A stretch of 62,009 bases of DNA from Nitrospirota bacterium. GTDB lineage: Bacteria > Nitrospirota > Thermodesulfovibrionia > Thermodesulfovibrionales > Dissulfurispiraceae. The notes beneath the pieces are model-generated. The model was given only the letters and a program-made list of their open reading frames with translations, was not told the DNA's origin and searched no databases. The stretch's first letter is position 1. Each line of letters begins with the position of its first letter. Positions 1 to 62,009 of the stretch are shown here, piece after piece. The stretch is taken from contig JBFMCP010000018.1 of assembly GCA_040754455.1 (NCBI GenBank), forward strand, positions 1 to 62,009. Reading direction: 5' to 3'. The position numbers were made by a program, and so were the translations under genes.

Positions 1-36
1 CTTGTGCCTTACCATGATAATGTCCTCTCCTGCCAT
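1..36 (-). CDS. ISNCY/IS1202-family transposase, first 12 codons only (partial)
   Basis: ATG at 36 with RBS; MAGEDIIMVRHK runs off the window; lies just inside the IS end. Confidence 0.65.
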   Translation of the reverse strand, partial: MAGEDIIMVRHK

Positions 37-127
37 ACTGTTTCCCTCCATTACTTTGCAGTATGACATCCCTCCTATAGGACATTTCTATTTTGGTCAT
101 ATAGGACATTATCATTTTGGCGTGACA
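1..127 (-). mobile_element. Left end of an IS1202-group (ISNCY) insertion sequence, truncated by the window edge
   Basis: Minus strand begins TGTCACGCCAAAATGATAATGTCC at 127. Two 21-bp sub-terminal direct repeats TATAGGACATTwywATTTTGG lie at 76-96 and 100-120. An RBS (GGAGGG) and ATG at 36 read MAGEDIIMVRHK, resembling ISNCY transposase N-termini. Confidence 0.75.
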
Positions 128-225
128 CTACAAGGAATAGTTTTCCGGAGAAACGGTACACGGATAACCCGGCACGTGAGAGCAAAAGAGAGGAAAAAGG
201 AGAAGCATCTCCCCCTGCGTGTTCC

Positions 226-1068
226 CTAACGCTTCAGGAAATTCCCGCCGTTTTCCTCCCGCACTTTGGCGAGCATTTCATCGAAGTAAGGACGGTCGCG
301 GAGGCTCATGAATTCTTCGGGAAAGGTGACGACCTTGAGGAGTGCTATCTTCGCTTTCGGGTCTGAATTTTTGAGCGCAAAGGCGAACCTGCTGCCGTCG
401 GTGAGACGGGTATTGTTCATGAACGGCGTATCGTAGTAGGAGACCTCGAACTCGATGGGCTTGAAGTCGAAGCTCTCGGCCGGCGTCGCCCCCTGTGCAG
501 GGCTCACCCGCAGGAACACCTCTGATTCTCCTACCCTGAGGAGCTCGACATTGAAGTGGTAGTCGCGCTGCCGCCCCTTGACGCTGAAGGCGCCCGTAGC
601 AGTGCAGTCGTCCAGCTGCTCCCTGCAGAGCATCAGTTCGGCAGGCTTGTGGTCCGGCTTGGTCAACATGTTGACCTGCCGGTCCGCTACCTCCCGTGCA
701 ATATGCTGGAGTCTCCTCCTGCTCTCCCCCGTGAGTTTTTTGTCGAGGTCCTCGAAGAGCGGCTTGGCATCGAAGAACTCCTGGAAATTGAGAGTCAGCA
801 GATGGAGATACATGATCTGCTTCTCGGGATCGGTGGCGACCTCCTTGCCGAAGTAGGAGGTGATAAGCGCATTGAACATGCGTTCCCTGAGAGCGCTGTC
901 CGACTGCTCCCGCTGGCTCATGATCTGCACGTAGAGCTGGCTCTGGCGGTTCTTCTCTTCATTGTAGTTGAGCACCACAGGTATGGCGATACCGGCGATG
1001 AGCGCACTTGCCGCGGTGACGATCTTGGTGATGAGCTCGATCAGGTCTTTTTTCTCTTCGTTCATCAT
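226..1068 (-). CDS. Hypothetical protein with N-terminal membrane anchor
   Basis: 280-aa ORF; hydrophobic segment IVTAASALIAGIAIPVVL followed by a helical region; 9 nt downstream of the preceding gene. Confidence 0.8.
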   Translation of the reverse strand: MMNEEKKDLIELITKIVTAASALIAGIAIPVVLNYNEEKNRQSQLYVQIMSQREQSDSALRERMFNALITSYFGKEVATDPEKQIMYLHLLTLNFQEFFDAKPLFEDLDKKLTGESRRRLQHIAREVADRQVNMLTKPDHKPAELMLCREQLDDCTATGAFSVKGRQRDYHFNVELLRVGESEVFLRVSPAQGATPAESFDFKPIEFEVSYYDTPFMNNTRLTDGSRFAFALKNSDPKAKIALLKVVTFPEEFMSLRDRPYFDEMLAKVREENGGNFLKR

Positions 1069-1077
1069 ACCCCCGTG

Positions 1078-1383
1078 CTATTTGAGGTCGATGTTCTTTT
1101 CGGTGCTCTGCGGAAAGACATACACCGGCACCTGGCGGGTGCTCCGGTCACGGAGCTGTATGACCAGCGTGTATTTGCCCGGTTCGATATCGCGCAGGGA
1201 GTAGTAGCCGCGCAGATTGGTCTTTGTCTGCAGGTCCTCTCTGCCGTCTTTCAAAGTGACCACGGTATTGGGGAGCGGCTGTCCCTTGAGCCTGACCGTG
1301 CCGAAAAGGTCGGAGGCCTCAGCAATCGCTGCTGCGGATACGAAACAGCACAGAAGCAGGCCGGTCCAGAAGCGTCTTTTCAT
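1078..1383 (-). CDS. Secreted carboxypeptidase-regulatory-like (transthyretin/Cna-B-like beta-sandwich) domain protein
   Basis: Signal peptide, then GTVRLKGQPLPNTVVTL...TNLRGYYSLRDIEPGKYTL; GAGGAGG RBS before ATG at 1383. Confidence 0.8.
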   Translation of the reverse strand: MKRRFWTGLLLCCFVSAAAIAEASDLFGTVRLKGQPLPNTVVTLKDGREDLQTKTNLRGYYSLRDIEPGKYTLVIQLRDRSTRQVPVYVFPQSTEKNIDLK

Positions 1384-1537
1384 GGTGATCCTCCTCATGG
1401 GAAGTAGTGATATGAGCCGTATCTCTTCCTCTAATTATTTCAAAAAATCGATCGACTGGAAAGAGGAAAACGGACCAGACTACGGAGAGGCAGAGATAGA
1501 ATACCCGTTTGAGAAAGGCATGTATGTTCCCATCGGG

Positions 1538-1654
1538 TGTAAAGCGTGCCGAAACCTCTGTCGATTCGGTTTACAGATGCAGAGCTCCTGCCCGCAGCCG
1601 GCCTCTGTATTTCCTCGGGTTTGCCGCAGCGCACCTGCTGGCATGATTATTTCA
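1538..1654 (+). promoter_or_regulatory. Putative PrsR-type enhancer boxes plus a sigma54-like promoter for the PEP-CTERM gene
   Basis: TGTAAA-N5-CCGAAA (1538-1554) and TGTCGA-N5-TTTACA (1559-1575); TGGCATGATTATTTCA (1639-1654), a -24/-12 site with TC instead of GC at -12. Confidence 0.55.
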
Positions 1655-1693
1655 GGAGTGTGGTTATCTACTTTACGCAAAGGAGGGATTTCC

Positions 1694-2434
1694 ATGAGAC
1701 CATCACGGGTCGTTGTCGTATTCTCTTTTGTCGTCATGATACTTTCGATTGCGGTGACTTCATCGACGGTCCTGGCTGCTGCCTTCAGCCGGAACGAGGT
1801 GCATATCGACTGGTCGAGCCTGCGGATAACCACTGATCCCGGCGTGAGTATCAGTTTAACCAACAATTTCGATAACCTGAATTGGGCGATTAGAGCAAGC
1901 ATCTACAATGTAATCCCCGGCTGGCAGGACGCAATCGCCCAATCCTATTTTGAGGCGACCGGCGGCGGTTCTGCCTATGGCATTGCATCAACCAACGCCT
2001 CCGGCATGCATCTGTTCACCGCGGCTGAGACCCACGGCCCCGGAGATATGTTCAGCTATGCCATGGCGTACCGTGGTGCGGAATTCAGAGTGTCCGGAAC
2101 AGGAACCGTAGGTATTTCGATCGATTACCACTTTATTTCCGATTCGGCCGTCACCCCGGGAAGCCCCACTGATCACGCGAGCGGGATAACTTGGGCGGAT
2201 TTATTTATGGGAGGAAACTATACAGAAGCCTTGCATGGTTCCGGCACGTTGAGCATGAACGCATTCTATAGCGACGGCGATACCGACATCATACGCATAG
2301 GCTCCTACGCCGATTCAACCGCTGCAACACTCGGTCCGCTCCCTACTCCCGAGCCTCCAACGCTCATACTCCTCGGCGCAGGATTGGCAGGGGTCTCAGC
2401 GTTCAGGAAAAAATTCACCCGCCGTATCCATTGA
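1694..2434 (+). CDS. PEP-CTERM sorting domain protein
   Basis: AGGAGG RBS; signal peptide; C-terminus PTPEPPTLILLGAGLAGVSAFRKKFTRR (PEP, TM helix, basic tail). Confidence 0.9.
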   Translation: MRPSRVVVVFSFVVMILSIAVTSSTVLAAAFSRNEVHIDWSSLRITTDPGVSISLTNNFDNLNWAIRASIYNVIPGWQDAIAQSYFEATGGGSAYGIASTNASGMHLFTAAETHGPGDMFSYAMAYRGAEFRVSGTGTVGISIDYHFISDSAVTPGSPTDHASGITWADLFMGGNYTEALHGSGTLSMNAFYSDGDTDIIRIGSYADSTAATLGPLPTPEPPTLILLGAGLAGVSAFRKKFTRRIH

Positions 2435-2559
2435 AAGACGCCCCTATCGCTGCAGTTACTTAAAATCCAGAGGCTTTCAGGGAGAGAGGCAAGAAGATGG
2501 AGATTTGGACGCTTATGCAGTATTATAGTAGTGTTGATTTTGAGTATGGCAGGAGATCC

Positions 2560-2778
2560 ATGACTGAAAGGAACATCCAGGAGGTATTCCAGGCGCATTC
2601 CGGAGAGCTAATGGCCCTCCCGGGCGTGATCGGCACCGCCGTCGGCCATGATAAAGACAAGCCCTGCATCAAGGTGTTTACCCGCAAAAGCACCGCGGCG
2701 CTTGAAAAAAAGATGCCTTCGGAGCTCGAAGGATACCCCGTGGTGCTCGAAGTGATCGCGGAGATCAAGACGCGGTAG
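2560..2778 (+). CDS. Small hypothetical protein
   Basis: AGGAGA RBS; MTERNIQEVFQAHSGELMALPGVIGTAVG...PSELEGYPV. Confidence 0.7.
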   Translation: MTERNIQEVFQAHSGELMALPGVIGTAVGHDKDKPCIKVFTRKSTAALEKKMPSELEGYPVVLEVIAEIKTR

Positions 2779-2848
2779 ATGCCGCTCTTATTCCGTGATT
2801 CGATAGAAGGCTGCAAAATGGTTAAGCCACCTGAAAAAATCTTTTCAG

Positions 2849-3202
2849 AAACTCTGGATATACGATTTCCGGACCAATAAAGACTTCGCGTCGAAAACCA
2901 ATCCTCTCAAACGAGAGGATTTAGACGAGTTTGTTAAATGCTACAACCCCGAAAATCGCCACAACAGAAAGCCCACATGGTCCGAAAAGAAACCTGATGG
3001 CCGCTGGAGAGCTTTCGATTACGAGGAATTGATCAACCGCGATAAAGCAAGCCTCGATATCTTCTGGCTCAAAGACGAAAGCCTCGAGGATTCCGAAACC
3101 CTCCCCGATCACGACGTCATCGCCCGCGAGATCGTTGAAGACCTGGAAGCTGCGTTGGAGCAGTTTAAGCTCATTGTCGAGGATTTAGGAGAAGAAACGT
3201 GA
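2849..3202 (+). pseudogene. hsdM: C-terminal remnant of a type I restriction-modification methyltransferase (HsdM)
   Basis: Startless frame KLWIYDFRTN...NPLKREDLDEFVKCYNPENRH...ASLDIFWLKDESLEDSETLPDHDVIAREIVEDLEAALEQF; not in the ORF track. Confidence 0.8.
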
Positions 3203-3281
3203 TCATACAGCAAGGCTCGGGGTTTGAATCTTGAATTTATATTCCAGCAAAGCATCTTATTAGAAGAAATCTGTAATTGTC

Positions 3282-3410
3282 TTAATCTTTGCACGTGGGG
3301 GAAGGGGAACAAGGGAGACCGGCGTACCGCATTACTTCCCTGATCTTTTCCCGTATGATCGGCGTGTAGCAGTGCCCTCTGCAGTTCGCGCAGGTCGCCT
3401 TGTTCTGAAC
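3282..3410 (-). pseudogene. C-terminal remnant of a YgbA-like (nitrous-oxide-stimulated promoter family) protein
   Basis: KATCANCRGHCYTPIIREKIREVMRYAG matches the family pattern KPxCxxCxxHCY...REKIREVMRYSG; 5' part missing. Confidence 0.65.
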
Positions 3411-3508
3411 TGCTCGAAAAATCCGCGGGTGGCGCAGATCGCGGATGAGGACGAGGCTGACAAATCCCCGCTTGACTTCCCCTGCCGTTTTCCCTAATCT
3501 GTAAGCAA

Positions 3509-3847
3509 ATGCGCATTGACCAATATTCATTCGGGAAGATCGTCATCGAACGGAAAATCTATACGAAGGATGTGATCATCCTCCCTGATCGTGTATTTTC
3601 GCCCTGGTGGAGAAAGGAAGGGCATCTGCTCCGGCTGGAAGATCTCGACGAGGTGCTCAGGGAAAAGCCCGAGGTCCTCGTCATCGGCACCGGATATTCC
3701 GGCGTTATGGAAGTGCCGCAGGACCTCGTCCAGGAACTCGCCATCGAGGGCATCCGGGTGGTGGTGAAAAAAACCCCTGAAGCAGTGGGTATCTTCAACA
3801 TCCTGAATATCCCGAAAAAGGCTGCTGCACTCCATCTCACCTGCTAG
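3509..3847 (+). CDS. Mth938/DUF498-like protein
   Basis: IDQYSFGKIVI...KDVIILPD..WWRKEGH...PEVLVIGTG...AAALHLTC. Confidence 0.9.
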   Translation: MRIDQYSFGKIVIERKIYTKDVIILPDRVFSPWWRKEGHLLRLEDLDEVLREKPEVLVIGTGYSGVMEVPQDLVQELAIEGIRVVVKKTPEAVGIFNILNIPKKAAALHLTC

Positions 3848-4003
3848 GAAATTTCACTGAAAATGTTGTAAAATGGTGGTTGCCTTTTGCGGAGTAATGC
3901 CTGCCCTCTTTCCCCACTCAATGTAGTGATAAGGGTGCAAATCCCCTTGGCAACACCGGCCCTTTTTCGATCGGAAGACATCACGTAACTATAGGAGTCA
4001 GTC

Positions 4004-4254
4004 ATGTCGTTAAGTATCGGCATCGTCGGCCTCCCGAATGTCGGGAAATCGTCCCTTTTTAATACACTCACCAAGGCGCAAACCGTTGCGGCGGCGAATT
4101 ACCCGTTCTGCACCATAGAGCCGAACAAAGCAGTGTTGCCGTTCCCGACAAGCGCCTCGCTCAGTAGTCCCTCGAGAGTCGGCATGCTGCGCACCGAGGC
4201 AAAGAGTACGTCGTCTGCAATGGCGATGTGATGCATTTTCTTTTCAATGTGTAG
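4004..4254 (+). pseudogene. ychF: ychF (redox-regulated ATPase) relic with a large internal deletion and frameshifts
   Basis: N-terminus [20 protein letters not shown]...[11 protein letters not shown], shifted frame VAVPDKRL, then C-terminus [24 protein letters not shown] ending at 4254. Confidence 0.9.
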
Positions 4255-4343
4255 ATGGCGTTGACAGAGGACAAGAGGCAGTGGCGGATGCATGGAGAGC
4301 GTCCGGCAGAATAAGAAGAGGGCGTCAGGTGTTATAATAGAGG

Positions 4344-4694
4344 ATGGAGAAACGAATGAAGAGCATAACCGATTGTTCCATAACCACCTATAACAGGTAC
4401 CGGCGCCTTGAGCAGCTTCAGGACCCCGAAAACCGGGAAGCGTATCTCGAAGCAGTTGCCGCCGCTGTCGAGACCGTCACTAATGCGCAGGGGCGTGCCC
4501 TTACCGCAGCCGAGATCAGGGACATTGAAGAGAATGTCAATGTCATGGATGACGGCATTTTAACCGGGGAGCTGGAGTTCGACCTTCTGGCGGAACATGT
4601 CAGGAAAGGCCTGCCGTTCACTGAGGCCGCTCTCCTGGCGCGCGAGGATGCGAGGACCATCCGCGCGGAGATGTTCGACGAGAGCCTGAACTGA
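4344..4694 (+). CDS. Hypothetical protein
   Basis: 116-aa acidic, helical ORF; no family recognised. Confidence 0.65.
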   Translation: MEKRMKSITDCSITTYNRYRRLEQLQDPENREAYLEAVAAAVETVTNAQGRALTAAEIRDIEENVNVMDDGILTGELEFDLLAEHVRKGLPFTEAALLAREDARTIRAEMFDESLN

Positions 4695-4755
4695 CAAACA
4701 GCGTTGTCATGGCAGCACGCAAAGGTGACGGCATCTGATTCCCAAGGAGGATCGT

Positions 4756-4931
4756 ATGGCGGGTAAAGAAAAACATGAACATCATCACGACCACCACGCT
4801 CCTGTCGTCTCTCAGCCGGTTGTGGATATGGAAGTGTCCCCTGCGGAGTTAAAGGCGTGTACAAGCTCTTCAGCCAGGTGAAGCACGAAGGCAAGGTCCA
4901 GCTCTTCGAATTCCTCGTAAAGGTACGCTAG
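4756..4931 (+). pseudogene. Relic of a His-rich, probably metal-binding protein (internal deletion/frameshift)
   Basis: AAGGAGG RBS; MAGKEKHEHHHDHHAPVV..., then in another frame KGVYKLFSQVKHEGKVQLFEFLVKVR*. Confidence 0.55.
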
Positions 4932-4990
4932 GTCACGCCACATTTACCCGCATATGCGGTCTCCCTGCTGTGATGCGTTTGCCCCCCTAG

Positions 4991-5018
4991 TTGACAACAC
5001 CAAAAGGCCTGATAGAAT
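4991..5018 (+). promoter_or_regulatory. Sigma70-type promoter of the cold-shock gene
   Basis: TTGACA-N16-TAGAAT with an extended TG. Confidence 0.6.
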
Positions 5019-5049
5019 TAATATATAAATCACAAAAGGAGAGGATCAG

Positions 5050-5253
5050 ATGCCGAAAGGAACAGTGAAGTGGTTCAATGAGTCAAAGGGGTACGGCTTC
5101 ATCGCCAGCGAAGACGGACAGGATGTATTCGTGCACCATTCGGAGATACAGGGTAACGGGTTCAAGTCCCTGTCCGAGGGGGACAAAGTCACCTTTGATG
5201 TCGAGAAAGGCCCCAAAGGCCCCAAAGCGGTAAGAGTATCGAAAGTGAAGTAG
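5050..5253 (+). CDS. csp: Cold-shock protein (CspA family)
   Basis: [16 protein letters not shown]...[17 protein letters not shown] (RNP1/RNP2). Confidence 0.97.
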
Positions 5254-5324
5254 TGCGGGACCAGGCAGCATACCCCTGTTGATTTATTACAGTCTATCAA
5301 AATAGCACCTCTACTCACCGATAA

Positions 5325-5669
5325 TCAGATCTTCACTTGGACTTCCGAGCCGTCCGGGGCGCCCCGCGTGCCCGGCTGCTCGGGAATTTCCTGATTTCCT
5401 GGCTGCGAGGGCATGACCGAATCGATGACTGCGTCTTTAAGTATACAGGAGTCCTCGATGCCCTGGTCGCATTCCCCCTGCAGCATGGGAAGATCGGTCG
5501 AGAGCTCGCCGGAGAGCGGCGGCAGGTTTACGGCAGCACGCATCTCATTCAGCTGATCGATGGTAAATACCTCGGCAGTTGCGTTGTTATTCCAGCCCGG
5601 CAGCGGCACGATAACCGCTACGCTTATGATAAAAGCCATTCCCGACAGGAGACGGTTCTTTTTTTTCAT
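5325..5669 (-). CDS. Hypothetical exported protein
   Basis: AAGGAGAG RBS; MKKKNRLL plus a hydrophobic signal segment. Confidence 0.65.
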   Translation of the reverse strand: MKKKNRLLSGMAFIISVAVIVPLPGWNNNATAEVFTIDQLNEMRAAVNLPPLSGELSTDLPMLQGECDQGIEDSCILKDAVIDSVMPSQPGNQEIPEQPGTRGAPDGSEVQVKI

Positions 5670-5823
5670 AGTGCTCTCCTTGCATGCGTAACCTGCATAC
5701 TTCACCTCTCCCGGCCCGGGAGGGGCAGGCACCCTTTGTGTACTAGCTGGATTAGGGTTTACTTAAACGATAGCATGTCGGTGCAAGAATGCAAGAAGGA
5801 GGGGAGCAACAAATCTCGTCCGA

Positions 5824-7149
5824 TTATTCCTTAGGCGTTTTTTTCTGCGCCTGGCGGTCGGTGTGCTGTTTCGTCCGGCCATCCCTCCGGGAATGTTTCC
5901 TCTTCTCTCCGCGGGGACGGTCCCCTGACCGCTTCCCTCCCGGATGCCTCGAAGAAGGCGCAAGGTGCCGCTTTCCATGGGCAGGCGCCTCGGGCCTTTT
6001 GTAGTCCGCTACGACGAGGTGATCTTCCACAGGAACGACGGGGATCTTCTCTTTGATGTACTTCTCTATATCTTCGAGGGCGTACACATAATCCTCGTCG
6101 GCAAAGCTGATGGCCTTGCCTTCAGCCCCTGCCCTGGCAGTCCTGCCGATGCGGTGGACGTAATCTTCGCTGTCCTGCGGCAGATCATAGTTGATCACCA
6201 GGGTGACGCCCTCGATGTGGAGCCCGCGGCTGGCAACATCCGATGCCACGAGCACAGGAAGCCGCCCGGTCTTGAAGCGCTCAAGGATGTCGAGACGCCG
6301 CTTCTGAGGGATGTCGCCGGTAATGGCGGCTGCTTTTATGCCGTTCGCATTGAGCAAACGCTCGACCCGCTCTGCCGTGCTCTTCATATTGACGAAGATG
6401 AGGGTGCGGCCGGCGTGCTCGCGGCGCAGAATGCCGAGCAGCAGGCCCGGCTTTTCCGCTTTCCCCACATGGTAGAGCTCCTGAGTAATCCTCTCGACGG
6501 TCATCTGCTCGGGGGTGACCGAGACCTTTTCCGAAAGATTCATGAATTCATAGCAGAGCTCCATGACGCGGTAGGAGAGCGTAGCGGAAAAGAGCATGGA
6601 TTGCCGTTTGTTATAGGGCGCCATCCTCCGCAAGAGGAAGCGAAGGTCTTTGATGAAGCCCATGTCGAACATGCGGTCCGCCTCGTCGATCACGAGGAAC
6701 TCGGTCTTTTTGAGGCTGTAGACATTCTGCTTCAGGTAATCGATGAGCCGACCCGGCGTGCCAATGACGACGTCGGCGCCTTCCCTGAGGGCGGCGCGCT
6801 GCTTGTTATAATCCACGCCGCCGAAGACAGGAATGATATTGAAGCCGGTGAACCGGCCGAGGAGGAGCGCTTCAGCATGAATCTGCGCCACCAACTCCCG
6901 CGTCGGCGCAATGATGAGCGCGCGCGGCGAAGGGCCCGGCTGCGGCCGGGGCTGCATGAGCATGCGCGAGAAGAGTGCGATGAGAAAGGCAGCGGTCTTT
7001 CCGGTGCCGGTCTGCGCCTGGGCAGCGATGTCCTTGCCCTGCAGTGCATCGGGAAGCGTTGCTGCCTGCACAGGTGTGCATTCCGTAAACCCGGCGGCCT
7101 TGATCCCTTTGAGCACGGCTTCGGGAATATTCAATTCATCGAACAGCAT
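5824..7149 (-). CDS. DEAD-box RNA helicase (RhlB-like)
   Basis: AQTGTGKT, PTRELV, DEAD, SAT and HRIGRTARAG motifs; basic C-terminal tail. Confidence 0.95.
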   Translation of the reverse strand: MLFDELNIPEAVLKGIKAAGFTECTPVQAATLPDALQGKDIAAQAQTGTGKTAAFLIALFSRMLMQPRPQPGPSPRALIIAPTRELVAQIHAEALLLGRFTGFNIIPVFGGVDYNKQRAALREGADVVIGTPGRLIDYLKQNVYSLKKTEFLVIDEADRMFDMGFIKDLRFLLRRMAPYNKRQSMLFSATLSYRVMELCYEFMNLSEKVSVTPEQMTVERITQELYHVGKAEKPGLLLGILRREHAGRTLIFVNMKSTAERVERLLNANGIKAAAITGDIPQKRRLDILERFKTGRLPVLVASDVASRGLHIEGVTLVINYDLPQDSEDYVHRIGRTARAGAEGKAISFADEDYVYALEDIEKYIKEKIPVVPVEDHLVVADYKRPEAPAHGKRHLAPSSRHPGGKRSGDRPRGEKRKHSRRDGRTKQHTDRQAQKKTPKE

Positions 7150-7220
7150 ATACTACTATAACTTATATCCGCTTATTTAGGGAGAGAACAATGCAGGAAG
7201 ACAAGACCTCTCCCGAGAGA

Positions 7221-7634
7221 TCACACTGCGGTAAATCCCTCATAGCCCTGCGTAAAGGTTCGGACATGCTTTTTTCTGAACTCTTCGAGCTCCCAGGGCT
7301 CTCCGGTCAGCAGATAGGTGTAGACGTCTTTGATCGCATACACGAAGGCTTCATGCTCAGTGCCGCTGCTGTCGAAGACCCTCACTTTTGTGCGCTGATA
7401 GCAGTCTCCTTCGAACCGGTCGAGCCGCTCCAGCGACTGCGCATCGACACCGAAATAGATCTTGCCTCCTACGTACGAGCCCGGCCAGAACTCGATGCCG
7501 GGATAGACAGATCCTTTGAGCTTGGAACGGATGTAGTTGCGCAGCACAGCCGGCGCCGAAGGGAATGATTTTCCGGTCACGCGCTCCATGATCTCATCGA
7601 TCATCAACGTGCCATAGACGAAAATCTTATACAT
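7221..7634 (-). CDS. Gamma-glutamylcyclotransferase (AIG2-like) family protein
   Basis: IFVYGTLM...YPGI...LDRFEG..YQR. Confidence 0.9.
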   Translation of the reverse strand: MYKIFVYGTLMIDEIMERVTGKSFPSAPAVLRNYIRSKLKGSVYPGIEFWPGSYVGGKIYFGVDAQSLERLDRFEGDCYQRTKVRVFDSSGTEHEAFVYAIKDVYTYLLTGEPWELEEFRKKHVRTFTQGYEGFTAV

Positions 7635-7649
7635 ACACCGCCTGCCCGA

Positions 7650-8150
7650 TTACGGCTTCGTCAGTTTTAACTTCCCGTCGATCGCCCTGCAGAGCTCTGC
7701 CACACGGACACCGAGCTTGTGGGCATCGCTCTTCGATTCATCGGTGGGGGCGCCGACACAGGCGACGCCGTAGTGGCCCGAGGCGCTCATGGGGTCACCG
7801 ACAATGATCATGCCGTAGATGAGCATGCACTGGAGTATGGACATGATCGTCGTCTCCTTGCCGCCGGTGTGGTGGCCGCCGGTGGCAAAGGCGGCGCCGA
7901 CCTTGTTCTCCATCCGGCGCCTGGTGCCGATGAACTCATCGAAGACCCTCTTGAGGTCCGCCGCCATCACGCCGAAGTAGACGGGTGAGCCTGCGATGAC
8001 ACCCGCGGCGTCGAGAAAGTCCTCTTTCGTCACTTCCTGCGTAGACCTCAGCACTGCCTTCACTCCTGCTGCTTCGACTCCCTCCGCCACTGCCTCTGCG
8101 AGCTTTCTGGTGGAACCACCCTTTGTGTAGTACAGCACGAGAACCTGCAT
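7650..8150 (-). CDS. Flavodoxin/WrbA-family NAD(P)H-dependent oxidoreductase
   Basis: LVLYYTKGGSTRKLAEAVAEG, GSPVYFG, KVGAAFATGGHHTGGKETT. Confidence 0.9.
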   Translation of the reverse strand: MQVLVLYYTKGGSTRKLAEAVAEGVEAAGVKAVLRSTQEVTKEDFLDAAGVIAGSPVYFGVMAADLKRVFDEFIGTRRRMENKVGAAFATGGHHTGGKETTIMSILQCMLIYGMIIVGDPMSASGHYGVACVGAPTDESKSDAHKLGVRVAELCRAIDGKLKLTKP

Positions 8151-8232
8151 GTCAGACCTCCTTGCGCTTGCTACTCTACATGATAGCATAAGAGATACGA
8201 TTCAGAGAGTGATGCGCCACGGAGAGGAACCC

Positions 8233-8598
8233 TTATTTTTTATTGGTTCCCTTCTTTCTCTTCTTTCTTTTAAGCTCTGCCTTGTGCTCCGGCAGTTTCG
8301 ACCAGAGACACTGTCTACCAAAATCCTCGATGCCCGAGTAGTCCCTGCAGATATTCGGACGCTTCTTGTAAATCTTGCACCCTTTGGTGGTCAGGTTCGG
8401 GCAGGGAAAATCGGTGAGAATGAGCAGGAGGAGCTTGCCAGACCGGTACACGTCGAAACCACGTTGCTGATAGAAGTTGACGAGGTCTTTTTTCGGGGCC
8501 TCATACGTCTCGGGATCGATAAAGATGCCCACTGAATTGCAGCACTTGCGGCAGCTGATGCACAGCTGCTGTTTTGTCGGAAGCTCTTCCATTTTCAT
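8233..8598 (-). CDS. YkgJ-family cysteine cluster (Zn/Fe-chelating) protein
   Basis: CxxCxxCC...CPNL...GCKIYKKRPNICRDY. Confidence 0.85.
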   Translation of the reverse strand: MKMEELPTKQQLCISCRKCCNSVGIFIDPETYEAPKKDLVNFYQQRGFDVYRSGKLLLLILTDFPCPNLTTKGCKIYKKRPNICRDYSGIEDFGRQCLWSKLPEHKAELKRKKRKKGTNKK

Positions 8599-8736
8599 AG
8601 CCCTATATTATATACGAACCGTCGCGCAGAAGCGAAGAAAAAAACGGTATGACATACCGTGCTGTGCTTTTTTACAAGTGTAGTGCCGATACTACATAGA
8701 GTCAAATCCGGCATTCCTGAAGAAACAAAAGGCAGG

Positions 8737-10014
8737 CTATCCCGGCTGTTTCCTGATCCGTACCGTAGTAGCGTGCGCTTCGAGCCCCTCTTTATCGGCA
8801 ATCGTCTCGACGGTGTCGGCAAGCTGCAGGAAACCCTTTCTGCTGAAATGAAGAAGGCTCGTCCTCTTGATGAAGTCATACGTGCCGAGCGGTGAAGAGA
8901 ACCGGGCCGTGCCGCCGGTAGGGAGCGTATGGTTCGGACCTGCCGAATAATCGCCCAGGGGCTCGGGGGTCCAGGGCCCGAGGAAGGCTGCGCCTGCGTT
9001 CTTTATGCTCTCCACATCCCTCTCGGGATGCCGTGTCATTATCTCGAGATGCTCCGGCGCGATCTCATTGGCGAGATCGATTGCCGCAGCAATGGACTTC
9101 GTCAAGATCACCGCCCCGAAATTCTTGAGCGACTTATCCGCGATCTCTTTTCTCGAGAGCAATGCAAGCTGTCGTTCCAATTCCCGGACCACCTCGTCAA
9201 TAAGTCCCCGGGAGTCGGTGATCAGGATGCTCGATGCCAGTTCGTCATGCTCGGCCTGGCTCAGCATATCAGCGGCAATGAAAGCGGGAGGAGCGGTTTC
9301 GTCGGCAATAATCAATATTTCGCTCGGCCCCGCGATCATGTCGATATCGACCTCTCCGAAGACCATCTTTTTCGCCATCGCTACAAAAATATTGCCCGGA
9401 CCAACGATCTTGTCGACCCTTTTTATCATCTTTGTCCCATAGGCCATCGCCGCAACCGCCTGTGCGCCGCCGATGCGGTAGACCTCCTTAACATTAAGAA
9501 GGTCGATCGCTGCCATGACATAAGGATTTATCTCCCCGCGCGGGGTAGGAACACAGAGGGCGATTTCGTTTACTCCCGCAACCTGTGCCGGGATGACGTT
9601 CATCAATACCGTTGAAGGATACGATGCTTTGCCGCCGGGCACATAGACGCCCGCGCGTCCGATCGGCCGGATGAGCTGACCGAGAAGCGCGCCCTCCTTT
9701 TTAATCGACCAGGAACGCTCTTTCTGTCGCTCATGGAACTCCCATATCCTCTTCGCGGAAAGCTCCAGAGCCTTTACCGTCGCCCTGTCGGCTTTCCCTG
9801 CATGCTTTTTTATCTCAGCCGTGCTGAGTTTCAGGGGAAGCCTGTGCTGATCAAAACGGCAGGTGTACTCCTTCACCGCTGCGTCGCCCTTTTCCCTTAC
9901 GTCGGCGAGCACGGTCTTTACGGTATGTTCTATATCGGAACTGACCCCCGCCGCTCTCTTGCCGAGCACTTCCAGAAAGGAGGCGATCTCTTTTTTGTTC
10001 CGGAGGATTCTCAT
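8737..10014 (-). CDS. hisD: Histidinol dehydrogenase
   Basis: GVYVPGGKASYPSTVLM, DMIAGPSEIL, QAEHD, APEHLE, GDYSAGPNHTLPT. Confidence 0.98.
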   Translation of the reverse strand: MRILRNKKEIASFLEVLGKRAAGVSSDIEHTVKTVLADVREKGDAAVKEYTCRFDQHRLPLKLSTAEIKKHAGKADRATVKALELSAKRIWEFHERQKERSWSIKKEGALLGQLIRPIGRAGVYVPGGKASYPSTVLMNVIPAQVAGVNEIALCVPTPRGEINPYVMAAIDLLNVKEVYRIGGAQAVAAMAYGTKMIKRVDKIVGPGNIFVAMAKKMVFGEVDIDMIAGPSEILIIADETAPPAFIAADMLSQAEHDELASSILITDSRGLIDEVVRELERQLALLSRKEIADKSLKNFGAVILTKSIAAAIDLANEIAPEHLEIMTRHPERDVESIKNAGAAFLGPWTPEPLGDYSAGPNHTLPTGGTARFSSPLGTYDFIKRTSLLHFSRKGFLQLADTVETIADKEGLEAHATTVRIRKQPG

Positions 10015-10021
10015 CCCGCTA

Positions 10022-11464
10022 TTATAGCACCACCACTTTATTTTTCCCCTCTCCTTTTGCCTGATAAAGCGCTTTATCGGCGATCTTCAGGAGATCATCC
10101 ACATCATAGATGTTTTCAGTCAGCGAGGATACGCCGATGCTTATCGTAAGAGAAGATTTCTCCGGGCCTGCGCTGAATTCGTGCGTCTTGATTTTTTTCC
10201 TGAGCCGCTCAGCCATGACCGCCGCTTCCTGTTTTTTCGTATGGGGCATGATGACCACAAATTCCTCGCCGCCATAGCGGCCGACCACATCGGACTTCCT
10301 CCGCTCCCGTTCAAGGACCGTTGCCAGCTGTCTGAGCACCTCATCGCCGGCAGGGTGCCCGTAGGTATCGTTAATTTTTTTGAAATCATCTATATCGATA
10401 ATCATGAGCGAGAGGTCGCGGCCGTACCGCTTACTCTCATGGAATTCCTCCGTGACCCGCTGCGTTATATAGCGTCGGTTGTGCAGGCCGGTCAGAGGGT
10501 CGGTAATCGAGAGCATCCTGAGCTGCTCCCTGAAGTCCTTTTCCGGAGTCATATCGACAACATCGAGGATTTCGCCGATAAGCGCACCCTTTTCGTCCAT
10601 GACATTCCTGCGGTAGATATGGAGGAGCTTCCCGTTGTGCTCCAGCTCCACGGGTTCGGTGTAATACTTCTCTTGTGCCTTTTTATACACATCGCACTTC
10701 AGCAGAAAGTTGAGCCTGTCGGCAGGGTCGGTTATACCGCTGCATATGATGCAGGCCGACTCCATGAACCAGCAGAGACAGTCCCTTCTGCCGAACATGG
10801 GACATTCCTCTCTGGCGCACTGCTTTATCTCCCAGCACGCTTCCTTCTCAAAGGGCTTCAGGAACACCGTTCGTATCAGGGTGTCCTCGGGAAGCTCGCA
10901 AATGTTCTTGCCGAGCTGCACAATCTCCTTGCCGAGGAGGCTCTCGAGCGTCACGTTGATCTTTTCAATAACACCCTTGCCATTGATAAAGATCACGCCA
11001 TTTACGACACTCTGGATCAATGCTTCGGAGATCGTCTTTTCACGAACGAGCCGGCGGTCGGCATCTCTCTTCTCTTCCCGTAACCTTTGCTCTTCAATAG
11101 CTTTTTTTACGGCATAGGGCACTTTAGCAAGAAACGATACTTCCCGGCTCTTCCTGATCACGTCAAAGGCGCCCTTTTTAAAAAATGCCCCTACGTCCTC
11201 CTCTTCAAAGGCGACCATGACAATCACCGGTATTTCGAGATGATGCTCTTTGATGTAGCTCAGCAATTTATAGCTGTTGATTCTCGGCGGGTAGTGTTCC
11301 GTAAAGACGACACCGCCATGATCGACCTTTGAAAGGAGCAGCAGGGCCTCTGCATAGGAACCTGCGAGGTCAGCCTCGAATCCCTCCTTTTTAAGACGGT
11401 CTCCTATCTGTACTGCCTGTTCTTCATTGCGCCAGACGATTAAAACTTTATTCTTGGAAAGCAT
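10022..11464 (-). CDS. Diguanylate cyclase: degenerate REC, PAS-like region with a Cys-rich insertion, GGDEF domain
   Basis: DPLTGLHNRR, DIDDFKKINDTYGH, RxxD I-site (RKSD) and GGEEF; CWEIKQC...CP...CLCW insert. Confidence 0.92.
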   Translation of the reverse strand: MLSKNKVLIVWRNEEQAVQIGDRLKKEGFEADLAGSYAEALLLLSKVDHGGVVFTEHYPPRINSYKLLSYIKEHHLEIPVIVMVAFEEEDVGAFFKKGAFDVIRKSREVSFLAKVPYAVKKAIEEQRLREEKRDADRRLVREKTISEALIQSVVNGVIFINGKGVIEKINVTLESLLGKEIVQLGKNICELPEDTLIRTVFLKPFEKEACWEIKQCAREECPMFGRRDCLCWFMESACIICSGITDPADRLNFLLKCDVYKKAQEKYYTEPVELEHNGKLLHIYRRNVMDEKGALIGEILDVVDMTPEKDFREQLRMLSITDPLTGLHNRRYITQRVTEEFHESKRYGRDLSLMIIDIDDFKKINDTYGHPAGDEVLRQLATVLERERRKSDVVGRYGGEEFVVIMPHTKKQEAAVMAERLRKKIKTHEFSAGPEKSSLTISIGVSSLTENIYDVDDLLKIADKALYQAKGEGKNKVVVL

Positions 11465-11547
11465 AGGTGTTACTAATTTACCATAAAAGGTGCTTCGGTC
11501 ACACAACAATGAATTTCTGGTGAAATTTAAAAAAGGTTATAAGGCAC

Positions 11548-11578
11548 AAAAAAAGGGCGGGGATTCTCCCCGCCCTTT
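11548..11578 (-). terminator. Intrinsic terminator after acs
   Basis: AAAGGGCGGGGA-TTC-TCCCCGCCCTTT hairpin, with a T-tract on the minus strand. Confidence 0.85.
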
Positions 11579-11604
11579 CGGTTGATTCAGTCTTTTCTGT
11601 TGTA

Positions 11605-13581
<1,977 letters not shown>

Positions 13582-13615
13582 TACGAGCATCCTCCTTATC
13601 CATTTTTTAAATGAC

Positions 13616-13661
13616 GGTTCGGAGGTGTAAGTAAAGTGTTACTTTTTTACACCTCCGAACC
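13616..13661. promoter_or_regulatory. 15-bp intercistronic inverted repeat between actP and acs
   Basis: GGTTCGGAGGTGTAA ... TTACACCTCCGAACC. Confidence 0.7.
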
Positions 13662-13726
13662 TTTAATTTAACGATTAAACGTTGTCCTGTACAATTAATT
13701 TTAATTATATTACCGATAAATTCAAC

Positions 13727-15436
13727 TTATTCAGCGCCGATGCCGACATAGGTTCGCAGCTTTTCCTCCTCGAACATCTCTTCGGCCCTCTTTTCCCTCC
13801 CCATGAGCGAGAAGAGAATGCCGACCAGGAACGCAGCGCCCATTGAGAAAACAGCGGGGTTCTTGAGCTTAAACGGCGCCTTCGGCATCTGGGCCTTTGC
13901 CTCTTTGAGCTGGGCATCGGCCTGGGCCTTCTCCGCAGCTATGGCTGCGTCGACATTCTGGCCGGCTGCTTTCAGCTGCTCGAGCTCGGCTATCTTTGCC
14001 TTTGAGCCGTCTTCAATGGCCTTGATCTGCTTCTCTACTGCAGCCTTCTCGTCCTTATGAAAGATATCAACCCAGACGGTCGGGCTGATAACAATGAGGC
14101 CGACAGCCAATGCAAGGCCGGTATAGATGCTTGCTACCGCTCCCTTTGTGGTGAACTTCTTCCAGATGATCGAGAGCAGGAGCGCAGGGAAGTTAGCGCT
14201 GCAGGCGATGGCGAAAGCGAGACCGACCATGAAGGCAACGTTCTGTCCTTTGAAGAGAATACCGAGGAGGATTGCTGCGATACCGAGACCGACGGTCGCG
14301 ATCTTTGCGACTCTCACCTCTTCCTTCTCGTTCGACTCACCGCGCCTGATAACGCCGACATACAGGTCATGAGAGAGTGCGGATGCGCCGGCAAGGGTCA
14401 GGCCCGAAACAACAGCGAGGATGGTAGCGAAAGCGACGGCTGATAAGAAGCCCAGGAAGAGGTTGCCGCCCAGCGCCTCGGCGAGGAGCGGGGCTGCCAT
14501 GTTGCCACCCTTGTCGACACCCATGATAATCTTCTGCCCGACGAGCACTGCAGCGCCGAACCCGATGGTAACGGTAAGGATGTAGAAATAGCCGATAAAA
14601 CCGGTGGCATAGAATACTGACTTTCTTGCTTCACGGGCATCGGGAACAGTGTAGAAACGCATGAGAATATGCGGAAGTCCTGCGGTACCGAACATGAGGG
14701 CCAACCCGAGTGAGAAGGCGTCGACGGGATCTGTTACCAGGCCGCCGGGCTCCAGGAATTTTGCACTGTATAATTTTTCAGCCTGGCCGAAGAGCTCGCC
14801 GTAGCTGAAGCCGAACTGCGCCAGGGTCATTAACACAAGGAGCGTTGCACCGCCGAGCAGCAGCACCGCTTTGATGATCTGGACCCAAGTCGTAGCGATC
14901 ATACCGCCGAAGAGCACGTAGGCGATCATCAGCGCGCCGACCACGACGATGGCAATCTCATAGGGCAAACCAAACATCAACTTGATGAGCGTTCCCGCTC
15001 CGACCATCTGTGCGATGAGATAGAAAAGGACGGTGATCAGCGAGCCGGCTGCCGCAGCCGCTCTGATAGGCCGCTGATTCAAGCGGTACGCTACAACGTC
15101 GGCAAAAGTGTATTTGCCGAGGTTCCTCAGCGGCTCCGATATCAGGAACATGATGATCGGCCAGCCGACGAGCCACCCTACCGAGTAGATAAGGCCGTCA
15201 TAACCTTTCGTCGAAACGAGACCGGCGATACCCAGGAACGATGCCGCACTCATATAGTCGCCGGCGAGGGCGAGGCCGTTCTGGAAGCCGGTGATGCTCC
15301 TGCCTGCTGCATAAAACTCTTTCGTGGTCCTCGTTCTCTTTGCCGCCCAGTAGGTAATACCCAGGGTGCTGAGAACGAAGATGAAGAAGAACATTATCGC
15401 AAGGGGATTTGTCTGTCCAATAATGGTCTGTTGCAT
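13727..15436 (-). CDS. actP: Cation/acetate symporter (SSS family)
   Basis: [50 protein letters not shown]; adjacent to acs and DUF485. Confidence 0.95.
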
Positions 15437-15438
15437 GC

Positions 15439-15750
15439 CTAACCTCCTACCTTCTCTTTAACTTTTTTGACCAGCATGTCATATTTGTTGTTTGCCCACC
15501 AGATGTAGATCCCGGTAAAAATCCATGAGAAGATAATCGTGCCGACCGCTATGGGAATCCCTATTGTGGTTGCCTTGCCCTCCGAGAGCTTTGACGCGAG
15601 AAAGGGCTTGTTAAAGGCGATCAATGCGATGAACCCGAAATAAAGGACGAGCTCCAGGATCGTAAGCACTATGGAGATCGCGTTCTTCTTGCTGGACAGT
15701 TCCTTGAAGTCCCTGTCCTCGAGAATTTCGTGTGCCGTCTTTTTACTCAT
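15439..15750 (-). CDS. DUF485 (YjcH-like) membrane protein, ActP partner
   Basis: Two TM segments ending [13 protein letters not shown]; immediately upstream of actP. Confidence 0.9.
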
Positions 15751-15826
15751 ACTCACTTCCTCCTTCCACCCTTACGGCCCAACGGCCGTCTTTGTTTGTT
15801 GTGTTGCCCACTGCCCGTGGCAGTGG

Positions 15827-16540
15827 CTAAAAATACATCATCATTCCGCCTGCCCTGAACCTATCACCTCCTTTTAAAGGACATCCTATCCTGAGAAGAT
15901 CCCCTATCTCCTGGATCCCCGACTGGAGCAGGAGCGGGATAAATCGTTGAAAGACCTGCGCCGTAAGAAAGGCATCCATCATCGCGTTGTGCCCCCTGCT
16001 GACCGGAATGCCGAGGTGCCGCGCCAGTCCGTAGAGGCTGTAATCACGGAGTGGCGTCGCAAAGATTTTGTGGTTGTGCACCCGTTTGCTCAATGCCTGG
16101 TAGAGGGCCAGGGTATCGAGCAGTCCGTTTTTTAACTCGGCGCCGGATCTCTTCTTCATCTCCCTGTTGATAAAGCTGAGATCGATGGCGAGGCAATGGC
16201 CGACGATGATATCGGTGCCGCAGAATTCGAGGAACTCCGAAAGCACGGTATCGATATCGGGCTTCAGCTCCACCTCCGACGGCATGATCTGGTGAATGAC
16301 GATGCTCTGCGCCGTGAGCTCTGTCTCGGGATTGATGAGCCGGTAAAAGGAGCTGCCGAGGTCGATCCTGCCGCCAACCATCCGTACGGCACCGAAGGAG
16401 ACAATGGAGTCTTTCCTCTCATCCAGGCCGGTGAGCTCGGTATCAATGACAACGTACCGTGCCTCGTTGAGAGGGAGGCGCTTGTTGACCCCGGTTGTCC
16501 TGTTTCTGTTAAATCCCAGCACGCTCGTCATGCTCCTCAC
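15827..16540 (-). CDS. DEDDh 3'-5' exonuclease (DnaQ-like)
   Basis: VVIDTELTG, VGH...DL, HNAMMDA motifs. Confidence 0.9.
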   Translation of the reverse strand: MRSMTSVLGFNRNRTTGVNKRLPLNEARYVVIDTELTGLDERKDSIVSFGAVRMVGGRIDLGSSFYRLINPETELTAQSIVIHQIMPSEVELKPDIDTVLSEFLEFCGTDIIVGHCLAIDLSFINREMKKRSGAELKNGLLDTLALYQALSKRVHNHKIFATPLRDYSLYGLARHLGIPVSRGHNAMMDAFLTAQVFQRFIPLLLQSGIQEIGDLLRIGCPLKGGDRFRAGGMMMYF

Positions 16541-18435
16541 CAGATTAATGCCTTATACCGCTCTACGATAAGGTCCTGTATAGTTGATATGAGATGAAAT
16601 GCATCCTTGATCGTCCTCTTTTCGAGGTTGCTCAGCCTGTGCGGGTTGATGAAGTTGTCGATCTCCTGGCCTGCCTCGAGCTGCTCTACCTGGTGGTGGA
16701 TCCTGAGCAGCATGATGAAGTCAAAGGCGTGCTCCAGCTCGTCGGCATATTCCTTCGCAATCGTATGCTTATCCTGCAGCGCCTCGATCCGCTCGAGCGT
16801 CGAGGTCTCCTTTATCCCACGCTCAAGGGCGAAGAGCCGCACAATATCCACGATAGGCGCGATGCCCTTGATCTTCAGATTCAGCTCGTCCTTGTGTTCA
16901 CCGCTCTTTTCGACCACGAACGATTTGAGAAACCCTATGGGCGGCCTGTTTTTCACTATCATATTGGCGAGGAAGCCGAGAAAAACCTTCTGCCCTTCGA
17001 GAGTATCGTTAAGGTATTCCCTGAGCGCATCGGCAAGGGTGAAATCGCCGTAGACCGGCCTGAAGTCGAAGAAGATGAGCGACTTCAGCACCGCGTCGGA
17101 TGTCGGCGTCGCGATCCAGCTCGAGAAGTATTTCTTCCAGCTCCGCAGCGGCTGGCACCACTGGGGGTTGTTCGCCATATACCCTGCGGGACAGGGAGGG
17201 AAGCCGCACATGAGCAGACTCTCTTTCACAAAGAGCGTGAAGGATGAAAAGTAGTCCCGTATCTCCGCTTCCCTGCCCTGCGCATCGAGGTCGGCGTAGA
17301 TAATCGCGTTGTCCTGGTCAGTCCTGAAGGTCTGCTCCTTGCGGCCTTCGCTGCCGAAGACGATCCAGCAAAACGGCACCGGCGGCTGGCCGAATTTCCT
17401 TTCCGCGATTTCGAGCACCTTTCTCACCAGCCGGTCATTCAGCTCGGTGATGATCTTGGTGATATTGCTCGCCCGGGCACCCTCTTTCAGGAGAAAGCCG
17501 ATGATGTGGTTTATCTTCTTCGAAACCGGGACCAGTCCCTCGACGGTCTGCTGGCTCTCGATGTCTTTTGCAAAGGAAAGGGGCGATTTCCCCTGGAGCA
17601 GCATCAGATCGTGGTTGGTGAGCACGCCTTTCAGCTCGCCGTCCCTGATAACGAGGACATGGTGGATATTGTATTTGAGCATCTTGAGCACCGCCTCGAA
17701 ACAGTAGTCCCGTGCATCGACCCTGACGAGCGGCAGCGTCATGACATTCTTTATTGAATCCCGGATATCCCTCCCCTGGGCAACGACCTTCTCCCGCAGA
17801 TCTCTGTCGGTGAGAATGCCTATGGGAAGGTTTCTCGAATCGACCACGACCAAAGAGCTGATGCCGTGCTTCGACATGACCTGGGCCGACTCCTGAATGG
17901 TCGCCGAGTCGGTGACCGTAATCACGTCCTTGGTCGCGATCTCTCCTGCCTGCGTCGTGAAAAGAATATGATCGCTGCTGCCGTAGAACAGGCTTTTATT
18001 CCGGATCTCGCGGTAGGTCTTGTCCATGTATTTCAGAAAATGGGACTGGAGAAAATATTCGGTAAACGAAGGGTTCGAATCGATGAGCGCAAAGAGCTCC
18101 TTTTTTTTCAGGAGATAGCACAGCGTGTCCTCGACAGCGACGATCGTCGTCTTCTGGGTTCCTCCCATAAGGGATACCAGTCCGAAGGTCTCTCCTTCGC
18201 CACGGTAATCGATGACCACATCCTCACCGCTGTCGGAGCGGATGGAGATCTTCACTCCTCCCTTCTTTATGATTCTGAGAGAATCGCTCGCCGGGCCGTT
18301 CTGCTTCAGGATAACGGTATCCTTAGGATAGAATTCTATTGAAAGGCTGCCCGCCACCGCCTTCAGATCTTCCTCCTCAAGAAATTGAAAAGGAGGGATA
18401 TTTCTCAGAAATGTATAAACATCTTCTAACAGCAT
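16537..18435 (-). CDS. cNMP-binding / CBS-pair / DUF294 putative nucleotidyltransferase (copy 1)
   Basis: N-terminal cNMP fold, GILTDRDLR (CBS), GSEGRKEQTFRTDQDNAI NTase motif, IFFDFRPVYGD. Confidence 0.92.
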   Translation of the reverse strand: MLLEDVYTFLRNIPPFQFLEEEDLKAVAGSLSIEFYPKDTVILKQNGPASDSLRIIKKGGVKISIRSDSGEDVVIDYRGEGETFGLVSLMGGTQKTTIVAVEDTLCYLLKKKELFALIDSNPSFTEYFLQSHFLKYMDKTYREIRNKSLFYGSSDHILFTTQAGEIATKDVITVTDSATIQESAQVMSKHGISSLVVVDSRNLPIGILTDRDLREKVVAQGRDIRDSIKNVMTLPLVRVDARDYCFEAVLKMLKYNIHHVLVIRDGELKGVLTNHDLMLLQGKSPLSFAKDIESQQTVEGLVPVSKKINHIIGFLLKEGARASNITKIITELNDRLVRKVLEIAERKFGQPPVPFCWIVFGSEGRKEQTFRTDQDNAIIYADLDAQGREAEIRDYFSSFTLFVKESLLMCGFPPCPAGYMANNPQWCQPLRSWKKYFSSWIATPTSDAVLKSLIFFDFRPVYGDFTLADALREYLNDTLEGQKVFLGFLANMIVKNRPPIGFLKSFVVEKSGEHKDELNLKIKGIAPIVDIVRLFALERGIKETSTLERIEALQDKHTIAKEYADELEHAFDFIMLLRIHHQVEQLEAGQEIDNFINPHRLSNLEKRTIKDAFHLISTIQDLIVERYKALIW

Positions 18436-18462
18436 TATCCTTACCTCCAGGTACTGAAAGAA

Positions 18463-18601
18463 AGCAAATACAATACCAGAGTCAAGGAAAGGGGATATTT
18501 AGTTTAAATTTCAGCAGATTAGTTGAAAACTAGAGGAGAAAAACGATCTCGTTGCCTGTAACGAAAAGTAATGTTTTATTTGGGATGTTACGGGAGGTAA
18601 C
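18463..18601 (-). promoter_or_regulatory. Sigma54 promoter with upstream palindromic activator sites for the DUF294-exonuclease-actP-acs unit
   Basis: Minus strand TGGTATTGTATTTGCT (GG-N10-GC) at 18463-18478; TGTTAC-N5-GTAAC at 18586-18601 and TGTAAC-N5-GTAAT at 18557-18572. Confidence 0.65.
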
Positions 18602-18673
18602 CTTTTAGCGCTTGTTTATAAGCTCATAGCCGATGGTTTTTGATTTTAGTTTTTTACCGTGAGCAAAAAGATA

Positions 18674-20020
18674 TCAGCCTCTATTCAGCCCCCAGCGCTT
18701 CCTCTTCTCCCATAGGGACTTTCTGGTAATACCGAGCATTTCGGCGAGCTGCTGCTCGGTGTAATGTTTCTGATAGCGCTGGATAAAGGCCTTGGTATAA
18801 TCCTCTATGGAGAGTTTCTCTTCGAAGGATTCCTCGGTGAACGAGCTCTCGGCCTTGACCCCCTCGGGCAGGTTTTCGGGGCGGATGACGCCATTCTCGG
18901 CGATGAGCACGGCACGTTCGACAACGTTCTGCAGCTCCCGAACATTGCCGGGCCAGCGATATGCCTTGAGGAGATTGAGAGCCTCGTTATCGATCTCTTT
19001 TACTCCCTTGCCGAGCTCATTCGAGTACTTCTGGATCAGATAGCGCACCAGAAGCTCGATATCCTCTTTCCGCTCCCTGAGGGGCGGCAGCTTGAGGGTA
19101 ATCACATTGATCCGGTAGAAGAGGTCTTCCCTGAAGGTGCCTTCCCGCACCGCGCTTTCGAGATTCCTGTTCGTGGCACAGATAAACCGCAGGTCGACCT
19201 TGACGCTCTGGTTCCCGCCCACAGGCCTGATCTGATGGTCCTCGAGCACTCTGAGCAGCTTCGCCTGGAGCGGAACACCCAGGTCGCCGATTTCATCGAG
19301 AAAGACCGTGCCGCCGTCGGCCTCTTCGAAGAGCCCTTTCTTCAGCATGATCGCTCCGGTAAAGGCGCCCTTTACATGGCCGAAGAGCTCCGACTCGAGC
19401 AGATTTTCGGGAATGGCGCTGCAGTTGATCGGAATAAAGGGCTTTGCGGCCCTGCTGCTGTTGAAGTGGATCGCCCGGGCGATAAGCTCCTTGCCGGTGC
19501 CGGTCTCTCCTAGCAGGAGCACGTTGCTCCGCGCGTCGGCGATCTTTTTTACTTCGGCAATGACCTTCTTGATCGCGGGGCTCTCGCCGATTATGTTGCT
19601 GAAATCGTACTCTTTCTCGATCTGCTTTTTGAGGAGGACGTTCTCCCGCTGGAGTGCATTCTGGTTGAGGGCGTTCCGTACGATCTGCTTGATCTCCTCA
19701 TGGATGATCGGTTTCACAACATAATCGTAGGCGCCGGCACGCAAGGCCTCGACTGCGGTCTCGAGCGAGGCATAGGCGGTCATGATAATTACCGCCTGCG
19801 CAGGGTTCTTCTCCTTCACCCGCTTCAGAAACTCGATGCCGTTCATCCGGGGTAGGATGATGTCGGAGATGATCAGGTCGTAGATGTTCTCATCAACTCC
19901 CTTGAGCGCCGCTTCAGCGCTGCCTGCGGTGTCCACGATGTACCCCTCCCGCGAGAATACCCTTTTCAGGGATTCGCAGAGGGTCACTTCATCCTCAACG
20001 ATAAGCAGTCTTTCGGCCAT
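18674..20020 (-). CDS. Sigma54-dependent response regulator (NtrC/CbrB-type)
   Basis: REC, GETGTGKE, GAFTGA, FREDLFYRINV, WPGNVRELQN and an HTH. Confidence 0.95.
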   Translation of the reverse strand: MAERLLIVEDEVTLCESLKRVFSREGYIVDTAGSAEAALKGVDENIYDLIISDIILPRMNGIEFLKRVKEKNPAQAVIIMTAYASLETAVEALRAGAYDYVVKPIIHEEIKQIVRNALNQNALQRENVLLKKQIEKEYDFSNIIGESPAIKKVIAEVKKIADARSNVLLLGETGTGKELIARAIHFNSSRAAKPFIPINCSAIPENLLESELFGHVKGAFTGAIMLKKGLFEEADGGTVFLDEIGDLGVPLQAKLLRVLEDHQIRPVGGNQSVKVDLRFICATNRNLESAVREGTFREDLFYRINVITLKLPPLRERKEDIELLVRYLIQKYSNELGKGVKEIDNEALNLLKAYRWPGNVRELQNVVERAVLIAENGVIRPENLPEGVKAESSFTEESFEEKLSIEDYTKAFIQRYQKHYTEQQLAEMLGITRKSLWEKRKRWGLNRG

Positions 20021-20071
20021 TCCAACCTCTATCTTTTTAACGTAGGTACCTGCACCGGGCTCCGCGGTTCA

Positions 20072-21970
20072 TCAGCGAACCGTCCAGGTATTATAGTGTA
20101 TTTTAATCGATTCTTGGGCTCTTGTAATAACCTTGAATGTCTCTTCAAGCACTTTTCTCTCGAGACCGCTTAATTTCCCCGGATCAATGTAGTTGTCCGG
20201 CGTCCCGCCGTTGTGCATCTGCCCGAACTGGTGGCGCAGTCTGAGAGCCATGAGAAACTCAAAGGCCTGCTCCAGTTCATTGCAGAGTTCTGCAACAGCA
20301 CAGCGGGTGTCCCGCAGCTCCCTCAGCCGGGTCAGCGTCGAGGTGGCAGGGACTCCACGCTCGAGCGCAAAAAGCCTTGCCGTATCGACAATATAGCTCA
20401 GCCCGTTTGTTTTAATGTCAATGGTGTTCTTGTGAGCACCGCTCTTCTCGACGACAAGCGTTTTCCAGAAGCTGAGCGGCGGTCTGCTCTGGGATATCTT
20501 CCCTGCCATATGCGCAAAGAACAAAGGCCGGCTTTTCAGTATGGTGCCGAGATACGCCCTCAAGCGCTCCGCCAATGTGATATCGCCGTAGACCGGCCTG
20601 AAGTCAAAGAAGATGAGCGAAGAGAGGACCGCCTCGGGTGTCGGCGCCGTGATCCATTCCGAAAAGTACCTCCTCCAGACACTTAATGGCTGCTGCCACC
20701 GCGGATTGCTCGCCATGTATCCGGCAGGGCAGGGCGCAAATCCGCACTTTACCAGGGCCTCGTTTATGTAGTGGGCAAACCGCGCAAAGTATGCCTTCAC
20801 CTCCTCCGCACCGGCTTGAGGGTCATCGTAGATGATGGCATTGTCCTGGTCGGTCCTGAACGTCTGCTCCTTTCTCCCTTCGCTGCCGAAAGCGATCCAG
20901 CAAAAGGGGACAGGGGGCCTTCCGAACTTCCGCTCGGCGATTTCGAGCACTTTTCTCACCAGTCGATCATTGATTTCGGTAATTATTCTGGTGATAGTGC
21001 TTGCCTTTGCCTCTTCCTGCACGAGTACGGTTATCGTCTTGTCTATTCTCCTCGATACGGGAATGAGCCCCTCGATGGATTTCTGCAGTTCTATCTCGCG
21101 TACGATCGCAAGGGGCGATGCACCCTGCATCAGCATAAGGTCATGGCTGGTGATCATTCCGCGTATATCTCCCCTGTCGATCACGAGCAGGTGGTGTATG
21201 TTGTAGCGGATCATCTTGAGGAGCGCCTCGAAGCAAAAATCCCGGGCCTCAGATTTGATCAGCGTAGCGCTCATGATCGCGCTCACTGCCTCGCCGACAT
21301 CCCTGCCTTTTGCCACTACCTTGTTCCTGAGGTCTTTGTCGGTGACGATCCCTGCCGGGAAATTATCTTCATCAAGGAGGACGAGCGAGCTCACGTTATG
21401 CCGGAACATCATTTCGGCGGCTTCCCTTATCGGAATGTTCTGCGGTGCGGTGACGATCTCTTTCGAGATGAGATCGTCGAGAGCGACCGTGAACAGCAGC
21501 TTGTCCCCGCCGCCGCAGAGCAGATTTCTGTCCTGTATCTCTCGATACACGGTATTGATGAAATGCTTGACGAAATAGTTCAGGTAAAATGCGGAGAATG
21601 CCGCATTGGTCGCGATGAGGTTGAGGACCGTCTTTTTATCGATGAGATAGCATGTCGTATCCTCGGCTGCAACGACCGTGCCTCTGGATATATCGCCGCT
21701 TACCAGAGAGAGGAGCCCGAAGGAATCGCCTGCGCCCAGATGCTCGATAAAGATATCCTCGCCCTCGCCGGTCCGGATGATGACTTTCACTCCTCCCTTC
21801 CGGATGATGCTCAACGCATCAACTGCGGGTCCTCCCTGACGGAGAATGATATGCTCTTTGGGATGGAATTCTATCGAAACGGCGCCTGCTACTGCGGTGA
21901 GGGTCGTGTCATCAAGCAGGGTAAAAGGAGGAGTGTTTCTGAAAAACTCAACGATCTCTTCAACGATCAT
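20072..21970 (-). CDS. cNMP-binding / CBS-pair / DUF294 putative nucleotidyltransferase (copy 2)
   Basis: Same length and motifs as 16537-18435 (GSEGRKEQTFRTDQDNAI). Confidence 0.92.
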   Translation of the reverse strand: MIVEEIVEFFRNTPPFTLLDDTTLTAVAGAVSIEFHPKEHIILRQGGPAVDALSIIRKGGVKVIIRTGEGEDIFIEHLGAGDSFGLLSLVSGDISRGTVVAAEDTTCYLIDKKTVLNLIATNAAFSAFYLNYFVKHFINTVYREIQDRNLLCGGGDKLLFTVALDDLISKEIVTAPQNIPIREAAEMMFRHNVSSLVLLDEDNFPAGIVTDKDLRNKVVAKGRDVGEAVSAIMSATLIKSEARDFCFEALLKMIRYNIHHLLVIDRGDIRGMITSHDLMLMQGASPLAIVREIELQKSIEGLIPVSRRIDKTITVLVQEEAKASTITRIITEINDRLVRKVLEIAERKFGRPPVPFCWIAFGSEGRKEQTFRTDQDNAIIYDDPQAGAEEVKAYFARFAHYINEALVKCGFAPCPAGYMASNPRWQQPLSVWRRYFSEWITAPTPEAVLSSLIFFDFRPVYGDITLAERLRAYLGTILKSRPLFFAHMAGKISQSRPPLSFWKTLVVEKSGAHKNTIDIKTNGLSYIVDTARLFALERGVPATSTLTRLRELRDTRCAVAELCNELEQAFEFLMALRLRHQFGQMHNGGTPDNYIDPGKLSGLERKVLEETFKVITRAQESIKIHYNTWTVR

Positions 21971-22037
21971 GTAATCATATCAGGGCATGGCGTCCGCAGC
22001 CGGACCGAACCTGTCCCTCTGTAGCAGTTCCTGTGGA

Positions 22038-22409
22038 TCAACTGCTTCCCTTTGAAAGGGCCTTCCTCACCGTCCGTTTCATTTCATCGTGCATGAGGGG
22101 CTTTATGATGAAATCGCACGCGCCAGCCTTGAGTGACTCGACTGCTGTCTCGAGCGAGGCATATGCCGTCATAATGATCACTTTCTGTTCAGGGTTTTGT
22201 TCCTTGTATCGGGATAATAATTCAATGCCGCTGATGCCGGGAAGAATGATGTCGGTGATGATGAGATCGTAGCTACTCTCCTTGAGGAGTTCAAGGGCGG
22301 CTTCGGCGCTGCCGGCGATATCGACCTCGTATCCCTCTCTGGTGAACACTCTCCTCAAAGATTCACAGAGAGTATCTTCATCCTCGACGATGAGTAGCCG
22401 CTCAGTCAT
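22038..22409 (-). CDS. Single-domain response regulator
   Basis: REC domain only; closely similar to the REC domain of 18674-20020. Confidence 0.9.
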   Translation of the reverse strand: MTERLLIVEDEDTLCESLRRVFTREGYEVDIAGSAEAALELLKESSYDLIITDIILPGISGIELLSRYKEQNPEQKVIIMTAYASLETAVESLKAGACDFIIKPLMHDEMKRTVRKALSKGSS

Positions 22410-25353
22410 GGTGCTCCAGAGGAAGGTGTATCACAAACGTCGTCCCCTCGCCTTTTTTGCTCTTTACGGTAATGGTGCCGTTATGTTCCTTAATTATACC
22501 ATAGCATATACTGAGGCCTAAGCCCGTTCCTTTCCCCAGGGGCTTGGTGGTGAAGAAGGGGTCGAAGATCCTGTCCATGACCGCTTCATCGATGCCGGCG
22601 CCGGTATCGCTGAAGACGATCTCCACACCGTTGCCGGCCCTTCGTATCGCGATCGACAGGTTCCCGCCCTCAGGCATTGCATCGAGGGCATTGAGCAGGA
22701 GATTCAAAAAGACCTGCTGTATCTGGTCGGGATTGAGCGTCAGCGGCTGGACATCTTCAATATCAGCAGAGAATTGAATTTTCTTGAACCGCTTGTCATA
22801 CTTCACCAGATTAACGGTGCGGTCGAGGATTTCAGTAATGTTGCTTGTCTTCTTTTCCGTCGATGAAATTCGTGCAAAGTCCCCGAGGCTCCGCACAATC
22901 CGTGCAATCCTCTCGATATTGCTGTTGATGGTCTTCAATGCCTCGCCGGTGAATGCAATATCCTCTCCGTTATCCAGCCGCAATGTCCTCAGCTCCTGAA
23001 CCAGCGATGAAATCGAGGCAAGGGGATTGCCGATTTCGTGAGAGATGCCGGCAGTCAGCTTGCCGATGCTTGCAAGTTTTGTTGCCTGCAGCAGCTGCTC
23101 CTCCATTTTCTTCTTCTCGGTGATATCTTCGAGAACGACAACATACCCGCCGGACGGGTCCTTGAAGGGGCTGATGTTGATCTTGAGCGTCCGCTGCGCC
23201 GGCGTTTGGAAGACCGTCTCGTGCTGCTCGCTCTGCAGTAAGATGCTGCCCGGTATCCAGGGAAGCAGGATGATAATGGATTGGCTGTATGCCTCGGCCT
23301 TTTTGACGCCTGTGATGCTCTCCATCCCTCTGTTCCAGTAGTTCACCCTGAGTAGTGTGTCGATCGTCGCGATGCCGATCGGCACGCTCTCTATAATATT
23401 TTCGCTGAACTCCTTGAGATAGGAGAGCTCCCTGTTCGCTGCCGCCAGCTCCTGGCGCGAATATCTGAGGCTCTCGGTAATGTTCTTGATCGCCCCCGAA
23501 AGCTCGCCTCGCTCCTTTTCGGTGAGCACCAGCTTGTTCTCAAAGATAATGGCGGCCATCGAAGAGCCTATGGCGCCGGCAAGGACCTTCTCGGCCTCAT
23601 GCCGCAGCTCAAAGAGCTCCTGGGGAGTCAGCTCATCCCTCTTTTTCCTCTTTCTTATAAGAAAGCTCTCGATCGCCTCCCGTGCCTCTACCCTTCCGAG
23701 ACATTGGGTAAGGACCTCTTCGATATCCTTGGCGCTATACGAGCTGCCGAGAGAGAGTTCCCTTACCTTCTCGTACGATTCCACAAATATGAGTGACTGG
23801 ATCTCCTCTTCTTTGGATTGTTTGGTGAATACGGAGAACCCTGCGTAGAGGAGGAGATTGACCGACATGCTCCAGAAGAGGGAATTTCCCCACTTGCCGA
23901 GGCTCTTCACCCCGAACAGACTGTTGGGATTGCACAGCTCGGAGCTTGTCAGATGTGCAACGAAGCCGATATTTTTTATGATGTCTGCTTCGATCAGCGT
24001 CGGCATAATGAGCGTATAAAACCAGACCGCAAAGCCGCCGATAAGTCCTGCTATCGCTCCCTTCTTATTGCCCTTTTTCCAGTAAAGCCCCAGAAAGAAC
24101 GACGGGGCAAAGAGCGTCACTGCCTCGAATGACCTCAGGCCCATATCCACAAGGCTGTAATATTCACCCACCGAGGTGGTGAAGGAATAGCCGAGAAAGA
24201 TGACCATCAGAATCACCAACCGCTTTATATTGAGTACCACCGCTGGAAAGCGGGGGGCATCGTGGAAATTGATAATGGCCGGCATAACAATGTTGTTCAT
24301 CACCATGGTGCTCAGGGCCAGCGATTCTACGATGACCATCCCCGTTGCCGCTGAAAATCCGCCGATGAAAGCGAGAAGAGAAAGGTAGTGCGCCCCGTTG
24401 TTCAACGGTATGGTCAACACAAAGTAATCGGCACTCTTTTCGCCGAGCAGGAGTCCGCCGAAGGCTATCGGCAGTACGAAAATGTTGATTAGAAAGAGGT
24501 ACAGCGGAAAAAGCCAGGCTGCCTTGGTGATATGGGACTCATCATAATTCTCGACCACCGTCATCTGGAACTGGCGCGGCAGGAACATGATCGCCATCAT
24601 CGAGAGGATGAGGAGCGCAAGCCACTCGGAATAACTGGTGCCGGTGCCAGTGCCGAGAAAGAGGAGTACCGAGTGCTCCGAATCCTTGATCCTGCCGACG
24701 ATATCGCCGAGCCCGTCAAAAAGGCCGAAGGTGACGAAAAGACCGACTGCGAGAAAGGCGATGAGCTTGACGATCGATTCGAAGGCAATAGCAAAAACGA
24801 GTCCGCCGTGGCGTTCCGATGAGTCGAGCCGACGCGCACCGAAGATGATGGCGAAGATGCCGAGAATAACAGTGATGACGACCCCGACCGCAGCGCTCCC
24901 TCCGGGCTCCCCGGAAATGATCGCAAAGGTATGGATGATCGCCTTCATCTGCAGGCCGAGATAGGGGGCGATTCCCACCACTGCCACAATGGTCACCAGA
25001 GCCGAAAGGAGCAGCGACTTGCCGTACCGTGCACCGATGAAGTCGGAAATGGTGGTGATCCTGTGTGTCTTTGCAGTCCGTACTATTTTCTTCAGCACGA
25101 CAAACCAGAGTGCCGCCATGATAGTCGGTCCCAGATAGGTAGTAAGAAAAGACAACCCGGATGTCGCCGCTTTGCCGACGCTCCCGTAGAAGGTCCAGGA
25201 GGTACAATAGACAGCAAGCGACAACGAATAGATGTAGGGATTGTTGACAATGCTCCTGCCCTTCCGCTCTTTCCGTTCGGCATGGTATGCCACAGCAAAG
25301 AGGAGAAGAAGATAGCAGAGGACGACAACGAGGAGATTATACGAAGTAAGCAC
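22402..25353 (-). CDS. Sodium:solute symporter-fused sensor histidine kinase (CbrA/CrbS-like)
   Basis: SLSLAVYCTSWTFYGSVG and LPRQFQM SSS region, then PAS, HEIGNPL and N/G boxes ([16 protein letters not shown]). Confidence 0.93.
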   Translation of the reverse strand: MLTSYNLLVVVLCYLLLLFAVAYHAERKERKGRSIVNNPYIYSLSLAVYCTSWTFYGSVGKAATSGLSFLTTYLGPTIMAALWFVVLKKIVRTAKTHRITTISDFIGARYGKSLLLSALVTIVAVVGIAPYLGLQMKAIIHTFAIISGEPGGSAAVGVVITVILGIFAIIFGARRLDSSERHGGLVFAIAFESIVKLIAFLAVGLFVTFGLFDGLGDIVGRIKDSEHSVLLFLGTGTGTSYSEWLALLILSMMAIMFLPRQFQMTVVENYDESHITKAAWLFPLYLFLINIFVLPIAFGGLLLGEKSADYFVLTIPLNNGAHYLSLLAFIGGFSAATGMVIVESLALSTMVMNNIVMPAIINFHDAPRFPAVVLNIKRLVILMVIFLGYSFTTSVGEYYSLVDMGLRSFEAVTLFAPSFFLGLYWKKGNKKGAIAGLIGGFAVWFYTLIMPTLIEADIIKNIGFVAHLTSSELCNPNSLFGVKSLGKWGNSLFWSMSVNLLLYAGFSVFTKQSKEEEIQSLIFVESYEKVRELSLGSSYSAKDIEEVLTQCLGRVEAREAIESFLIRKRKKRDELTPQELFELRHEAEKVLAGAIGSSMAAIIFENKLVLTEKERGELSGAIKNITESLRYSRQELAAANRELSYLKEFSENIIESVPIGIATIDTLLRVNYWNRGMESITGVKKAEAYSQSIIILLPWIPGSILLQSEQHETVFQTPAQRTLKINISPFKDPSGGYVVVLEDITEKKKMEEQLLQATKLASIGKLTAGISHEIGNPLASISSLVQELRTLRLDNGEDIAFTGEALKTINSNIERIARIVRSLGDFARISSTEKKTSNITEILDRTVNLVKYDKRFKKIQFSADIEDVQPLTLNPDQIQQVFLNLLLNALDAMPEGGNLSIAIRRAGNGVEIVFSDTGAGIDEAVMDRIFDPFFTTKPLGKGTGLGLSICYGIIKEHNGTITVKSKKGEGTTFVIHLPLEHHD

Positions 25354-25595
25354 TACTTGATTTCAGGACGGGAAGTGCGGGGGGCCGGGGATTGAGCCCC
25401 CTTCCCTTCCGGACTTCCCTGTCTCTGATGGTTATTCTGTTTATAAGCAACAACGGCAATGAAGACGATGAAGAGCAGCCAGAACGAAAAGAGATAGCCC
25501 GCCTCCTCGGTATGGAAAATCTCCAAAAGGGGCCAGTTGAGCCCCAGGAGCCCGATGATAAAGAGAAATATCCAGAGTTCGGCGTTACCTCTCAA
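25353..25595 (-). CDS. Small two-TM membrane protein coupled to the SSS kinase (CbrX-like)
   Basis: [18 protein letters not shown]...[14 protein letters not shown]; overlaps the gyrA stop and the kinase start. Confidence 0.7.
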
Positions 25596-28009
25596 TCTTC
25601 CACTACTCTTCCGACGCTCACGATCCTGTCTTCAGGGTCCAGGTCCATGAGTTTGACGCCCTGCGTGTTTCTTCCCAGCACCGATATATTGCGTGCCAGT
25701 ATCCGTATCAGTTTTCCGCCGTTGGTGATCAGCACGACTTCATCTTCGTCCTTCACCTGGATAAGGCCGACCGCCTTGCCACCCTTTTCGACGACCTTGA
25801 TCGAGATGACGCCTTTGCCGCCACGGCCATGCACCGGGTATTCCTCGATCTTCGTTCTCTTGCCGAGGCCCTTCTCCGTTACCGTAAGGAGCGTTACGTT
25901 CTCTCCTTCAATGACATTGGCGGAAACGACCTCGTCGTTCTTCGAGAGCCGTATGCCGATCACGCCCCGTGCAGTCCTGCCGACTGCCCTGACATCTTCT
26001 TCGTTGAACCGTGCCGCGAGGCCGCTCTTCGTGCCGATGATGATATCGTTGTTGCCGGAAGTCCGCTTTACCGCAATCAGCTCGTCGCCCGGATCGAGCG
26101 ATACGGCGATGATGCCCTTCGACCTCGGATTGCTGTACTCTTCGAGCTTGGTCTTTTTTACGATACCCGCCTTGGTGAACATCACCAGGTAGCCTTCTTT
26201 GAAGTCCTTGACATTGATCGCTGTGGTGATCCGTTCGCCCTCCGAGAGGGGCAGGAGGTTGACCATGGCCTTGCCCTTTGCCGAGCGGCCCGCCTCGGGG
26301 ATCTGGTAGATCTTCAGCCAGTAGAGCCTGCCCATGTTGCTGAAGAAGAGCATGTAATCATGGGTAGAGCCGATAAAGAGCTGCTCGACATAATCCTCTT
26401 CTCTCGTCTCCATGCCGGTGAGCCCTTTGCCACCGCGGCGCTGGCTCCGGTAGATCGAGAGCGGGTTTCTCTTGATATAGCCGTTGTGGGAGACGGTGAT
26501 CACCATCTCCTCTTCGGTGATGAGGTCCTCGATGGTAAGATCCGCCGTTGCTGCAACGATCTCAGTCCTCCGCTCGTCGGCGTATTTTTCCTTGATCTCT
26601 TGAAGTTCTTTCTTGATGATCTTCGAGACAAGTGCCTCGCTGCCGAGAATGGCCTTCAACCGCTCGATCTCTTTCAACGTATCTTCGTATTCCTTGATGA
26701 TCTTGTCGCGCTCGAGGCCGGTCAGTCTCTGGAGCTTCATATCCAGAATGGCCTGTGCCTGAATTGCCGAAAGCGGATACTTGGTCATCAAGCCGGTCTT
26801 CGCTTCATCCGGCGTCTTTGAGTTCCTGATCAGGCTGATGATCGCATCAAGGTGATCGAGGGCGATCTTGAGTCCCTCCAGGATATGGGCTTTTTCTTCA
26901 GCCTTCCTCAGCTCGAACCGTGTCCTGCGCAGGACCACGTCTCTCCGGTGCTGCAGGAAGTAGCTGAGCATCCGTTTCAAGGTAAGGATATGCGGCTGGC
27001 CGCCCACGAGGGCAAGCATAATCACGCCGAAGGTGGACTCCATTGCCGTATGTTTGTAGAGGTTGTTCAGGATGACTTGGCCGACCTCTCCGCGCTTTAC
27101 TTCGAGCACCACTCTGATGCCGTCGCGGTCGGATTCGTCGCGGATGTCTGAAATACCCTCTATCTTTTTCTCGCGGACCAGCTCAGCGATCTTTTCGATG
27201 AGCCGCGCCTTGTTGACCTGGTAGGGCAGCTCGGTGATGATGATGCTCTCGTGTCCCTTCGCATCCCGCTCGATAAGGGCCTTTGCCCTCACCTTGATCA
27301 TGCCTCTGCCGTGGGTATAGGCATTCACAATGCCCTCAGTGCCGTGAATGATAGCGCCTGTCGGGAAGTCAGGGCCTTTGATCGATTGCATCAGATCGGT
27401 AACCGTCACCTCGGGATTATCGAGGAGCATGATCAGGCCGTCGACGACCTCGCCGAGATTGTGTGGAGGAATGTTGGTCGCCATACCGACCGCGATTCCT
27501 GCCGAGCCATTGATGAGGAGATTGGGAATCCTCGTCGGCAGCACGACCGGCTCTTCGGTCGTCTCGTCGAAATTAGGGGTGAAGTCGACCGTCTCTTTAT
27601 CGATATCGGCAAGCAGCTCCTCGGCGATCTTTGCCAGCCGCGCTTCGGTATACCGGTAGGCTGCTGCAGGGTCGCCGTCGATAGAGCCGAAGTTGCCCTG
27701 TCCGTCGACCAGCATGTAGCGCATATTGAAATCCTGCGCCAGACGGACCATGGCGTCATAGACTGCGGAGTCGCCGTGCGGATGGTACTTTTTCAGGACC
27801 TCGCCGACCACACCGGCGCTTTTTGAATACTTTTTTGAAGGGAGGAGTCCTTCTCTGAACATAGCATAAAGGATTCTCCTCTGGACCGGCTTGAGCCCGT
27901 CCCGTACCTCAGGCAGCGCCCTCCCAATGATAACGCTCATGGCGTAATCGAGGTAGCTTACCTTCATCTCTTCTTCTATACTAATAGATGCTTTCGCTGC
28001 TGCGGACAT
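25592..28009 (-). CDS. gyrA: DNA gyrase subunit A
   Basis: [33 protein letters not shown], GyrA-box QRRGGKG. Confidence 0.98.
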
Positions 28010-28281
28010 GCATTAACCTCTCTTTTCGCTGAATTGTTTTATTTTAACATACTTTCATAGAGTTATGCCCGATTTCAGTCCCCAAGTTCAGGGGAGATGT
28101 TCACTTTTCAACACGTTGTTTTTAGGCGGTTTCTCACCACTGCTTTCTTCAACAAACCATTGCACCTTCAACAAAGGCGATAGTGAAGTTTTTACCGTGC
28201 TTGAGCAATGTCTCAAATAACCTTATGGGTTACTAAGTCAAAGTTTGTTCTTTAGCTCACATAATTCATAAATTTAGCCTT

Positions 28282-28464
28282 GGAGAGGACAGGATATAGT
28301 GCTGAAGCGGCTTCGACAGCCCGAGCGAAGCCCCAATCATATGGTAGATGAGAGGGGCCCCGGAAAGTCGGAGACTTTTCGGGGCAATAGAGCGGGCTGT
28401 CTTCCTCGGAGGCAAACTGGATGTTTGCCGAGAATGAGCAGAAGCACGGGGTCCTGTCCTCTCC
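28282..28464. repeat. Structured intergenic element (MITE/REP-like or ncRNA), copy A
   Basis: 13-bp terminal IR GGAGAGGACAGGA/TCCTGTCCTCTCC enclosing GACAGCCCG/CGGGCTGTC and CTCGG/CCGAG stems; core shared with 40838-41034. Confidence 0.6.
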
Positions 28465-28600
28465 TGCACAGTCAATGAATAAATGTGTTAGAAAAACCTA
28501 TGCAGACTGATAGCTTATAAAACTTTCTCGGAACAGCTCTCCTTTTCATACTATGGTTATGTACAAAACATCCCTTTCTATCTGAGTTATAATTCTTTAT

Positions 28601-29332
28601 ATGGACATTATCGCCGCCAAAGGCCTGGTAAAGGAATACGGCTCCTTCCGGGCTGTTGACAATATAGATTTTGCAATTTCCAAAGGTGAGTGCTTCGGAT
28701 TTCTCGGCCCGAACGGCGCCGGCAAAACCACGGTCATGCGCATCATCCATTGCTTCATGCCGCCGACTGCCGGCAAAGTAAAAGTTTTTGATATGGATGT
28801 GACCGAAAAGCCGAGTGAAATAAAGGCCTGCATCGGCGTCATGCCGCAGGAGGTCAATCTCGATCCCGATCTTGGGGTTCTCGAAAACCTGATCGTCTAT
28901 GCCCGCTATTTCGATATCCCGAAGAAGGTCTCCGTCCCCCTTGCCTGGGAGCTGCTCGATTTCGTCGAATTGCGGGAGAAATCTTCGGCAAAGATCGAGA
29001 GCCTCTCTGGAGGTATGAAGCACCGGCTGCTCCTCGCCCGCTCGCTGGTGAACAGCCCCGATCTGCTGGTGCTCGACGAGCCGACCACCGGCCTTGACCC
29101 GCACAGCAGGCGGGCGGTGTGGGACAAGCTCAATCAGTTAAAAGCAAAAGGAACAACCCTGCTTCTGACAACACATTATATGGAGGAAGCGGAACGCCTC
29201 TGTGATAGGGTCGCGATCATGGATACGGGAAAGATCGTCACCATCGACTCGCCGCAGCACCTCATAAACATACATGGCGGCAACCTTGAAGAAGTTTATT
29301 TGAAGATCACCGGGAGGAGCCTTGCGGATTAA
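28601..29332 (+). CDS. ABC transporter ATP-binding protein (NodI-like)
   Basis: GPNGAGKTT, LSGGM, LDEPTTGLD, TTHYMEEA. Confidence 0.95.
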   Translation: MDIIAAKGLVKEYGSFRAVDNIDFAISKGECFGFLGPNGAGKTTVMRIIHCFMPPTAGKVKVFDMDVTEKPSEIKACIGVMPQEVNLDPDLGVLENLIVYARYFDIPKKVSVPLAWELLDFVELREKSSAKIESLSGGMKHRLLLARSLVNSPDLLVLDEPTTGLDPHSRRAVWDKLNQLKAKGTTLLLTTHYMEEAERLCDRVAIMDTGKIVTIDSPQHLINIHGGNLEEVYLKITGRSLAD

Positions 29333-30071
29333 ACGGGCGTTCAGAGTTTGGCAACGCCACTTTTCAGTGTATACAAAGCTCTACAAATCGAGCTTTGCCC
29401 TGAACTTTGCCGAGCCGATCCTCTATCTCACCGCTATGGGCTTCGGCCTCGGCGCCTTCGTCACCGAGATCAGGGGAATGCCGTATATCAATTACATAGC
29501 CCCCGGCATCATCGCCTCCTCATCCATGTTCGCCGCCATCTATGAATGTACGTACGGAACGTTCGTCAGGATGGCCTTCCAGAAGACCTTCGATGCCATT
29601 CTCGCAACGCCGGTCGGTATCGACGACCTTGTCGCCGGTGAAATGATGTGGGGCGCAACCAAAAGTATTCTCTACGGAACCACGATCATCATCGTCATCT
29701 CGTTGTTCGGACTCGTCGCCTCCCCGCTAATCGCCCTCGTCATCCCTCTCCTCTTTGTTACCGGATTGATCTTCGCGGAGATATCACTCATCTTTGTCGC
29801 GAAAGTACCCGGCATCGATTCCTTCAATTACTTTTATACTCTCTTCATGACACCTATGTTCCTCTTCTCTGGCATCTTTTTCCCCATCGATACCCTGCCG
29901 CCTGCAGTCGCAAAAATCGCGTTCTTCACGCCTCTTTACCACCTGGTAAACATCTGCAGAGCTTTCGCTTTGGGGAATGTGGCAGTGTGGGATATTGTGT
30001 GGATCCTTGTTGTTGCGGGCTTGCTTGCGCCCTACCCTTTCAGGCTCATGCGGAAAAGAATACTGAAGTAA
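29322..30071 (+). CDS. ABC-2 type permease (NodJ-like)
   Basis: About 6 TM segments; TPMFLFSGIFFP, TPLYHLV. Confidence 0.92.
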   Translation: MRIKRAFRVWQRHFSVYTKLYKSSFALNFAEPILYLTAMGFGLGAFVTEIRGMPYINYIAPGIIASSSMFAAIYECTYGTFVRMAFQKTFDAILATPVGIDDLVAGEMMWGATKSILYGTTIIIVISLFGLVASPLIALVIPLLFVTGLIFAEISLIFVAKVPGIDSFNYFYTLFMTPMFLFSGIFFPIDTLPPAVAKIAFFTPLYHLVNICRAFALGNVAVWDIVWILVVAGLLAPYPFRLMRKRILK

Positions 30072-30178
30072 ATCCGAAATTTTAAACTCGAAACAATTCT
30101 AAATTCAAATGAACAAAACTGTTACGAATTTTGAGCATTCGAATTTGTTCGGATTTAGAATTTCGAATTTAGGATTTG
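30070..30178. repeat. AT-rich ~7-mer-periodic imperfect palindrome between convergent genes
   Basis: AAATCCG/AAATTTT/AAACTCG...AAATTC arm and the mirrored GAATTTG/GGATTTA/GAATTTC/GAATTTA arm. Confidence 0.6.
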
Positions 30179-30182
30179 ACGA

Positions 30183-30719
30183 TCAGTCAAAGAGGTCGTT
30201 TCGTATACCGTCGCGGCGCATACGCTCGACAGACGGAATGAGGTGTATATAAGCGAACACCTTCTCGCCCCTGAAGGAATAATCGATATCAAGAACATCC
30301 TGAAAGCCATAGCTGAAGGACATATAGAGCGGCCGCATTTCGTAGCCGACAAGCCGCCCTTGCGGATCGACGATCCTGCTCAATTGTGAGCGTGAAAAGT
30401 CGCTATGCCAGCTGATGAAGTGATACGCGGCATCAAGCGCCTGTTTCGCCGGTACGCCTTGTCGTATTGAATAATCAAACGTCGGCGCATAGGGTTCAAT
30501 GACATACCCGTCACCTTCTTTATCGAGAAAAGCTACGGTTTCTATGTCATCACCATGCCTGCCTCCGTACAGTACAAGCGTGTAGGTCCCCGTCACCTCT
30601 TCGGGAGGGGCAAGCTGCTGCGCCACCCCGCGCTGTGACTGAAGTCCTACACCTACAGCACAGCCGGAGAGCAGTGACAGCACGACAAGAAGAATAATGA
30701 TTCCAGCTCGACCTCTCAT
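30183..30719 (-). CDS. Hypothetical lipoprotein
   Basis: Lipobox LLSGC after a hydrophobic signal. Confidence 0.8.
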   Translation of the reverse strand: MRGRAGIIILLVVLSLLSGCAVGVGLQSQRGVAQQLAPPEEVTGTYTLVLYGGRHGDDIETVAFLDKEGDGYVIEPYAPTFDYSIRQGVPAKQALDAAYHFISWHSDFSRSQLSRIVDPQGRLVGYEMRPLYMSFSYGFQDVLDIDYSFRGEKVFAYIHLIPSVERMRRDGIRNDLFD

Positions 30720-30866
30720 GATTAAAATTATATCATGTGGATTTCATGATGGTAAGACCTGGGGAGAATAGAGAGGCAGCGGGATTAGCATCGTAAGCTT
30801 CCCCTCCAAGTAGACAGGATATAAGTAGAGCTTTCTGGCACAATAAACAACCAGGAGGTTCTAGGG

Positions 30867-31133
30867 ATGAAGAAGACACGATTCACCGAAACACAGATTG
30901 TGGCGATCCTCAAAGAGGCAGACAGCAGAGTACTGGTCAAAGACATCTGTCGCAAGTACGCAATCAGCGATGCAACCTACTATAACTGGAAAGCAAAGTA
31001 TGGAGGGATGCAGGCATCTGATCTGAAGAAAATGAAAGAGCTTGAGCAGGAACTGAGCCAGATGAAGCGCATGTATGCAGATATGGCCCTTGAAAACAGG
31101 GCACTAAAAGATCTGATCGAAAAAAAGTTATAA
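30867..31133 (+). CDS. IS3-family transposase OrfA
   Basis: MKKTRFTETQIVAILKE...ISDATYYNWKAKYGGM; ends in AAAAAAAG, a -1 frameshift motif. Confidence 0.93.
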   Translation: MKKTRFTETQIVAILKEADSRVLVKDICRKYAISDATYYNWKAKYGGMQASDLKKMKELEQELSQMKRMYADMALENRALKDLIEKKL

Positions 31134-31982
31134 GGTCATCTGAGAAACGAGAGGCTGTGCAATATCTCATGGTTGAGCACCGCCTGTCAGTGCAGAGGAG
31201 TTGCACGTGCATTGGGTTATCCAGGGCGGCCTATTACAAGGGCATACAAGCTGACACTGACCGGGATGCCGAGGTTATCGCGGCAACCAATGGGAGTGTT
31301 GGAGAAGCACCCTCGATGGGGGTTTTGGAAGTGCTATATATCGCTGAGGAAAAAGCAGTACCCATGGAATCATAAGCGAGTGTATCGGGTGTATTGCCAG
31401 ATGAAGCTCAATCAGAAGCGGCGGGCAAAGCGGAAGCTGCCCACACGGCAACGACAGCCGTTGATGGTTCCGCTAAGACCAAACCATGTCTGGTCGGCTG
31501 ATTTCATGAGTGATGCGCTGTATGCAGGGAGTCGTTTCAGGACCTTTAATGTGATTGATGACTTTAACCGAGAGGTCGCAGCTATCGAGATCGACACCTC
31601 GCTTACGGCAAAGAGGCTCATCAGGGTGTTTGAGCGGCTGCAGCTGACCCGGGGGCTGCCGGATATCGTGCGGGTCGATAACGGGCCTGAGTTTTTCAGT
31701 AGCGAGGTGGTGACGTGGGCTGAATCAGTGGGGATGCAGATACAGCATATCCAGCCGGGTGAGCCCAATCAGAACGCCTATATTGAGCGGTTCAACTGGA
31801 CGTACCGCGAAGAGGTGCTCGATCTGTACTTGTTTACGAGCTTAACGGAAGTGCGGGAAGCGACGTACTGGTGGATGATCGACTACAATGAGCTGCGACC
31901 CCATGATGCTCTGGGCGATTTGACACCTGCAGAATACATGGAGCAAAATGTCGGAACCTCTACTTTGCAACTGTCTCCCTAA
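31130..31982 (+). pseudogene. IS3-family transposase OrfB (DDE) with an extra internal frameshift
   Basis: WSADF, RVDNGPEF, QNAYIERFN motifs; frame changes near 31285-31296 (EVIAATNG / VLEKHPRWG). Confidence 0.8.
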
Positions 31983-32173
31983 CGGGGAAGCTTACGCCCA
32001 TTTTCAGTGCACTAGGAGTAGAGAAAAAGAATAGGAGGAGTACTCGTCACCATTCAATTTATTTTATATGCGATAGACAAAATACATCACAAATCATTTT
32101 CTCTTCAAAAGCGTTGCAGCTCAAATACAGCCCCAATCTTGACAACCCCCAATAGATAGAGTAAAAAGTAAGT

Positions 32174-32743
32174 ATGAAACGAGTTCTGTTGGTACTCCTC
32201 ATTTTTTCCCTTTTCTCTTGCGCCCCGGTCCTGAGAAAAGACCTCATGGAGCAGGGCAGCATCAACCCTCCGCTCAAATCGATGCAGGAGAATCCCGCGA
32301 CCTATAAGGGGAGGCTGTATATCCTGGGGGGGATTATCGTGAAGACAAAGCTCGTTCCGGAAGGGTCGCTCGTCGAAGCGGTCTATGTTCCTGTCGACTC
32401 CCGTGGCGACCTGAAAAGTTACAAGTATGCCGAAGGGAGATTCCTTGCGCTCTTCCCTAAATCCGCCGGCATCCTCGAACCTGAAATCTATAAGAAAGAG
32501 AGAAAGATCACGGTTGCAGGTGTGTTCGAGGGGACGCGCACCGGCAAGATCGACGAAGTCGACTACGTCTATCCTTTCTTTACCATAAAACAGATACATC
32601 TCTGGGAAGAGGAACGGCCGTACTATCCGTATTACCCCTATGGATATTATCCCTTGGGCTACCCTTACGGCCCCTACTCCCCCTTCTGGTATGATGATCC
32701 CTTCTGGAGACATCGCGCCCCCTACCCGTACTGGTGGTGGTAA
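32174..32743 (+). CDS. Slp-family outer-membrane lipoprotein
   Basis: Lipobox LFSC, GGIIV, GRFLA, ITVAG, YVYP, IHLW; Tyr/Pro/Trp-rich tail. Confidence 0.85.
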   Translation: MKRVLLVLLIFSLFSCAPVLRKDLMEQGSINPPLKSMQENPATYKGRLYILGGIIVKTKLVPEGSLVEAVYVPVDSRGDLKSYKYAEGRFLALFPKSAGILEPEIYKKERKITVAGVFEGTRTGKIDEVDYVYPFFTIKQIHLWEEERPYYPYYPYGYYPLGYPYGPYSPFWYDDPFWRHRAPYPYWWW

Positions 32744-32813
32744 TTTCCCGCCCTGAAGCTACATCATAATGTTCCTTTGCTGAATTGCTGCGAAAAGAAA
32801 TCGTATCACGTTC

Positions 32814-35117
32814 GTGGACATCACTATGACAGAACGACTCAGGCGTATCGGGATACCCGCGGTATTCACGCTCACCCTCTTCTTGAGCGCAGGGCTGTTG
32901 TTCTGCGTCGAGCCGATGGTGGCGAAGATGATCCTGCCGCTCCTCGGCGGGACGCCTGCGGTATGGAATACCTGCATGATGTTTTTCCAGATCGCCCTTC
33001 TTGGAGGGTATCTTTATGCACATATCACCAGCAACCGGTTGGGAGCAGGGCAGCAGATCGTCGTTCACGGCACACTGCTCGTCCTTGCCTTCATGGTGCT
33101 GCCGATTACCATTTCTCGCCAGTGGCTTACTTCAGGGGAAGCCCATCCAATAGGGACTGTGCTCATCCTCCTGCTTACATCGGTGGGTCTGCCCTTTTTC
33201 ATCCTCTCTGCGAGCGCGCCGCTGTTGCAGCGATGGTTTTCTTCCACCGATCATCCCTCTGCAGGCGATCCTTATTTTCTCTATAGCGCAAGCAACTTGG
33301 GCAGCATGCTCGCCCTGATCAGTTATCCTGCGATCATCGAACCATACCTTTCGCTCAGAGCGCAGAGCACCTTCTGGACAGCGGCATACGGGATGCTGGC
33401 GGCGCTCACCCTGGGCTGCGCTTTCATTATGCGGCGCGCTGCAAAAGCAAAAGAAAAGAGCGCTCTCGGCCAGCAAAGCATCGTATCCTCTGCTCCTGAC
33501 ACCGCGGCGTCGCCGTCGGTACGCACACGTCTGCGCTGGATCGTCCTGGCCTTTATCCCTTCGAGCCTCATGCTGGGCGTCACCACCTTTATCAGCACCG
33601 ATATTGCCGCCATTCCGCTCCTCTGGGTGATCCCGTTATCGCTCTACCTCCTCTCGTTCATTCTCGTTTTCGCCAGAATACCCGGGATCATCCACCGGAT
33701 CATGGTGCTGCTCGCCCCGATAGCCGTCGTTATGCTGCTCGCCGTTAATTTCTCTTCGGTGAAGCCTCCCATCGTCGTACTCTCTCTGCTTAATCTCGCC
33801 GCGTTCTTCGTGATCGCGATGGTCTGCCATGGAGAGCTCGCGCGGAGCAGGCCAGCGGCACGGCATCTCACCGGATTCTATTTATGGATGTCCCTGGGAG
33901 GCATGCTGGGCGGCGTTTTCAATGCAGTGCTTGCACCGGTCATCTTCAATGCAGTGATCGAGTACCCGCTTGTCCTGGCTGTTGCTGCGCTGTTCCTCCC
34001 TGCAATGAGAATGCGGCATGCGCTCGCATCACGGAGATGGCTGCAGAGATGCCTCGATCTGGGTCTCCCCCTGCTCCTCGGCATCGTGTCGTACTGGCTG
34101 CTTTCAAAGAAACCTATTACTGCGGAACAAATGACCCGGCTCGCCGCGCTCACCGGAGCGGATGCAGAAGATATTGCGGCAGCGGCTCTGTATATCGTTC
34201 CTGCCGTATTATGCTGGTGCATCGCTCTCATGAACCGCTCCCTGCGGTTCGGACTCGGCGTATGCACCCTCGTTATGGTCCTCCTGGGGAGCGTCGAATG
34301 GGAAAGGAACATTGTTCATCGGGAGCGGAGCTTTTTCGGCGTCATAACCGTGAGCGATGCTACTGATGGGAAGTACCGCTATCTCGTGCATGGCAGGATA
34401 CAGCACGGTAAGCAGTGCCTTGATCCGGCGCGCTGCCGTGAGCCCCTGACCTATTATCATCGCAAGGGTCCTGTCGGGCAGCTCTTCAAGGAATTCAGCG
34501 GCCCCCGGAAAAAATCGCATATCGCCCTGATCGGCCTCGGCGCCGGGACCCTCGCGAGCTACGGCAGCCGGGGCCAGCAGTTTACGTTCTATGAGATCGA
34601 CCCTGTCGTGAAGCGGGTGGCGACGAACCCGGCGCTCTTCACCTACCTGAAGCACTGCAGGGCCGAATGGCGGATTGTCATGGGCGATGCGCGCTTGAAG
34701 CTCGAAAGCGCACCCGAGCATCACTATGGATTGATGTTCGTTGACGCCTTCAGCTCCGATGCAATCCCGGTGCATCTTCTCACCAGGGAGGCGTTCAGGC
34801 TCTATTTCTCGAAGCTCGAGGAGCGCGGTGTGCTGGCCGTCCATATTTCAAACAAATATCTTGACCTGGAACCGGTGGTAAAACGGCTGGCCGCTGATGC
34901 AGGGCTGGCAAGCCGCATACAGAACGATGAGGAGGAAGACACGCGAAAAGAGAAGTACCGTTCCACCTGGGTCATCCTCGCGCGAAAGGATGCTGACTTC
35001 GGACGTCTGGCGCAGGATACGCGCTGGACGCATCTGAACGGTTCCGCAGAGGGACCGGTCTGGACCGATGACTTTTCGAATATCCTGAGTGTGTTTAAGT
35101 GGGGCCCGGGTGGATAG
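32814..35117 (+). CDS. Fused MFS-like membrane domain / spermidine-synthase-like methyltransferase
   Basis: LPLLGGTPAVWNTC, IGLGAGTLA, YEIDP, GDARL, DAFSSDAIPVHLLT, WTDDFSNI. Confidence 0.9.
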   Translation: MDITMTERLRRIGIPAVFTLTLFLSAGLLFCVEPMVAKMILPLLGGTPAVWNTCMMFFQIALLGGYLYAHITSNRLGAGQQIVVHGTLLVLAFMVLPITISRQWLTSGEAHPIGTVLILLLTSVGLPFFILSASAPLLQRWFSSTDHPSAGDPYFLYSASNLGSMLALISYPAIIEPYLSLRAQSTFWTAAYGMLAALTLGCAFIMRRAAKAKEKSALGQQSIVSSAPDTAASPSVRTRLRWIVLAFIPSSLMLGVTTFISTDIAAIPLLWVIPLSLYLLSFILVFARIPGIIHRIMVLLAPIAVVMLLAVNFSSVKPPIVVLSLLNLAAFFVIAMVCHGELARSRPAARHLTGFYLWMSLGGMLGGVFNAVLAPVIFNAVIEYPLVLAVAALFLPAMRMRHALASRRWLQRCLDLGLPLLLGIVSYWLLSKKPITAEQMTRLAALTGADAEDIAAAALYIVPAVLCWCIALMNRSLRFGLGVCTLVMVLLGSVEWERNIVHRERSFFGVITVSDATDGKYRYLVHGRIQHGKQCLDPARCREPLTYYHRKGPVGQLFKEFSGPRKKSHIALIGLGAGTLASYGSRGQQFTFYEIDPVVKRVATNPALFTYLKHCRAEWRIVMGDARLKLESAPEHHYGLMFVDAFSSDAIPVHLLTREAFRLYFSKLEERGVLAVHISNKYLDLEPVVKRLAADAGLASRIQNDEEEDTRKEKYRSTWVILARKDADFGRLAQDTRWTHLNGSAEGPVWTDDFSNILSVFKWGPGG

Positions 35118-35139
35118 GGGAAATCTTGAAAGTGCTCTC

Positions 35140-35176
35140 CCTCTGTCATCCTGCGGAAAGCACAGGATGACAGAGG
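35140..35176. terminator. REP-like hairpin / probable terminator between convergent genes
   Basis: CCTCTGTCATCCTG ... CAGGATGACAGAGG. Confidence 0.6.
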
Positions 35177-35188
35177 AGCGTTGTTTGG

Positions 35189-35500
35189 TTAGCAGCCGGG
35201 CTTCGTGCCTTTCAGATCATTGAAGCTCTTGATGACGTTCTTGCCGCCCTCATTGGTGTACTTAACCTTCACCTCGTCGCCCTTCTCGAGCCTGTCGCCG
35301 AGCTTTTTAAGCGCACCCTCGTGCTCGACCACAAAGGTCATGTCCTTGCCGTCGATGGTGACGACCACCGTCTTCTTGTTGAGATCGTAATCCTTGATCT
35401 TTCCTTTGCCTTCCATCTTTTCTGCCAGTGCGACACCTGCGAACAGGGCGATGCAGAAAAGAGTTACCACCAATACCGCTGTTGCTCTTACTGCTTTCAT
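35189..35500 (-). CDS. Small exported OB-fold-like protein
   Basis: Signal peptide ending VALA; LEKGDEVKVKY; C-terminal PGC. Confidence 0.8.
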   Translation of the reverse strand: MKAVRATAVLVVTLFCIALFAGVALAEKMEGKGKIKDYDLNKKTVVVTIDGKDMTFVVEHEGALKKLGDRLEKGDEVKVKYTNEGGKNVIKSFNDLKGTKPGC

Positions 35501-35631
35501 GGTATCCTCCTATGGTATAACGAGAGAGAAGGAAGTCCTTCGCTCTTCTTGCATTCCGACAATCATCGGATGATCATACTACGATTATACGCCAGCAACA
35601 ATCACAAATAAAGTCCGGAAGTCCGCCTCGA

Positions 35632-37596
35632 TCAGTTGCGGTGGTTGCACTCGTGCTTGATGCCGTCAAGAAGCGCAACTATGGTGTTTGAGACACTATC
35701 CATTTCGTGATAACACTGCTCCGCCTTCTCCCTGTTGCCTGCGCGATACGCGGTGACGGCCTCTTTTGCCAGAGTATGTATCCTCTCATGAGGTACATCC
35801 ACTTCTTTAAAGCTCTTCAGCTCTCCGCATATTTCTTTCCCTTCTCCCCAGTACCACTTGCCGAATCTGCAGGAGTGGTGATCAGGAAGTTGATCGGGGT
35901 CAAGCATCGTATCTCCTTTCAGACACGCCCCTATCCTGTCGACGAATATCCGGTGATCCATTTTCGCCGTATCCAAGATCATCAGCTCACTTCCTTTTAT
36001 CTTGAAGCCTGCGGTGGAACCTCTCAGGTCATCCGCGACCTTGGTCAGGCCGTTCACCTTGTGCGTCATCTCTTCCGCGAGGCCTTCCAGCTCTTTCGCA
36101 ATCATGGATGTCTGCTCGATATTGCCCGACACTTCTTCCGAAGCGGCAGATTGCTCTTCAACCGCTGCTGCGATCTGGGTCACCTGATCACGGACCTTCT
36201 GCACCGACTCGACGATCTGGTTCAATGAGCCGCCCACCTCCCTGATGAACTCCGTCGCCTTCGTAACACCGCCGGAGGCTTCTGCCATGGACTTCGTCGT
36301 CTGCTCGGACTCCGACTGCACGGCGGTGATCTTCTGGGTGATCTCTTCGGTCGCCTTGACGGTCCTCTCGGCGAGTTTTCGCACCTCATCGGCGACGACG
36401 GCAAAGCCCCTTCCCTGCTCACCGGCACGGGCCGCCTCTATTGCGGCGTTGAGGGCGAGCAGGTTCGTCTGGTCGGCGATATCCTTGATCACGGTAACGA
36501 TATCGCCGATCTCTGCGGTCCTGTTGTTGAGTTTCTCGACCATCGTGGCAAGCTCTACAGTCGAGGTATAGACTCTGCCGACGGTCTCGACAGCGCCGTC
36601 GGCGATCTCCTTGCCTCTTGTCGCAGTCGTCATTGCTTCAGACGATGTCTCCGAGGCGATCGAAGCGTTCTTTGCAATGTCGGTAATCGTCTGGGTCATC
36701 TCCTCGGCAGCGGTCGCAATCTGGGCAGCCTGGCCCGACTGCTTCTTTGCGCCATCCATGGTTTTTTCAGCAGTCTTGCTTACCACGTCTATAGTTGCAA
36801 CAACATCATTGGTTGCGGCAAGGGCCTTGCCGATCATCTGGTTGAAGGATTCGACCATCGTATTCATGCTGCGGGCGAGGACCCCTATCTCGTCATTGCC
36901 GTTATGTTCGATAGCGACTCTCAGGTCGCCCCCGGCGATCTTTTCTGCAACTGCTGCAATGTTCTTGATCGGGGGTACCACTCCTTTGATGATCAAGAAC
37001 GTGAGCAGAATGCCGATGACCAGGCCGGCAATCGCTCCGATGATGAGGACAACGATAACCTTTTTCTTGAGCGAGAGGGTACTGGCGGTTGCGTGTTTGA
37101 TCTTCTTGTCCTGGAGTGTCGCTATACTCAGGAGGATGCTCTTGACCTTATATTCATAATCATCCTTGCTCTGGAGCTCTGCGGCCGAGAGGGTGCTCTT
37201 CTGCTCTTTTGCCGCTACCAGCTTTTTGAAGAGGCCCTCAAATTCTTTTATCAGTGCCTCGGCATCCTCTATTTTCTTCTTCTCTTCAGGGGTGGCAGAC
37301 TTCTTTATCTCGCCGAGGTTATCGATTGTGCCTTCGACTTCGCTGTCGAAGTTCTCGATAATCTCCTCGTTTTTGGTCGTCGAAAAAGAGTAGGCGGTGA
37401 AATAGCCCACGGTATTCGAAAAATGTTCTTTTGCGCTCTGTGCATATTGCTTGCTCACGACCGGCCCGTTGAGAACGTCGTCGTAAGAAAGCGTCGTCTT
37501 CTGCAAGGCGTAAATGCCGAGCAACGAGAGCGTTAAAATAATAAGCAGAAATATCCCTGATACAGCGTAAAGCTTCTTTGCAATGGTCAACTGCAT
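35632..37596 (-). CDS. Methyl-accepting chemotaxis protein with C-terminal CZB domain
   Basis: TM-sensor-[41 protein letters not shown]-terminal DH...[10 protein letters not shown]...HERIH. Confidence 0.95.
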
Positions 37597-38215
37597 CTCA
37601 AGCCCTCCCCGCTGAGACCAGCCCTACTGCTTTCCCCCCTTGCAGCGATCGATCTTGCGTACGTTGTTTACCTCTTTTGGTCAACCTTTTTTCCCTTACT
37701 CTTCATTCTGCCTCACAGAAAGCAGTGATCATTACCAGCCGTTTTGCGAAAGCGATCCCACGCATTGATAAAAATCCGATGATTGTTCTTTGGGATGCCT
37801 GCTGATCTTTCGAGTCTTCCAGCGTCTCCAACGGCTGCGCACCTTCTTTATCGACGTATCCCCTCTTTTTCTTGACTACCAGGAGAAAGCCCCGGGGTGT
37901 TGCCAGGACAGCAAGAATAAAAAGAAGTGTGTATAAATGGGAACTTATATAAAAAAACAGGGTGTTCTTTTTTTTCAAATACTCTTGCCATTTCATAATC
38001 GAGTTCCGCCCTTGTTACAAAAAGTGACGTCTCCGGTGCCGAAGGTCGCGGACGACGCAGCGGAAAGCACCAGATGCTTGCATACCTGAGGTGCGCGGCA
38101 AAATCCACTCCTTATAGATGATCTCGGCAAGATCGATGATGGTTGCGCCTTCGGGGAGTACAAAGGGGTTCCTTTCCCCTCCCTTCTTTTTTCGGGCGGC
38201 CTGCTTGTAGCGCCG

Positions 38216-38509
38216 CTACCGCAGCCGCGCTCCGCAGTTGCGGCACGCCTCCCTGTTGATATCTTTCCCCAGGTATTTTCTGCAGGAAGGGCACCGCCAG
38301 TTCCATGCGCTGAACCCGATGAAGGCGATGATCGTGATGACCTGCGCCGCTGAAATGTCCCGGCTGGAGAACTCCCCGAAGAGATCAGTCCGCCTATAGA
38401 CAAGCACGAAGAAGATCAGGAGCAGGAAAGTGAGCGATATGGCAAAGAGCTGGCGGTTGAGGCGCCTTCTGAACTCCTGAACGATCTGCTCCTTATTCAA
38501 ATCCTTCAT
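38216..38509 (-). CDS. Membrane protein with C-terminal zinc ribbon
   Basis: Two TM segments, then WRCPSC...CRNCG. Confidence 0.75.
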   Translation of the reverse strand: MKDLNKEQIVQEFRRRLNRQLFAISLTFLLLIFFVLVYRRTDLFGEFSSRDISAAQVITIIAFIGFSAWNWRCPSCRKYLGKDINREACRNCGARLR

Positions 38510-38625
38510 ATTGATGCTCTCCTCACCATGTCAGTCCGCTATTATACCTTCCCTCCTGCATTGCATTCAAAGCGGCCTCCTGCGCTCATTTGCTTTTTGC
38601 GCAGCAGAATAATTACCATTGATGA

Positions 38626-38976
38626 ATGGAAGACAACGCATTGCCCGAAGAGCAGCGGTTATGCCTTGCCTGCCGCCGCTGCTGCAGGGAGGTCGGCATC
38701 TACACCCATGCGGGCTTTTATACCTGCGGCGAAGGCCCGATCATCGATTTCTATGAGAAGCGGGGCTTCACCGTCACCCGTTCGGATGAGCTCCTCGTGC
38801 TGACGATAAAAGTTCCTTGTCCGCACCTGAAAGAGGAGGGGTGCGATATCTATGAGAACAGGCCGAAGGTCTGCATGGACTATTCGGGCATCGATGATTT
38901 CGGCAAAGAATGCTACTGGTCCTCTCTCCCCGAGCACCGGAAAGGCACCGGCAGCGGGTCCGGCACAGCAAAATAG
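38626..38976 (+). CDS. YkgJ-family cysteine cluster protein (paralog of 8233-8598)
   Basis: CLACRRCC...CPHL...GCDIYENRPKVC. Confidence 0.85.
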   Translation: MEDNALPEEQRLCLACRRCCREVGIYTHAGFYTCGEGPIIDFYEKRGFTVTRSDELLVLTIKVPCPHLKEEGCDIYENRPKVCMDYSGIDDFGKECYWSSLPEHRKGTGSGSGTAK

Positions 38977-38986
38977 TCAGCCGCTT

Positions 38987-39286
38987 TCATGAGAGCAGCT
39001 TCTCGAGTATTGCGTACCCGCCACAGGGCGGACCCGATTCATTGTCTCTGAAATCGCAACCGTCAACAAGGAAGTCACACTTGTCACAGACCATCTCTTT
39101 TATCGCGCTATCTTTTGAAAATTCAGGGGCAGGGGGCTTGAAGAGTTTCAGTAGGGAATGCAATTCGGCTGCAGTGAGATTGTTCCTGAGAAATACATAC
39201 GTGCCGCAGTGGAGCTCCTCTTTCCCCTCTTTGTAAAAGCGGCAGAACCCCTTGCAGATTAGTTCTACATATCCTTCATCTTTCAT
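38987..39286 (-). CDS. Cys-rich hypothetical protein
   Basis: ICKGFCRFYK..CG...CDKCDF..DGCDF...PPCGG; TAATG coupling to cutA. Confidence 0.75.
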   Translation of the reverse strand: MKDEGYVELICKGFCRFYKEGKEELHCGTYVFLRNNLTAAELHSLLKLFKPPAPEFSKDSAIKEMVCDKCDFLVDGCDFRDNESGPPCGGYAILEKLLS

Positions 39287-39600
39287 TATCCCGTGACCTC
39301 TCCAAGCCAGCTGAGGTAATCCTCGGAGCCTGTAACGATAGGTATGGCGATTACTTCGGGAACAGTATAGCTGTGCAGCTCTTTGACGCGCTGCTCGAGC
39401 GATTCGAACAAGTGCTTTTGCGTCTTGCAGATCATGAGCACCTCATTATCGTCCTCGATGTCACCCTGCCAGCTATAGATGGAGCGGATGCCTTTGACGA
39501 TATTGACGCACCCTGCAAGTTTTTCACTCACAAGAGTTCTGGCAATCTTGGCAGCCTCTTCTTCATTCGGTGCGGTAATGTAGACAACGATCGCTTCCAT
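39286..39600 (-). CDS. cutA: Divalent-cation tolerance protein CutA
   Basis: LAGCVNI..IRSIYSWQG...E...KT...HSYTVPEVI...YLSW. Confidence 0.95.
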   Translation of the reverse strand: MEAIVVYITAPNEEEAAKIARTLVSEKLAGCVNIVKGIRSIYSWQGDIEDDNEVLMICKTQKHLFESLEQRVKELHSYTVPEVIAIPIVTGSEDYLSWLGEVTG

Positions 39601-39615
39601 ACTACAAAAGCCTCC

Positions 39616-40743
39616 TTATAACATCAGCGTTCCCTCTTTGAGCAGCTGAATGCGTTTATTGTCTTTAGTCTTCAGCGTCACCGTCGGCTTGAAGAAAACG
39701 AAGTCCTGGTGGAAAGGAGTTTTTACGATGCCGCCGAAGGTGCTGTTGTCGCCGAGGGCGATGTGGATAGTGCCGAGTATCTTCTCGGATTCGAGGATAT
39801 TGTCGGGCCGTCGCGCCCTCTCGTTGGTCCCGATGCCGAGCTCGGCGATATTCCTGTTCTCCCCACGCTCGTTCAGTTTTTCTCTCAGATACTCAGTGTA
39901 GGGCTCATCGCCGATGATATCGACCACCCTGCCGCCTTTCACCATAAGAGTGATGGGTGATTGCAATTCACGAGTAGGCGCCCATTCAAGCACGAGCTTC
40001 CCTTCAGCAGTTCCCTCGAGCGGCGCGAGAAACGCCTCTCCTGCAGGGAGATTGCCGAAAGCGCCCGGTTTGGTGAGCATTCCTGTATCAGCGAGCGCCT
40101 GCCTTCCTTTTTTTGAGAGGGTGATATGGGTGCCGTTCGGCGAGGTGATTTCAATTTCTTCAGCCTTGTTCACGAGGCGCGCCGTCGCGGTAGTCCTCTT
40201 TGCAAGCGCCTTCCAATCAACCGCCATCGCTCCTTCGAGCATGCCGACCTCGAAGAGCGGCATGCTCGCATAGCGGCAACCGCAGAGGCGTGTCAGGAAA
40301 TCCCTGAATTTTGTATGGCTGGTAGAGTAGTTGGAAAGGGCGATGACAGCATGGACCGCAGATCGCCGGTACCGATGTATGATCGCTTCAGCCTTTTTGA
40401 TCCCGGCATCGGAGAGCTCTTTTCTGAGAAGGGGCGTGAGGAGTCGTGCCTTCCTCAATTCGCCGACGGTTTTTTCGCCGAACGCTGCAGCCCATAGTGC
40501 TTGGGGCGGCTCGGCGCCGTGACTGCCGACAGCAGGGAATTCATGATAGAGGACTTTTTTGGTAAATCCCTTCCCGACCTCGGCGACAAGGAGCGCAACA
40601 TCTCTCAGCCGCTCCCGCCTGCAGAGATCGGGGCCCTGGACCGCTTCCGAGGGAGAGATCCTGTCGGTAAAGACCAGCACCCGCTCACCGTTTTTTATGC
40701 CGAGATTGGTTTTGTAGATGGAGCGAATCGTCTGTGTGATCAT
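39616..40743 (-). CDS. Aminopeptidase (M29/AmpS-like thermophilic metalloprotease family)
   Basis: GNLPAGEAFLAP, IAELGIGTN, LESEKILGTIHIALGDN..FGG...HQD. Confidence 0.85.
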   Translation of the reverse strand: MITQTIRSIYKTNLGIKNGERVLVFTDRISPSEAVQGPDLCRRERLRDVALLVAEVGKGFTKKVLYHEFPAVGSHGAEPPQALWAAAFGEKTVGELRKARLLTPLLRKELSDAGIKKAEAIIHRYRRSAVHAVIALSNYSTSHTKFRDFLTRLCGCRYASMPLFEVGMLEGAMAVDWKALAKRTTATARLVNKAEEIEITSPNGTHITLSKKGRQALADTGMLTKPGAFGNLPAGEAFLAPLEGTAEGKLVLEWAPTRELQSPITLMVKGGRVVDIIGDEPYTEYLREKLNERGENRNIAELGIGTNERARRPDNILESEKILGTIHIALGDNSTFGGIVKTPFHQDFVFFKPTVTLKTKDNKRIQLLKEGTLML

Positions 40744-40757
40744 GGTCTCTCCCGAAG

Positions 40758-41052
40758 AAAATTAAACTCTAAACACTACTATCTAAATTCTAAACAAATT
40801 CAAAACACAAATTCCAAGTTTTTTCGGATTTCGGATTGAGAGCGTCTAGCGGAATGTGGAAGAGGGAGTCAGAGAAGGCAGAGTATGATCGCTCATTCTC
40901 GGAGGAATACATCCACGCATTCCTCCGAGGGAGACAGCCTGCTTCACCATCCCTGGTTACGCGTAGGCTGTCTAAACCGCTCTCATACTCTACCCTGCCC
41001 GACTCCGGGCTCTTTCATTTCGTTAGAGGCTCTTTGAATTTCGAGTTTCCGT
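40758..41052. repeat. AT-rich 7-mer-periodic palindrome interrupted by a structured element (copy B, 40838-41034)
   Basis: AAACTCT/AAATTCT/AAATTC arm and GAATTTCGAGTTT arm flank a ~200-bp long imperfect hairpin whose core matches 28282-28464 in reverse orientation. Confidence 0.6.
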
Positions 41053-41053
41053 G

Positions 41054-42487
41054 TTACGAGAGCGCGAGCTCCATCTGCTCCATATTCTCTTTGGGGAATT
41101 TTATCGGATAGTTGTTGTCGAAGCACGCCGAACAGTAATTTTCTGGATGGGGGACGATGCTTTTGAGCCCCTCGAGGCTTATATAGGCGAGACTGTCAGC
41201 AGTGATATACTTCTTTATCTCCTTGACCAGATGGCTCGAGGCGATCAGTTCCTGCCTGGTCGGCGTATCGATGCCGTAGAAACAGGGTCCTACAGTGGGC
41301 GGTGAGCAGATCCTCATGTGCACTTCTTTTGCCCCGCCGACCTCCCTGATCATCTTGACGATCTTCTTACTGGTGGTGCCCCTGACAATGGAGTCGTCAA
41401 CGACGACGACTCTCTTCCCCTGGAGAAGATCCCTTACAGGGTTGAGCTTTATCTTGACGCCGAAGTGGCGGATGCTCTGCTTGGGCTCGATGAAGGTCCT
41501 GCCTATGTAATGGTTCCTGATGAGGCCGAAGTCAAAGGGGATATTCGATTCCTCGGCAAATCCGATCGCTGCCGGCACACCGGAATCGGGGACGGGGATG
41601 ACGATATCGGCATCGACCATCGATTCTTTGGCGAGCTGCCAGCCCATCATCTTCCTCATCGTATTGACGCAGACGTGGTTGTAGATGTAGCTGTCAGGCC
41701 GGGCGAAATAGATGAACTCGAAGATGCAGAAGGCCTTTCTCGGGCTGTGCAGCGCCTTTATGGAGCGCAGGCCGTCCTGGTTGATGGTGACCATCTCGCC
41801 GGGTTCGACATCCCGCACATATTCGGCGCCGATCAGGTCAAAGGCGCAGGTTTCCGAGGCGACGACGTAAGCGCCGTCCACTTTTCCGATCGAAAAGGGG
41901 CGCACTCCGTAGGGATCCCGCACGGCGATCAGCTCATTCTCCCTCAAAAAGAGGAGGCTATAGGCGCCGCTCACTTTCCGCAATGCTTCGATAATCCGCT
42001 CATAGGGGTCGTCGTGTTTCGAACGTGCGATGAGATGGAGGATGGTCTCGCTGTCCGAGGTGGACTGGAAGATGGCGCCTTCGGCTTCGAGCCGCTGCTT
42101 GAGCATCTCGACATTGACGAGATTGCCGTTATGGGCGACTGCAATAGTGCCGAGGGCATAATTTGCGACGAGCGGTTGCACATTCTTCAGGCCGCCGCCG
42201 CCCGCCGTCGAATACCGGTTGTGGCCTATGGCGCTGTGACCGGGCAGGCGTTTCAGCCGCTTTTCGCTGAAGATATCGGCAACAAGGCCGAGGGCCTTTT
42301 CGGTATAAAGGTTTTTTCCGTCAGAGGAACAGATGCCTGCGCCTTCCTGCCCGCGGTGCTGCAGGGCATAGAGGCCCAGATAGGTAAGGTTGGCTGCTTC
42401 GGGGTGGTTGTAGACGCCGAATATGCCGCACTCTTCATGGATATCATGAATGGGCAACCGGTGCTGCCGACAGGCTTTAATGCTCAT
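41054..42487 (-). CDS. purF: Amidophosphoribosyltransferase
   Basis: Propeptide then [44 protein letters not shown] Fe-S ligands. Confidence 0.98.
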
Positions 42488-42702
42488 ACAATAAATCGGC
42501 TCTCTTGCTTCACGTTGTAAGGTGATATCCCACGATCACCTGTTGTGCGGGGGCCTCACCAGAGGTAGTACTGTTGTGCGTCGGCACCCGGATTAGAGAA
42601 AAGTATGCGCGCTCATTTATAATAACAACTATGGCTGTCGAGTATGCGTCGTATCGGGAGCCGCGTACCAGAGAATCGAATGTTTTATTTTACCATAAAA
42701 GC

Positions 42703-44709
42703 ATGAGCGAGTTTAAACTGCAGACTGACTTTGTTCCAAAAGGCGACCAGCCGAAGGCGATCAGAGAGCTTACCGAGGGAATCCAAAAAGGAATTAACAA
42801 TCAGGTGCTTCTGGGGGTCACCGGATCAGGCAAGACCTTTTCAATCGCCAATGTTATCGCCAACGTAAACAAGCCGACCCTCATTATCGCCCACAACAAG
42901 GCCCTTGCCGCGCAGCTCTACGGTGAATTCAAGGAGCTTTTCCCCGACAATGCCGTGGAATTCTTCGTCAGCTACTATGATTACTATCAGCCCGAGGCAT
43001 ACATTCCCTCAAGCGATACCTACATAGAGAAAGACTCCATGGTGAACGAGGATATCGACCGGCTGCGCCATTCCGCCACCATGTCGATCCTCGAGCGGAA
43101 AGACGTTATTGTGGTCGCCTCGGTCTCCTGCATCTACGGCATCGGCTCGCCCGAGGATTACCTCGGCATGCATCTCACTATCGAAGAGGGCCTGAGGATC
43201 AAGAGGGACGATTTTCTGAGGAACCTCGTTGATATTCTTTATGCGCGTGCGGATGCTGAGTTCAAACGCGGCAATTTCAGGGTGCGGGGCGATAGCGTAG
43301 AGGTCTTTCCCGCCTTTTCCATGGACAGGGCGGTGCGCATCGAATTCTTCGGCGATGATATCGATTCGATCCATGAGTTCGACCCGCTCACCGGCGAGCG
43401 GCTGAAGCGGCTCTACAAGCTCTCCCTCTACCCCAACAGCCACTGGATCACCCCCGAGGCAAAGCTGAAAAAATCCTTTAAAACAATAGAAAAGGAGCTG
43501 GAGGACCAGGTCCGCTACTTCAAGAACAGAGGGGAGATTGCCTATGCCCACCGGATCGAGCAGCGGACGCGCTTTGACCTGGAGATGCTCAAGGAGTTTG
43601 GCTATTGCCACGGCATAGAAAACTATTCGCGCCACCTGAGCGGGAGAAACGCAGGAGATCCGCCGTATACCCTGCTCGATTATATCCGGAGCGGGCCGTC
43701 CAAGGGCGATTTTCTGATGGTCATCGACGAATCGCACGCAACCGTGCCGCAGATCGGCGGCATGTATGAGGGCGACCGGTCGAGAAAGCAGACGCTTGTC
43801 GACTACGGCTTCAGGCTGCCTTCGGCGCTCGATAACCGGCCCTTGCGGTTCGAGGAGTTCGAACAACGCATGCACCAGGTGATTTATGTATCGGCGACCC
43901 CCGCGGCCTATGAGATCGAAAAATCACAGGGCAGGATTGTCGAGCAGGTCATCCGGCCGACAGGCCTGATGGACCCGAAAATGACAGTGCGGCCCATCAG
44001 CGGACAGGTGGACGACCTCCTCGGAGAGATACGCAAGAGGGCCGAACGGGGCGAGCGCATCTTGGTAACCACGCTCACCAAGAAGATGGCAGAGGATCTT
44101 ACCGATTTCTATACGCAGCTCGGCATCAAGGCGCGGTATCTGCATTCCGATATCGACACCCTCGAGCGCATCGAGATATTGCGTGATTTAAGGCTCGGCG
44201 TCTTTGATGTGCTCATCGGCGTCAACCTGCTCAGGGAGGGCCTTGACCTCCCCGAGGTCTCGCTCGTGGCGATCTTCGATGCGGACAAGGAGGGATTTCT
44301 CCGTTCCGAACGCTCGCTCATCCAGACCGCAGGCCGCGCTGCGCGTAATCTGAACGGGGAGGTAATCCTCTACGCCGATACTATAACGCGCTCCATGCAG
44401 AAGGCGATCGATGAGACCGAGCGGAGACGAAAGATCCAGGGTGACTACAATAAGCGCATGAAGATCACACCCCAGAGCGTCAAGAGCCAGATCAAGGACA
44501 TCCTGAGCTCGATCTATGAGGCGGACTACTTCGCTGCTCCCGCTGTTGCCGAGGACAAGATTGAATACGAGATGAGCGAAGAAGCGCTCAAGAAGCTTGA
44601 AACGGAAATGAAAGAGGCGGCGAAAAAGCTCGACTTCGAGAAGGCAGCGGAGATCAGGGACAAGATCAAGGCGATGCGGGAGCGGATGCTGAAGGTCGGC
44701 GTTAGATGA
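42703..44709 (+). CDS. uvrB: Excinuclease ABC subunit B
   Basis: [48 protein letters not shown]-terminal UVR domain. Confidence 0.98.
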
Positions 44710-44791
44710 GGTTAACAGAACAGCCAAGCAAGAAAGTGCTGAGGAAAGCAAAGGTTCACGTAATCCCTTGCTTCCACCAGCACTCAGCCTT

Positions 44792-45349
44792 TTATCTTAT
44801 CCGTTTTGAAATCGCCTTGAACTCCTCGGTCCCTGCCACTTTCAATAATTGAAATAATACCGTTTCAGTGCAGGTGATCACCGCTCCCGCATCGCGCATG
44901 AATTCGATGCCGGTCAGCCAGTTTTCCTTGGTCCTCGAACAGACGCCGTCCCGTACGAGGTGGACCGAAATCCCTGCATTCAAAAGATCTATGCAGGTCT
45001 GGAGCACGCAGATGTGCGTCTCCATGCCGGTAAGAATCACCGTCTTTTTGTTGAACTCTTTCACTTTGTTGAGAAAATTCAGTTCCCCGCAGCAGCTGAA
45101 GGTCAGCTTCTCGATTGGTTGATAGACGGCAAGGGTCTCCCTGATCTCGGGTACTGTCTGCCCGAGGCCTTTCGAATACTGCTCGGTGACGGCGATCGGG
45201 ATATTCGTCATCTTGGCGAGCTCGATGAGGTGCAGACAGTTCTTGATGACGCCCTTTTTAATCTTTTCGTTCATCGCTGCAGCAAGTCTGTCCTGAATAT
45301 CGACAATGAGCAGCACGGCATTCTCTTTATCGAGAAAGAATTTGTTCAT
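44792..45349 (-). CDS. Isochorismatase-family hydrolase
   Basis: LLIVDIQDRL, TEQY.KGLG.T, KLTFSC, GMETHICVLQT. Confidence 0.92.
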   Translation of the reverse strand: MNKFFLDKENAVLLIVDIQDRLAAAMNEKIKKGVIKNCLHLIELAKMTNIPIAVTEQYSKGLGQTVPEIRETLAVYQPIEKLTFSCCGELNFLNKVKEFNKKTVILTGMETHICVLQTCIDLLNAGISVHLVRDGVCSRTKENWLTGIEFMRDAGAVITCTETVLFQLLKVAGTEEFKAISKRIR

Positions 45350-45637
45350 TAAGACCTCCCTGGATGAAATGAGAAATGTTCAATTATACCAATTTATGGA
45401 ATTCAGGAGGTAGGACCCGATCTTTCTCCCGGAACCAGTAGCTTCGACGTCTTGTTGGGCTTCTCCGCAAAGAGGTATCGCAGGATCGACGATCCGATGA
45501 GGGGACGCCCCTGCGAGGAGAGCGTAAAAGTGTTTTCAAGGTCCCTGGGTTTATCACGAAAATGTATGTATAGTTCTTTCCTTAAATATGCTATTGATTA
45601 CAGTGACTCCGGCCTTGAGAAGAAAGGGAGGTTAGGA

Positions 45638-46528
45638 ATGCCTCTGGGTGCCTCACGTATAAAGAGAGGCCTGATACGGCTGCTTTTTCTGTTCCTCTTC
45701 TGCATTACGGTCTTACCTACAGGCAGTGTCCGGGCAGGGCAGGCAGCGAAAGAGACCGACCGGCACTGGTATACTTTCGGGATCTTCCCCTATATCCCCC
45801 TGATGCGCCTTGAGAGAACCTTTGCCCCGCTCGCCGCCGAGCTGGGCAGGGCATTGGGGCGCGATATGCATTTCAGCAGTGCCGAGAACTTTGAAAAGTT
45901 TATGGACCGTTTAAGAAATAAGGAGTTTGATATCGCGTATATACAGCCGTTTGATTACATTCGTATTGCCAAAGGAGCAGGTTATGTTCCTGTTGCCAGA
46001 AGGCGGGAGCCGCTCTTTGCCGTATTTGTGGTAAGAAAGGGCAGCCCGTTCACTGCACTCGATGACTTGAGAGGCAAGGTTATTGGTATGCCGCCGAGGG
46101 AGGGCGCCATGACGCATCTCGGTACAACAGCACTTATAAAAGCAGGTCTCGAGCCCGGAAAAGATATCACTATAAAGTATGCAAAAGAGCACCATTCTTG
46201 CCTTCAGCACCTCGCAATAGGCGAAGTCAGTGCGTGCGTTACCAGCCCCGCATCGTTGCAGGCATTCGACAGTAAATTACAGCAGAACTATAGAGTTCTC
46301 GACAGAACGCCGGCCATCCCTCCGGCGCTCTTTGTGGTGCACAAAAGAGTACCGAAAAGGGAGAGGAATATCATTCGGAAAATCCTGCTGGAAACAACGC
46401 TATCAGGCGTCCCCCCCGAACTCAGGGCTCCGCTGGTGCAGGGAACCGAGCGTCCGTTCGTTCCCGCTTATGACGCCGAGTACAGGGGTGTACATAAATA
46501 TATGAGGCTTATCGAAGGAGCGCCGTGA
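45638..46528 (+). CDS. PhnD/SsuA-like periplasmic substrate-binding protein
   Basis: GGGAGG RBS; signal peptide; DIAYIQPFDY, LDDLRGKVIG; GTGA overlap with the kinase gene. Confidence 0.85.
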   Translation: MPLGASRIKRGLIRLLFLFLFCITVLPTGSVRAGQAAKETDRHWYTFGIFPYIPLMRLERTFAPLAAELGRALGRDMHFSSAENFEKFMDRLRNKEFDIAYIQPFDYIRIAKGAGYVPVARRREPLFAVFVVRKGSPFTALDDLRGKVIGMPPREGAMTHLGTTALIKAGLEPGKDITIKYAKEHHSCLQHLAIGEVSACVTSPASLQAFDSKLQQNYRVLDRTPAIPPALFVVHKRVPKRERNIIRKILLETTLSGVPPELRAPLVQGTERPFVPAYDAEYRGVHKYMRLIEGAP

Positions 46529-49074
46529 TCAGAGTATCGCTGAAGTACCGCATTGTCCTCACCATCCTCGTGCTTGAGGTAATCATGATTGTGCTCGTCC
46601 TGTGGCAGACACAGCGGGAGCACATGAAGGCAACCCGTCAGTTCATCAAAGCGCAAGAGGACATCGTTCTCAATATCCTGGGAGACCTCAGCCGTTTTGC
46701 GCTCATCACCGAGGAGTATGGCAGTCTGCAACCGTATATCGACCATGTGCAGCGCGACCCCGACGTGATCAAGATCATTATAGCAAACCGGAAAGACAGG
46801 GTTGTTGCGAGCACTGATCCTTCCCTCATCGGAAGGCCGCTCCCTCCTTTCGACGATACCAATGGCAGGTTCTGGCGTACCCACAAGCTCTCAAATGCAG
46901 CAGGGTACCAAGGGCTCCTCGCTGTCGAATTCTCCAGGGAATCCCTCATGCAGGCCTATCGCGAATCGCAAAAACGCGGCATTCTCATCGCTGCCGCCAG
47001 CATGTCGATCATCGCCCTCGTGGGAACGCTCATCGGCTTCATGTTGACGCGGCGTCTCGGCAGGCTTACGGAGGCCTCCCGTCGTCTGGCTGACGGGGAC
47101 CTTGATGTTGAGATCGATGTGCCGGGCTCCGATGAGGTGGCCGCATTGGGAAACTCCTTCGGGGTCATGGCCGAACGGATTAAAGGCATCATGAAGGGCC
47201 TACGCGACAGCGAAGAAAAGTACCGCAGGCTGTTCGAGGGCGCGCATGACTCGATTTTCATCGTAGATCATGAAATGAAGCAATTCATCGATTGCAATGA
47301 GAACGCAGCAAAACGGCTGGGATACTCACGGAACGAGCTTATCGGGCGCAGTATCACCGCCATCCGCTCTCCGAACGAACCCGTTACGGTGGAGCATATC
47401 ATGCAGAAGCTCCGTGAAGACGGCAATTTCGTATACGAGACCCTCCATCGCCGGAAGGACGGTTCCGATATGGTCGTCGAGGTGAGCGCCCAGATGATCG
47501 AATACGGTGATGAAAAGGTAATTCAGGCTGTGGTAAGGGATATCACCGAACGGGAGAGTATGGAGGCCTTTATCAGGAACATACTCCAGAGCATCGGCGA
47601 GGCATTTGTCGTCATTAGCCGCGACTATGTCATCCTCATGGCGAATAGGGCATATTGTGACCAGACCAAAATGTCCCTCGAACAGGTAATAGGAAGGCAT
47701 TGCTATGAGATATCGCACCATTGTGACAGGCCCTGCTTCACCACCGGAGAAGTATGTACGGTGCACCATACCCTCAGTACGGGAGATTCACTTGGTGCCG
47801 TTCATACCCATTACGATAGGGACGGGAACCCGCTGCTCGTCGAGACGAAATCCTACCCGATGAGGGACAGCTCCGGACAGATCACTTCCGTGATCGAGAT
47901 CAGCATCGATATAACTGAAAAGAAGAAGCTCGAAAGCCAGCTCCGGCATATACAAAAAATGGAGACGATCGGCACCCTTGCGGGAGGCGTTGCGCACGAT
48001 TTCAACAACATCCTCACCGCAATAATCGGTTACGGGAATCTGGCGCTCACACAGGCCAAAGGCGACCCTCTGTTGCATCACTACATTGAACAGATCCTGG
48101 CGTCATCCGAAAAGGCCGCCCACCTGACACAAAGTCTCCTCGCCTTCAGCAGGAAGCAGATTATTGACCTCAAGCCGGTGAATCTCAATAGCACGGTTAA
48201 ACAGATCGAGAAGCTTCTGCTGAGGGTCATCGGGGAAGATATAGAGCTTAAAGTGACAATCGCGGACAGGGATCTGATGGTAAAAGCCGACTGCGGGCAG
48301 CTCGACCAGGTACTGATCAATCTCGCCACAAACGCCAGGGATGCAATGCCTGATGGTGGAATACTGTCCATTGAGATCGGCGCTGTCGAGATCGATGCTG
48401 CGCATGCCCGAACGCTCATGCTTGCCAAACCGGGGGCATACGCCCTCATTTCTGTCGCTGATACCGGGTCAGGCATGGATGAGGAGACGAAGGAGAAGAT
48501 ATTCGAGCCCTTCTTTACAACAAAGGAGGTCGGCAAGGGTACCGGCCTCGGCCTTGCTATTGTGTACGGTATCGTCAAACAGCACGATGGCATCATCACT
48601 GTCTACAGCGAGCCGGGAAGGGGCTCGACGTTCAGGATCTACCTCCCCCTCGCTGCAGCGTCTGCTGAAGAGATAAAAACGACCGACGTGCCGCTCCCCA
48701 AGGGCGGGACAGAAACCGTTCTTCTTGCAGAGGATGACCACGCCGCGCGGGAAGTGATAAAAACAACACTCGAAGGCACCGGATACACGGTCATCGAGAC
48801 GGCCGACGGAGGTGACGCCCTCGCCGCATTTGAAAGGCATCAGGGAGCCGTACACCTTCTCCTCTCCGATGTCGTGATGCCGGGGATGAACGGCAAGGAG
48901 CTTTATGAACAGATTAAAAAAGTAAAGCCCGATATACGGGCCCTCTTTATCAGCGGCTACACTGCAGACATCCTCAACAAGAAGGGAGTCCTGGAGCCGG
49001 GCATCAACTTTATCTCAAAGCCGGTCTCGCCTCATGACCTCCTCAGGAAAATAAGGGAAGTGCTCGACCGATAA
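46525..49074 (+). CDS. Hybrid sensor histidine kinase (TM-HAMP-PAS-PAS-HisKA-HATPase-REC)
   Basis: [36 protein letters not shown]-terminal REC ([10 protein letters not shown]). Confidence 0.95.
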
Positions 49075-49089
49075 ATGGAGCGAGCAGGG

Positions 49090-49623
49090 CTACTCAGACA
49101 CAAGCTGCTTTGAGATGAACTTATACGTGCTTGAGAGTGCATCGTCAGGCAAGACTTTATCGGTCTCCACCGTTAATTCAGGACTGAGCGGCTCTTCATA
49201 CGGCACCTGTACGCCCGGTACCGGCCACCCGGCCTTCCCCTTCTGGTAAATATCTTTCGGCGCACCATGGGCATCCTTGCGGGAGCGCTCTCTCTCGGTA
49301 CATACGGCGAGAGCGCACTTCAGATAGATTTCCTTGAAGCGGGGGATCGTGCTCCGCGCGAGTTCACGCCACTTCCTCAAATTTCCCGTTGCATCGATGA
49401 TGACATGGTGCCCCTGCTCCGAAAGGATCTTGGCGGTATAAACGATAGCACGGTACACCACATCCCGCTCCGCTTCCGAATACGTAGGTTCAGGGGTAAC
49501 GATCCTTCTCAGTTCATCCATGCGGAGGATGACGAAATCGGGGAAGCGATGCTTGATGCCTTCAGCAATGGTGCTCTTACCGCTTCCTGGTAGTCCGGTT
49601 ATCCATATCACGAGACCGTTCAT
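49090..49623 (-). CDS. Adenylyl-sulfate kinase-like P-loop kinase
   Basis: IWITGLPGSGKST, YSEAER, VPGVQVPYEEP. Confidence 0.85.
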   Translation of the reverse strand: MNGLVIWITGLPGSGKSTIAEGIKHRFPDFVILRMDELRRIVTPEPTYSEAERDVVYRAIVYTAKILSEQGHHVIIDATGNLRKWRELARSTIPRFKEIYLKCALAVCTERERSRKDAHGAPKDIYQKGKAGWPVPGVQVPYEEPLSPELTVETDKVLPDDALSSTYKFISKQLVSE

Positions 49624-49746
49624 GGATAAAGTATACCTCAAAAACAGCCATCGGCATTCGGTTGTCAGCTAGCAGCCTTCAGAGGCACGGTATATCATTT
49701 CTTATTCTGTATGCTGAGGGCTGAACACCGACGGCTAATTACCGTC

Positions 49747-50541
49747 TTATTGTGTTTTGGGACTATATTGGCGCTTGAGCCAGCGGCTGAGGCCGTCGAG
49801 GCCGGGGAAAAGCACCCGTTCGGTAATATTCGCCTGGTCGAGCTTGTCGCGGATCTCCCACTTCAGCTCCGCAGGAATAATGATTTTGCGCCACAGTTCT
49901 GGGTAGTCCTTCATCCAGTCATCAAGCACATCCTTGGAGGTGGACATGACCGAAAAGAGGGCGAACTGGTTCACGATCCGGTCATCCATCGAAGGTGGCT
50001 CGATGAAGAGGACAAAATCGTTCCTGCAGAGATTGGACAGCTCCTCCAAGGACTTAACCGCCTCGGCAAGCATATCGACGGTAAAGACGTTCGCTCCCTC
50101 CTGATCGAGCTGAAACCTGAGCCGCTCGGGGAGCAGACGGTGGGCGTGGACATAATTGACGGCCCAGATAACACCGTCGATATCGAATTTCTCTATATTC
50201 GCGGTCGCAAAATGCATAGCAACAAGAGGGGAGTAGGTCCAGTCGAGCAATCGTGAGGGGAGGCCATAGTGCTGCGCGACAGAGAGCCAGTGCCATACCG
50301 AGTCATGCTGCACCACATTCCGCAATGCATATTTCCTGAAGTTCCTCAAAAGGTGGCGCTCGAGATCTTCGAACTTACCCCCCAGCCTGATCAGAGTCGT
50401 CTGGAGCGGATATTGGGCATCCGAGAGTCCTCTGAAGGCGTAGCGAGAACGGAAGCGTCCCAGTTCAGGGTTCCAGGAATCTTCGTAGAGCTGCTCCTGG
50501 AGCTCGTGCCAGCTGCTGATTCGTATAATGTTTGTAGTCAT
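49747..50541 (-). CDS. FRG domain protein
   Basis: YAFRG, AQHYGLPSRLLDWTYSPLVAMHFA, RIVNQFALF, ITERVLFPGLDG. Confidence 0.93.
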   Translation of the reverse strand: MTTNIIRISSWHELQEQLYEDSWNPELGRFRSRYAFRGLSDAQYPLQTTLIRLGGKFEDLERHLLRNFRKYALRNVVQHDSVWHWLSVAQHYGLPSRLLDWTYSPLVAMHFATANIEKFDIDGVIWAVNYVHAHRLLPERLRFQLDQEGANVFTVDMLAEAVKSLEELSNLCRNDFVLFIEPPSMDDRIVNQFALFSVMSTSKDVLDDWMKDYPELWRKIIIPAELKWEIRDKLDQANITERVLFPGLDGLSRWLKRQYSPKTQ

Positions 50542-50752
50542 CGCAGAGCAAAATCCTACAGAGTGGATGAGCTATTGTACCACGGCGGGAAGGAAAAAAA
50601 AGAGCAGATCATAAGAAGTGAAGCTGCTGCAATCAAAACGCGAGTTCCCCTGCCATTCTCCGCTTCAGAAATATACAGACCCGCTATTCAGTCAATTATA
50701 TCACAAAAAAACGGCCCTTCTATTTTGGGCATTGATCTTTGAGCCCTGCCAC

Positions 50753-50780
50753 TTGACACGCTTTTTGGAGCTGATATTAT
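50753..50780 (+). promoter_or_regulatory. Sigma70-type promoter of the peptide/radical SAM operon
   Basis: TTGACA-N16-TATTAT with extended TG, about 70 nt upstream of the peptide ATG. Confidence 0.6.
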
Positions 50781-50849
50781 ATAGTCAAAACCTATGAATA
50801 ACCGATTATTTATAGGAATGTAACTACAGGAGAAGGGAGGTGAGAGCGG

Positions 50850-50972
50850 ATGAAAAAGGCGTTGAGCACCAAAGCCCTTGCAAAGGAGGCATCTTTCTGG
50901 GCCGGTCTCAAGAAAGCGGCGAAGGAGCATCCCGGTAAGGTATGCCACAAGTGAAAGGGTTGAAAGAGCTGA
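50850..50972 (+). CDS. Putative selenocysteine-containing RiPP precursor, MKKALSTKALAKEASFWAGLKKAAKEHPGKVCHK-U-KG-U-KS*
   Basis: GGGAGGTGA RBS; Cys32 followed by in-frame TGA at 50952, 50961 and 50970 (exact 3-codon period); SECIS-like hairpin immediately downstream; radical SAM/SPASM gene next. Confidence 0.8.
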
Positions 50973-50991
50973 TGTTGCCGGTCAGGCAACA
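50973..50991 (+). promoter_or_regulatory. Putative bacterial SECIS element
   Basis: TGTTGCC-GGTCA-GGCAACA: 7-bp stem with a G-starting loop, 25 and 16 nt after the first two UGAs. Confidence 0.7.
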
Positions 50992-51005
50992 AATTAAAGG
51001 CAAAA

Positions 51006-51049
51006 GGCAGATACGTTATCGTAATGGTACGTATCTGCCGTATTTTTTT
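51006..51049 (+). terminator. Intercistronic hairpin / leaky terminator between precursor and maturase
   Basis: GGCAGATACGT...ACGTATCTGCC followed by GTATTTTTTT. Confidence 0.75.
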
Positions 51050-51081
51050 ACGGAAAGAATATACGGAGACCGGTAAATCCC

Positions 51082-52128
51082 ATGTCCACAACCAATGCTT
51101 TTGATTTTTTCGTCCAGTGGCATCTTACGGAGCAATGCAATCTCGGGTGTACCCACTGCTATCAGACCGGCATCAGGCACCAAGAGCTTTCATTGCCCGA
51201 GATAGTGGAGACGCTCGCTGAAATAGAGGAGATGCTGGGTGACTGGAAAGAGTCCTATGCCATCGATCTTTCACCGAGCATTAATGTCACCGGCGGAGAG
51301 CCCTTCCTGCGCAGCGACTTTTTCGATATTCTCAAAGCCATGGGCGCGCGGGGGTTTGCGCTCTATGTCCTTACGAACGGCACTCTCATTGATGATCAGA
51401 AGGCGAAAGCGCTCTCTGATCTTGGCGTAAAAGGTGTCCAGGTGAGCATCGAGGGTCCCGAGGCGATCCATGAGTCGATCCGGGGAAGAGGAAGCTTTAC
51501 CGCCTCGCTGAAAGGAATTGCCCGTCTGCTTGATGCAGGGCTGAAGGTGACCCTGAACACTACGCTCTCGTCGGTGAATGCCGCGCATTTTATGGAACTG
51601 ATCGACCTCTCCTTACGCCTGGGGGTCCACCGCCTCGGTTTTTCGCGACTCGTTCCTTCGGGAAGAGGAGAGGCCATGCTCGACACCATGCTCTCTACCG
51701 AAACGGTGAGAGGACTTTATAAGCGGATTTTCTCTCAGGATACCGGTGGCCTGGAGATCGTCACCGGCGATCCCGTTGCAGCGCAACTCACGGCTCAAGA
51801 GCAGGAGGGCAGCCACAGTTCAACTCCTTCGGGAGGATGTGCAGCAGGCATATCCGGCATCACGATCCTCCCCGATGGCACACTCATCCCGTGCAGGAGG
51901 CTTCCAGTTCCTCTCGGGAATATCAAAAAAGACTCCCTGCGCGAGATATGGGCGACTTCAGAAGTTTTGGAGGCGCTGAGGGACAGGTCGCGCTATAAGG
52001 GGAAGTGCGGCGCCTGCTCCCGCTGGGCGCAGTGCAGGGGATGCAGGGCAATCGCCTATGCCTGTTCAAAGGCGAAGGGAAGCGAAGATCTGCTCGCCGA
52101 AGACCCGCAGTGCTTTATTGGCAATTAG
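51082..52128 (+). CDS. Radical SAM/SPASM domain peptide maturase
   Basis: QWHLTEQCNLGCTHC (CxxxCxxC), TGGEP, TNG; SPASM GCAAG...PC...CGAC..WAQCRGC...DPQC. Confidence 0.93.
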   Translation: MSTTNAFDFFVQWHLTEQCNLGCTHCYQTGIRHQELSLPEIVETLAEIEEMLGDWKESYAIDLSPSINVTGGEPFLRSDFFDILKAMGARGFALYVLTNGTLIDDQKAKALSDLGVKGVQVSIEGPEAIHESIRGRGSFTASLKGIARLLDAGLKVTLNTTLSSVNAAHFMELIDLSLRLGVHRLGFSRLVPSGRGEAMLDTMLSTETVRGLYKRIFSQDTGGLEIVTGDPVAAQLTAQEQEGSHSSTPSGGCAAGISGITILPDGTLIPCRRLPVPLGNIKKDSLREIWATSEVLEALRDRSRYKGKCGACSRWAQCRGCRAIAYACSKAKGSEDLLAEDPQCFIGN

Positions 52129-52234
52129 AAAAGCAATGAGGAGCCGCTACTGTACGACTGCTTTCCCTCCTGATATACTTTTTCTAATCATTTGATCATT
52201 TCAGAGTACAAGCCAATAGAGGGAGGGAATGTTT

Positions 52235-52762
52235 ATGTCCAAATGGATGATTGATCCTGATCATTCGGTAGCGGCTTTTGCAATACGGCATATGATGATC
52301 GCGTTTGTGCGTGGTCAATTTAATAAAATTACCGGCACGATCCAGTTCGACCCCGAGGACATTACGCGCTCCTCTGTGGAGATGGAGATCGACGTCGCGA
52401 GCCTCACGAGCGGGATTAAAAAGCGTGACGAGCACTTATTGAGCGCCGATTTCTTCGAGGTGGAAAAGTACCCGAAAATTACCTTCAAAAGTATGGGCAT
52501 CGAAAAGACCGGTACGAACAGCGGCAAAGTGACCGGCGACCTGACCATTCACGGTGTCACGCGATCCGTTACCCTTGAGGTGAGCTTTTTCGGGCCGGTG
52601 AAGAGCCCCTTCGGTGAAACGAGCATGGGGTTCAGCGCAGCAACATCGCTGAACCGGGAGGGCTTCGGCATCATGTGGAACGAGCCCATGGAAAAGGGCG
52701 GGCTCATGATCGGCAGGGATGTGGAGATCACCGTCGACATAGAGGCCGATCTCGCTGAGTAG
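52235..52762 (+). CDS. YceI-family polyisoprenoid-binding protein
   Basis: WMIDPDHS...VRGQF...RDEHLLSADFF...GDLTIHGVT. Confidence 0.93.
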   Translation: MSKWMIDPDHSVAAFAIRHMMIAFVRGQFNKITGTIQFDPEDITRSSVEMEIDVASLTSGIKKRDEHLLSADFFEVEKYPKITFKSMGIEKTGTNSGKVTGDLTIHGVTRSVTLEVSFFGPVKSPFGETSMGFSAATSLNREGFGIMWNEPMEKGGLMIGRDVEITVDIEADLAE

Positions 52763-52795
52763 ATATGGATATATGGTGTAGAGCTCAATGGAAAC

Positions 52796-52830
52796 AACAA
52801 GGGCCTGGTTTATTATGCCAGGCCCTTGTT
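52796..52830. terminator. Bidirectional terminator
   Basis: AACAAGGGCCTGG...CCAGGCCCTTGTT between convergent genes. Confidence 0.75.
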
Positions 52831-52858
52831 ATCGGAACAGTCATAATAAGAGAGCGGG

Positions 52859-53530
52859 TTAATCCTCGAATTTCTTGTGGCCTTTCCCTTTGCCTTTGTC
52901 CTTGTGTTTCTCTTTTTTCCACTCCTCTTTATCTTCTCTCTCTTTCTCCTTGTGCTTTTCCTTCCCGCCTTTCACCTTTTTGACTTCATCGTTGATGGCG
53001 ATGAAGCTTTTGCCCTTCGATCTCATCTCGATGACCCTTTCCGGGGCATATCCGTGGTAGTCCGAGATGAATTTGAGGTTCACGAAATTGACGATTTCAT
53101 CATCCGCGAGCCTGATGGTGCGCCACTCCTTCTTGTGCTTTTTCTTGAAATGGCCGTAGGCCTTTCCGTAGGGAGGGCCAGACACAACAGTCACCGGCAC
53201 ATAAAAAATTTCAGGACTAAGGCCGAGGCGTATGGTAATGTCGATCCACGGCATGCCGCTCCGGCGCATCTCGATGACCCGTGCATAGGGGACCCCTGCC
53301 CTCTTCGAAAGAAAGAGCACGACCGGGATCTCTTCATCAGGGATACGCCGCTCCTTGATGATGATCACTTCCCGCTCCGGGACTCTGTAGTAGTCGCCCA
53401 TGGAGAAATAAAAGCCCCTTATCCCCTCGTCTCCGATTGTTACTCCAACATCGACCCGTGCCGCGGCGCGTTCCGATAACCCCCATACCGAGAGCACCAT
53501 CACCATGATGCAAAGGTATACAATGCGCAT
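52859..53530 (-). CDS. Exported hypothetical protein with Lys/Glu/His-rich tail
   Basis: Signal peptide; GPPYGKAYGH; low-complexity C-terminus. Confidence 0.8.
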   Translation of the reverse strand: MRIVYLCIMVMVLSVWGLSERAAARVDVGVTIGDEGIRGFYFSMGDYYRVPEREVIIIKERRIPDEEIPVVLFLSKRAGVPYARVIEMRRSGMPWIDITIRLGLSPEIFYVPVTVVSGPPYGKAYGHFKKKHKKEWRTIRLADDEIVNFVNLKFISDYHGYAPERVIEMRSKGKSFIAINDEVKKVKGGKEKHKEKEREDKEEWKKEKHKDKGKGKGHKKFED

Positions 53531-54002
53531 TCTCCAACCTCCTTTTGTATCCTCTCTGCTCCACTACAGCAGACGACTGTCCGCAGTTTAAAAAATCAAG
53601 CCGCCATTTATCAAGGAACAAGTCACACTTGCACTCATGGAAAAAAACAGAATACAAGAGGAAGCGCGCTTTGATCTTGCGCTGATACCCGAATGATAGA
53701 ATTCAGCCGGCTGCCCTTATCCTGCTCCAAAGAAGGCAGAATCGCTCAATTCCCTGCTCCACCTCTGTCAAAAAAGCTCTTTTCTGTTCGATCTCCTCTT
53801 TCCGTGCATTCAGGTCCTTGATAAGGGAGTCGAATACGGCCCTACAACATCCCGTAGCGCCGAAGTTTTATTGACTGATACCGTCTCCATGCGCTTCCCC
53901 CGAACGGATAGAATCACTGCTGTAGGTATAATTAATCGGAAAAAGAGCGACTTACCTTTACCTTCAGAGACAAGGGGAAGGTGTGGATTGCAGCGGCCGG
54001 GG

Positions 54003-54440
54003 CTATTTCAGCTGTTCGGCCTCGGCCTGGCTGAGGATGCGGCGCGCCTCTGCAAGTCGTTTATAGTATTTTTTAATCTTTTCCGCGTCTTTTGCCACGG
54101 TAGCCTTGAAGAGGTCTCCCTCGAGCTCAGCAACTTCGAGGCGTTTATAGTAATCCAATGACTCTTTCAGGTGAGCAAGCACGATCTTTCCTGTCAGGAC
54201 AGGGTGGTTGTTGGTGACATTGGCATCCTTGAACCTTGTGCCATGCTCGAGCTCGACCTCGAGGCCTTTGCGGAAATCCTCCAGGTCGATATTCATGCCG
54301 TCGGTATTGACGATGGACAGGATGATCCGTGCCTCCTCCGGAGAGACGCCGGGCTCCTGCATCCCTGCCCAATCCTTGAGCTTGAGCTCGTTACAAACCC
54401 GTCTCACTTCTTCAACGGTAATATATTCGGGGATCTCCAT
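54003..54440 (-). CDS. DUF5661-like protein
   Basis: GLEVELEHG...NVTN..P..TGKIVLAHLKE..DYY.RL. Confidence 0.75.
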   Translation of the reverse strand: MEIPEYITVEEVRRVCNELKLKDWAGMQEPGVSPEEARIILSIVNTDGMNIDLEDFRKGLEVELEHGTRFKDANVTNNHPVLTGKIVLAHLKESLDYYKRLEVAELEGDLFKATVAKDAEKIKKYYKRLAEARRILSQAEAEQLK

Positions 54441-54469
54441 CCGACACTCCTTTCGATTTTCACAGTTTA

Positions 54470-54982
54470 TTATTTGGTAATGACACCGCACGCGATACGG
54501 TCGCCGGAATCACCGGCAGGATCGCTCTTGTAATCATCCGATTTCGCATGGACCACAAGTGCTGAGCCGTCGGCATCAAAGAGCGAGGCCTTCCCTTCGC
54601 GGAGCGTTACCTCCCCGGCAAGGACTTCTGCCCTGGCCTTTCCATCCGAGCCGGCATAAAGGTTCGGCAAATCGCCTGCATGCATGCCGTCGGGATTCAT
54701 ATACCCATGCTTTTTGCCGGTAGGATTGAAGTGGCCGCCGGCGGTCTTAAAGGGCGGTTCGCACTTTCCTACGGCATGGATGTGAAAGCCGTGGGGACCG
54801 GGCGGCAGGTTTCTGAGTTCGGCGGTAATGAGAACGCCATGGGCGGTCTCTGTCAAGGTCGCCCGCCCGATCTCATCTCCCCTGTCGTTGTAGAATATCG
54901 CCTTTGCTGCTGGACCGGCTTCCTGGGCATACACAACCGCACCGAGCACGAGCATCATGACCATGACCAGAACATATCTCAT
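54470..54982 (-). CDS. sodC: Cu/Zn superoxide dismutase, periplasmic
   Basis: HGFHIH..GKC, AGGHFNP, HAGDLPNL, ALVVHA..DD, GDSGDRIACGVI. Confidence 0.95.
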   Translation of the reverse strand: MRYVLVMVMMLVLGAVVYAQEAGPAAKAIFYNDRGDEIGRATLTETAHGVLITAELRNLPPGPHGFHIHAVGKCEPPFKTAGGHFNPTGKKHGYMNPDGMHAGDLPNLYAGSDGKARAEVLAGEVTLREGKASLFDADGSALVVHAKSDDYKSDPAGDSGDRIACGVITK

Positions 54983-55302
54983 TGTATCCTCCTTAGAATT
55001 GCCATCAGGACGGCTTTATTTCAAATTATACCAACTCACGCGCTCCGCTGATACCGCCTCCCGAAGGCGCACAGGGAGGCTTTGTGAGTGAGCGGTACCA
55101 GGGCTTCAGCCCCTGAGAAGCGAAAAACCTCCCTGTCATGGACACGACGAAATAAAAAAGCGGCGACAGGATATAGTGGAGATAATCGGACACGTAGTGC
55201 TCCGTTTTGTACAGCTGCTGAGTGTTATTGAAGGGCAAGGCCGACTCGCATCTGGCGGAAGTCCCGGCGACAGCCAGGGCCGGTTTTGATTATAATAAAG
55301 CG

Positions 55303-55893
55303 ATGAGAATCATCATACCTATCACGGTCGTTCTTCTGCTGTTTCTCTCTCCCGATCCCGGACGCGCCGACACCCTTACCTGCAACGGAAAGATCGTCAC
55401 TGCCGCTGATACCAAAGCAGAGGTAACGATCAAGTGCGGTGCGCCCAGCTGGAAGGAAATACGCGAGTTGGAGCGCACCATAAGGATATCTCCCGATGAG
55501 AAGCTCAAGGAGTTTGTCACCCTGGAGGACTGGTTTTATAACTTCGGGCCCACCAGGTTCATCTATATTCTCACATTCGAGAACAGGAACCTCGTCAGGA
55601 TCCGGACGGCAGGGTACGGCTTCCTGGAAAGGGAGGCGGATGATGTCAACTGCGGCGGAATGCGGATTTTCATAGGCGACACAAAACCGGATGTGGTGAG
55701 CAAGTGCGGTGAGCCGACCTATAAAGACTACCGTAAGGTACAAAAGCGCCGTGAGACCGGGTTCGGCGAAGAACGGGTATCGATAAACATTGAGGACTGG
55801 ACGTATAATTTCGGTCCTGATTACCTTCTCCTCTTTCTGACATTTGAGAACGGAAGGGTTGTCACTATCAAGACCGGCGGCTACGGGTATTAG
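55303..55893 (+). CDS. Exported protein with two tandem DUF2845-like domains
   Basis: Repeated C.G..V..GDTK..V..KCG.P...EDW.YNFGP...L.FEN unit. Confidence 0.85.
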   Translation: MRIIIPITVVLLLFLSPDPGRADTLTCNGKIVTAADTKAEVTIKCGAPSWKEIRELERTIRISPDEKLKEFVTLEDWFYNFGPTRFIYILTFENRNLVRIRTAGYGFLEREADDVNCGGMRIFIGDTKPDVVSKCGEPTYKDYRKVQKRRETGFGEERVSINIEDWTYNFGPDYLLLFLTFENGRVVTIKTGGYGY

Positions 55894-56507
55894 GGTGATG
55901 AGGGCCCTCTGCGGTTCTGCTCGGGAAGGTCGCCGAGAAGCTTCTTTTCATAGCACTCTTCACAGATGCCGTGAGAGAAGCTCATGTCGAAGTGGCGCTG
56001 GAGATACTCTTCAACATTCTGCCAGTAGTTTTCATCGGTGCGGACCTTTCTGCACCATGCGCAGACCGGTATAAGGCTCCTCAGTTGGAGCAGCTCGCTC
56101 ACGTCCTCAAGGATCAGCAGAGAATAGCCCCGTCCTTGATACTGAAAGGGAGAGGTCGTGACGAGAAAGTGGCTGTCTCTTGTCATCCCGTTAATATTCT
56201 GGGTGACAATGGCTTTTTTTCGGTACACTTTGCCGCCGCTGATAGCTTCTATAACCGAGCTTCTCAGGGTGCATTCCTCGCATGCCTCAGCCTTGCCGCA
56301 GCCCTCCGGCACCTCGCGGGAATGGAGGCAGTTCAGCGCATCACCTCCCCTTTTCATATGAAAGCTGGTATTGCCGGAGAACATCTCTGTTGCAGCCGTA
56401 TTGACATGCAATATACGGGCATCGGAATCGACTATAAAAACTGCCGAGGGGATAGCATTAAAGAGGGTGTATAAGAAGTCTGTTTCTGAAAAGAGCGGGT
56501 GCTCCAC
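55890..56507 (-). CDS. PAS domain protein with C-terminal Cys/His metal-binding motif
   Basis: PAS with GDALNC..C..C; tail IPVCAWCRKVR...W..VEEY...FSHGICEEC. Confidence 0.85.
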   Translation of the reverse strand: MEHPLFSETDFLYTLFNAIPSAVFIVDSDARILHVNTAATEMFSGNTSFHMKRGGDALNCLHSREVPEGCGKAEACEECTLRSSVIEAISGGKVYRKKAIVTQNINGMTRDSHFLVTTSPFQYQGRGYSLLILEDVSELLQLRSLIPVCAWCRKVRTDENYWQNVEEYLQRHFDMSFSHGICEECYEKKLLGDLPEQNRRGPSSP

Positions 56508-56584
56508 AATCCCTGCCTGCTCCTATTCTGTTAAAAGTAAGGAATTATAGCAGATCGGCAGTCAGTTGTAACAGCAGAGGGGCG

Positions 56585-57037
56585 TTACTCCGTAGATCGG
56601 ACTTTCCTGCGCAGGCGCTTGGTTGCGCCGCGACGCTGCTTGTGCTCTATCCTGCGTTTTTTCGACGCCTCCGTCGGCGTTGTCTTCCTGCGCGCTCTCG
56701 GCTCTATTGCCGCCCTCCGGATCAATGCAGTAAGTCTGCTGATGGCATCCTCGCGGTTCTTTTCCTGCGTGCGGAAGCGCCGAGCATCGATAATCACAAC
56801 ACCCTCGGTAGTGATCCGGTTGCCGGCGAGCCGGATGAGGCGATCGCGCACTGCTTCAGGCAGCGAAGGAGAATGGGCGACATCAAAGCGGAGCTGTACG
56901 GCAGTGGCAACCTTGTTGACATTCTGGCCGCCGGGACCCGAAGCACGGATGAAGCGAAGGTCGATCTCGCGCTCGTCGAGGGTGATTGAAGGAGTAACGG
57001 AGATCAGGCTTTCCTCCCGGCGCTCACTTCCCGCCAC
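56585..57037 (-). CDS. arfB: Alternative ribosome rescue peptidyl-tRNA hydrolase ArfB
   Basis: FIRASGPGGQNVNKVATAV, RTQEKNR, basic tail; exact start uncertain. Confidence 0.93.
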   Translation of the reverse strand: MAGSERREESLISVTPSITLDEREIDLRFIRASGPGGQNVNKVATAVQLRFDVAHSPSLPEAVRDRLIRLAGNRITTEGVVIIDARRFRTQEKNREDAISRLTALIRRAAIEPRARRKTTPTEASKKRRIEHKQRRGATKRLRRKVRSTE

Positions 57038-57782
57038 CTGCAGCAGGAAAATTCATCAGCACCACATGAGGCATTCCTGTATCTTTCTCGACAATGTGCA
57101 GACGCAGCTGTCGTGCCGTCAGCGCCTCGCCGGGGAAGAAGATAAAGCCGTACGATATGCTCTTCGGCTCCACGGCCTTGTTCTGCAGTGACTTCTGCTG
57201 GAGATCATCGATGATGGACCGTCGTGCGTCGGGCGCATCATACTGGTAGCCTCTGACCCCACCGAGAATCCCGCCGCCTGCGGCGCCTACCGCTGCACCC
57301 TTTCCGGCGGACTCAGCGACATCTCTCCCCGATACAATGCCGATGGCAGCGCCGATCAGGGCCCCTGCCGTGGCGCCGAGGAAACCGTGATACGCTCCCT
57401 TCTTGAAGATCTCCTTCGTCTGAGCATACCGTGTAGCGCGGTCATAGGCGATCTCGCTCGAGAGGACAGGCCAGAGATTTCCCTCATTATCCTCGAGAAA
57501 CGTCTGGGTGGGATCGACCTGCAGAGGGTGCGGTCCCTGATTATCGAAGACGATCTGCACCGGCAGCATACCCGCACCGCGAATATCAAACCCGAAGGCC
57601 TCCTTTGCCTCGTCCGCATCGGCGAATGCCCGTGCTCCGACAGCGGCCCCGGCTATCTGCTGCGCATTGGGATAGGTGCTGGGCAGCTTGAAGGCCAGCG
57701 GCTGCGCCTTGTACGCGGTGCCGCAGGAAAAGGTAAAGACGAAGAGCAGCATCATGCAAAGCGGCAATAGTCTCATTCTCAT
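57024..57782 (-). CDS. Lipoprotein with glycine-zipper region
   Basis: Lipobox TFSC; GATAGALIGAAIG...GAAVGAAGGG. Confidence 0.8.
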   Translation of the reverse strand: MRMRLLPLCMMLLFVFTFSCGTAYKAQPLAFKLPSTYPNAQQIAGAAVGARAFADADEAKEAFGFDIRGAGMLPVQIVFDNQGPHPLQVDPTQTFLEDNEGNLWPVLSSEIAYDRATRYAQTKEIFKKGAYHGFLGATAGALIGAAIGIVSGRDVAESAGKGAAVGAAGGGILGGVRGYQYDAPDARRSIIDDLQQKSLQNKAVEPKSISYGFIFFPGEALTARQLRLHIVEKDTGMPHVVLMNFPAAGGGK

Positions 57783-57965
57783 ACAGCCCTCCCTGTGGAT
57801 GATTCCTAACCTCATTATATCACCAAGCGGTCCCGCTCTCTACAAAAGTGATTCCGCTATGCATTTTATACTTGATTCTCTCGCACGATATTGGTATATT
57901 CTTAGCTAAAGAATTGCTTTCGTTGCATCGATAACAATGGTAAAAACCAACATGAGGAGGAAGGA

Positions 57966-58409
57966 ATGGCAACAAAGAAAGCAGCAAAAAAGAAACCGGC
58001 GGCAAAGAAGAAGGTAGCGAAGAAACCGGCAAAGAAGGCAGCGAAGAAACCGGCAGCAAAAAAGAAGGCTGCAAAGAAACCGGCGAAAAAAGTAGCTGCA
58101 AAGAAACCGGCGAAAAAAGTAGCTGCAAAGAAACCGGCAAAGAAGGCGAAAGTTAAAAGGGCGCCGAACCCGGAATTCATGAAACCGGTGAACATCAGCC
58201 CCGCACTGGCCAAGATCGTCGGAAGCACGCCAATCCCGAGGACCGAAGTAACGAAGAAGCTGTGGGCGTACATCAGAAAGAACAATCTGCAGGACAAAGT
58301 GAACAAAAGAAACATCAATGCAGATGAGAACCTCAGGGAAGTATTCGGCGGCAAGAACCAGGTCTCGATGTTCGAAATGACCAAGCTGGTCAACAAGCAC
58401 CTGAGCTAG
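57966..58409 (+). CDS. SWIB/MDM2 domain protein with histone-H1-like N-terminal repeats
   Basis: (KKPAKKxAA)n, then FMKP..ISPALA.IVG...RTEVTKKLWAYI...LQD...SMFEMTKLV. Confidence 0.93.
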   Translation: MATKKAAKKKPAAKKKVAKKPAKKAAKKPAAKKKAAKKPAKKVAAKKPAKKVAAKKPAKKAKVKRAPNPEFMKPVNISPALAKIVGSTPIPRTEVTKKLWAYIRKNNLQDKVNKRNINADENLREVFGGKNQVSMFEMTKLVNKHLS

Positions 58410-58427
58410 TAAATTAATTCATAGATT

Positions 58428-58464
58428 AAAAAGGCAGTCGCAGCGACGCTGCACTGCCTTTTTT
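58428..58464 (+). terminator. Intrinsic terminator
   Basis: AAAAAGGCAGT...ACTGCCTTTTTT. Confidence 0.8.
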
Positions 58465-58490
58465 GTTTTGACGCACGGCAAGAGAGGACC

Positions 58491-58814
58491 ATGAAGAAGC
58501 CGCCCTACGGAGCGCCGGAGCATCATGACCGTAGTAAAGGGGATCCGAAACCCGTCGAGCTCCCCACCACCGGCGTACTGGATCTGCACACCTTCCATCC
58601 CCGGGAAGTAAAGGAATTGGTGCCCCACTATCTCGCTGTCTGCAGGGAAAAAGGAATTTACGAGGTGCGCATCATCCACGGGAAGGGAACCGGCGCACTG
58701 CGCGGGACCGTCCATTCACTGCTCAAGCGGCTTCCCGAAGTCGTCTCTTCCAGGCCTGCTGGAGAGGATGCTGGCGGATGGGGGGCAACTATTGTTGTGC
58801 TAAAGCCGAAATAA
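58491..58814 (+). CDS. Smr/MutS2 C-terminal domain protein
   Basis: LDLH, VRIIHGKGTGALR, GGWGATIV. Confidence 0.92.
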   Translation: MKKPPYGAPEHHDRSKGDPKPVELPTTGVLDLHTFHPREVKELVPHYLAVCREKGIYEVRIIHGKGTGALRGTVHSLLKRLPEVVSSRPAGEDAGGWGATIVVLKPK

Positions 58815-59107
58815 CCTGCTCCCGTCCTGTGCCATTCGTTCTTGATGCGCCCTACCCCCACTGTTACTATTGTGATTAGGTAAAAGAAGAAGCAGAGGGC
58901 ATCTTCCCGTACATGGCCCCATGTTGAAATTTTCTCTCTGAGGCGTAAACTTGAGATAATAACAGGCACCAGCGGTGCGGCAAAACGGTGAGTCGCACTG
59001 TCACTGTGCCCATCATCTTTGAAGGGGAGGACAGAGTGCAGCTTGACCGCAGAGGCGCTCTCAGAGAGAGTAAAAAGCAGACTCGCAAGATATGTGGGAG
59101 GTGAATT

Positions 59108-59380
59108 ATGGCAGAAGTATACGAAACCAACAATGTACGTAAGCTTAATGCCTTTGACTGGATATCGCTTGTACTGGTAATCATCGGCGGGATCAACTGG
59201 GGGCTTATCGGGCTGTTCAGGTTCGATCTGGTGGCGGCCCTCTTCGGCGATATGTCGGCCTTTTCCAGGATCATCTATACGCTCGTGGGAGCCGGAGCGC
59301 TCTATATGCTGGCACACTCGCTCAAGCTCATACGGCACCCTTTAGGAGAGGCACCCACGGCTGCATCCCGCAGAACCTGA
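59108..59380 (+). CDS. DUF378 family membrane protein
   Basis: LVIIGGINWGLIGLFRFDLVAALFG...RIIYTLVG. Confidence 0.9.
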   Translation: MAEVYETNNVRKLNAFDWISLVLVIIGGINWGLIGLFRFDLVAALFGDMSAFSRIIYTLVGAGALYMLAHSLKLIRHPLGEAPTAASRRT

Positions 59381-59468
59381 CATTATAGGTGATCAACCCG
59401 ACGCATCCTGTAGGAACCTTTAAGCTCTGCTCCTCCCCTCTGAGGCATGCTTTTGGGCGACTGCGGGA

Positions 59469-59906
59469 TTACCTGCGGAATATGAGATAGGCGCCGAGCA
59501 GGAGCAGCGCTGTCCCAATGATCCGCTTTGCGTCAATGGTGAATGTCCTCAGACCGAAAACCCCCACCTGATCGAGCAGCAGTCCGGTGATCAGCTGGGC
59601 GGTAATAATCGCTGCCATAGTTGATGCCGTACCGATCCTGGGGACAGCAACAATGGTCATAGAGACGAAAAAGGCGCCAAGGAGGCCGCCGGTCAATTCC
59701 CACCAGGATGCATCGACAACCGCCTTCACATTGCCACGCCCTGCAAAATGGACAGCAGCCAGCATTGTCAACGTCCCCACGGCAAAGGAAATAAACGAGC
59801 TTTCCAGTATACCGACCTTTTGCGCCAGCCGCGCATTGATCGAGGGTTGTGCTGCAACGGCGATGCCGCCGATGAACATGGCGATAAAAAGAACCAAGTT
59901 GCTCAT
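59469..59906 (-). CDS. DMT-family (YdcZ/DUF606) inner membrane transporter
   Basis: AQPSINARL, WW.LTGGLLG, PRIG, Q...LLD..G.FG. Confidence 0.9.
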   Translation of the reverse strand: MSNLVLFIAMFIGGIAVAAQPSINARLAQKVGILESSFISFAVGTLTMLAAVHFAGRGNVKAVVDASWWELTGGLLGAFFVSMTIVAVPRIGTASTMAAIITAQLITGLLLDQVGVFGLRTFTIDAKRIIGTALLLLGAYLIFRR

Positions 59907-60019
59907 ACCACTCCTTCCCTAAGGTCTCCTGTAGTGTACGCCACTATTTTACCCCGTTTCCTGAGCAGATTTCAGAGAAAGCTGCAGCCGCTCTCTTCCG
60001 TTTCACTGCAGCATTCGAC

Positions 60020-60116
60020 ATATTTCTCATTGGGAGTTCCGGTGCTTCAGAACATCAACAGAGGGCAGAACGAGCTCGATCACCGCGTCCTCTTCGGCGT
60101 CAGTTGGGCGATGTAA
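60020..60116 (+). pseudogene. Possible C-terminal remnant of an outer-membrane beta-barrel protein
   Basis: FSLGVPVLQNINRGQNELDHRVLFGVSWAM* ends in an alternating beta-strand; no start codon. Confidence 0.4.
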
Positions 60117-60149
60117 ATACCTGGTGTGGTTTCTCTAGAAAAGGAGAGA

Positions 60150-60557
60150 TTACTCTTCCTTTTTCATATACAGATCATAAAGCGCTTTACCGACAAAAAA
60201 ATCCGCCCATGCGATCCCGATGTCAGGAATGGTTGACTTGATGAGCATGGCAGGGAACGGGGTTGCTTTTGCTGCTATCTCCGCGATGCTGAAGTGGGCC
60301 ATGAATACCGTACCGTAGATGACGAGGAAACCATTAAGGAGGTAGCCGTACACTGCGGTTGTGCGTGACATGAAAAGAGCGGTGACCACGATGATATCTA
60401 TCAAGGGGAAGAGCGAAGCAAGGAATCGGGTGCTGTCGAATACGAAGCTCCCCGGGTGCATCTCATCAGGAACCATAAAGTTATGTATCCTGTAGTGCAA
60501 CATCAGTCCTGACGCCGCCAGGAGGAAAAAGGCTAAGAGTAATGTGCTTTTTTTCAC
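60150..60557 (-). CDS. Hypothetical multi-pass membrane protein with His residues
   Basis: GTG start 7 nt after the preceding micro-ORF; about 4 TM segments; LHYRIH and FMAHF. Confidence 0.75.
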   Translation of the reverse strand: MKKSTLLLAFFLLAASGLMLHYRIHNFMVPDEMHPGSFVFDSTRFLASLFPLIDIIVVTALFMSRTTAVYGYLLNGFLVIYGTVFMAHFSIAEIAAKATPFPAMLIKSTIPDIGIAWADFFVGKALYDLYMKKEE

Positions 60558-60564
60558 GGCGCCC

Positions 60565-60669
60565 CTAAAAAGGAAAGGCCACAATATGACCCAGATAAAG
60601 CGTTAATCCTACGGCAGCGATATGAAGAATCCACCAGCCGGGCTTATATCTCATAAAGTATTTGAGCAC
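60565..60669 (-). CDS. Micro-peptide 2 (MLKYFMRYKPGWWILHIAAVGLTLYLGHIVAFPF)
   Basis: GTG start just after GGAGGTAA at the end of peptide 1 (alternative ATG at 60654); paralogous to peptide 1; not in the ORF track. Confidence 0.7.
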   Translation of the reverse strand: MLKYFMRYKPGWWILHIAAVGLTLYLGHIVAFPF

Positions 60670-60670
60670 A

Positions 60671-60784
60671 TTACCTCCAGAAAATATGACCGAGGGTATA
60701 GACGATTGTTATTCCCACGAGGTGGATAATCCACCAGCCAGGCCGCAGAAAACTGATCTTCCTTGAAAAGCTCCCTTTCTCCAT
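60671..60784 (-). CDS. Micro-peptide 1 (MEKGSFSRKISFLRPGWWIIHLVGITIVYTLGHIFWR)
   Basis: GGGAGGAG RBS; single TM helix with PGWWxxH-x11-H. Confidence 0.75.
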   Translation of the reverse strand: MEKGSFSRKISFLRPGWWIIHLVGITIVYTLGHIFWR

Positions 60785-61015
60785 GTTCTGCTCCTCCCGT
60801 TTCGTTACCAATGCATCAAGTGCTCTAGTAGAGAGTATCACTTTTCGGGAATGATGTAAATTGGTGAAAATACTTTTCATGTGACGGCGCTCACATGACG
60901 TTGAACCTCTTCCGCAAGGTGTTCGTACCGTGAATAGGGAAATGTTTTCCGCACAGGAAAAAACTCCTGCGCTCGAATTCCGATTGCTGTCCGCGAGATT
61001 GCGCAGATCCAGCAG

Positions 61016-61277
61016 GGCGATCATGTGGGCAACAGCATCGAGATCGCGAAAAAGACGGGGGCAAAGCTCGTCGCTACTGCTGACCTTGCACGCGCTATGG
61101 TATAGTTTCGGCCGGTTTCCCGTGAGCCAGGCCGGCATGGATGCGATGGGCCATTTCAGCGGCACCATTCCGCTCCTTGACGGAACTCCTGAGGTGTTCG
61201 AGAAGGAGATGAAAAAGGAAAAGGTGAAGGCGAAGATGAAAAAGCTGGACGTTAATGGCAGTATAGTGTGGCCGTAA
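61016..61277 (+). pseudogene. Relic of a metallo-beta-lactamase-fold hydrolase (UPF0173-like)
   Basis: [24 protein letters not shown], stop/frameshift, MGHFSGTIPLLDG joined directly to the C-terminal TPEVFEKE...WP*. Confidence 0.6.
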
Positions 61278-61350
61278 AGAAATCGAAGTGCTTGGGATAA
61301 TTATAGAATAAGGGACAGGGCCTTATCCGACATCCCCGGCCCTTACTGTT

Positions 61351-61842
61351 CTATATGAATTTCTGCATCCAGACGAGGTCGAACTCTTTTCCGAACTTCC
61401 TGCCGACCTTTCTGAAGCGGCCGCACTCATCGAAGCCTTTTCTTTTATGAAACGCCAGGCTCTCTTCATTCTGAGAGGAAATGCTCGCGAGGAGCGTCGT
61501 GATCTCCATCTTTTTTGCATCATCGATCAGGGCATCGAAGAGCATGGTCCCCAATCCCTTGTGCAGATAATCAGGTATGATGAAGTACACGACCTCTGCA
61601 GCTCCGCAGAAGGACGCCGAGCAATTGTACTCTTTCAACAGGCCGAAGCCGACTACTTCGCTCTGGTCCTTTTCGATGACATAAAAGGACGTGCCGCAGG
61701 TCATCTCCCTGAGCTGGTCGAAGAGATGTAAGGTCGCTGTTTCGACCGGATGAGCGGCGAAACTGTTCTTTACGTAGTGATTAAATATGCCGACGATCTT
61801 GCTACCGTCGGACTCCCGTACCCGTCGAATGCTGAATTCCAT
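61351..61842 (-). CDS. GNAT N-acetyltransferase (phosphinothricin acetyltransferase-like)
   Basis: IFNHYV, KGLGT, NEESLAFH...GF..CG....VGRKFG...DLVWMQ. Confidence 0.9.
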   Translation of the reverse strand: MEFSIRRVRESDGSKIVGIFNHYVKNSFAAHPVETATLHLFDQLREMTCGTSFYVIEKDQSEVVGFGLLKEYNCSASFCGAAEVVYFIIPDYLHKGLGTMLFDALIDDAKKMEITTLLASISSQNEESLAFHKRKGFDECGRFRKVGRKFGKEFDLVWMQKFI

Positions 61843-61885
61843 CGATGCTCCTATCTACAATAAGATGTGGTCTTATAGTATACCC

Positions 61886-62009
61886 TAAACCCCTCCCCAT
61901 TGTCAAGACAGAAAAATGGGTTGTATTTGGTGGATTAGCCTGCAGGCATCTCCATCATCATGGTTATTATTGCCGCCGAAGTAAACTTCATGCGGCGTCC
62001 GATATCCAA
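61886..62009 (-). mobile_element. Right end of a second IS3-family element with the transposase C-terminus (partial)
   Basis: Minus frame 62007-61903 reads GYRTPHEVYFG...IFLS*, with the stop inside the IR-like CTGTCTTGACAATGGGGAGGGGTTTA. Confidence 0.75.

Follow-up and report, generated by a model that had tools for sequence, protein, structure and literature searches.

A Nitrospirota peptide gene with two predicted selenocysteine codons, a UGA stop, a single hairpin beyond it and a radical SAM/SPASM neighbour

Three in-frame UGA codons close a short open reading frame in a Nitrospirota bacterium, and a hairpin begins at the base that follows the third of them. The question raised by this locus is whether the same codon can have two meanings inside 21 nt, two of the UGAs being decoded as selenocysteine (Sec) by means of one hairpin and the third being read as a stop. 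The locus lies in contig JBFMCP010000018.1 (assembly GCA_040754455.1), positions 1 to 62,009 of which form the window, that is the whole stretch of 62,009 nucleotides that was analysed, and all features of the window described here are on its forward strand. The reading that best explains the sequence as a whole, to which we would attach a probability of roughly 0.8, is that the product of the reading frame at 50850-50972 is a precursor-type peptide in which two UGAs would be translated as Sec through a single 3'-UTR SECIS hairpin, with a third UGA acting as the stop and a radical SAM/SPASM enzyme as partner.

The reading frame across the three UGAs

The peptide gene consists of 40 codons and a stop codon (50850-50972) when translated with TGA as U. 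Its start ATG at 50850 lies 6 nt downstream of a Shine-Dalgarno sequence, GGAGGTGA, that can be read directly in the sequence at 50836-50843, and motifs of the same type also stand 5' of the peptide reading frame in the related loci printed for comparison. Further upstream is a promoter-like site (50753-50780; TTGACA, 16 nt, TATTAT, with TG ahead of the -10 hexamer) with 11 of 12 matches, which is to be taken as a consensus match only since two such sites were observed in the region against 1.2 expected in the consensus scan. The 40-residue product is MKKALSTKALAKEASFWAGLKKAAKEHPGKVCHK-U-KG-U-KS; its C-terminus is thus C-H-K-Sec-K-G-Sec-K-S, and the core across the family is UK[GS]UKS. Automatic gene calling ends the peptide at codon 34, yielding a 34-residue reading frame, and for this reason gene callers miss it. 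A protein database search with the 40-residue read-through form returned only the 34-residue product of the source itself, with no relatives or names. No NCBIfam family was matched by either the 40- or the 34-residue form at E values up to 1, no Pfam family was found for the peptide, and no description of the peptide and enzyme family was found in the full-text literature searched. No RNA runs are listed as containing the locus. An assembly error at 50945-50996 is excluded by the identity of this segment in contigs from four public runs belonging to four studies, one of which may be from the source's own campaign.

The evidence on how the three codons are read comes from an alignment of 72 loci, the source locus included, out of 74 known sequences. 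The first UGA (UGA1, 50952-50954; Sec35 of the product) is TGA in all 72, and the second (UGA2, 50961-50963; Sec38) in 71, the remaining locus (L111) having the Cys codon TGC at this position. The codon aligned with the third (UGA3, 50970-50972) is TAA in 37 loci, TGA in 24 and TAG in 11, and this alternation among stop codons identifies UGA3 as the true stop. Across the same loci the four codons that come after UGA1 and UGA2 vary as coding sequence does. The Lys codons switch between AAG and AAA, and the Ser that forms the last residue in 54 loci is written AGC (39), AGT (11), TCC (2), TCG (1) or TCT (1). The tail U-K-S-stop is present in 54 of the 72 loci and is one residue longer in 16, with other tails in the last two; in one locus with a differing tail (L107) the hairpin lies inside the reading frame. 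Beyond UGA3 an apparent translation, ‘CCRSGN', is also conserved. It is seen equally after TAA and TAG stops, however, so that its conservation reflects the RNA and not a coding sequence. The comparison between loci supports both claims that the preliminary description had made about these codons, namely that UGA1 and UGA2 are recoded and that UGA3 terminates, and on this comparative ground we regard the first two as codons that are, by all indications, translated as sense and the third as the terminator.

The hairpin and its distance from each UGA

The putative SECIS hairpin (50973-50991) lies wholly 3' of the stop codon. It was first described as a stem TGTTGCC/GGCAACA with the loop GGTCA set right after the third TGA, at gaps of 25, 16 and 7 nt from UGA1, UGA2 and UGA3 to the loop, and all of this can be read directly: the 5' arm occupies 50973-50979, the loop 50980-50984 and the 3' arm 50985-50991. 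The 19 nt of the hairpin fold with an energy of -10.1 kcal/mol, and a 121-nt region that takes in both this hairpin and the next gives z = -4.43, with none of 200 shuffles folding as well. Among the 72 aligned loci the seven-base-pair stem is also conserved in a manner expected of RNA structure, which is the pattern that a check of covariation across homologues was meant to reveal: 97.7% of 397 cells are paired, and changes on both sides are found in five of six stem pairs (35 cells). None of 500 shuffles reaches such pairing and covariation, a significance that is overstated since the aligned sequences are mutually related, and every slid register of the hairpin pairs at 54% or less. An Rfam scan of 50700-51150 at E values up to 10 gave matches at chance level only and no SECIS family. 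In bacterial SECIS loops a G at the first or second position usually precedes G or U. Here all 72 loci have the loop G at 50981, and 69 of them also have the U that follows it at 50982. The comparison shows that selection has preserved the hairpin as a structure whose loop G does not change, and that this G stays invariant while the stem covaries suggests that a protein recognises the loop.

In the bacterial SECIS model of Zhang and Gladyshev the loop has 3-9 nt with G in one of its first two positions, the stem has 4-16 bp, the UGA stands 16-37 nt from the loop and the minimum free energy is -7.5 or lower (PMC13188914). The loop of 5 nt and the stem of 7 bp lie within these limits, the loop GGUCA carries G where the model places it, the fold energy is below the cut-off of -7.5 kcal/mol and the compensatory changes among homologues speak for a conserved structure. 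The spacing separates the three codons, with UGA1 well placed at 25 nt, UGA2 at the extreme lower limit with 16 nt and UGA3 outside the range at 7 nt. Scoring each UGA against the model therefore leaves UGA1 and UGA2 in agreement with every part of it and UGA3 at odds with it on spacing, as had been anticipated, and the spacing adds to the case for UGA3 as the stop.

A finer measure is the position of the invariant loop G, counted with the U of the UGA as 1, which is 30 from UGA1, 21 from UGA2 and 12 from UGA3. This geometry is largely kept in the family. Of the 72 loci, 62 have the loop G at 21-23 counted from UGA2, and for 30-32 counted from UGA1 the number is again 62; counted from the stop codon, the G stands at 10-13 in 66 loci, and at 12-13 in 23 of the 24 whose stop is TGA. 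Five loci have the loop G 19 nt from the stop, and in all of them the stop is TAA or TAG. With so few loci, most of them relatives of one another, and a chance expectation near 0.13, this pattern of stop-codon choice was not counted as evidence. In a structural study of SelB the conserved loop G is placed about 20 nt downstream of the UGA, and about 13 nt are given as needed to span the distance from the A site to the loop (PMC4605307). In E. coli the gap is 11 nt, with the loop nucleotides at G23 and U24 (PMC8659212), and UGA1 lies 7 nt beyond this optimum. Other UGA sites of the source genome, read by eye, offer a more direct comparison. GU-loop hairpins place the G at position 23 in FdhA, which has one in-frame TGA, and at 21 in SelD2, and in two candidate selenoproteins the loop G stands at 26 and 29, the latter being a UxxC protein. 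UGA2 (21) falls within the range at these sites, and UGA1 (30) lies just beyond it. Across the genome, a scan for hairpins with a GGUY loop downstream of in-frame TGAs yielded 36 candidates; most were noise in the wrong frame, and only two resembled real selenoproteins. Elsewhere in the genome the UGA-N6-UGA motif occurs once more (contig C11, 68550), as an intergenic chance match.

Decoding of UGA1 and UGA2

The source genome contains the full Sec machinery. SelA (626 bits) and SelB (376 bits) are present, as are a tRNA-Sec and two SelD genes, both of which contain a single in-frame TGA. SelB was also found in all five distant peptide-bearing genomes tested; among relatives its presence does not discriminate, since 40 of 41 genomes have it. 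The most likely arrangement is that SelB binds the hairpin and that the one hairpin serves both Sec codons. SelB carrying Sec-tRNA(Sec), tethered to the single hairpin at 50973-50991, would recode both UGA1 and UGA2, for which a loop G at 30 and 21 respectively would be within its reach at the ribosomal mRNA entrance. With UGA3 in the A site the stem, which starts at position 4, would presumably already be in the mRNA channel and melted; SelB would then be left without a SECIS, and termination by release factor 2 would follow. The second insertion, three codons after the first, could rely on a fresh SelB-GTP-Sec-tRNA complex or on the tether already in place.

The alternative that survives best accepts SECIS- and SelB-dependent recoding and differs in the residue, with Cys being inserted at one or both sites, always or when selenium is scarce, by a tRNA of the tRNA-ReC type with the anticodon GCA. 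The source genome does carry a tRNA-Sec-like tRNA with this anticodon (contig C21, 54199-54289, minus strand; 91-95 nt), which has an 8-bp acceptor stem and a long extra arm and scores 58.1 bits on the Rfam tRNA-Sec model against a gathering threshold of 47. At UGAs that depend on a SECIS, tRNAs of this kind are reported to insert Cys. According to PMC13582414, the GCA type is enriched in genomes with UXXU motifs, and tRNAs with either anticodon recode UGA if a SECIS is present. The inserted residue could therefore sometimes be Cys, and the ortholog at L111 has Cys encoded at the second site. A second tRNA-Sec-like match (at least 55 bits) was nevertheless found in only 2 of the 11 relatives' genomes with the peptide as against 6 of 30 others, a noisy output that admits any anticodon and shows no association, which suggests that the family does not depend on a GCA-type tRNA. 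Moreover, TGA has been kept, and not exchanged for TGC, in 143 of 144 cells, which speaks for selection of Sec itself, and we consider Cys insertion improbable as the general explanation.

A less probable reading is that the gene ends at UGA1, giving a product that terminates at Lys34, and that everything downstream is a non-coding RNA element such as a stability or attenuation hairpin. This is what the automatic gene call amounts to, and both the hairpin and a terminator-like structure do come after. It leaves unexplained, however, why TGA-N6-TGA-N6-stop should be kept in frame across 72 loci, why Ser codons should switch between AGY and TCN, why three stop codons should alternate and why the single substitution at UGA2 should be TGC, and an invariant loop G over a covarying stem speaks for recognition of the loop by a protein. 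That the hairpin is used by UGA2 only, with UGA1 relying on SelB carry-over or on another signal such as the weak GGUU/AGCU fold around UGA2, would fit the distance of UGA1 beyond the E. coli optimum and the 4-bp helix that RNAfold places between the UGAs, but this too is very unlikely given that 25 nt is well inside the 16-37 nt range summarised in PMC13188914, that the UxxC candidate of the same genome has its loop G at 29, that the small helix puts its loop just 7 nt past UGA1 in coding-constrained sequence and that UGAs 9 nt apart leave no space for a second hairpin.

The enzyme partner, the family and its known counterparts

Decoding of two UGAs as Sec through the one hairpin would yield a peptide whose gene is followed by that of a 348-residue radical SAM/SPASM enzyme (51082-52128; Pfam Radical_SAM PF04055, 84.6 bits; SPASM PF13186, 44.4 bits). 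The enzyme has the CxxxCxxC motif as C19-x3-C23-x2-C26 and among solved structures SkfB and PqqE come closest to it in sequence. It reaches none of the NCBIfam equivalog cut-offs, the best being AhbD with 187 against 500 bits, while SbtM gives 138.1 bits (cut-off 350) and MftC 133 bits; no PqqD/RRE-type partner or domain was found. Its most likely role is that of a maturase which would modify the Cys- and Sec-rich C-terminus of the peptide. Between the two genes there is a terminator-like hairpin (51006-51039) with a T run (to 51049), assigned from its fold, the consensus terminator scan having given no sites; GGCAGATA-type hairpins occur 3' of the SECIS in many related loci, and this element may act as an attenuator. 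Downstream of the enzyme gene is a YceI-like gene (52229-52762; Pfam YceI, 175.9 bits). Of 91 related loci, 17 have a YceI homologue in the available sequence around the enzyme gene, 16 of them downstream of that gene and one upstream of the peptide gene, and the YceI-like gene is an uncertain member of the cassette.

The conserved adjacency of a short peptide gene and an enzyme gene by which a RiPP cassette is recognised is found in 73 of 85 distinct related loci. These comprise 11 orthologous loci from relatives, 8 of which have the peptide, and 77 assessable loci from a genome-contig collection, 66 of which have it, with three duplicates removed. The family spans at least three phyla by record title, the titles with the peptide being Nitrospirota/Thermodesulfovibrionales, Desulfobulbaceae, Geobacter, Syntrophorhabdus, ‘delta proteobacterium' and Dehalococcoidia. 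An adjacent peptide is absent from 12 of the 85 enzyme loci, and in two of three genomes having a peptide-less enzyme gene the peptide cassette is found elsewhere. At one locus (L015, the same as L077) the copy is decayed, with TAA in place of UGA1 and the hairpin lost, and its genome retains an intact unlinked copy with the hairpin.

Several known systems share part of this arrangement. The hairpin resembles the fdhF-type bacterial SECIS in its short G+C-rich stem, its small apical loop of GG then U, its place 16-37 nt after a UGA and its expected dependence on SelB, SelA, SelD and tRNA-Sec, which this genome encodes in full. It differs in lying wholly past the stop codon, in having no bulged U and in appearing to serve two UGAs 9 nt apart, with a third UGA that abuts its foot and would terminate translation. 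We know of no direct precedent for one bacterial SECIS decoding two UGAs, the UxxU case having only been proposed. That proposal, in which the two UGAs of a UxxU motif share one downstream SECIS, is in print (PMC13582414). UxxU selenoproteins (Prx-like proteins, the metal-binding NF041115, the FmdB family and Group 4 [NiFeSe] hydrogenases) are like the present peptide in having UGAs two codons apart and one predicted downstream SECIS, as described in PMC13188914 and PMC13582414, but there the SECIS lies inside a long reading frame and no third, terminating UGA stands at the foot of the hairpin. In the ‘UXX-star' and ‘KCU-star' families (NF041114, NF041211, NF033934) listed in PMC13188914 the Sec is 1-3 residues from the C-terminus, so that their SECIS must be in the 3'-UTR, and the tail here is likewise U-x-x-stop; the present peptide matches none of their HMMs (no family at E up to 1) and differs in having 40 residues, a further predicted Sec and a radical SAM enzyme as neighbour. 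The novelty implied by the preliminary description was thus overstated, as both Sec within 1-3 residues of the stop and UxxU motifs had already been catalogued (PMC13188914).

On the side of the peptide there is a likeness to SbtA/SbtM (TIGR04081/TIGR04082; the ‘selenobacteriocin', a thio(seleno)oxazole RiPP), which also combines a small precursor with at least two Sec, a radical SAM/SPASM neighbour and occurrence in anaerobes. The peptide has no TIGR04081 match, however, and its core is U-K-x-U-K-S and not the GGUG/SGUG of SbtA. The enzyme covers only positions 199-515 of the 516 in TIGR04082 and misses the full-length cut-off, which indicates that it is without the N-terminal ~200 residues of SbtM. 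PqqA/PqqE, MftA/MftC and SkfB are comparable in having a short precursor with C-terminal residues modified by a SPASM enzyme, as is presumed here, and differ in that the predicted core here contains Sec, no PqqD/RRE was found and the curated cut-offs are not reached.

Three identical codons spaced 9 nt apart before one hairpin form a compact natural test of the SECIS distance rule, and a reporter of about 60 nt would suffice both for this and for asking if two UGAs can share one SECIS. For annotation, short reading frames that end in UGA ahead of radical SAM genes merit read-through. The family is apparently the second of genetically encoded selenopeptides with a radical SAM partner, after SbtA/SbtM. 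A wider reading, which we offer as speculation and think rather unlikely to hold in full, is that the C-x2-Sec-x2-Sec tail is turned by the cassette into a peptide-derived molecule that carries selenium, perhaps a redox cofactor or metal ligand like PQQ or mycofactocin and not a bacteriocin. If this is true, the ladder of UGAs would be a natural ruler of the reach of SelB, with a loop G at 12 leading to termination and at 21 or 30 to insertion of Sec, switching between Sec and Cys would be possible in genomes with a GCA-anticodon look-alike of tRNA-Sec, and the supply of selenium would control synthesis of the molecule by way of two SECIS-dependent UGAs that are decoded one after the other and share one 3'-UTR hairpin.

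The peptide gene and the selenocysteine machinery of its host

The peptide ORF (50850-50972, forward strand) begins with an ATG at 50850, 6 nt 3' of the Shine-Dalgarno motif GGAGGTGA, and a consensus scan placed a promoter-like site (TTGACA-16-TATTAT) upstream of this start on the same strand. Reading of the sequence gives three in-frame TGAs at 50952, 50961 and 50970 (+), here termed UGA1, UGA2 and UGA3, and on the base after the third begins a hairpin (50973-50991, +) with a perfect 7-bp stem, TGTTGCC/GGCAACA, and the loop GGTCA. The first loop base lies 25, 16 and 7 nt from the three TGAs respectively, which confirms the stem, loop and spacings of a preliminary description in which one SECIS-like hairpin beyond the stop codon was suggested to decode two UGAs while a third terminates. 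The isolated hairpin has a predicted minimum free energy (MFE) of -10.1 kcal/mol, and a 121-nt region containing it and a second, longer hairpin gave a fold z-score of -4.43. This second hairpin (51006-51039, +), with a T run behind it, is terminator-like in the fold; it was not called by a consensus terminator scan. The end of the T run is 33 nt from the start of the gene for a radical SAM/SPASM enzyme (51082-52128). The stretch 50945-50996 is identical in contigs of four public runs from four studies, with other differences present among the 361 bases compared, one of them a synonymous change in codon 2. This match excludes an assembly artefact as the source of the three TGAs.

The genome to which the window belongs encodes SelB (376 bits), SelA (626 bits), a UCA-anticodon tRNA-Sec, a formate dehydrogenase alpha subunit (FdhA) with one in-frame TGA and two SelD proteins above the cut-off, whose genes also contain one in-frame TGA each (C21:48405-49331, minus strand; C37:23899-24813, plus strand). 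The organism is thus predicted to be able to make and insert selenocysteine. TGA ends 626 of 1852 long frames and so serves as an ordinary stop, indicating that this is not a recoded genome. SelB was also above the cut-off in all five distant peptide-bearing genomes tested (three Dehalococcoidia, one Geobacter and one Syntrophorhabdus). Small GU-loop hairpins, read by eye, follow the UGAs of FdhA and SelD2 with the loop G at positions 23 and 21, and the two selD genes have different downstream hairpin loops, UUC and GUC. Hairpins with GGUC loops, likewise read by eye, follow an in-frame TGA in two candidate selenoprotein genes that emerged from a scan of the genome, encoding a thioredoxin-like UxxC protein with the motif U-A-G-C (C36:17399-17995, minus strand; G at 29) and a lipoprotein-like ORF ending in ...MEC-U and 11 further residues (C9:34654-35073, plus strand; G at 26). 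A PstS-type phosphate-binding-like ORF (C10:11310-11924, minus strand) has an in-frame TGA in the context ...ITN-TGA-KQVGG, at a position where Trp would presumably be expected; this could reflect a pseudogene, a sequencing error or a recoding site.

A second Rfam tRNA-Sec match (58.1 bits) lies outside the window at C21:54199-54289 on the minus strand (8200-8290 of the extracted locus L126) and combines an 8-bp acceptor stem and a long extra arm with the anticodon GCA. This tRNA resembles tRNA-ReC/selC*, and one of the selD genes lies approximately 5 kb away. Work cited in the available text of PMC13582414 shows that such tRNAs insert Cys at SECIS-dependent UGAs, and the same text describes them as enriched in genomes with UXXU motifs. 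Given this reported activity and the presence of the gene, some Cys may enter the peptide sites in this genome, in part replacing Sec. Against a wider role, a second strong tRNA-Sec-like match was found in two of 11 peptide-bearing genomes versus six of 30 others, in a noisy count that is blind to the anticodon, and the peptide family overall does not depend on the GCA tRNA.

Spacing, codon changes and covariation

The bacterial SECIS consensus, as set out in PMC13188914, comprises a 4-16-bp stem closed by a 3-9-nt loop with G at its first or second position, an MFE no higher than -7.5 kcal/mol and a UGA-to-loop distance of 16-37 nt. The window hairpin has every testable feature of this standard model with respect to UGA1 (25 nt) and UGA2 (16 nt, the lower limit), while UGA3 (7 nt) falls short of the spacing, in agreement with the earlier proposal that the third UGA is too close to be decoded. 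UGA1 is unlikely to have a signal of its own, as 25 nt is itself a normal SECIS distance and there is no room for a second element in 9 nt. Structural work on SelB, in the portion available (PMC4605307), places the conserved loop G approximately 20 nt past the UGA and describes a bridge of approximately 13 nt from the A site to the loop, with a hinge that absorbs variation. In the window the loop G is at position 30 from UGA1, 21 from UGA2 and 12 from UGA3 (U of UGA being 1).

Codon-level evidence came from an alignment of 72 sequences, out of 74 identified at that stage with the window's own counted. The two loci outside the alignment, L063 and L068, both read U-KA-U-KS-TAA and carry the usual hairpin. 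The UGA1 position is TGA in 72/72 aligned loci and the UGA2 position in 71/72, the exception (L111) having TGC. A Sec site is classically recognised by such an exchange of Sec and Cys between homologues. The Lys codons 3' of each UGA switch between AAG and AAA, and the last residue, which is Ser in 54 loci, is encoded by AGC (39), AGT (11), TCC (2), TCG (1) or TCT (1). That this site hops between both Ser codon families disfavours a non-coding element, and with the Lys alternation, the TGC at UGA2 and the varied stops it contradicts a reading in which the ORF ends at Lys34 and the remainder is an RNA element. The terminal codon is TAA in 37 loci, TGA in 24 and TAG in 11, with one extra residue before it in 16 loci, and because it alternates in this way UGA3 of the window is a stop. 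The comparative codon evidence therefore agrees with the assignment of UGA1 and UGA2 as sense and UGA3 as terminator. Translation past UGA3 gives 'CCRSGN', which is equally present after TAA and TAG stops and is the hairpin sequence translated. Individual loci vary: L111 (1034-1097), with Cys at the second site, has the loop TTGGATA, L103 (1060-1123) has two additional residues and then a TGA stop, and L107 (1044-1107) has the tail U-KT-U-ISCRSGN-TGA with the hairpin within the ORF.

Stem covariation across homologues, which the preliminary description had put forward as a check, was found. Standard pairs occupy 97.7% of 397 stem cells in the 72-locus alignment, and five of the six stem pairs show both-side changes (35 cells), from G-C to A-U, U-A to C-G and C-G to U-A or A-U. 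None of 500 shuffles reached the observed pairing values, the sequences being related and the shuffle control accordingly generous. Slid registers of the stem were all at most 54% paired, and these registers together with the number of independent pair types still make the case for a selected structure despite the kinship. The second loop base, G (50981 in the window), is invariant (72/72) and the next base is U in 69/72; an invariant loop on a drifting stem is the pattern that would be expected of a loop read by a protein. In E. coli fdhF the loop bases G23 and U24 are conserved and G23 contacts SelB, according to the available text of PMC8659212. The loop G lies at 21-23 from UGA2 in 62/72 loci and at 10-13 from the stop in 66/72. 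Among the 24 loci with a TGA stop it is at 12-13 in 23, the exception being L107, whose hairpin is inside the longer tail.

The enzyme and the distribution of the cassette

The radical SAM core of the enzyme (C19-x3-C23-x2-C26) is accompanied by a SPASM domain. The enzyme reached no curated NCBIfam cut-off (AhbD 187/500, ACGX 169/400, GeoRSP 157/400, SbtM 138/350, MftC 133/265), and among solved structures SkfB and PqqE are closest to it in sequence. A distinct paralogue of approximately 32% identity, probably a housekeeping AhbD/NirJ-type enzyme, is present in nearly all relatives. By analogy with SbtM, PqqE, MftC and thioether-forming SPASM enzymes, we infer that the enzyme would modify the peptide tail C-H-K-U-K-G-U-K-S. 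A YceI-like gene, assigned by sequence family match, lies 3' of the enzyme gene (52229-52762, +) and could be an accessory gene of the cassette; a homologue flanks the enzyme gene in 17/91 related loci from several lineages, following the enzyme gene in 16 of them and preceding the peptide gene in the other. No transporter, protease or PqqD-like gene was seen in the window neighbourhood of the cassette. The upstream genes for an FRG-domain protein (49747-50541, -) and an APS-kinase-like protein (49090-49641, -) were found by tblastn in 0/91 related loci, which cover 1.2-1.5 kb upstream of the enzyme and may therefore include genes at this distance only in part. In a more distant clade of the enzyme, with paralogues of approximately 40% identity (L021, L022, L023), the preceding ORF encodes a membrane protein with a long, terminal Gly/Cys/Ser-rich tail of CSGC repeats, probably a different substrate family.

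With the enzyme as query, 11 orthologous loci (55-63% identity) were found in relatives' genomes, with the small upstream ORF in eight, a decayed remnant in one and none in two. A genome_contigs scan added 80 loci, of which 77 had enough upstream sequence to judge and 66 carried the peptide, including six from Dehalococcoidia in which the leader is divergent and the tail reads C-L-[SA]-U-K-S-U-K-[NG]-K-stop. After removal of three duplicates the peptide is present in 73/85 distinct related loci, with record titles naming Nitrospirota/Thermodesulfovibrionales, Desulfobulbaceae, Geobacter, Syntrophobacterales, Syntrophorhabdus and Dehalococcoidia. The enzyme clade is patchy among 41 genomes (the window's own and 40 relatives), the orthologue occurring in 11 relatives besides the window's genome, and it travels with the peptide. 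Where the enzyme gene lacks an intact adjoining peptide gene, two of three genomes contain an intact peptide-hairpin-terminator cassette elsewhere. The decayed copy beside the enzyme (L015, the same locus as L077, at about 200-300) has TAA at the UGA1 position, no hairpin and no ATG, and the same genome holds an intact cassette on another contig; in a second relative the sole intact copy is unlinked from the enzyme (loci L015/L077, L128 and L129). In one relative a tRNA-Sec gene (G038:C56:11834-11927, locus L135) lies approximately 1.2 kb 3' of an enzyme orthologue without an upstream peptide gene, on the same contig.

Relation to known systems and proposed mechanism

One known precedent is the thio(seleno)oxazole RiPP system SbtA/SbtM. 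The peptide does not match TIGR04081 and its core motif differs from that given in PMC9204691, and the enzyme is under the TIGR04082 cut-off and lacks the N-terminal ~200 residues of SbtM; on these comparisons the cassette is not a member. There is precedent for a SECIS past the stop codon, as PMC13188914 tabulates 'UXX-star', 'KCU-star' and other such families in which Sec is 1-3 residues from the C-terminus. There is also precedent for paired Sec two positions apart, since UxxU is known in Prx-like, metal-binding and FmdB-type proteins (PMC13188914) and in Group 4 hydrogenases (PMC13582414), for which a single SECIS was raised as a possibility by the authors. What appears to be new is the peptide/enzyme family, the single 3'-UTR hairpin behind a UxxUxx-stop tail and the UGA terminator abutting the hairpin in one third of loci. 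No description of the peptide family was found in the full-text literature searched, and no model for it in the June 2026 NCBIfam or Pfam.

SelB with GTP and Sec-tRNA(Sec) would dock on the hairpin at the mRNA entrance. With UGA1 in the A site the stem begins at position 22 and SelB would deliver Sec; three codons on, at UGA2, the stem begins at position 13, at the channel mouth, and the same or a fresh SelB complex would deliver the second. Three codons further, with UGA3 in the A site, the stem from position 4 would be inside the ribosome and unwound, and with no SECIS left RF2 would terminate. SelB binding, the use of one hairpin for both UGAs and melting as the block to Sec at UGA3 are inferred steps of this model, and comparative evidence supports the overall interpretation of the preliminary description. 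The locus is best read as a bacterial SECIS and selenopeptide cassette, which would reveal an unannotated selenopeptide family and offer a compact, testable ruler for SECIS distance.

Follow-up and report, generated by a model that had tools for sequence, protein, structure and literature searches.

A radical SAM/SPASM enzyme gene paired with a predicted di-selenocysteine peptide gene in three phyla of anaerobic bacteria

Introduction

Natural selenocysteine (Sec)-bearing modified peptides are so far represented by a single family on record, SbtA/SbtM ("selenobiotic" or "selenobacteriocin"; family models TIGR04081 for the peptide and TIGR04082 for the maturase), and in a 2026 catalogue of 119 selenoprotein families (PMC13188914, Table 1), SbtA is alone among the entries in being a Sec-bearing peptide. 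The catalogue and a review (PMC11002830) describe a short, ribosomally made peptide in which UGA encodes two Sec residues, a SECIS right after the UGA and an adjoining radical SAM/SPASM enzyme, SbtM, which, according to the review, converts Cys or Sec to a thio(seleno)oxazole.

Ranthipeptide systems (SCIFF with Tte1186/CteB, and PapA/PapB) have a two-gene design, in which a short Cys-rich peptide is paired with one SPASM radical SAM enzyme. These enzymes (Tte1186/CteB, PapB) carry an N-terminal RRE domain, and SCIFF systems are not known to have a dedicated protease or exporter. Radical SAM enzymes have so far been seen to form selenoethers only on synthetic substrates: as described in PMC10177961, PapB and Tte1186 tolerate Sec in place of Cys and form selenoethers from synthetic Sec peptides, via a route in which Se is bound to the auxiliary-cluster iron. 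The C-terminal "star" selenoproteins (UXX-star and KCU-star in Haft's NCBIfam naming) have their Sec only a few residues away from the C-terminus (PMC13188914, Table 1), and because Sec lies so near the end, their SECIS would be located past the stop codon.

Here we analyze a locus within a 62,009-nt stretch of Nitrospirota DNA (hereafter the window), in which a sequence-only reading had proposed a hidden Sec-containing precursor gene next to a radical SAM/SPASM enzyme gene. SbtA/SbtM, its only known analogue, shares with it the short peptide with two predicted UGA-encoded Sec residues, the SECIS after the UGA and the adjoining radical SAM/SPASM enzyme, and was set apart from it by means of the family models, PMC13188914 (Table 1) and the review PMC11002830. 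Unlike SbtA, to which it is unrelated by sequence, the window peptide ends in C-x2-U-K-x-U-K-x rather than SGUG (PMC13188914, Table 1), and unlike SbtM, the enzyme lacks a ~200-residue N-terminal region, aligning to positions 199-515 of the 516-position profile at 138.1 bits (cut-off 350). The earlier claim that the pair differs from the Geobacter "selenobiotic" pair therefore stands: the enzyme is without the first ~198 profile positions of SbtM, and the 40-residue peptide, searched with C in place of U, has 0 NCBIfam families at E ≤ 1. The two-gene design resembles that of the ranthipeptides, yet Sec appears to be genetically encoded and obligatory here and is synthetic there, and the window enzyme, in contrast to the RRE-bearing ranthipeptide enzymes, starts 18 residues before its CxxxCxxC motif. 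As in the "star" selenoproteins, the predicted Sec residues lie close to the C-terminus; however, none of the "star" entries in Table 1 of PMC13188914 has C-x2-U-x2-U or a radical SAM neighbour, and none of their models matches the peptide.

Results

A short gene with two in-frame UGA codons precedes the enzyme gene

The features of the locus are collected in Table 1. The peptide gene reads C-H-K-TGA-K-G-TGA-K-S-TGA at its 3' end, with the TGC of Cys32 and the three TGA triplets spaced three codons each, as described by the sequence-only reading, which had noted its absence from the ORF track. In the table-11 ORF list the gene is visible only as a 34-aa ORF (50850-50954); it stays hidden since TGA, predicted to be read as Sec, serves as a codon at two of its positions. 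The encoded peptide would be strongly basic, with 11 Lys among 40 residues, and its leader is modelled as a single helix (residues 7-26, pLDDT 84.7). The window contains a single occurrence of the pattern TGY-N6-TGA-AAR-N3-TGA-AAR, and 100 shuffles gave none, yet what is decisive is not this count but the conservation of the gene in 70 of 80 related loci.

Table 1. Features of the peptide-enzyme locus, in window coordinates
Feature	Position	Strand	Details
Sigma-70-like promoter (predicted)	50753..50780	+	TTGACA-16 nt-TATTAT with TG extension, 11/12 matches
Shine-Dalgarno sequence	50833..50843	+	AAGGGAGGTGA, 6 nt ahead of ATG
Peptide gene, 40 aa, two selenocysteines (predicted)	50850..50972	+	start ATG at 50850; Lys/Ala-rich helical leader, then C32-H-K-U35-K-G-U38-K-S and TGA stop
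Cys32 codon	50943..50945	+	TGC
First UGA, U35 (predicted)	50952..50954	+	TGA in 70/71, TGC in 1/71; 25 nt ahead of hairpin loop
Second UGA, U38 (predicted)	50961..50963	+	TGA in 71/71; 16 nt ahead of hairpin loop
True stop, TGA in window	50970..50972	+	7 nt from loop; TAA 31, TAG 13, TGA 27 across 71
SECIS-like hairpin, 3' UTR	50973..50991	+	UGUUGCC-GGUCA-GGCAACA; 7-bp stem, loop GGUCA, dG -10.9 kcal/mol
Terminator-like hairpin and U-run, between peptide and enzyme genes	51006..51049	+	11-bp stem, 12-nt loop
Radical SAM/SPASM enzyme, presumed maturase, 348 aa	51082..52128	+	CxxxCxxC at residues 19-26
YceI-like gene	52229..52762	+	directly downstream, same strand, in 8/81 loci

The ribosome-binding site claimed ahead of the ORF is evident as a Shine-Dalgarno sequence, and most of the 70 listed peptide genes likewise have a GGAGG-type site ahead of their chosen start. 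The claimed sigma-70 promoter is predicted as a match to the consensus, but since the promoter scan overall found 2 sites against 1.7 expected, it is by itself little proof; promoter-like sites (≥10/12) occur ≤160 nt upstream in 35 of 70 peptide genes.

The family appears to be undescribed. An ESM Atlas search with the 34-aa form returned a best score of 0.81, below the 0.9 lead level, and a word-indexed protein search with the peptide returned only its own 34-aa ORF. The same search with the peptide profile gave 11 matches, among which the only names were "hypothetical protein" (2/11). The family has neither a family model nor an entry among the 119 catalogue families (PMC13188914), and no description was found in the literature searched.

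The peptide gene travels with the enzyme gene across three phyla

The comparison covers 81 loci, i.e., the window and the 80 top-ranking loci among at least 595 enzyme relatives; enzymes further removed than these may be without the peptide. The motif search of these loci demanded TGA or TGY at both recoded positions, so TAA or TAG there could not be counted, and the ten loci without a match were examined by eye. In 71 of the 81 loci, the two genes share a strand, with the peptide gene no more than 1 kb upstream of the enzyme gene and a distance of 6-674 nt between them, and two further loci are cut by a contig end. A leader-plus-core peptide gene is therefore conserved next to an enzyme gene, as expected of a RiPP pair, and the earlier proposal of a pair withstood the search for maturase orthologs that lack the peptide. 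In the locus DNA of seven loci (L004, L008, L009, L011, L039, L050 and L051) no peptide gene was found beside the enzyme; the first five of these come from Nitrospirota closely related to the window. The remaining locus, L042, was considered as a C-x-U-x2-U variant and rejected; as it has TAA at the first stop position and no hairpin, it is counted as a decayed copy.

In an enzyme tree (a quick IQ-TREE run, with L077 left out by the length filter), the sequences fall into three clades: Chloroflexota (peptide in 14/14 rows), Syntrophales (13/13) and a Nitrospirota/Thermodesulfobacteriota mix. The peptide subtype matches the enzyme clade, and locus L020 shows a joint duplication of the peptide gene with the 5' third of the enzyme gene. 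The peptide profile matches 124 database clusters (50% identity), across three phyla. Clustering of 719 ORFs from the 81 loci for a conserved third gene returned only YceI and unrelated housekeeping genes, and neither a leader protease nor an exporter recurs among the neighbours of these loci. The YceI-like gene is probably a loosely associated neighbour outside the system.

Codons beyond the first UGA are conserved as protein

The sequence-only reading had named, as a refuting outcome, homologous loci that stop at the first TGA with neither the codons past it nor the hairpin conserved; the relatives instead keep the K-x-TGA-K-x codons and the hairpin in frame, and the proposed recoding passes this test. 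Lys39, which follows the second predicted Sec, is kept in 71/71 loci (AAG 55, AAA 16), and the Lys36 codons after the first TGA are AAG in 59 and AAA in 7 cases, while Ser at residue 37 is encoded both ways, by AGY (25) and by TCN (10). Variability by codon position is 0.215, 0.145 and 0.395, highest at the third position, and this periodicity persists past the first UGA. Such a pattern indicates that the codons beyond the first TGA are under protein-level selection. In the peptide alignment (A3), E13, C32, position 35, position 38 and K39 are invariant.

The three TGA positions behave differently among the relatives. Since TAA, TAG and TGA are all used at the third position, the TGA there in the window is assigned as the stop, which lies 2, 3 or 4 codons past U38 across the 71 loci. 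Cys-for-Sec exchange is seen at position 35 only (TGC in L053, Cys in the database match P0157) and not at position 38, an exchange of the kind that the sequence-only reading had suggested looking for. Among the 124 peptide-profile matches, 121 end in C-x-x, i.e., are cut at a TGA, one is read with W at all three TGAs and one is P0157. The gene thus displays what is looked for in a bacterial selenoprotein: an in-frame UGA kept among relatives, coding conservation past the UGA and, for position 35 only, homologues with Cys in place of Sec.

Within the 62-kb window, selA, selB, selD and tRNA-Sec were not found; of 20 TGA-bridged frames listed as other potential selenoprotein genes in the window, 6 were tested against NCBIfam and none is a selenoprotein. 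Lineage-level hints of Sec use come from the selC gene that lies inside selB in some Nitrospirae (PMC13188914) and from the large selenoproteome of a deltaproteobacterium (PMC5029168).

A single covarying hairpin is placed to serve both UGA codons

The hairpin claimed to follow the ORF directly is confirmed. A 116-nt stretch here has a folding energy of -37.1 kcal/mol (z = -4.09), which 0 of 200 shuffles equalled. In the relatives the hairpin is likewise placed after the stop and has a GGUC/GUU loop; its stem is paired in 87.6% of cells, with a covariation score of 0.336 versus 0.194 after shuffling (0/500 shuffles as high) and compensatory changes at three stem pairs (GC/AU 45:19, UA/CG 51:14, CG/UA 48:12). 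Published bSECIS criteria (PMC13188914) are a loop of 3-9 nt with G in the first two loop positions, a stem of ≥4 bp, a distance of 16-37 nt from the UGA and a dG ≤ -7.5 kcal/mol. The window hairpin agrees with all four for both UGAs, as do those of 63/71 peptide genes; 6 others deviate only in a dG slightly weaker than -7.5 kcal/mol, and two (L012 and L017) have no proper hairpin. At 25 and 16 nt, both UGAs fall inside the 16-37 nt range, whereas the third TGA lies outside the spacing rule because it is only 7 nt from the loop and would escape recoding as too close. An Rfam scan of the window returned nothing at gathering score, and only chance-level matches (E ≥ 0.53) around the hairpins.

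The terminator hairpin of the sequence-only reading is present in the window, but it did not hold up as a conserved feature: a strict scan found one in 11 of the 41 loci with a gap of ≥60 nt, and in the other 30 loci the genes are <60 nt apart. With one in only 11/41 loci with room, it was rejected as a defining part of the cassette.

The enzyme is a minimal radical SAM/SPASM protein

The adjoining gene encodes, as claimed, a radical SAM protein with CxxxCxxC and SPASM motifs, belonging to the superfamily by its match to PF04055 (Radical_SAM, 84.6 bits; cut-off 29.5) and to the SPASM subgroup by its match to PF13186 (44.4 bits; cut-off 21.5). C19, C23 and C26 are invariant in 24/24 sequences, as are seven SPASM cysteines (C253, C271, C309, C312, C318, C321 and C344), the C-terminal motif for two auxiliary [4Fe-4S] clusters, and the enzyme is predicted to hold three [4Fe-4S] clusters. 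The Pfam scan returned only Radical_SAM, SPASM and a sub-threshold Fer4_12, with no RRE/PqqD domain. The enzyme scores below every NCBIfam cut-off among the matches listed, including those of the GeoRSP system radical SAM family (TIGR04303; 157.3 bits, cut-off 400) and PapB (75 bits, cut-off 340).

Its nearest solved folds are those of SkfB and SuiB, both peptide maturases, followed by PqqE and anSME, at 16-23% identity; the substrates of these four enzymes are without Sec. SkfB gives a sequence-profile match of 4.7e-22 and a fold match with E 5e-16 and TMq 0.65, and SuiB a fold match with TMq 0.71; CteB (5why) ranks 36 among the fold matches. SuiB abstracts hydrogen from a Lys, and Lys is invariant next to Sec in the window peptide.

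Discussion

On the comparative evidence, the short gene very probably encodes a real di-Sec peptide, and the neighbouring enzyme probably modifies it. Taken as a whole, the best explanation, and in our judgement a likely one, is a two-gene cassette of a di-Sec peptide and a modifying radical SAM/SPASM enzyme. Because the peptide gene and its RNA insertion signal are conserved beside the enzyme in three anaerobe phyla, the cassette appears to represent a further family of natural modified peptides that carry selenium, second to SbtA/SbtM and not described before.

We propose the following working model for this self-contained cassette. The first gene would give a 40-residue peptide, composed of a leader helix and the core C-x-x-U-K-x-U-K-x, with both in-frame UGAs decoded as Sec by SelB and Sec-tRNA(Sec), recruited for the two codons by the single 3' UTR hairpin just past the real stop. 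The second gene would supply a minimal radical SAM/SPASM enzyme with no separate peptide-recognition (RRE/PqqD) domain, which may bind the peptide by its conserved leader (K/R-E-A-x-F/L-W/F). The open iron of the first auxiliary cluster would take a Sec selenolate or a Cys thiolate, a 5'-deoxyadenosyl radical would abstract hydrogen, and carbon-selenium cross-links (selenoethers, ranthipeptide-like) would form within the core; alternatively, the Sec residues might be oxidised to seleno-heterocycles in an SbtM-like manner. That the product is specifically a selenoether is a tentative proposal, in our judgement somewhat less likely than not, and the selenoether-crosslinked or metal-binding product suggested by the sequence-only reading is likewise speculative. 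As the pair is accompanied by neither a protease nor an exporter, the product would be expected to retain its leader and act within the cell, where a redox-active or metal/metalloid-binding selenopeptide is a plausible role. The most far-reaching form of the model, in which the first natural, obligatory di-Sec peptide is turned selenoether-bridged or seleno-heterocyclic by a minimal RRE-less enzyme, is decoded through one 3'-UTR SECIS for two UGAs nine nucleotides apart while the third stop, 7 nt from the loop, ends translation, and serves, with its leader on, as an intracellular housekeeping selenium redox or metal/metalloid cofactor in Nitrospirota, Thermodesulfobacteriota and Dehalococcoidia, is rather unlikely.

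Among the alternatives, the one that survives best is that the di-Sec mini-protein is the partner of the enzyme and not its substrate, i.e., that it donates electrons or selenium or binds metals or metalloids through a C-x2-U-x2-U tail, with the enzyme acting elsewhere, for example on a tetrapyrrole. The best NCBIfam matches of the enzyme are indeed heme enzymes, AhbD heme b synthase (TIGR04545, 187.4 bits) and NirJ2 (168 bits), with full-length alignment, and several of its relatives are named "AdoMet-dependent heme synthase" in JGI annotation; but these highest-scoring named families fall far under their cut-offs of 500, the nearest solved folds are peptide maturases, and AhbD/NirJ heme-pathway enzymes, unlike the window enzyme, have no partner peptide. 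A partner role would fit the absence of an RRE domain, a protease and an exporter, the Cys/Sec spacing at i, i+3 and i+6, which would share one helix face, and the view that several catalogued small C-terminal-Sec selenoproteins are metal-binding (PMC13188914). However, the tight pairing across phyla, the joint duplication in L020 and the match of peptide subtype to enzyme clade are typical of precursor-maturase pairs, and the invariant Lys that follows each Sec is suggestive of a specific site of reaction. We regard a partner role as improbable.

A selenium-sensing upstream frame, in which passage of the UGAs sets the terminator or opens the enzyme-gene start and the peptide itself is functionless, is still less probable. 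Leader ORFs with tandem rare codons are the classic attenuator design in trp-type attenuation, and in the window a terminator-like hairpin separates the ORF from the enzyme gene. In Syntrophales there is overlap between the SECIS hairpin and the 5' end of the enzyme gene, and in L060 the only in-frame enzyme start found overlaps the second UGA. Yet such a terminator-like hairpin is carried by only 11 of the 41 loci whose gap could accommodate it, the gap being too short in 30 others; moreover, a mere sensor would have no use for a protein conserved across three phyla (E13, C32, K39) through synonymous and Ser AGY/TCN changes, and the Cys three residues ahead of the first Sec is invariant. Selenium sensing might come in addition to the main reading and not in its place.

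That there is no recoding at all, the ORF ending at the first TGA after 34 residues or being no gene and its periodic TGAs arising by chance, is hardly credible: although table 11 gives the 34-aa ORF, gene callers predict the same form in 121/124 matches and Sec machinery is not seen in the 62-kb window, this view is already contradicted by the comparative data, i.e., five further codons conserved in frame, the second TGA kept in 71/71, TAA/TAG/TGA used freely only at the third stop, a single TGC seen at the first position, a hairpin that covaries and keeps its spacing, and a pattern found 0 times in shuffles.

For the preferred reading, a modified di-Sec peptide, the near absence of Sec-to-Cys exchange argues that selenium itself is needed. 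A second family unrelated to SbtA/SbtM would offer a small experimental system (40 aa plus 348 aa) in which to study what these enzymes do with a native selenolate, and the gene would be a clean natural case in which one SECIS outside the reading frame serves two UGAs and spares a third. It also illustrates how very short, C-terminally recoded genes escape gene callers and selenoprotein catalogues. Because the carriers are uncultured or hard-to-grow anaerobes of groundwater and sediments, a redox or metalloid function of the peptide would bear on their ecology.

Conserved in-frame TGAs in a peptide gene upstream of a radical SAM/SPASM gene

The sequence-only reading had described a hidden C-x2-U-x2-U RiPP precursor beside a radical SAM/SPASM maturase. 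All elements of that description, i.e., the ATG, the Cys codon and TGA series, the promoter, the ribosome-binding site (RBS), the hairpin and the SPASM radical SAM gene, are present; the two-gene observation as a whole is confirmed and its interpretation supported. The translation table 11 ORF list holds just a 34-aa ORF at the peptide gene.

Features of the window and of related loci (L numbers, DNA around relatives of the window's enzyme gene)
Feature	Position	Strand	Description
Promoter-like site	upstream of peptide gene		TTGACA-16-TATTAT, TG extension; 11/12 matches
Shine-Dalgarno, strong	6 nt before peptide-gene ATG	+	read from sequence
Peptide gene	50850-50972 (ATG at 50850)	+	31 Lys/Ala-rich residues, then TGC CAC AAG TGA AAG GGT TGA AAG AGC TGA
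Key codons of peptide gene	Cys TGC 50943; TGAs 50952, 50961, 50970	+	read from sequence
Hairpin, 7 bp, loop GGUCA	50973-50991	+	directly 3' of third TGA
Second, longer hairpin with U-run	51006-51049	+	3' of first hairpin
Enzyme gene	51082-52128	+	348 aa; CxxxCxxC at residues 19-26; Pfam Radical_SAM 84.6 bits, SPASM 44.4 bits
YceI-like gene	52229-52762		apparently without signal peptide
Cu/Zn superoxide dismutase gene	54470-54982		2.3 kb downstream of cassette
YchF GTPase fragment	4004-4150		first 49 residues only; 66.8 bits vs cut-off 279
IS3-type transposase pair	30867-31979		HTH_Tnp_1 ORF, then rve integrase-core ORF
Nucleotidyltransferase/activator set	13727-21967		two paralogous cNMP-binding/CBS/DUF294 genes flanking a sigma-54 activator
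Tandem partial duplication of cassette	L020:1854-2595 and 3658-5041		
Enzyme gene in two frames	L037:4001-5039		frames join near residue 300
Decayed peptide gene	L042:274-312		TAA for first TGA, one codon lost after Cys, hairpin absent
Enzyme start	L060:3971-4030		GTG overlapping second UGA

DNA was fetched around 80 enzyme relatives, one genome per species, a sample biased to close kin because these are the top 80 among at least 595. Three-frame translation of the 400 nt upstream of the enzyme genes revealed the same small frame repeatedly, conserved through its stops, and a motif search placed the peptide motif within 1 kb upstream of the enzyme gene in 70 of the 80 loci, in addition to the window. 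Of these 71 genes, 70 have TGA at the first recoded position and one (L053) has TGC; all have TGA at the second, and the frame ends two, three or four codons past the second TGA (38, 31 and 2 cases) with TAA (31), TAG (13) or TGA (27). TGA, TGA and then a freely chosen stop is the signature of two recoded UGAs plus an ordinary stop. Since TAA, TAG and TGA all end the frame at that place in relatives, the third TGA of the window is the terminal stop, as had been assumed earlier.

Because the motif pattern accepted no codon but TGA or TGY at either position and would have missed TAA or TAG, the ten motif-negative loci were read by eye. In L006 and L022 the contig ends about 130 nt upstream of the enzyme gene, L042 carries a decayed peptide gene beside an intact enzyme gene, and in the fetched DNA of L004, L008, L009, L011, L039, L050 and L051 neither eye nor an nhmmer profile found a peptide gene. 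The five Nitrospirota loci without it form one shallow branch beside the window in a quick tree, which suggests a recent move or loss of the peptide gene.

Codon use in the relatives argues that translation continues beyond the first UGA. The residue after the first Sec is Lys in 66 of 71 genes (AAG 59, AAA 7) and Ser or Asn in five, and that after the second is always Lys (AAG 55, AAA 16). Where the residue following Lys36 is Ser, 25 genes encode it by AGY and 10 by TCN; only selection on the amino acid accounts for such a change. Over the four sense codons past the first UGA, divergence at codon positions 1, 2 and 3 is 0.215, 0.145 and 0.395 (26 genes of equal length). An exhaustive search of 1.84 billion representative proteins with the peptide profile returned 124 matches (E <= 0.001), of which 121 terminate C-x-x, indicating that gene callers cut the frame at a TGA. 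The match P0124, with Trp at all three TGA places, was evidently called under a code reading TGA as Trp, and P0157 has Cys at the first recoded position and a stop at the second. Cys variants are therefore very rare, and at the second position none was seen.

A SECIS-like hairpin behind the stop codon

The window's hairpin stretch folds with z = -4.09 (0 of 200 shuffles as good). Across the aligned ends of the 71 genes, 87.6% of cells in the stem are paired, and three of its pairs switch Watson-Crick type (GC/AU 45:19, UA/CG 51:14, CG/UA 48:12). Covariation scores 0.336 vs 0.194 after shuffling (none of 500 shuffles reach it), a signal lost when the partner is slid by one to three columns; RNAalifold recovers the same helix. 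By the bSECIS definition of PMC13188914 (section 5: loop 3-9 nt, stem >= 4 bp, G in the first two loop positions, UGA-loop distance 16-37 nt, dG <= -7.5 kcal/mol), 63 of the 71 genes qualify for both UGAs, six fall short on dG alone by 0.4-0.7 kcal/mol, and L012 and L017 lack a proper hairpin. The loop lies 24-33 nt from the first UGA, 15-24 nt from the second and 3-14 nt from the true stop, which is always too close (71/71); the window's distances are 25, 16 and 7 nt, with a dG of -10.9. Judged by pairing and covariation, the hairpin behaves like a SECIS, and by the loop spacings a single element beyond the reading frame seems to act on two UGAs while leaving the stop alone. Collectively, comparison across the relatives shows a predicted peptide of 40 aa in which residues 35 and 38 are Sec, its synthesis aided by a SECIS in the 3' UTR.

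Matching peptide subtypes and enzyme clades

A start codon is present in each of the 70 peptide genes where the start can be placed, mostly behind a GGAGG-type RBS, giving peptides of 35-43 aa; L056 is truncated 5', leaving no start to assign. Three peptide subtypes track three enzyme clades, with the C-termini C-[HRL]-K-U-K-[GSE]-U-K-S in Nitrospirota and allies, C-[FYL]-[SK]-U-K-x-U-K-x-x in Syntrophales and C-L-A-U-K-S-U-K-[GN]-K in Dehalococcoidia. Glu13, Cys32, both recoded positions and Lys39 are invariant across all subtypes, and Ala14 and Lys36 almost so. Structure prediction gives the leader as one helix spanning residues 7-26 (pLDDT 84.7). With 11 Lys, 2 Glu and no run of hydrophobic residues, the window peptide is neither a secretion signal nor a membrane peptide.

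Among 81 matched NCBIfam families, the enzyme stays below the curated cut-off of every one of the 25 best listed: AhbD scores 187 bits vs 500, ACGX-system rSAM 169 vs 400, NirJ2 168 vs 500, GeoRSP 157 vs 400, SbtM 138 vs 350 (profile positions 199-515 only) and the mycofactocin maturase 134 vs 265. The AlphaFold model (pLDDT 75.9, pTM 0.80) is nearest SkfB, SuiB, PqqE and anSME, with ChlB and CteB further down, and a PDB sequence-profile search agrees with this ranking; no RRE/PqqD domain was found in the enzyme. The SPASM part has seven cysteines that do not vary across 24 aligned close relatives (24/24); seven SPASM cysteines usually leave the first auxiliary cluster with one open iron, as in CteB. 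The complete pair of L020 is preceded, 1.8 kb upstream, by a second peptide gene that differs in one residue, together with the first 133 enzyme codons. On the basis of the pairing, this joint duplication, the matching subtypes and clades and the fold, the SPASM enzyme is the peptide's putative maturase.

Genomic context of the cassette

Clustering of 719 ORFs from the 81 loci found no recurring third gene, and no protease or exporter was found near the cassette in these loci; the cassette is therefore a self-contained pair. The sole recurring neighbour is the YceI-like gene, downstream on the same strand in 8 of 81 loci (window, L001, L005, L007, L010, L024, L037, L046) and upstream in L051; other neighbours are unrelated housekeeping genes (for example, arginyl-tRNA synthetase, glucose-6-phosphate dehydrogenase, nucleoside diphosphate kinase). 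The two genes are about 90-280 nt apart in Nitrospirota-type loci, with a terminator-like hairpin between them in 11 of 41 loci (strict scan), and about 25-35 nt apart in Dehalococcoidia. In Syntrophales, the SECIS-like hairpin extends into the enzyme gene at its 5' end. The only in-frame enzyme start found in L060 and other Syntrophales loci overlaps the second UGA, placing the hairpin within the enzyme's first codons, so that SelB binding and enzyme-gene initiation might compete there. The split enzyme gene of L037 reflects a frameshift or an assembly error.

Neither selA, selB nor selD was found among the 63 window ORFs scanned, nor a tRNA or another selenoprotein gene in the window; selC lies within selB in some Nitrospirae (PMC13188914), and the largest known bacterial selenoproteome is reported from Deltaproteobacteria (PMC5029168). 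The host is presumably an anaerobic Nitrospirota, and the superoxide dismutase gene is not conserved near the cassette in other loci. Elsewhere in the window, the YchF fragment looks like a gene remnant and the transposase pair constitutes an insertion sequence. The nucleotidyltransferase/activator set adjoins genes for an RNase T-like exonuclease, DUF485, a sodium:solute symporter and acetyl-CoA synthetase, and may be a regulated acetate-uptake module.

Relation to known systems and possible product

Table 1 of PMC13188914 (119 families) has one Sec-peptide row, the 'selenobacteriocin' SbtA (TIGR04081, SGUG motif, 2 Sec), and none of its rows lists C-x2-U-x2-U or a radical SAM neighbour beside a small peptide. 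In both systems a peptide bearing Sec goes with a radical SAM/SPASM partner, yet peptide, motif, enzyme architecture and taxa of the window cassette are all unrelated to SbtA/SbtM. Neither NCBIfam (release of June 2026) nor Pfam has a model matching the peptide, and its database copies are unnamed or 'hypothetical protein'. A full-text literature search found no description of the family, which the primary SbtM, Haft and Basu 2011 or Haft and Tolstoy 2025 papers or supplements may mention.

Known chemistry suggests that a selenolate would bind the open iron of the auxiliary cluster and that a radical on a nearby residue would close a C-Se bond; PapB and Tte1186 close such bonds on synthetic Sec peptides (PMC10177961). 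Alternatively, the enzyme could oxidise Sec to a seleno-oxazole in the manner of SbtM (PMC11002830, section 14). For C-Se closure, Lys is, speculatively, a candidate acceptor, since the Lys after each Sec is invariant or nearly so and Cys32-Lys36 and Sec35-Lys39 are spaced i/i+4. Given the lack of a neighbouring protease or exporter, the simplest expectation is an intracellular product that would retain its leader.

Follow-up and report, generated by a model that had tools for sequence, protein, structure and literature searches.

A short reading frame in a 62,009-nucleotide contig of a Nitrospirota bacterium (the window, meaning this whole stretch of DNA) holds a Cys codon followed by TGA at every third codon, and stands directly ahead of a gene for a radical SAM/SPASM enzyme. 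The question is whether the TGA codons are read as selenocysteine, and if so whether the resulting peptide is a precursor modified by the enzyme, a helper of that enzyme, or a device that regulates its gene. The features on which the reading of the frame depends are these:

50753..50780, forward strand: sigma-70-type promoter-like site, TTGACA-16 nt-extended TG-TATTAT, from a consensus scan (candidate only)
50836..50843, forward strand: ribosome-binding site GGAGGTGA, from the sequence, 6 nt 5' of the ATG
50850..50972, forward strand: predicted gene of a 40-residue selenopeptide, including its TGA stop (codon 41), from the orthologue alignment and a leader-only scan
50850..50942, forward strand: Lys/Ala-rich leader, residues 1-31, with invariant E13 and W17 (alignment A4) and predicted docking on the radical SAM enzyme
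50943..50969, forward strand: predicted core C32-H-K-U35-K-G-U38-K-S, from the core spectrum of 159 distinct loci
50952..50954, forward strand: TGA, predicted selenocysteine 35, 25 nt ahead of the SECIS loop
50961..50963, forward strand: TGA, predicted selenocysteine 38, 16 nt ahead of the SECIS loop
50970..50972, forward strand: third TGA, the predicted stop codon, 7 nt ahead of the SECIS loop, from orthologue stop usage

The ATG at 50850 places the TGC of codon 32 at 50943 and the TGA codons 35, 38 and 41 at 50952, 50961 and 50970, which is the frame C-H-K-TGA-K-G-TGA-K-S-TGA, with its Cys and TGAs at every third codon, that the original prediction described. The 40-residue precursor with a C-x2-U-x2-U core proposed there also stands, with the clarification that the third TGA would be a stop and not a third selenocysteine. 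The strong ribosome-binding site claimed ahead of the frame is present, and sites of the GGAGG or GGGG type precede most of 63 orthologous ORFs. The claim of a sigma-70 promoter holds in part: the site matches the consensus at 11 of 12 positions, but two such sites were counted against a shuffle mean of 1.5, and this one is notable by its quality alone, the number of sites being near shuffle level. All six frames of the genome together hold 124 strings of the form C-x2-TGA-x2-TGA. Just one of them, the string discussed here, has a ribosome-binding site and an ATG suitably placed (15-60 codons upstream), so that the locus goes beyond chance.

Whether the TGAs are sense codons can be judged from orthologous loci. 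We fetched 80 loci of orthologues of the enzyme (43-67% identity; Nitrospirota, Desulfobacterota and Dehalococcoidia), of which 63 yielded the peptide in a pattern search. In an alignment (A1, n = 56) of 55 of these 63 peptides with the peptide of the window, E13, C32, U35, U/C38 and K39 are invariant. Selection on the core is avoided by a profile that covers only the leader of the 63 peptides; run on all 80 loci with a mark of 15 bits, it finds the peptide at 66 loci, with TGA at codon 35 in all 66 and, at codon 38, TGA in 65 and TGC in 1. Three of the 14 loci it misses have no upstream DNA. Applied to 80 metagenome loci, the same profile finds 52 peptides, with TGA at codon 35 in 52 and at codon 38 in 51, and several of the loci missed nonetheless hold a divergent peptide by pattern. 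The peptide was expected to be conserved beside maturase orthologues, and both searches find it so.

Two other readings of the frame compete with this one: the ORF could stop at the first TGA, giving 34 residues, or all three TGAs could encode selenocysteine and the peptide continue. Protein databases seem to speak for the former (each of 57 matches to the peptide spans at most 34 of its 40 residues, and all 18 of those inspected end at the first TGA), and the sequence of the window for the latter, where the third codon of the series is again TGA and Cys-Cys codons come next in frame. A stop at the first TGA is opposed by codon usage in 100 distinct sequences. All of them have TGA at codon 35 and none has TAA or TAG there, codon 36 is Lys in 95 (AAG in 82, AAA in 13), codon 39 is Lys in 98, and the Ser at codons 37 and 40 is spelled both AGY and TCN. 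The K-[GS]-TGA-K-S codons are therefore kept past the first TGA with synonymous variation, as the original prediction anticipated, and the core consensus C-x-x-U-K-[GS]-U-K is nearly invariant over the 159 distinct loci. An exchange between TGA and TGC or TGT, which was also looked for, appears at codon 38, where one sequence has TGC and 99 have TGA, itself a point against a stop at the first TGA; at codon 35 it is seen in 0 of 100. Readthrough of three TGAs or more is rejected on the evidence of codon 41, which is TAA or TAG in 50 of the 100 sequences, and by the "codons" beyond it, which form the SECIS stem. The first stop past the core is TAA in 34, TAG in 10 and TGA in 19 of the 63 orthologues, and the third TGA, where there is one, lies 6-9 nt from the SECIS loop in 44 of 45 cases. 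Both competing readings are thus very unlikely, and the ORF most likely decodes two UGA codons as selenocysteine and ends at the third. Natural variants agree with the SECIS-spacing logic of such readthrough: in one (L076) the hairpin lies nearer by six bases, and its second TGA is apparently a stop, another (L224) is without U38, and a third (L080) has Cys at 38. No full-length Cys form of the peptide occurs among the 57 protein-database matches, and gene callers truncate the selenopeptide throughout these databases.

Two hairpins lie between the core and the enzyme gene:

50973..50991, forward strand: SECIS-type hairpin with a 7-bp stem and a GGUCA loop, from folding, covariation and bSECIS constraints, predicted to serve both UGA codons
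51006..51049, forward strand: terminator-like hairpin with a run of 7 T between the peptide and enzyme genes (fold z -5.5)

The first abuts the third TGA and is kept in orthologues, in line with the claim that a hairpin follows the ORF directly. It folds at -10.2 kcal/mol, with z -4.9 on a 27-nt stretch (reached by 0 of 200 shuffles) and only -0.8 to -2.5 on longer stretches of 58-61 nt. The bacterial SECIS model given in PMC13188914 calls for a loop of 3-9 nt with G in its first two places, a stem of 4-16 bp, a distance of 16-37 nt from the UGA and an energy of at most -7.5 kcal/mol; with its GGUCA loop, 7 bp and distances of 25 and 16 nt, the hairpin of the window fits these constraints. Among the 159 loci a hairpin with G in the loop is present in 156, the energy is -7.5 kcal/mol or lower in just 106, and the spacing from U38 to the loop is 15 nt in 73 by our own count, one under the limit of the model. 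A five-pair stem is fully paired in 94 of the 100 distinct sequences, with exchanges between G-C and A-T and between T-A and C-G. In the raw MAFFT alignment, where loops of unequal length fall out of register, 80% of cells are paired and 14 show changes on either side of the stem, values higher than in any of 500 shuffles; two of five covariation measures are not above shuffles. In 6 of the 100 distinct sequences a 14-nt stretch is identical with part of the apical SECIS stem-loop of fdhF, as annotated in the E. coli genome. A strict genome-wide SECIS pattern matches the peptide locus and misses the selD elements, and so is no general SECIS test. Rfam gave nine matches on 50700-51120, all far below the gathering score. 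As to the second hairpin, a terminator-like feature follows the SECIS element in 118 of 155 loci, versus 15 of 150 random genome stretches. The one in the window is absent from the list of a simple terminator scan and from the original prediction.

The machinery for selenocysteine is in place. The host genome has selA, selB, tRNA-Sec (selC) and two selD genes, each with an in-frame TGA, so that all four genes named in the original prediction were found. A sample of 401 genomes from the phylum includes 73 peptide carriers, and selA is present in 67 of these. The six without a selA match are 63-96% complete; of the five of these tested, three have tRNA-Sec and one has selB over the cut-off. A further 15 peptide carriers, chosen mostly from outside Nitrospirota, all have selA.

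The same sample bears on what the peptide does. Its profile gave 74 matches, reduced to 73 by dropping one (G028) at E 2.8e-4 within a long unrelated ORF, and the enzyme was searched with a cut-off of E<=1e-75. The peptide occurs in 73 genomes, the enzyme in 74 and both in 72; in the 72 the two are adjacent within 500 bases in 64 and non-adjacent in 8. Across the 192 genomes with selA, 66 have both, one the peptide alone, two the enzyme alone and 123 neither, where about 24 with both would be expected if the two were independent (the counts include kin, so the genomes themselves are not independent). Presence is patchy within families, for example 8 of 35, 7 of 14 and 37 of 64. A search that starts from the peptide finds the enzyme within 1.5 kb at 28 of 30 loci. 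The distribution indicates that peptide and enzyme are inherited together even if unlinked.

A short UGA-rich ORF with a terminator-like hairpin behind it, and the radical SAM gene next in line, also resembles a selenium-sensing leader peptide, in which ribosome stalling at UGA would set termination in cis before that gene. Against this stands the fate of the peptide where it is separated from the enzyme: in 14 genomes the enzyme locus has no adjacent peptide, and 13 of them keep an intact one elsewhere or on another contig; one genome (G344) has a second complete, unlinked copy. The leader is moreover conserved residue by residue and has a specific modelled interface with the enzyme. We rank a cis attenuator as the least likely of the readings considered here, and reject it as the main role on account of the unlinked peptides (13 of 14, and the 8 non-adjacent pairs of 72). 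Because those 13 genomes keep the peptide away from the enzyme locus, its distribution marks it as acting in trans, as a partner of the enzyme; a secondary regulatory effect of the UGA-rich ORF on the radical SAM gene may exist beside this.

The partner enzyme is encoded as follows:

51082..52128, forward strand: radical SAM/SPASM enzyme of 348 aa without an N-terminal RRE; Radical_SAM and SPASM both over Pfam cut-offs

Pfam (Radical_SAM; SPASM PF13186) upholds the claim that the next gene encodes a radical SAM enzyme with CxxxCxxC and SPASM. In an alignment of the enzymes of 77 of the 80 loci with that of the window, all 78 sequences share ten invariant Cys, at 19, 23 and 26 and, in the SPASM part, at 253, 271, 309, 312, 318, 321 and 344. 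The AlphaFold model (pLDDT 90.6) has a partial TIM barrel from the very start, with no RRE, and its structural matches are SkfB, PqqE, SuiB and anSME; the best solved relative, both by sequence and by fold, is the sactipeptide maturase SkfB. The enzyme was then modelled in complex with the 34 residues of the peptide up to the first TGA. The score is 0.83, versus 0.02 for the best control. In calibration, 116 of 157 solved pairs and 2 of 215 mismatched pairs come up to the mark, counts that are roughly valid only, since we used our own alignments. At least 59% of contacts recur from run to run, with partner pLDDT of at least 69. The surest modelled contacts join E13 of the peptide to R287 and W290 of the enzyme, and W17 to W55 and Y59; R287, W290 and W55 are invariant in the enzyme and Y59 is nearly so. 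The model supports direct binding of the leader to the enzyme, with the leader interface standing in for an RRE, and it fits a substrate and a subunit equally well. Solved leader-enzyme complexes of like kind are SuiB-SuiA and ChlB-ChlA.

One neighbouring gene is a candidate for a further part of the system:

52235..52762, forward strand: YceI-family barrel without a signal peptide, candidate accessory partner, from Pfam YceI PF04264 and co-occurrence

Besides the pair itself no gene is conserved across the 80 loci, the commonest being YceI, at 15. In the phylum sample, signal-less YceI at E<=1e-50 occurs in 65 of 401 genomes, namely 64 of 75 carriers of peptide or enzyme versus 1 of 326 others; this threshold was picked after the list was seen, and at the searched 1e-45 the figures are 65 of 75 versus 9 of 326. 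When 40 carriers are matched with 40 non-carriers that have selA, YceI is found in 33 versus 0, and a control gene from the window, DUF5661, in 14 versus 12. A thioredoxin-reductase-like neighbour seen at 8 loci was rejected as a partner because it is unspecific (32 of 40 carriers, 21 of 40 non-carriers). A flavin disulfide reductase was likewise rejected as a core part, standing behind YceI in 5 of 45 YceI loci, with relatives at only 31% in the host genome. The cytoplasmic YceI barrel probably serves the selenopeptide pathway in Nitrospirota. It would do so as an accessory, because YceI was not found in five of five carrier genomes outside Nitrospirota (four Dehalococcoidia and the genome of L076), in a search run without a positive control.

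We consider it likely that the pair is a selenopeptide precursor with its maturase, the chemistry of the product being predicted. The leader helix would dock on the enzyme through E13 and W17, in place of an RRE, and the C-terminal C-x2-U-x2-U core would, by analogy with related enzymes, thread into the barrel. There a selenolate or thiolate may bind auxiliary cluster I at a predicted open iron, a cluster whose Cys pattern (253, 271, 321) fits a three-Cys scheme and for which the invariant D230 could be a fourth ligand. The 5'-deoxyadenosyl radical would then take a hydrogen atom and the core be modified. The outcome could well be one or more seleno- or thioether cross-links in the core; selenoether-crosslinked or metal-binding products were put forward as possible in the original prediction too. 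An SbtM-like oxidation at C-beta of Sec or Cys (selenooxazole or related) is a less probable outcome, and precursor-maturase chemistry of another kind has only a slim chance. With a terminator behind the peptide gene, substrate would be made in excess over enzyme. Since no protease, exporter or transporter, or immunity gene is conserved among the 80 loci, the product is probably retained inside the cell, where it would take part in redox reactions or in the handling of metals.

The peptide might instead be an accessory subunit or recyclable co-substrate: tethered by the leader, its CxxUxxU arm would serve the open auxiliary cluster as ligand or reductant, or else be a source of Se, and the substrate proper of the enzyme would be a small, lipophilic compound carried by YceI. 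Several observations are compatible with this, among them a short, near-invariant core whose C-x2-U is kept even in the single-Sec variants L076 and L224, the missing processing and export genes, the tight association with YceI in Nitrospirota, and the best NCBIfam score of the enzyme, which goes to the small-molecule enzyme AhbD; the complex model, as said, fits either role. Other observations go the opposite way. The terminator-like hairpin between the genes would point to excess of the peptide, as for substrates, YceI was not found in the five carriers outside Nitrospirota, and a docking leader ahead of a core is the layout of RRE-less maturases, such as SuiB and, in the ChlB-leader complex, ChlB. 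We consider a helper role unlikely.

PQQ and mycofactocin are cofactors derived from peptides, and the intracellular product proposed here would have its analogy in them. In the furthest-reaching form of the proposal, which we advance tentatively and think rather doubtful, the enzyme turns the encoded CxxUxxU arm into a natural cofactor of the cell interior, stapled by a selenoether or holding some other Se-C bond, and a dedicated cytoplasmic YceI barrel handles it. If true, this would be a selenium counterpart of those cofactors in anaerobes of at least three phyla, overlooked because Cys-only relatives are nearly absent. Of the genomes in the phylum sample that have selA, about one in three carries the peptide (67 of 192), and the system occurs also in Desulfobacterota and Dehalococcoidia; the near absence of Cys-only homologues makes it a blind spot of methods that look for Cys/Sec pairs. 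The locus offers a compact natural case of one SECIS element for two UGA codons nine bases apart with a third UGA terminating. It also offers a natural substrate for testing Se-C chemistry, the cross-linking described in PMC10177961 having so far used synthetic Sec peptides only.

Known families were compared with both partners. No model in NCBIfam (June 2026) covers the peptide; NCBIfam and Pfam models give scattered weak matches on the 56 peptides and none on that of the window, and the best ESM Atlas score, 0.81, belongs to unnamed clusters and has no weight as a lead. The enzyme falls under every NCBIfam cut-off, which sets aside membership in AhbD, GeoRSP, ACGX, SbtM or PapB: its bits (cut-offs) are 187 (500) for AhbD TIGR04545, 169 (400) for ACGX TIGR04340, 157 (400) for GeoRSP TIGR04303, 138 (350) for SbtM TIGR04082, 75.5 (300) for SkfB and 75 (340) for PapB. 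The comparison with models of radical SAM targets suggested in the original prediction speaks for novelty. The literature searched, among it BSepDB (PMC13326102), deep-Sep (PMC12013277) and PMC13692751, gave no description of the peptide (a groundwater selenoprotein screen, Deng 2026, could list it); YceI, radical SAM and SPASM nowhere appear together in that literature.

By HMM score the enzyme is nearer AhbD, NirJ2, ACGX, GeoRSP and SbtM (187-138 bits) than PapB. AhbD, ACGX and GeoRSP are among its best-scoring models, but for AhbD the host genome has a far better candidate on another contig (C44; 447 bits), and GeoRSP has a PqqD-family partner, for which no gene (PF05402) was found in the host genome. 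The YceI protein has a Pfam match and its closest solved structure is TT1927b (1WUB, 3.7e-38); what sets its subfamily apart is that it is signal-less and tracks the selenopeptide system in Nitrospirota.

With CteB, PapB and Tte1186 the enzyme shares the Cys pattern of a seven-Cys SPASM part; in those enzymes, according to PMC10177961, auxiliary cluster I (AC1) has three Cys and binds the Se of the substrate, and PapB and Tte1186 form selenoethers on synthetic Sec peptides. It differs from these ranthipeptide maturases and from the sactipeptide maturase SkfB in having no RRE, and it scores below the cut-offs of the PapB and SkfB models. PapB substrates have a CX3D acceptor, whereas the core found here has no Asp or Glu acceptor, and the substrate of the window, unlike those of CteB, PapB, Tte1186 and SkfB, carries genetically encoded Sec.

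The closest parallel is SbtA/SbtM, again a short two-Sec peptide beside a radical SAM/SPASM enzyme in anaerobes, a thio(seleno)oxazole RiPP system whose SbtM chemistry is described in PMC9204691. We fetched three real SbtM loci for comparison. The pocket residues Q12, H14, Q120, R189, D230 and R272 are found in all three SbtM; they are also common among the other 142 representatives and so are not diagnostic of kinship. SbtM, at 480-531 aa, is longer than the enzyme of the window and 27-28% identical to it; most of what SbtM has in addition is a long extension at the N-terminus, and it has one more Cys, placed five residues ahead of the first SPASM Cys. SbtA has a hydrophobic leader and SGUG repeats, whereas the peptide of the window has a basic helical leader and a terminal CxxUxxU; the GGUG/SGUG Sec motif (as given in PMC9204691 and PMC13188914) does not appear in the C-x-x-U-K-[GS]-U-K cores. 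Profile comparison of the two peptides (hhalign) gives a probability of 0.1%, and TIGR04081 matches 0 of the 56 peptides, with an SbtA positive control (L261) at 33.5 over a cut-off of 30.5. In a tree of 53 rows, built from the catalytic part of 13 of 78 enzymes and 36 of 150 representatives, the 13 peptide-linked enzymes split from SbtM and the AhbD-like protein of the host (the latter on a long, unsure branch) with branch support 99/98. Peptide profile, enzyme length and tree together separate the system from the selenium precursor/maturase pair of Geobacter, as was originally proposed, and one genome (G442) carries both. The table of 119 families in PMC13188914 (2026) lists, among selenopeptides with a peptide-modifying enzyme, SbtA alone, as "selenobacteriocin"; set against that table, the CxxUxxU peptide and its enzyme would form a second such family, unrelated to SbtA.

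Single-Sec forms of the peptide occur in nature, in the locus L076 (3763-3870) and in L224 (upstream of position 2198), and in both the core ends after C-x2-U-K-x(-x). The hairpin in L076 is shifted six bases nearer, with the result that the second TGA there appears to serve as the stop codon. In the peptide of L180 the second TGA marks the end of the core, and a TAG stands immediately behind it. L180 (2501-4722) is also the most distant of the loci, and encodes two paralogous enzymes of the peptide-linked clade in tandem with the peptide gene in between. In one of 78 cases, L066 (4001-6022), the enzyme's frame continues into a C-terminal NAD-dependent epimerase/dehydratase domain to give a protein of 674 aa; this fusion perhaps arose by loss of a stop codon.

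Peptide genes are not always single, nor always linked to the enzyme. One genome (G344) has three matches to the peptide profile (L132, L133, and L134): one 5' of the enzyme gene, one complete and unlinked, and one partial, upstream of a YceI gene. Unlinked peptide genes in L122, L123, L127, and L128 adjoin putative selB-like or selD-like genes, judged by translated sequence. A flavin disulfide reductase (Pyr_redox_2 plus dimerisation domain) lies 3' of YceI in 5 of 45 YceI loci (L133, L137, L174, L176, and L179). Two further genes of the window are:

49747-50541, (-) strand, FRG-domain gene, divergent from the peptide promoter
57966-58409, (+) strand, Lys/Ala/Pro-repeat protein

The FRG-domain gene shows no conservation across the orthologous loci. 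The C-terminal stretch of the repeat protein is one we take to be SWIB-like.

The Nitrospirota genome that holds the window carries, at C21:54199-54289 (locus L007), a second tRNA-Sec-like gene whose anticodon is GCA (Cys) and whose RF01852 score is 58 bits. Roughly 5 kb separate it from the second selD; its surroundings include rhodanese-like and sulfur-carrier-like genes, and it presumably resembles the selC*-type tRNAs.
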